A stretch of DNA of 31,267 bases from Eledone cirrhosa (Eukaryota). The notes below the pieces were generated by a model. The model searched no databases. It had not been told where the DNA came from and saw nothing but the letters and a program-made list of their open reading frames with translations. The stretch covers positions 1-31,267 of the forward strand of contig CAXHJY010000260.1 of assembly GCA_964016885.1 (NCBI GenBank), given 5' to 3'. Positions 1 to 31,267 of this stretch are shown one piece after another. Position numbers and translations under genes: made by a program. Each line of letters starts with the position of its first letter. The first letter of the stretch is position 1.

Positions 1-79
1 ACTGGAGTATACATAATATACAGATGCATTATCGATATTTTCGTAAGTTAATTTCACAATTTTCTTAATTTACGTCTCT

Positions 80-111
<32 letters not shown>

Positions 112-205
112 ATAAAGAATTCATATCTAGTAACGATATATATACATACAGATGCATTATCGATATTTTAGTAAGTTAATTTCATAATTTTCTTATTTTA
201 CGTCT

Positions 206-1355
<1,150 letters not shown>

Positions 1356-1697
1356 GTGTAGGAGGTGAGTTTTATTGTAGTACAATAAAGCAATGCAAAT
1401 ATCGGATAAGAAGCACTCTACAGTTTGTAGGACTGGAGTATACATAATATAAGATCAAAAGATGGTTAAAGGAGTTCCATGTATTTTATTATGCGCATTT
1501 CAAAAACAAACATTATCATGCAATATGTTGATTTAAAACTGCACTATCCACAAGTGTTTTTTAGCCTTCATATCATGTTATATATATATACATATATATA
1601 TATATATGTATATATATACATATATATATAATATATATATATATATATACATATATATATAATATATATATATATATACATATCTATATATATATAC

Positions 1698-1746
<49 letters not shown>

Positions 1747-1839
1747 ATAAAGAATTCATATCTAGTAACATATATATACATACAGATGCATTATCGATAT
1801 TTTCGTAAGTTAATTTCACAATTTTCTTAATTTACGTCT

Positions 1840-1903
<64 letters not shown>

Positions 1904-1996
1904 ATAAAGAATTCATATCTAGTAACATATATATACATACAGATGTATTATCGATATTTTAGTAAGTTAATTTCATAATTTTCTTATTTTACGTCT

Positions 1997-3036
<1,040 letters not shown>

Positions 3037-3123
3037 TGTAGGAGGTGAGTTTTATTGTAGTACAATAAAGCAATGCAAATATCGGATAAGAAGCACTCTA
3101 CAGTTTGTAGGACTGGAGTATAC

Positions 3124-3373
3124 ATAATATAAGATCAAAAGATGGTTAAAGGAGTTCCATGTATTTTATTATGCGCATTTCAAAAACAAACATTATCATG
3201 CAATATGTTGATTTAAAACTGCACTATCCACAAGTGTTTTTTAGCCTTCATATCATGTTCTCAAGGTTTTATGTGATGAAAACACAAATATTATTGCATG
3301 ATAATGTTTGTTTTTGAAATGCGCATAATAAAATACATGGAACTCCTTTAACTATCGTTTGATCTTATATTAT
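3124..3373 (+). mobile_element. 250-bp fold-back element (82-bp inverted arms at 3124-3205 and 3292-3373) carrying a hammerhead motif
   Basis: The arms are near-perfect reverse complements. A second copy lies at 18648-18896 and a truncated copy at 1444-1579. Confidence 0.85.
3267..3333 (+). ncRNA. Hammerhead motif with a C3G core mutation (probably inactive)
   Basis: UUUUAU-GUGAUGA-stem II-GAAA-UGCGCA-UA/AUAAAA. Palindromic helix III AUGCGCAU is intact. Confidence 0.6.
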
Positions 3374-3380
3374 ATATTAC

Positions 3381-3452
3381 GGGGCCGATAAAATAACGTA
3401 CCAGTAATGCACTGGGTAATTGCTGGCCTTGTGCCTAAAGTAGAAACAATTA
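3381..3452 (+). mobile_element. SINE 3' fragment (same family as 25588-25715)
   Basis: ggggccgataaaataacgtaccagtaatgcactggg...gtgcctaaagtagaaacaatt aligns by eye with about 25638-25710. Confidence 0.55.
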
Positions 3453-3471
3453 TATATATATATATATATAC

Positions 3472-3520
<49 letters not shown>

Positions 3521-3539
3521 ATACATATATATATACATT

Positions 3540-3622
<83 letters not shown>

Positions 3623-3625
<3 letters not shown>

Positions 3626-6600
3626 AAAACAAATAACGAAACGAAATTAAATTTCGTTTCGTTTGTAACTCACTTTTGTATGACTGACGCTTAAACAATT
3701 AAGTTAAAGATGTACATCCATATATGTATACTGAAATACTAGTATGTATATGAATACACACACGTATACATATGTAGATGTACCAAGTTTTTTCACTGGT
3801 CATTTTACTGTGAGTGGCCAGCTATTCTGTATGTAAACACACAGACAAGCCGGTTTTTAGAGTCATACTGGTTTTTGAGGAAACACCTTTCCTCTATTCT
3901 CCAGAAAGCCAGACAAGGAATATTGAACTAGTTTCGTTGTTGTTACAACTCATCAGCAATATTTACCTATCTTCCGGCCTCTCTAGAGAATCGTAAAAGC
4001 ACATATCGTTATATGCTTTTTCTATGAAAATTAGTAGTGGGCAGACTAATTTGCATAGAGTGTGAGTAAGTACCGGTTCAACGGAGACGATAAAAACAAA
4101 TAACGAAACGAAATTAAATTTCGTTTCGTTTGTAACTCACTTTTGTATGACTGACGCTTAAACAATTAAGTTAAAGATGTACATCCATATATGTATACTG
4201 AAATACTAGTATGTATATGAATACACACACGTATACATATGTAGATGTACCAAGTTTTTTCACTGGTCATTTTACTGTGAGTGGCCAGCTATTCTGTATG
4301 TAAACACACAGACAAACCGGTTTTTAGAGTCATACTGGTTTTTGAGGAAACACCTTTCCTCTATTCTCCAGAAAGCCAGACAAGGAATATTGAACTAGTT
4401 TCGTTGTTGTTACAACTCATCAGCAATATTTACCTATCTTCCGGCCTCTCTAGAGAATCGTAAAAGCACATATCGTTATATGCTTTTTCTATGAAAATTA
4501 GTAGTGGGCAGACTAATTTGCATAGAGTGTGAGTAAGTACCGGTTCAACGGAGACGATAAAAACAAATAACGAAACGAAATTAAATTTCGTTTCGTTTGT
4601 AACTCACTTTTGTATGACTGACGCTTAAACAATTAAGTTAAAGATGTACATCCATATATGTATACTGAAATACTAGTATGTATATGAATACACACACGTA
4701 TACATATGTAGATGTACCAAGTTTTTTCACTGGTCATTTTACTGTGAGTGGCCAGCTATTCTGTATGTAAACACACAGACAAACCGGTTTTTAGAGTCAT
4801 ACTGGTTTTTTGAGGAAACACCTTTCCTCTATTCTCCAGAAAGCCAGACAAGGAATATTGAACTAGTTTCGTTGTTGTTACAACTCATCAGCAATATTTA
4901 CCTATCTTCCGGCCTCTCTAGAGAATCGTAAAAGCACATATCGTTATATGCTTTTTCTATGAAAATTAGTAGTGGGCAGACTAATTTGCATAGAGTGTGA
5001 GTAAGTACCGGTTCAACGGAGACGATAAAAACAAATAACGAAACGAAATTAAATTTCGTTTCGTTTGTAACTCACTTTTGTATGACTGACGCTTAAACAA
5101 TTAAGTTAAAGATGTACATCCATATATGTATACTGAAATACTAGTATGTATATGAATACACACACGTATACATATGTAGATGTACCAAGTTTTTTCACTG
5201 GTCATTTTACTGTGAGTGGCCAGCTATTCTGTATCTGTATAAACACACAGACAAACCGGTTTTTTAGAGTCATACTGGTTTTTGAGGAAACACCTTTCCT
5301 CTATTCTCCAGAAAGCCAGACAAGGAATATTGAACTAGTTTCGTTGTTGTTACAACTCATCAGCAATATTTACCTATCTTCCGGCCTCTCTAGAGAATCG
5401 TAAAAGCACATATCGTTATATGCTTTTTCTATGAAAATTAGTAGTGGGCAGACTAATTTGCATAGAGTGTGAGTAAGTACCGGTTCAACGGAGACGATAA
5501 AAAACAAATAACGAAACGAAATTAAATTTCGTTTCGTTTGTAACTCACTTTTGTATGACTGACGCTTAAACAATTAAGTTAAAGATGTACATCCATATAT
5601 GTATACTGAAATACTAGTATGTGTATGAATACACACACGTATACATATGTAGATGTACCAAGTTTTTTCACTGGTCATTTTACTGTGAGTGGCCAGCTAT
5701 TCTGTATGTAAACACACAGACAAACCGGTTTTTAGAGTCATACTGGTTTTTGAGGAAACACCTTTCCTCTATTCTCCAGAAAGCCAGACAAGGAATATTG
5801 AACTAGTTTCGTTGTTGTTACAACTCATCAGCAATATTTACCTATCTTCCGGCCTCTCTAGAGAATCGTAAAAGCACATATCGTTATATGCTTTTTCTAT
5901 GAAAATTAGTAGTGGGCAGACTAATTTGCATAGAGTGTGAGTAAGTACCGGTTCAACGGAGACGATAAAAACAAATAACGAAACGAAATTAAATTTCGTT
6001 TCGTTTGTAACTCACTTTTGTATGACTGACGCTTAAACAATTAAGTTAAAGATGTACATCCATATATGTATACTGAAATACTAGTATGTATATGAATACA
6101 CACACGTATACATATGTAGATGTACCAAGTTTTTTCACTGGTCATTTTACTGTGAGTGGCCAGCTATTCTGTATGTAAACACACAGACAAACCGGTTTTT
6201 AGAGTCATACTGGTTTTTGAGGAAACACCTTTCCTCTATTCTCCAGAAAGCCAGACAAGGAATATTGAACTAGTTTCGTTGTTGTTACAACTCATCAGCA
6301 ATATTTACCTATCTTCCGGCCCTCTCTAGAGAATCGTAAAAGCACATATCGTTATATGCTTTTTCTATGAAAATTAGTAGTGGGCAGACTAATTTGCATA
6401 GAGTGTGAGTAAGTACCGGTTCAACGGAGACGATAAAAACAAATAACGAAACGAAATTAAATTTCGTTTCGTTTGTAACTCACTTTTGTATGACTGACGC
6501 TTAAACAATTAAGTTAAAGATGTACATCCATATATGTATACTGAAATACTAGTATGTATATGAATACACACACGTATACATATGTAGATGTACCAAGTTT

Positions 6601-9600
6601 TTTCACTGGTCATTTTACTGTGAGTGGCCAGCTATTCTGTATGTAAACACACAGACAAACCGGTTTTTAGAGTCATACTGGTTTTTTGAGGAAACACCTT
6701 TCCTCTATTCTCCAGAAAGCCAGACAAGGAATATTGAACTAGTTTCGTTGTTGTTACAACTCATCAGCAATATTTACCTATCTTCCGGCCTCTCTAGAGA
6801 ATCGTAAAAGCACATATCGTTATATGCTTTTTCTATGAAAATTAGTAGTGGGCAGACTAATTTGCATAGAGTGTGAGTAAGTACCGGTTCAACGGAGACG
6901 ATAAAAACAAATAACGAAACGAAATTAAATTTCGTTTCGTTTGTAACTCACTTTTGTATGACTGACGCTTAAACAATTAAGTTAAAGATGTACATCCATA
7001 TATGTATACTGAAATACTAGTATGTATATGAATACACACACGTATACATATGTAGATGTACCAAGTTTTTTCACTGGTCATTTTACTGTGAGTGGCCAGC
7101 TATTCTGTATGTAAACACACAGACAAACCGGTTTTTAGAGTCATACTGGTTTTTGAGGAAACACCTTTCCTCTATTCTCCAGAAAGCCAGACAAGGAATA
7201 TTGAACTAGTTTCGTTGTTGTTACAACTCATCAGCAATATTTACCTATCTTCCGGCCTCTCTAGAGAATCGTAAAAGCACATATCGTTATATGCTTTTTC
7301 TATGAAAATTAGTAGTGGGCAGACTAATTTGCATAGAGTGTGAGTAAGTACCGGTTCAACGGAGACGATAAAAACAAATAACGAAACGAAATTAAATTTC
7401 GTTTCGTTTGTAACTCACTTTTGTATGACTGACGCTTAAACAATTAAGTTAAAGATGTACATCCATATATGTATACTGAAATACTAGTATGTATATGAAT
7501 ACACACACGTATACATATGTAGATGTACCAAGTTTTTTCACTGGTCATTTTACTGTGAGTGGCCAGCTATTCTGTATGTAAACACACAGACAAACCGGTT
7601 TTTAGAGTCATACTGGTTTTTGAGGAAACACCTTTCCTCTATTCTCCAGAAAGCCAGACAAGGAATATTGAACTAGTTTCGTTGTTGTTACAACTCATCA
7701 GCAATATTTACCTATCTTCCGGCCTCTCTAGAGAATCGTAAAAGCACATATCGTTATATGCTTTTTCTATGAAAATTAGTAGTGGGCAGACTAATTTGCA
7801 TAGAGTGTGAGTAAGTACCGGTTCAACGGAGACGATAAAAACAAATAACGAAACGAAATTAAATTTCGTTTCGTTTGTAACTCACTTTTGTATGACTGAC
7901 GCTTAAACAATTAAGTTAAAGATGTACATCCATATATGTATACTGAAATACTAGTATGTATATGAATACACACACGTATACATATGTAGATGTACCAAGT
8001 TTTTTCACTGGTCATTTTACTGTGAGTGGCCAGCTATTCTGTATGTAAACACACAGACAAACCGGTTTTTTATTAGAGTCATACTGGTTTTTGAGGAAAC
8101 ACCTTTCCTCTATTCTCCAGAAAGCCAGACAAGGAATATTGAACTAGTTTCGTTGTTGTTACAACTCATCAGCAATATTTACCTATCTTCCGGCCTCTCT
8201 AGAGAATCGTAAAAGCACATATCGTTATATGCTTTTTCTATGAAAATTAGTAGTGGGCAGACTAATTTGCATAGAGTGTGAGTAAGTACCGGTTCAACGG
8301 AGACGATAAAAACAAATAACGAAACGAAATTAAATTTCGTTTCGTTTGTAACTCACTTTTGTATGACTGACGCTTAAACAATTAAGTTAAAGATGTACAT
8401 CCATATATGTATACTGAAATACTAGTATGTATATGAATACACCACACGTATACATATGTAGATGTACCAAGTTTTTTCACTGGTCATTTTACTGTGAGTG
8501 GCCAGCTATTCTGTATGTAAACACACAGACAAACCGGTTTTTAGAGTCATACTGGTTTTTGAGGAAACACCTTTCCTCTATTCTCCAGAAAGCCAGACAA
8601 GGAATATTGAACTAGTTTCGTTGTTGTTACAACTCATCAGCAATATTTACCTATCTTCCGGCCTCTCTAGAGAATCGTAAAAGCACATATCGTTATATGC
8701 TTTTTCTATGAAAATTAGTAGTGGGCAGACTAATTTGCATAGAGTGTGAGTAAGTACCGGTTCAACGGAGACGATAAAAACAAATAACGAAACGAAATTA
8801 AATTTCGTTTCGTTTGTAACTCACTTTTGTATGACTGACGCTTAAACAATTAAGTTAAAGATGTACATCCATATATGTATACTGAAATACTAGTATGTAT
8901 ATGAATACACACACGTATACATATGTAGATGTACCAAGTTTTTTCACTGGTCATTTTACTGTGAGTGGCCAGCTATTCTGTATGTAAACACACAGACAAA
9001 CCGGTTTTTAGAGTCATACTGGTTTTTGAGGAAACACCTTTCCTCTATTCTCCAGAAAGCCAGACAAGGAATATTGAACTAGTTTCGTTGTTGTTACAAC
9101 TCATCAGCAATATTTACCTATCTTCCGGCCTCTCTAGAGAATCGTAAAAGCACATATCGTTATATGCTTTTTCTATGAAAATTAGTAGTGGGCAGACTAA
9201 TTTGCATAGAGTGTGAGTAAGTACCGGTTCAACGGAGACGATAAAAACAAATAACGAAACGAAATTAAATTTCGTTTCGTTTGTAACTCACTTTTGTATG
9301 ACTGACGCTTAAACAATTAAGTTAAAGATGTACATCCATATATGTATACTGAAATACTAGTATGTATATGAATACACACACGTATACATATGTAGATGTA
9401 CCAAGTTTTTTCACTGGTCATTTTACTGTGAGTGGCCAGCTATTCTGTATGTAAACACACAGACAAACCGGTTTTTAGAGTCATACTGGTTTTTGAGGAA
9501 ACACCTTTCCTCTATTCTCCAGAAAGCCAGACAAGGAATATTGAACTAGTTTCGTTGTTGTTACAACTCATCAGCAATATTTACCTATCTTCCGGCCTCT

Positions 9601-11376
9601 CTAGAGAATCGTAAAAGCACATATCGTTATATGCTTTTTCTATGAAAATTAGTAGTGGGCAGACTAATTTGCATAGAGTGTGAGTAAGTACCGGTTCAAC
9701 GGAGACGATAAAAACAAATAACGAAACGAAATTAAATTTCGTTTCGTTTGTAACTCACTTTTGTATGACTGACGCTTAAACAATTAAGTTAAAGATGTAC
9801 ATCCATATATGTATACTGAAATACTAGTATGTATATGAATACACACACGTATACATATGTAGATGTACCAAGTTTTTTCACTGGTCATTTTACTGTGAGT
9901 GGCCAGCTATTCTGTATGTAAACACACAGACAAACCGGTTTTTAGAGTCATACTGGTTTTTGAGGAAACACCTTTCCTCTATTCTCCAGAAAGCCAGACA
10001 AGGAATATTGAACTAGTTTCGTTGTTGTTACAACTCATCAGCAATATTTACCTATCTTCCGGCCTCTCTAGAGAATCGTAAAAGCACATATCGTTATATG
10101 CTTTTTCTATGAAAATTAGTAGTGGGCAGACTAATTTGCATAGAGTGTGAGTAAGTACCGGTTCAACGGAGACGATAAAAACAAATAACGAAACGAAATT
10201 AAATTTCGTTTCGTTTGTAACTCACTTTTGTATGACTGACGCTTAAACAATTAAGTTAAAGATGTACATCCATATATGTATACTGAAATACTAGTATGTA
10301 TATGAATACACACACGTATACATATGTAGATGTACCAAGTTTTTTCACTGGTCATTTTACTGTGAGTGGCCAGCTATTCTGTATGTAAACACACAGACAA
10401 ACCGGTTTTTAGAGTCATACTGGTTTTTGAGGAAACACCTTTCCTCTATTCTCCAGAAAGCCAGACAAGGAATATTGAACTAGTTTCGTTGTTGTTACAA
10501 CTCATCAGCAATATTTACCTATCTTCCGGCCTCTCTAGAGAATCGTAAAAGCACATATCGTTATATGCTTTTTCTATGAAAATTAGTAGTGGGCAGACTA
10601 ATTTGCATAGAGTGTGAGTAAGTACCGGTTCAACGGAGACGATAAAAACAAATAACGAAACGAAATTAAATTTCGTTTCGTTTGTAACTCACTTTTGTAT
10701 GACTGACGCTTAAACAATTAAGTTAAAGATGTACATCCATATATGTATACTGAAATACTAGTATGTATATGAATACACACACGTATACATATGTAGATGT
10801 ACCAAGTTTTTTCACTGGTCATTTTACTGTGAGTGGCCAGCTATTCTGTATGTAAACACACAGACAAACCGGTTTTTAGAGTCATACTGGTTTTTGAGGA
10901 AACACCTTTCCTCTATTCTCCAGAAAGCCAGACAAGGAATATTGAACTAGTTTCGTTGTTGTTACAACTCATCAGCAATATTTACCTATCTTCCGGCCTC
11001 TCTAGAGAATCGTAAAAGCACATATCGTTATATGCTTTTTCTATGAAAATTAGTAGTGGGCAGACTAATTTGCATAGAGTGTGAGTAAGTACCGGTTCAA
11101 CGGAGACGATAAAAACAAATAACGAAACGAAATTAAATTTCGTTTCGTTTGTAACTCACTTTTGTATGACTGACGCTTAAACAATTAAGTTAAAGATGTA
11201 CATCCATATATGTATACTGAAATACTAGTATGTATATGAATACACACACGTATACATATGTAGATGTACCAAGTTTTTTCACTGGTCATTTTACTGTGAG
11301 TGGCCAGCTATTCTGTATGTAAACACACAGACAAACCGGTTTTTAGAGTCATACTGGTTTTTGAGGAAACACCTTT
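3623..11376 (-). repeat. 467-bp tandem array, left block: 16 full units plus a 268-bp partial unit; retrozyme-like, HHR-sense strand is minus
   Basis: The unit start 'ataaaaacaaataacg' recurs at 3623, 4090, 4557 ... 11109 (467-bp period, occasional small indels). Each full unit contains a hammerhead motif on the minus strand. Confidence 0.97.
3919..3963 (-). ncRNA. Minimal type I hammerhead ribozyme of the 467-bp unit (first of 16 minus-strand copies)
   Basis: Reverse complement of the 11665-11709 motif, present once per full unit. Confidence 0.9.
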
Positions 11377-14300
11377 GGTACATCTACATATGTATACGTG
11401 TGTGTATTCATATACATACTAGTATTTCAGTATACATATATGGATGTACATCTTTAACTTAATTGTTTAAGCGTCAGTCATACAAAAGTGAGTTACAAAC
11501 GAAACGAAATTTAATTTCGTTTCGTTATTTGTTTTTATCGTCTCCGTTGAACCGGTACTTACTCACACTCTATGCAAATTAGTCTGCCCACTACTAATTT
11601 TCATAGAAAAAGCATATAACGATATGTGCTTTTACGATTCTCTAGAGAGGCCGGAAGATAGGTAAATATTGCTGATGAGTTGTAACAACAACGAAACTAG
11701 TTCAATATTCCTTGTCTGGCTTTCTGGAGAATAGAGGAAAGGTGTTTCCTCAAAAACCAGTATGACTCTAAAAACCGGTTTGTCTGTGTGTTTACATACA
11801 GAATAGCTGGCCACTCACAGTAAAATGACCAGTGAAAAAACTTGGTACATCTACATATGTATACGTGTGTGTATTCATATACATACTAGTATTTCAGTAT
11901 ACATATATGGATGTACATCTTTAACTTAATTGTTTAAGCGTCAGTCATACAAAAGTGAGTTACAAACGAAACGAAATTTAATTTCGTTTCGTTATTTGTT
12001 TTTATCGTCTCCGTTGAACCGGTACTTACTCACACTCTATGCAAATTAGTCTGCCCACTACTAATTTTCATAGAAAAAGCATATAACGATATGTGCTTTT
12101 ACGATTCTCTAGAGAGGCCGGAAGATAGGTAAATATTGCTGATGAGTTGTAACAACAACGAAACTAGTTCAATATTCCTTGTCTGGCTTTCTGGAGAATA
12201 GAGGAAAGGTGTTTCCTCAAAAACCAGTATGACTCTAAAAACCGGTTTGTCTGTGTGTTTACATACAGAATAGCTGGCCACTCACAGTAAAATGACCAGT
12301 GAAAAAACTTGGTACATCTACATATGTATACGTGTGTGTATTCATATACATACTAGTATTTCAGTATACATATATGGATGTACATCTTTAACTTAATTGT
12401 TTAAGCGTCAGTCATACAAAAGTGAGTTACAAACGAAACGAAATTTAATTTCGTTTCGTTATTTGTTTTTATCGTCTCCGTTGAACCGGTACTTACTCAC
12501 ACTCTATGCAAATTAGTCTGCCCACTACTAATTTTCATAGAAAAAGCATATAACGATATGTGCTTTTACGATTCTCTAGAGAGGCCGGAAGATAGGTAAA
12601 TATTGCTGATGAGTTGTAACAACAACGAAACTAGTTCAATATTCCTTGTCTGGCTTTCTGGAGAATAGAGGAAAGGTGTTTCCTCAAAAACCAGTATGAC
12701 TCTAAAAACCGGTTTGTCTGTGTGTTTACATACAGAATAGCTGGCCACTCACAGTAAAATGACCAGTGAAAAAACTTGGTACATCTACATATGTATACGT
12801 GTGTGTATTCATATACATACTAGTATTTCAGTATACATATATGGATGTACATCTTTAACTTAATTGTTTAAGCGTCAGTCATACAAAAGTGAGTTACAAA
12901 CGAAACGAAATTTAATTTCGTTTCGTTATTTGTTTTTATCGTCTCCGTTGAACCGGTACTTACTCACACTCTATGCAAATCAGTCTGCCCACTACTAATT
13001 TTCATAGAAAAAGCATATAACGATATGTGCTTTTACGATTCTCTAGAGAGGCCGGAAGATAGGTAAATATTGCTGATGAGTTGTAACAACAACGAAACTA
13101 GTTCAATATTCCTTGTCTGGCTTTCTGGAGAATAGAGGAAAGGTGTTTCCTCAAAAACCAGTATGACTCTAAAAACCGGTTTGTCTGTGTGTTTACATAC
13201 AGAATAGCTGGCCACTCACAGTAAAATGACCAGTGAAAAAACTTGGTACATCTACATATGTATACGTGTGTGTATTCATATACATACTAGTATTTCAGTA
13301 TACATATATGGATGTACATCTTTAACTTAATTGTTTAAGCGTCAGTCATACAAAAGTGAGTTACAAACGAAACGAAATTTAATTTCGTTTCGTTATTTGT
13401 TTTTATCGTCTCCGTTGAACCGGTACTTACTCACACTCTATGCAAATTAGTCTGCCCACTACTAATTTTCATAGAAAAAGCATATAACGATATGTGCTTT
13501 TACGATTCTCTAGAGAGGCCGGAAGATAGGTAAATATTGCTGATGAGTTGTAACAACAACGAAACTAGTTCAATATTCCTTGTCTGGCTTTCTGGAGAAT
13601 AGAGGAAAGGTGTTTCCTCAAAAACCAGTATGACTCTAAAAACCGGTTTGTCTGTGTGTTTACATACAGAATAGCTGGCCACTCACAGTAAAATGACCAG
13701 TGAAAAAACTTGGTACATCTACATATGTATACGTGTGTGTATTCATATACATACTAGTATTTCAGTATACATATATGGATGTACATCTTTAACTTAATTG
13801 TTTAAGCGTCAGTCATACAAAAGTGAGTTACAAACGAAACGAAATTTAATTTCGTTTCGTTATTTGTTTTTATCGTCTCCGTTGAACCGGTACTTACTCA
13901 CACTCTATGCAAATTAGTCTGCCCACTACTAATTTTCATAGAAAAAGCATATAACGATATGTGCTTTTACGATTCTCTAGAGAGGCCGGAAGATAGGTAA
14001 ATATTGCTGATGAGTTGTAACAACAACGAAACTAGTTCAATATTCCTTGTCTGGCTTTCTGGAGAATAGAGGAAAGGTGTTTCCTCAAAAACCAGTATGA
14101 CTCTAAAAACCGGTTTGTCTGTGTGTTTACATACAGAATAGCTGGCCACTCACAGTAAAATGACCAGTGAAAAAACTTGGTACATCTACATATGTATACG
14201 TGTGTGTATTCATATACATACTAGTATTTCAGTATACATATATGGATGTACATCTTTAACTTAATTGTTTAAGCGTCAGTCATACAAAAGTGAGTTACAA

Positions 14301-17068
14301 ACGAAACGAAATTTAATTTCGTTTCGTTATTTGTTTTTATCGTCTCCGTTGAACCGGTACTTACTCACACTCTATGCAAATTAGTCTGCCCACTACTAAT
14401 TTTCATAGAAAAAGCATATAACGATATGTGCTTTTACGATTCTCTAGAGAGGCCGGAAGATAGGTAAATATTGCTGATGAGTTGTAACAACAACGAAACT
14501 AGTTCAATATTCCTTGTCTGGCTTTCTGGAGAATAGAGGAAAGGTGTTTCCTCAAAAACCAGTATGACTCTAAAAACCGGTTTGTCTGTGTGTTTACATA
14601 CAGAATAGCTGGCCACTCACAGTAAAATGACCAGTGAAAAAACTTGGTACATCTACATATGTATACGTGTGTGTATTCATATACATACTAGTATTTCAGT
14701 ATACATATATGGATGTACATCTTTAACTTAATTGTTTAAGCGTCAGTCATACAAAAGTGAGTTACAAACGAAACGAAATTTAATTTCGTTTCGTTATTTG
14801 TTTTTATCGTCTCCGTTGAACCGGTACTTACTCACACTCTATGCAAATTAGTCTGCCCACTACTAATTTTCATAGAAAAAGCATATAACGATATGTGCTT
14901 TTACGATTCTCTAGAGAGGCCGGAAGATAGGTAAATATTGCTGATGAGTTGTAACAACAACGAAACTAGTTCAATATTCCTTGTCTGGCTTTCTGGAGAA
15001 TAGAGGAAAGGTGTTTCCTCAAAAACCAGTATGACTCTAAAAACCGGTTTGTCTGTGTGTTTACATACAGAATAGCTGGCCACTCACAGTAAAATGACCA
15101 GTGAAAAAACTTGGTACATCTACATATGTATACGTGTGTGTATTCATATACATACTAGTATTTCAGTATACATATATGGATGTACATCTTTAACTTAATT
15201 GTTTAAGCGTCAGTCATACAAAAGTGAGTTACAAACGAAACGAAATTTAATTTCGTTTCGTTATTTGTTTTTATCGTCTCCGTTGAACCGGTACTTACTC
15301 ACACTCTATGCAAATTAGTCTGCCCACTACTAATTTTCATAGAAAAAGCATATAACGATATGTGCTTTTACGATTCTCTAGAGAGGCCGGAAGATAGGTA
15401 AATATTGCTGATGAGTTGTAACAACAACGAAACTAGTTCAATATTCCTTGTCTGGCTTTCTGGAGAATAGAGGAAAGGTGTTTCCTCAAAAACCAGTATG
15501 ACTCTAAAAACCGGTTTGTCTGTGTGTTTACATACAGAATAGCTGGCCACTCACAGTAAAATGACCAGTGAAAAAACTTGGTACATCTACATATGTATAC
15601 GTGTGTGTATTCATATACATACTAGTATTTCAGTATACATATATGGATGTACATCTTTAACTTAATTGTTTAAGCGTCAGTCATACAAAAGTGAGTTACA
15701 AACGAAACGAAATTTAATTTCGTTTCGTTATTTGTTTTTATCGTCTCCGTTGAACCGGTACTTACTCACACTCTATGCAAATTAGTCTGCCCACTACTAA
15801 TTTTCATAGAAAAAGCATATAACGATATGTGCTTTTACGATTCTCTAGAGAGGCCGGAAGATAGGTAAATATTGCTGATGAGTTGTAACAACAACGAAAC
15901 TAGTTCAATATTCCTTGTCTGGCTTTCTGGAGAATAGAGGAAAGGTGTTTCCTCAAAAACCAGTATGACTCTAAAAACCGGTTTGTCTGTGTGTTTACAT
16001 ACAGAATAGCTGGCCACTCACAGTAAAATGACCAGTGAAAAAACTTGGTACATCTACATATGTATACGTGTGTGTATTCATATACATACTAGTATTTCAG
16101 TATACATATATGGATGTACATCTTTAACTTAATTGTTTAAGCGTCAGTCATACAAAAGTGAGTTACAAACGAAACGAAATTTAATTTCGTTTCGTTATTT
16201 GTTTTTATCGTCTCCGTTGAACCGGTACTTACTCACACTCTATGCAAATTAGTCTGCCCACTACTAATTTTCATAGAAAAAGCATATAACGATATGTGCT
16301 TTTACGATTCTCTAGAGAGGCCGGAAGATAGGTAAATATTGCTGATGAGTTGTAACAACAACGAAACTAGTTCAATATTCCTTGTCTGGCTTTCTGGAGA
16401 ATAGAGGAAAGGTGTTTCCTCAAAAACCAGTATGACTCTAAAAACCGGTTTGTCTGTGTGTTTACATACAGAATAGCTGGCCACTCACAGTAAAATGACC
16501 AGTGAAAAAACTTGGTACATCTACATATGTATACGTGTGTGTATTCATATACATACTAGTATTTCAGTATACATATATGGATGTACATCTTTAACTTAAT
16601 TGTTTAAGCGTCAGTCATACAAAAGTGAGTTACAAACGAAACGAAATTTAATTTCGTTTCGTTATTTGTTTTTATCGTCTCCGTTGAACCGGTACTTACT
16701 CACACTCTATGCAAATTAGTCTGCCCACTACTAATTTTCATAGAAAAAGCATATAACGATATGTGCTTTTACGATTCTCTAGAGAGGCCGGAAGATAGGT
16801 AAATATTGCTGATGAGTTGTAACAACAACGAAACTAGTTCAATATTCCTTGTCTGGCTTTCTGGAGAATAGAGGAAAGGTGTTTCCTCAAAAACCAGTAT
16901 GACTCTAAAAACCGGTTTGTCTGTGTGTTTACATACAGAATAGCTGGCCACTCACAGTAAAATGACCAGTGAAAAAACTTGGTACATCTACATATGTATA
17001 CGTGTGTGTATTCATATACATACTAGTATTTCAGTATACATATATGGATGTACATCTTTAACTTAATT
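11375..17068 (+). repeat. 467-bp tandem array, right block (about 12.2 units), inverted relative to the left block; HHR-sense strand is plus
   Basis: Reverse complement of the left block, with exact 467-bp spacing of the ORF-track copies (11632 to 16769). The only variant I noticed is T>C at 12981. Ends at ...acttaatt into (TA)n. Confidence 0.97.
11665..11709 (+). ncRNA. Minimal type I hammerhead ribozyme of the 467-bp unit (first of 12 plus-strand copies)
   Basis: AAUAUUG-CUGAUGA-GUUGU(AACA)ACAAC-GAAA-CUAG-UU/CAAUAUU: 7-bp stem I, intact core, 5-bp stem II, palindromic minimal helix III (ACUAGU). Predicted GUU cleavage after 11702. Confidence 0.9.
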
Positions 17069-18562
<1,494 letters not shown>

Positions 18563-18647
18563 TAGGAGGTGAGTTTTATTGTAGTACAATAAAGCAATGC
18601 AAATATCGGATAAGAAGCACTCTACAGTTTGTAGGTCTGGAGTATAC

Positions 18648-18896
18648 ATAATATAAGATCAAAAGATGGTTAAAGGAGTTCCATGTATTTTATTATGCGC
18701 ATTTCAAAAACAAACATTATCATGCAATATGTTGATTTAAAACTGCACTATCCACAAGTGTTTTTTAGCCTTCATATCATGTTCTCCTGTTTTATCTGAT
18801 GAAAACACAAATATTATTGCATGATAATGTTTGTTTTTGAAATGCTCATAATAAAATACATGGAACTCCTTTAACTATCTTTTGATCTTATATTAT
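18648..18896 (+). mobile_element. Second copy of the 250-bp fold-back element
   Basis: Near-identical to 3124-3373 and preceded by the same 88-bp segment (18560-18647). Confidence 0.85.
18790..18856 (+). ncRNA. Type I hammerhead ribozyme motif with a long AU-rich stem II
   Basis: UUUUAU-CUGAUGA-AAACACAAAUAUUAU(UGCAUG)AUAAUGUUUGUUUUU-GAAA-UGCUCA-UA/AUAAAA. The core is intact; the helix III palindrome (AUGCGCAU in the other copy) is mutated at 18846. Confidence 0.7.
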
Positions 18897-19394
<498 letters not shown>

Positions 19395-19397
<3 letters not shown>

Positions 19398-19665
19398 CAT
19401 TATGAAGAGAGAAGAAACAGTTAGATATAATTAGTAATAAAATGTATCATACCTAAACTGCTCCTAGATTCCTCGACTACGTAGTTTCGTGGCATAAACA
19501 AAAACAATACATCATAAAGATATAGAGTCCTTGCGAGGTCTGCCGACTTATCAAGAGGATACCTCATTTTACTAGCTTCAAGAACGCGTCTACACGACGT
19601 GAGAAAGAATCCCAAAAGGCGGAGGGGGAGATAGTCACGCGATATAACGGTCGAGAAACAGAGCT
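19395..19665 (-). repeat. 271-bp inverted arm of the 593-bp array, containing a minus-strand HHR at 19470-19559
   Basis: Reverse complement of 19844-20114, with a 178-bp spacer and a CT microhomology at 19664-19665. Confidence 0.95.
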
Positions 19666-22055
19666 GTGTGTTTCTAAATATATTGTTCATAACTCCCTCT
19701 GGTCGAGTAATCTTTGAAGCGTGGTGACTGCTGGAAAGCTGCCATTACTCATACTTCTCGCCTCCTTCACCACCTCTTCTACGGCTTCGATATAAATACC
19801 CCCTCCGCCTCCGTGGTATTTTCTTCGGGGTTATAGGAGGCTTAGCTCTGTTTCTCGACCGTTATATCGCGTGACTATCTCCCCCTCCGCCTTTTGGGAT
19901 TCTTTCTCACGTCGTGTAGACGCGTTCTTGAAGCTAGTAAAATGAGGTATCCTCTTGATAAGTCGGCAGACCTCGCAAGGACTCTATATCTTTATGATGT
20001 ATTGTTTTTGTTTATGCCACGAAACTACGTAGTCGAGGAATCTAGGAGCAGTTTAGGTATGATACATTTTATTACTAATTATATCTAACTGTTTCTTCTC
20101 TCTTCATAATGTATTTTTAACTCTGATACTGGTTCAGTCTAATTCAACCGGATTGGTCTGTCCCAGTCATTCATTGAGCAACATCGGTAAGGTTGGCACC
20201 ATTAACTCACGGTTGGGTGTGGATGCATTCATGTATATGTGTGTGTCCGCATGTATCTGTGTGTTTCTAAATATATTGTTCATAACTCCCTCTGGTCGAG
20301 TAATCTTTGAAGTGTGGTGACTGCTGGAAAGCTGCCATTACTCATACTTCTCGCCCCCTTCACCACCTCTTCTACGGCTTCGATATAAATACCCCCTCCG
20401 CCTCCGTGGTATTTTCTTCGGGGTTATAGGAGGCTTAGCTCTGTTTCTCGACCGTTATATCGCGTGACTATCTCCCCCTCCGCCTTTTGAGATTCTTTCT
20501 CACGTCGTGTAGACGCGTTCTTGAAGCTAGTAAAATGAGGTATCCTCTTGATAAGTCGGCAGACCTCGCAAGGACTCTATATCTTTATGATGTATTGTTT
20601 TTGTTTATGCCACGAAACTACGTAGTCGAGGAATCTAGGAGCAGTTTAGGTATGATACATTTTATTACTAATTATATCTAACTGTTTCTTCTCTCTTCAT
20701 AATGTATTTTTAACTCTGATACTGGTTCAGTCTAATTCAACCGGATTGGTCTGTCCCAGTCATTCATTGAGCAACATCGGTAAGGTTGGCACCATTAACT
20801 CACGGTTGGGTGTGGATGCATTCATGTATATGTGTGTGTCCGCATGTATCTGTGTGTTTCTAAATATATTGTTCATAACTCCCTCTGGTCGAGTAATCTT
20901 TGAAGTATGGTGACTGCTGGAAAGCTGCCATTACTCATACTTCTCGCCTCCTTCACCACCTCTTCTACGGCTTCGATATAAATACCCCCTCCGCCTCCGT
21001 GGTATTTTCTTCGGGGTTATAGGAGGCTTAGCTCTGTTTCTCGACCGTTATATCGCGTGACTATCTCCCCTCCGCCTTTTGGGATTCTTTCTCACGTCGT
21101 GTAGACGCGTTCTTGAAGCTAGTAAAATGAGGTATCCTCTTGATAAGTCGGCAGACCTCGCAAGGACTCTATATCTTTATGATGTATTGTTTTTGTTTAT
21201 GCCACGAAACTACGTAGTCGAGGAATCTAGGAGCAGTTTAGGTATGATACATTTTATTACTAATTATATCTAACTGTTTCTTCTCTCTTCATAATATATT
21301 TTTAACTCTGATACTGGTTCAGTCTAATTCAACCGGATTGGTCTGTCCCAGTCATTCATTGAGCAACATCGGTAAGGTTGGCACCATTAACTCACGGTTG
21401 GGCGTGGATGCATTCATGTATATGTGTGTGTCCGCATGTATCTGTGTGTTTCTAAATATATTGTTCATAACTCCCTCTGGTCGAGTAATCTTTGAAGTGT
21501 GGTGACTGCTGGAAAGCTGCCATTACTCATACTTCTCGCCCCCTTCACCACCTCTTCTACGGCTTCGATATAAATACCCCCTCCGCCTCCGTGGTATTTT
21601 CTTCGGGGTTATAGGAGGCTTAGCTCTGTTTCTCGACCGTTATATCGCGTGACTATCTCCCCCTCCGCCTTTTGGGATTCTTTCTCACGTCGTGTAGACG
21701 CGTTCTTGAAGCTAGTAAAATGAGGTATCCTCTTGATAAGTCGGCAGACCTCGCAAGGACTCTATATCTTTATGATGTATTGTGTTTGTTTATGCCACGA
21801 AACTACGTAGTCGAGGAATCTAGGAGCAGTTTAGGTATGATACATTTTATTACTAATTATATCTAACTGTTTCTTCTCTCTTCATAATGTATTTTTAACT
21901 CTGATACTGGTTCAGTCTAATTCAACCGGATTGGTCTGTCCCAGTCATTCATTGAGCAACATCGGTAAGGTTGGCACCATTAACTCACGGTTGGGTGTGG
22001 ATGCATTCATGTATATGTGTGTGTCCGCATGTATCTGTGTGTTTCTAAATATATT
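19664..22055 (+). repeat. 593-bp tandem array (4 units + 21 bp); retrozyme-like, HHR-sense plus
   Basis: The unit start 'ctgtgtgtttctaaat' occurs at 19664, 20257 ... 22035. A few SNPs and one 1-bp deletion. Ends into (TA)n. Confidence 0.96.
19950..20039 (+). ncRNA. Minimal type I hammerhead ribozyme, U3-A8 core variant with a large loop II (also at 20543-20632, 21135-21224, 21728-21817)
   Basis: UCCUC-UUGAUAA-GU(C)GGCA...UGCCAC-GAAA-CUACGUAG-UC/GAGGA. Stem I UCCUC/GAGGA; helix III is the 10-nt palindrome ACUACGUAGU. Predicted GUC cleavage after 20034. Confidence 0.82.
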
Positions 22056-23258
<1,203 letters not shown>

Positions 23259-23262
<4 letters not shown>

Positions 23263-24790
23263 TATTGTAGGAGCTCAGCATGTATGCCATCCATACCTGG
23301 AGATCTTCCACTGTTCAGCTTCGAAATAGCCACTGCAACCTCGACAAGCGTCGGAGGTCCTGCGAGAGCTACTTTCACAGGACTTTCTGGAATGAGATTG
23401 AGGAAATCTTCACTGACGACAGACGGCTGATTCAAAAGATCATCAAAGTGCTCTCGCCACCTTAGTAGAATTCCTTGTGAGTCACGAAGAAGTTCTTTGC
23501 CATCCCTGCTGCGAAGCGGTGTCACCAGAGAAGAAGACGGTCCATAAACCTCACGCAAGAGACTGTACAACAGCTTTGTGTTATTGGAATCAGACGCAGT
23601 TTGTATCTCACCAGCCTTCTCACTCCACCACTGATCCTTCATCTGAGAAAGACTCCGCCTAACACGTGATTTTACATCCCTGAGTTCCTCATGCAACGTA
23701 TTCCTCTCCTGTGGTTTTGCCGTCAAGTAGCGTGACAGAGCACGCCTCTTATCAGCCAACAAGTCTTCTATATGTACATCATTCTCATTAAACCAGTCCT
23801 GATGTTTCCTCTGCGCCAATCCCAGAACACGCCTGACTACATCATAAACCGACTTTTTAAGGGTTGGCCAATCCTCACCAAGATCTGCAGCCTGCATCTC
23901 TTCTTCCAATGTCCTCTTCACATTTTTATCCTTAAGACGAGCAGCATTCAATCTTTTGAGCAGAGCAACACCAGGAGCCCGGATTTTATGTTTAGTGATT
24001 AGTTTCACTTTTGCGCGTACCAGGCGGTGGTCCGTCCAGCACTCAGCTCCACGAAGAACACGAACACACCGCACATCGTGTCTGTCACGCATCCTGACTA
24101 GGACGTAGTCCAAAAGATGCCATTCCTTAGATGCAGGATGCATCCATGTGGTCTTGAATTTGTTCTTTTGTTGGAACATGGTGTTGGTAACACACAGATC
24201 CAGCTCCTCACACATCTGCAGCAGGAGCATACCATTGCTGTTACACTTTCCCACCCCATGCCTTCCGATTACATTCCATGTGTTAAAATCCCTACCCACT
24301 CTAGCATTAAAGTCACCAAGCACGATGACTTTGTCTGCCTGAGGGATATTTCTTAAAACACCTTTCAAGGCATGGTAAAAGGACACCTTTTCCTCATCGA
24401 CAGAACTCATAGTTGGAGCATACACACTCACCAGGGTAGCATATCTTCCCTTGTCCAGCGGAACTCTCATGGACATAAGACGCTCACTAATCCTTACTGG
24501 GAATTCTTCTAATTTGTTCACAAGTACAGTCTTAACAGCAAATCCTACCCCAGCCTCTCTTCTGGTTCCTTCATCTCTTCCTTTCCAGAAGAATGTATAT
24601 TCTCCACAAAAATTCCGTAAGATGACCATCTCCAGCTAACCTCGTCTCAGATAAAGCCACGATGTCAAGATCGTAACGTCGAAGCTCCTTTGCAACAAGA
24701 CCGGTCCTTCGTTCAGGACGCTCCAAGGAATCCCTGTCAAGCAGCGTCTGTACGTTCCAGCAGCCAAGACTAAATGCCTTGTTTGGCTCT
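23259..24790 (-). pseudogene. RTE-clade LINE ORF, 5' half: APE endonuclease and linker, truncated at the start of the RT domain; one frameshift near 24610
   Basis: Motifs LGCWNVQTL, DIVALSETRL, GVGFAV, VSVYAPT, LGDFNARVG, TWMHP, LDYVLV, TDHRLV, GRSPGMDGIHAELL. The N-terminus lies in a second frame (ORF 24571-24975). Confidence 0.9.
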
Positions 24791-24928
24791 ATTACAATGG
24801 CACGATGACGAGCGGGCCCAGGCTGTGATAACCTGGGGCCCCTGCCCTTATTGCCAATGATCTTTTTTGTTCCAGAACCTAAATTGCCAATTATCTCTTT
24901 TATATTGTTCTGGAACATAATTGAATTA

Positions 24929-25006
24929 GAAAAAAAAAAAAAAGAAAAAAAAAAAAGTAATAATAATAGTAACAATAATAATAATAATAATAATAATAGT
25001 AGTAGT
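24929..25006. repeat. Poly(A) plus (TAA)n/(TAG)n tract
   Basis: Direct reading. Confidence 0.9.
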
Positions 25007-25084
25007 ACACTATTAATAATTATTAATGCACTCGTGCAATGCCTGTGCGTGACGAATATTTTTAAAGTGAGGAAAAACTGTGCA

Positions 25085-25302
25085 CTGAGCCAATCCCACT
25101 CTCTGCTATAACCCGAAAAGAAGAAAAGATCAACATCATCGGTAACTACTGAGCCGCAGGTTTTATGTCGGAGTTAACCCAGTTTCCTGAGATGCCTTCT
25201 CCTAGAAGAATGCCCTGACAAGGGCTAAGGGTTCTTCACTCCCAGTGGTTTAACTGCGCGATCGGGCATCCAGCCCGATTACATCTATGTCCCCGCGCGC
25301 GC
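25085..25302 (-). mobile_element. Possible 5' UTR of the RTE element
   Basis: GC-richer segment upstream of the ORF. The minus-strand 'tctaggagaagg' resembles RTE 5' UTRs (from recollection). Hairpin atcgggc-atcca-gcccgat at 25261-25279. Confidence 0.4.
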
Positions 25303-25423
25303 AAAAAAAAAAAATCACTTATTGACACTTATACGTACGACATCCACACACGCGCATACATATGCGCGCACAAAGCAACACTCATACATACAAACAAACA
25401 CACACACGCTACTCTACTCACTT

Positions 25424-25455
<32 letters not shown>

Positions 25456-25587
25456 TACCGTCATTACTGATACAAGATTACAAGATTATGTCAACTGTTG
25501 ACTTTCAAGAGTTTGTATAGTTGAAGCCGATCGTACTACAGTCCAGTATTATTATAATTGCTTTACAGCATAGAGCTATGGCTCTCC

Positions 25588-25715
25588 ACGCCCTGAGCTT
25601 AAATCCCGCCGAGGTCAACCTTGCCTTTCCTCCCCACGGAGTCAACAAAAGAGAGTACCAGTGATGCGCTGGGCCAGTCGCTGGATCCGTGCCAAAAGCA
25701 GAAAAATTATTATTA
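25588..25715 (+). mobile_element. Decayed tRNA-derived SINE
   Basis: B-box-like gagcttaaatccc, then a body 'gaggtcaaccttgcctttc...gtaccagt', ending in (tta)n. Similar to 3381-3452. Confidence 0.6.
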
Positions 25716-25741
25716 AAGTTGTTTTCTTAAGGCCCGGTCGC

Positions 25742-25855
25742 TGGTGATGGTGGTGGCGGTGGCGGTGGTGGTGGCGGTGATGGCAGTTGATGTTGTTGTT
25801 GTGTTGTGTGTGTGTTTTGTTATTTTGAGTTTTTTTTTATTTTTGTTGTTGTTGT
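25742..25855. repeat. (GGT/GGC)n, (GTT)n and (GT)n low-complexity tract
   Basis: Direct reading. Confidence 0.9.
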
Positions 25856-25969
25856 AAATGTTCATGTCAGTTCATTCTGAAGCTGTTGTTGCTGTAAACA
25901 TTAGTGCCGGTGTTGTAGATGTTGGGGTTGAAATCTGGTACTTTGTCTGAGTGATGTATATACACACAT

Positions 25970-26009
<40 letters not shown>

Positions 26010-27187
26010 TCAACAGAGAGTAGAGAGTTTGACAACAGGTCGATGACTTAAGTCTAGATAGGGTAATGACATGTGATGGTGGGGAGAGAGTGTAGAAGTT
26101 ATTGTGGTGGCGGGGGTGACAGTGCGATGTATCTAGTTCATTTGACCGTTTTCTTCTCTTTGCAAAATTTGAATTTTAGCCATGTTATATTGAGATGTAA
26201 GTAAATGGAAAATGTAAAATATAAATAAGGATTGCTCTGCTAAAATATACTAAAATATTTGTGTAACTTCCACAAACTTCTGTCGTGATATTCCCGAGTC
26301 CAGTGACCAACAAATTGTTGTATTTTGATGTTTCAGAATACAAAAATTAATTAAAAACTTACCCCACGAAAAGACAGCGTGTGTTGTCCTATCTATAAGC
26401 TCCCTCATACATCATATCTCCCCTATATATATATATATATATTCATACATATATATATATATATATATAAGTTGAAAAAAATGAAAACGAAATTTCATTT
26501 CTCACTCTTAGTATGGCACTTACTTAAATGTAAGTATGTATGTATACGTACATACATATATGTATACAGACGTACAGTAGCATGCACATATATACACATA
26601 TACGCATATATATATATATATATATATATATTATACACACACATATACACATATGCATACAGGTACACATACATATATGCACGCATCAGTTTAGCCGATG
26701 TTTATTGGTATTCCAGGTAGTGGATGATATATATACTCATGTATACTGTTGAAGATGAAGAGAAAGACTGTAAAAAACTAGCTTATCTTTATAACTTAAA
26801 ATTGATATACACTACGATACTTTTTGCCTTATGACAGCTAGTTTTACACGCCGTAACATTAGATACATTATATACCCCCCACCTAAGTAATGTCTGGGTC
26901 TCCTAAATAATTTATTGATAGCATTGTTATAATTGTTGTTATTGTTCTAATTGAATGGCATTACTACTTGATATAGTAGCATGTATTTTCTTTTCTTTTC
27001 TTGCCTGTGTATTTTCTTCATTCTCGCATGCTCCGAGGATCTGACTGGTTATAATTCTGTATTGGCGATCGAATAACGCAAAATTAGGCGGATAGCGATC
27101 TCTAGACATACCAGTTCAGTGAAACAAATGTAAGCTATGTGATTAAAAACTTTTTTGTATAGCAAACCATGAAAACCTTCTTTCCTG

Positions 27188-27378
<191 letters not shown>

Positions 27379-27659
27379 GTATAAAGAAAAAGGGATGAAA
27401 TCGAAAATGCAACTGAACTCTTATTTTTTTTTTAAATATATATATTTATTTGGTTCCTTTACCGGTTTCGCAGTTCTTCTGCTTTTCAAAAGGTGAGTTG
27501 AGATGGTGGGTCTGTGGTAACCACAGAACCTCCATATCAACTCACCTTTTGAAAAGCAGAAGAACTGCGAAACCGGTAAAGGAACCAAATAAATATATAT
27601 ATTTTTTAAAAAAATAAGACTTCAGTTGCATTTTCGATTTCATCCCTTTTTCTTTATAC
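27379..27659. repeat. 281-bp palindrome (140-bp arms, 1-nt centre at 27519) with one HHR per arm; unique sequence continues to about 27720
   Basis: The arms are reverse complementary with a few mismatches. Centre reads tctgtggt-a-accacaga. Confidence 0.95.
27545..27582 (+). ncRNA. Minimal type I hammerhead ribozyme, U3-A8 variant (mirror copy at 27456-27493, minus strand)
   Basis: CCUU-UUGAAAA-GCAG(AAGAA)CUGC-GAAA-CCGG-UA/AAGG. Helix III palindrome ACCGGU; predicted GUA cleavage after 27578. Confidence 0.85.
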
Positions 27660-27713
27660 TTCCACTCGTGTAGGACACCTCGGTTATTTTTCATTTTGTA
27701 AAAAAAACCTCAC

Positions 27714-27800
<87 letters not shown>

Positions 27801-27812
27801 CATATATAATAC

Positions 27813-27871
<59 letters not shown>

Positions 27872-27918
27872 TATATATATATAATATATATATATATATA
27901 TAATATATATATATATAC

Positions 27919-28004
<86 letters not shown>

Positions 28005-28027
28005 ATAATATATATAATATATATATA

Positions 28028-28248
<221 letters not shown>

Positions 28249-28282
28249 ATATACATATATATATATACATATATATATATAC

Positions 28283-28340
<58 letters not shown>

Positions 28341-28354
28341 GATATATATATATG

Positions 28355-28456
<102 letters not shown>

Positions 28457-28468
28457 ATTATATATATA

Positions 28469-28520
<52 letters not shown>

Positions 28521-28542
28521 ATATATATATATATGTATATAT

Positions 28543-28614
28543 ATAATGAAAAATTGAACAGGGACAGATCAGAGAGTCAGTACAATAAATGTTTATTAAA
28601 TTCACGCTCAGGAA
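28543..28614. repeat. 72-bp island in (TA)n, with an inverted copy at 29836-29907
   Basis: Reverse complements with 2 mismatches. Confidence 0.9.
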
Positions 28615-28618
28615 TATA

Positions 28619-28651
<33 letters not shown>

Positions 28652-28672
28652 ATATATATATATGTATATATG

Positions 28673-28713
<41 letters not shown>

Positions 28714-28936
28714 CATATATATATATATATATGTATATATATGTATATATATATATATATATATATAAATATATATATATATAATATATATATATTTTAA
28801 TACATATATATATTTTAATACATATATATTTTACACTACTCCGGAGTAACCAAACCAACCTGCGCACTTTGTCGAGTACTCCAGCCTGCATACTGAGGTG
28901 TTGGTATACGACCAACATAAACTCAAAATCTATATA

Positions 28937-28996
<60 letters not shown>

Positions 28997-29025
28997 TATA
29001 ATAATATATATATACATATATATAA

Positions 29026-29061
<36 letters not shown>

Positions 29062-29062
29062 C

Positions 29063-29119
<57 letters not shown>

Positions 29120-29132
29120 CATATATATATAG

Positions 29133-29209
<77 letters not shown>

Positions 29210-29249
29210 TATATTCATATATATATATATATACACATATATATAATAT

Positions 29250-29283
<34 letters not shown>

Positions 29284-29289
29284 ATATAC

Positions 29290-29320
<31 letters not shown>

Positions 29321-29332
29321 CATATATATATA

Positions 29333-29412
<80 letters not shown>

Positions 29413-29414
29413 AT

Positions 29415-29612
<198 letters not shown>

Positions 29613-29629
29613 ATACATATATTATAATT

Positions 29630-29666
<37 letters not shown>

Positions 29667-29673
29667 GTAAGGG

Positions 29674-29721
29674 CGGTGCCCCAGCATGGCCTCAGCCGGA
29701 TGGCTGAAACAGGTAAAAGAG
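29674..29721 (+). mobile_element. 48-bp SINE/LINE 3'-tail fragment
   Basis: Exact inverted copy at 30367-30414, where it carries a (gtaaaaga)n-type tail. Confidence 0.6.
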
Positions 29722-29731
29722 AATAATATAT

Positions 29732-29765
<34 letters not shown>

Positions 29766-29793
29766 ATATATATATATAATATATAATATATAT

Positions 29794-29837
<44 letters not shown>

Positions 29838-29908
29838 CCTGAGCGTGAATTTAATAAACATTTATTGTACTGCCTCTCTGTTCTGTCCCTGTTCAATTTT
29901 TCATTATC

Positions 29909-29939
<31 letters not shown>

Positions 29940-29948
29940 CATATATAC

Positions 29949-30043
<95 letters not shown>

Positions 30044-30079
30044 TACATATATATATTATATATATATATATATATACAA

Positions 30080-30269
<190 letters not shown>

Positions 30270-30280
30270 CATATATACAA

Positions 30281-30326
<46 letters not shown>

Positions 30327-30357
30327 GTTATATATATATATATATATATACATATAT

Positions 30358-30414
30358 ACTCTTTTACTCTTTTACCTGTTTCAGCCATCCGGCTGAGGCC
30401 ATGCTGGGGCACCG
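30358..30414 (-). mobile_element. Inverted copy of the same 3'-tail fragment, with an 8-bp tandem tail
   Basis: tactcttttactcttttacctgtttcagccatccggctgaggccatgctggggcaccg. Confidence 0.6.
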
Positions 30415-30418
30415 TAAC

Positions 30419-30483
<65 letters not shown>

Positions 30484-30499
30484 TTATATATATATATAT

Positions 30500-30535
<36 letters not shown>

Positions 30536-30563
30536 CATAATATATATATATATACATATATGT

Positions 30564-30601
<38 letters not shown>

Positions 30602-30614
30602 CATATATATATAC

Positions 30615-30647
<33 letters not shown>

Positions 30648-30678
30648 ATATATATATATATATATACATATATATATA

Positions 30679-30756
<78 letters not shown>

Positions 30757-30757
30757 C

Positions 30758-30936
<179 letters not shown>

Positions 30937-30962
30937 TATATATATATATAATATATATATAT

Positions 30963-31267
30963 ATTAAGTTAAAAATGTACATCCACATATGTATACTGAA
31001 ATACTAGTATGCATATGAATACACACACGTATACATATGTAGATGTACCGAGTTTTTCACTGGTCACTTTACTGTGAGTGTCCAGCTATTCTGTATGTAA
31101 ACACACAGACAAACCGGTTTTTAGAGTCATACTGGTTTTTTAGGAAACACCTTTCCTCTATTCTCCAGAAAGCCAGACAAGGAATATTGAACTAGTTTCG
31201 ATGTTGTTACATCTCATCAGCAATATTTACCTATCTTCCGGCCTCTCTAGAGAATCGTAAAAGCACA
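30963..31267 (-). repeat. Diverged copy of the 467-bp unit (runs off the window end)
   Basis: Aligns to the array consensus with about 9 substitutions and 1 deletion over 305 bp (counted by eye). Abuts (TA)n. Confidence 0.95.
31183..31227 (-). ncRNA. Hammerhead ribozyme variant with a compensatory stem II change
   Basis: AAUAUUG-CUGAUGA-GAUGU(AACA)ACAUC-GAAA-CUAG-UU/CAAUAUU. Substitutions at 31201 and 31212 convert a U-A pair to A-U. Confidence 0.9.

Follow-up and report, generated by a model that had tools for sequence, protein, structure and literature searches.

A stem II pair swap marks lineages of a candidate hammerhead retrozyme in Eledone cirrhosa

Hammerhead units and arrays in the window

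The window analyzed here, 31,267 nt in length, is one entire contig (CAXHJY010000260.1) of the 3.0-Gb genome of Eledone cirrhosa, and it is rich in TA microsatellite. A two-armed insertion of a 467-nt non-coding unit lies between a TA tract at 3451..3622 on its left and another at 17069..19397 on its right. The first arm, at 3623..11376 on the minus strand, is a tandem array of 16.6 units with 16 hammerheads and ends, in the 3' sense, at unit position 466 against TA; the opposite arm, at 11375..17068 on the plus strand, has 12.2 units and 12 hammerheads and ends at unit position 392, likewise against TA. The two arms of this insertion (3623-17068) stand back-to-back, and only a few letters distinguish their 30 copies. 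A last copy of the unit, truncated by the contig end, occupies 30963..31267 on the minus strand, hosted by TA microsatellite plus other small inserts at 27720..30962. Its RNA-sense 3' end at 30963, adjoining the TA tract, is one of the two fixed end points of the family.

Within this last copy, a 45-nt type I hammerhead motif is found at 31183..31227 on the minus strand. It has a stem I of 7 bp, the core CUGAUGA/GAAA, a stem II of 5 bp closed by an AACA loop, a helix III of 2 bp and a GUU triplet; the cut is predicted from the sequence to fall between 31190 and 31189. The elements CUGANGA, GAAA and UH are present in the type I order, with three helices, and the short helix III lies in ACUAGU, a self-complementary palindrome. 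Such a short palindromic helix III is of the dimer type (PMC4209133; PMC3088659). The Rfam model Hammerhead_HH9 matches 31167-31238 with 36.5 bits (E 7e-8), which is under its gathering score of 52, and at the gathering threshold the whole window is without an Rfam match. Rfam microRNA matches in the window were dismissed as AT-rich hairpins scoring far under their own thresholds.

A hammerhead pattern count over the whole genome gave 9,294 family matches; the repeat amounts to about 9,300 copies of the unit. As in animal non-LTR retrozymes (PMC7229834; 10.64898/2026.07.22.740005), the unit is a non-coding tandem repeat of ~35% GC that has a single type I hammerhead, is dispersed in thousands of copies and gives a predicted RNA that is highly self-paired. 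Retrozymes are expected to show at least two consecutive hammerhead-bearing non-coding units, and the window arrays have 16 and 12; the 159 separate insertions sampled here are dispersed over many contigs and have no LTRs. The length of 467 nt exceeds the 150-450 bp quoted for retrozymes in PMC7229834 but is within the 51-972 bp of the preprint 10.64898/2026.07.22.740005. Folded as circles, monomers of six lineages are 66-68% paired by prediction, with z of -8 to -15 on the ribozyme strand and -6 to -8 on the opposite strand. Titles and abstract openings of the literature on octopus hammerheads, a coverage that takes in few subscription papers, mention no such repeat; the supplements of PMC7229834 and 10.64898/2026.07.22.740005 may list related families.

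The stem II pair and its lineages

Over an alignment of 306 columns, the last copy departs from the array unit at 10 places, 9 of them substitutions and one a gap. Just two of these are in the hammerhead motif, and they are pairing partners in stem II on the minus strand: position 10.2 (31212) is A here and U in the window arrays, and position 11.2 (31201) is U here and A in the arrays. Stem II therefore reads GAUGU/ACAUC in the last copy, whereas each of the 28 array hammerheads has GUUGU/ACAAC; no difference is seen in the core, in stem I or in helix III. On these changes within the motif the alignment agrees with the earlier note, made from the window alone. Given exactly two changes in 45 nt, the chance that they are complementary partners is ~0.005, and the chance that two of the 9 substitutions in 305 nt make a kept pair anywhere in the folded unit is ~0.024, both rough figures calculated after the fact.

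The same note took the last copy to be a diverged one. It is instead an ordinary member of a large lineage: genome-wide pattern counts gave 5,221 copies of the U-A form and 4,086 of the A-U form. The swap is not an assembly error, since the A-U form is found in so many genomic copies and the contigs of run X1 include both letters at both sites. Other combinations at 10.2/11.2 are scarce, at 16 copies (4 + 12) vs 9,307, a count over the searched combinations, which did not include A at 11.2 opposite G or C at 10.2. Seven of the 16 are G.U or U.G, and the five U.G copies were ruled out as a spreading sub-lineage because their backgrounds differ.

In the first tree, every sampled lineage with a GUC triplet has A (or a private G) at 10.2 and U at 11.2, and a sister family has A and U at the equivalent places. 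From these states A-U can be taken as the older form and U-A as derived, so that the swap most likely ran from A-U to U-A. The direction first proposed, from GUUGU/ACAAC to GAUGU/ACAUC, is probably reversed; directions of change, here and below, rest on neighboring copies and the sister family. For the origin of the pair, a tree was built from 147 insertions with the two swap columns removed, after excluding 12 of 159 rows that had fewer than 380 covered columns or other pair states. The pair label needs five changes on this tree, of which the starred branches force only one. When the 68 U-A rows were constrained together, the likelihood was better than that of the free search (p-AU 0.76), which fits a single origin of the U-A pair. 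The triplet at window position 31190 gives a further order of events. GUU, a slower cleavage triplet, is found in the two largest lineages and GUC in the others, which implies that the triplet change preceded both expansions. Near-identical pieces also occur at low depth in three runs labeled as other organisms, X4 (A-U with GUC), X5 and X6 (both U-A), and could represent related species, diet or environmental DNA.

The double change had been read as a sign of selection on the RNA fold. Since it is most simply one event inherited by thousands of copies, it counts as a single observation, and a single inherited swap is weak evidence of selection. Selection on the fold is better upheld by the scarcity of mismatched forms and by the sister family, which keeps the hammerhead core though it is only ~68% alike elsewhere, with five further pairs changed on both sides. 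The unit of that family is ~425-480 nt long, with a stem II of AGCU/AGCU, a U.U or C.A at its base and a GUA or GUU triplet; a U.U at the base of stem II is also seen in the axolotl HHR_Amex2 of the retrozyme literature (PMC7229834). The earlier note had looked to covariation in a family alignment as a check. Among 21 hammerhead variants from both families, 94% of cells pair vs 28-50% with slid partners, but the count of both-sided pair changes, 6 of 14, was reached in 201 of 500 shuffles, and most of these changes are single family-level events, from two families.

Both-sided changes also occur in pairs outside the ribozyme, a sign that the earlier note had named as speaking against its interpretation. 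Of 148 predicted pairs compared across 26 full units, 6 were changed on both sides and five of these are beyond the ribozyme. What this takes away is the specificity for the ribozyme; an RNA route is not refuted by it, because the entire unit is predicted to fold. Beyond the ribozyme, no strand-specific selection was found across the whole monomer, as judged from the Watson-Crick pairs of one real unit. Counting pair variants present in at least three insertions, we found 16 G.U, 12 A.C, 9 other mismatches and 2 both-sided changes outside the ribozyme. In the ribozyme stems the only such variants were the swap itself, a G.U and a mismatch at a stem terminus.

The swap could also have been made in one step, by template switching or by DNA or cDNA hairpin correction, in an RNA-borne retrozyme whose master copy then spread neutrally; such an origin is silent on selection for stem II, and we regard it as a real but lesser possibility. 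A single origin on the tree suits it, template switching can generate compensatory changes (PMC8794818), and as DNA, too, each strand can form the 5-bp hairpin (-2.6 to -3.5 kcal/mol). The two substitutions are transversions that no G.U intermediate could connect, an (AAC)3 run is completed by the new 3' arm, and the five non-ribozyme pairs changed in the same both-sided way. Against a single step, the loop is not inverted and the neighboring bases are unaltered, and in three or more insertions the ribozyme stem pairs have no variants beyond the short list just given. One insertion, L098, has U.U in two of its three copies on a background nearest to the U-A lineage; this fits a two-step path, yet may be a private change. 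By itself, the swap is nothing unusual in a structured RNA, and little is gained from it.

Insertion ends and strand-biased A>G changes

More can be learned from how the copies end. The ends were surveyed in 118 insertions with 525 copies, and the set was enlarged to 159 insertions. The loci are a non-random sample, found by hammerhead patterns or as best matches, most of them with the core in the pattern, so that core-mutant lineages could be missed. Outer RNA-sense 3' ends fell at unit positions 391-398 or 462-467 in 163 of 174 cases, including four at position 467 of which two are query-end artefacts, and 130 of the 174 have a TA-rich flank. Outer 5' ends are scattered, with 38 ends at 33 positions. 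Back-to-back arms with their 3' ends outward were seen in 95 of the 159 insertions, and arms with their 3' ends inward in none.

Fixed 3' ends with a tail, 5' truncation, an inverted copy and a microsatellite target make up the footprint of Penelope-type insertion, and all are present. Penelope-like elements leave 5'-truncated tandems with an inverted copy and a short tail, often in TA targets (PMC8557442), and a purified Penelope protein cut AT-rich DNA on both strands and initiated at two positions within the RNA (PMC11167929). With these elements and their pseudo-LTRs (PMC4209133; PMC8557442; PMC11167929), the 467-nt unit shares a type I hammerhead with a short palindromic helix III, TA targets, 5' truncation, an inverted 5' copy and a pair of 3' end points separated by tens of bases. 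Unlike them, it has no reading frame, and the entire unit is repeated up to ~30 times.

The window itself contains the 3' piece of a Penelope-like element at 22343-23261 on the minus strand, with a GIY-YIG domain (Pfam PF01541) followed by a pseudo-LTR that ends at TA; a second hammerhead is found in this pseudo-LTR near 22500-22548. The piece belongs to a young, abundant family whose members have frames of 1,186-1,243 aa, a hammerhead and two 3' ends in TA that are ~60 nt apart. As a possible partner of the 467-nt unit it matches in geometry, but a comparison of this one family at 30 loci found no sequence in common.

A second type of evidence comes from base changes on the ribozyme strand. 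For every insertion, the six closest ones in the sample served as the comparison, and a change was called insertion-wide if it was present in all of at least two copies and the neighbors were unanimous on another letter. Homopolymer columns, gap-adjacent columns, mixed clusters and the columns used for picking loci were masked. In the first set, 32 of 56 insertion-wide changes were A>G and 6 were T>C; after enlargement of the set and exclusion of its most recurrent site, the corresponding numbers were 42 and 8 of 77. Single-copy changes have no A>G excess (34 A>G vs 45 T>C, n=372). Across the 159 insertions, single-copy changes on this strand have more G>A (74) than C>T (46), which could be the result of deamination of single-stranded cDNA or of mosaic copies.

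Two insertions account for half of the A>G signal, L187 (G000:C1:62077133) with 10 A>G changes and L217 (G000:C2:86970033) with 11, each present in every covering copy; without these two the count is 21 vs 8 (p 0.015). The L217 set includes a hammerhead core base, and its sites that are covered by both arms are common to both. More generally, fixed differences between the arms were found in only one of 28 two-armed insertions. Insertion-wide A>G changes lie in predicted stems in 25 of 30 cases, vs 92 of 151 for all A's. In stem I, genome-wide counts of copies (not events) gave 151 A>G at two sites and 44 T>C at three sites, and at a third site 231 copies across several lineage backgrounds have A>G. 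Among loci fetched for a recurrent stem I A>G, 5 of the 41 insertions examined have it in only some of their copies.

Invertebrate A-to-I editing is depleted of G upstream of the site, with a preference for A after it (PMC5625713). Here, G precedes 3 of 42 sites vs a 15% background (p 0.09), a weak match to ADAR, and G is enriched after the A>G sites. A>G changes that cluster on one strand and fall mainly within predicted stems resemble A-to-I hyper-editing of repeat RNA (PMC5625713); the difference is that the changes here are in genomic DNA and in step across every copy of an insertion. Most simply, a single edited RNA circle would have been copied over and over, starting at the two ends of a break. 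Within a literature coverage that again takes in few subscription papers, record-level searches on editing and retrozymes or retroelements gave no report of in-step A>G in retrozyme arrays.

Origin of the arrays

Fixed ends, outward arms, one-strand A>G, the better fold of the ribozyme strand and a core kept across families together support an RNA route. The earlier note had held that the element replicates through RNA and is not a passive satellite, and this is well supported, by the insertion ends and the strand-biased A>G and not by the swap from which it was argued. We consider it probable, judging from genomic sequence, that the motif belongs to a ~9,300-copy non-LTR retrozyme, in which the swap is a lineage marker and RNA circles are copied into TA by a Penelope-like enzyme. 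In such a cycle, the ribozyme would likely cut the transcript to unit length, the cut unit would likely close into a circle, and a Penelope-like reverse transcriptase, presumably supplied by a Penelope-like element, would likely copy the circle repeatedly into TA microsatellites. The U-A pair would have arisen once from A-U and have spread because stem II stayed paired. Copying of retrozyme circles by a Penelope enzyme has been proposed in print (PMC7229834; 10.64898/2026.07.22.740005); the accessible parts of these two texts contain no two-armed insertions, fixed ends or A>G footprints. Several findings already given count against this explanation: the share of the A>G signal that two insertions contribute, the weak ADAR context, the 5 of 41 insertions in which only some copies have the recurrent change, the single-copy G>A excess, the lack of strand-specific selection beyond the ribozyme, the shuffle result, the absence of common sequence with the one Penelope-like family compared, and the non-random sample. 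So do the GUU triplet of both big lineages, where others have GUC, and the altered core base with which L217 was inserted.

The A>G changes would be ADAR edits on the template RNA, a single molecule of which would have yielded all copies and both arms of an insertion. We lean, by a narrow margin of belief, to the stronger proposal that each insertion records in DNA a single circular RNA molecule edited by ADAR and copied for many rounds from both break ends, and that editing is a main source of the element's evolution. If so, the genome keeps thousands of single-molecule records of germ-line editing, and the arrays are direct evidence for the rolling-circle step, a proposal in the retrozyme model. 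Editing would also feed A-U to G.U to G-C changes in the stems of the element. The family is a test bed for these ideas: its ~9,300 copies are young, their ends are fixed and their A>G changes run in step, so that copying from a circular template can be put to the test by sequence analysis alone as well as in vitro.

It is unlikely that RNA moved single units or linear multimers, and that the arrays were built later in DNA, by unequal exchange or fold-back synthesis and with no circle. That some changes are common to only part of an array, as in L098 and L201, speaks for this reading. However, a linear multimer should be edited copy by copy, and it is the single-copy changes that are without the A>G excess; moreover, arrays begin at two fixed points distinct from the cut site and end anywhere, and the 30 copies in the two window arms are nearly identical. 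A passive satellite spread as DNA (rolling-circle DNA or eccDNA), with the hammerhead as a relic, is very improbable, for its tandem, very homogeneous arrays and the unmet Rfam gathering score are outweighed by one-sided fixed ends in TA, arms that are only back-to-back, strand-biased A>G, one strand that folds better and a core kept across families.

Several other inserts share the TA-rich surroundings of the circle-copied unit proposed here. A fragment of the sister family, the older of the two, at 26467-26706 on the minus strand is 79% alike over 247 columns, a TA run included. Between TA tracts at 19395-22055 there is a 593-nt tandem repeat of about four units plus an inverted partial copy, likewise two-armed, in which a hammerhead was sought by pattern and by Rfam and none was found. 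An open frame of 627 aa at 22752-24635 on the minus strand joins a LINE-type endonuclease piece (PF14529, under the cut-off) in frame with a GIY-YIG piece; probably, nested insertions happened to meet there in frame. The TA tracts also contain small repeats arranged as fold-backs or inverted copies, at 1356-1579, 3036-3377, 18560-18884 and 27379-27659 and as the pair 29674-29721 with 30367-30414, the last of which may resemble an octopus SINE tail.
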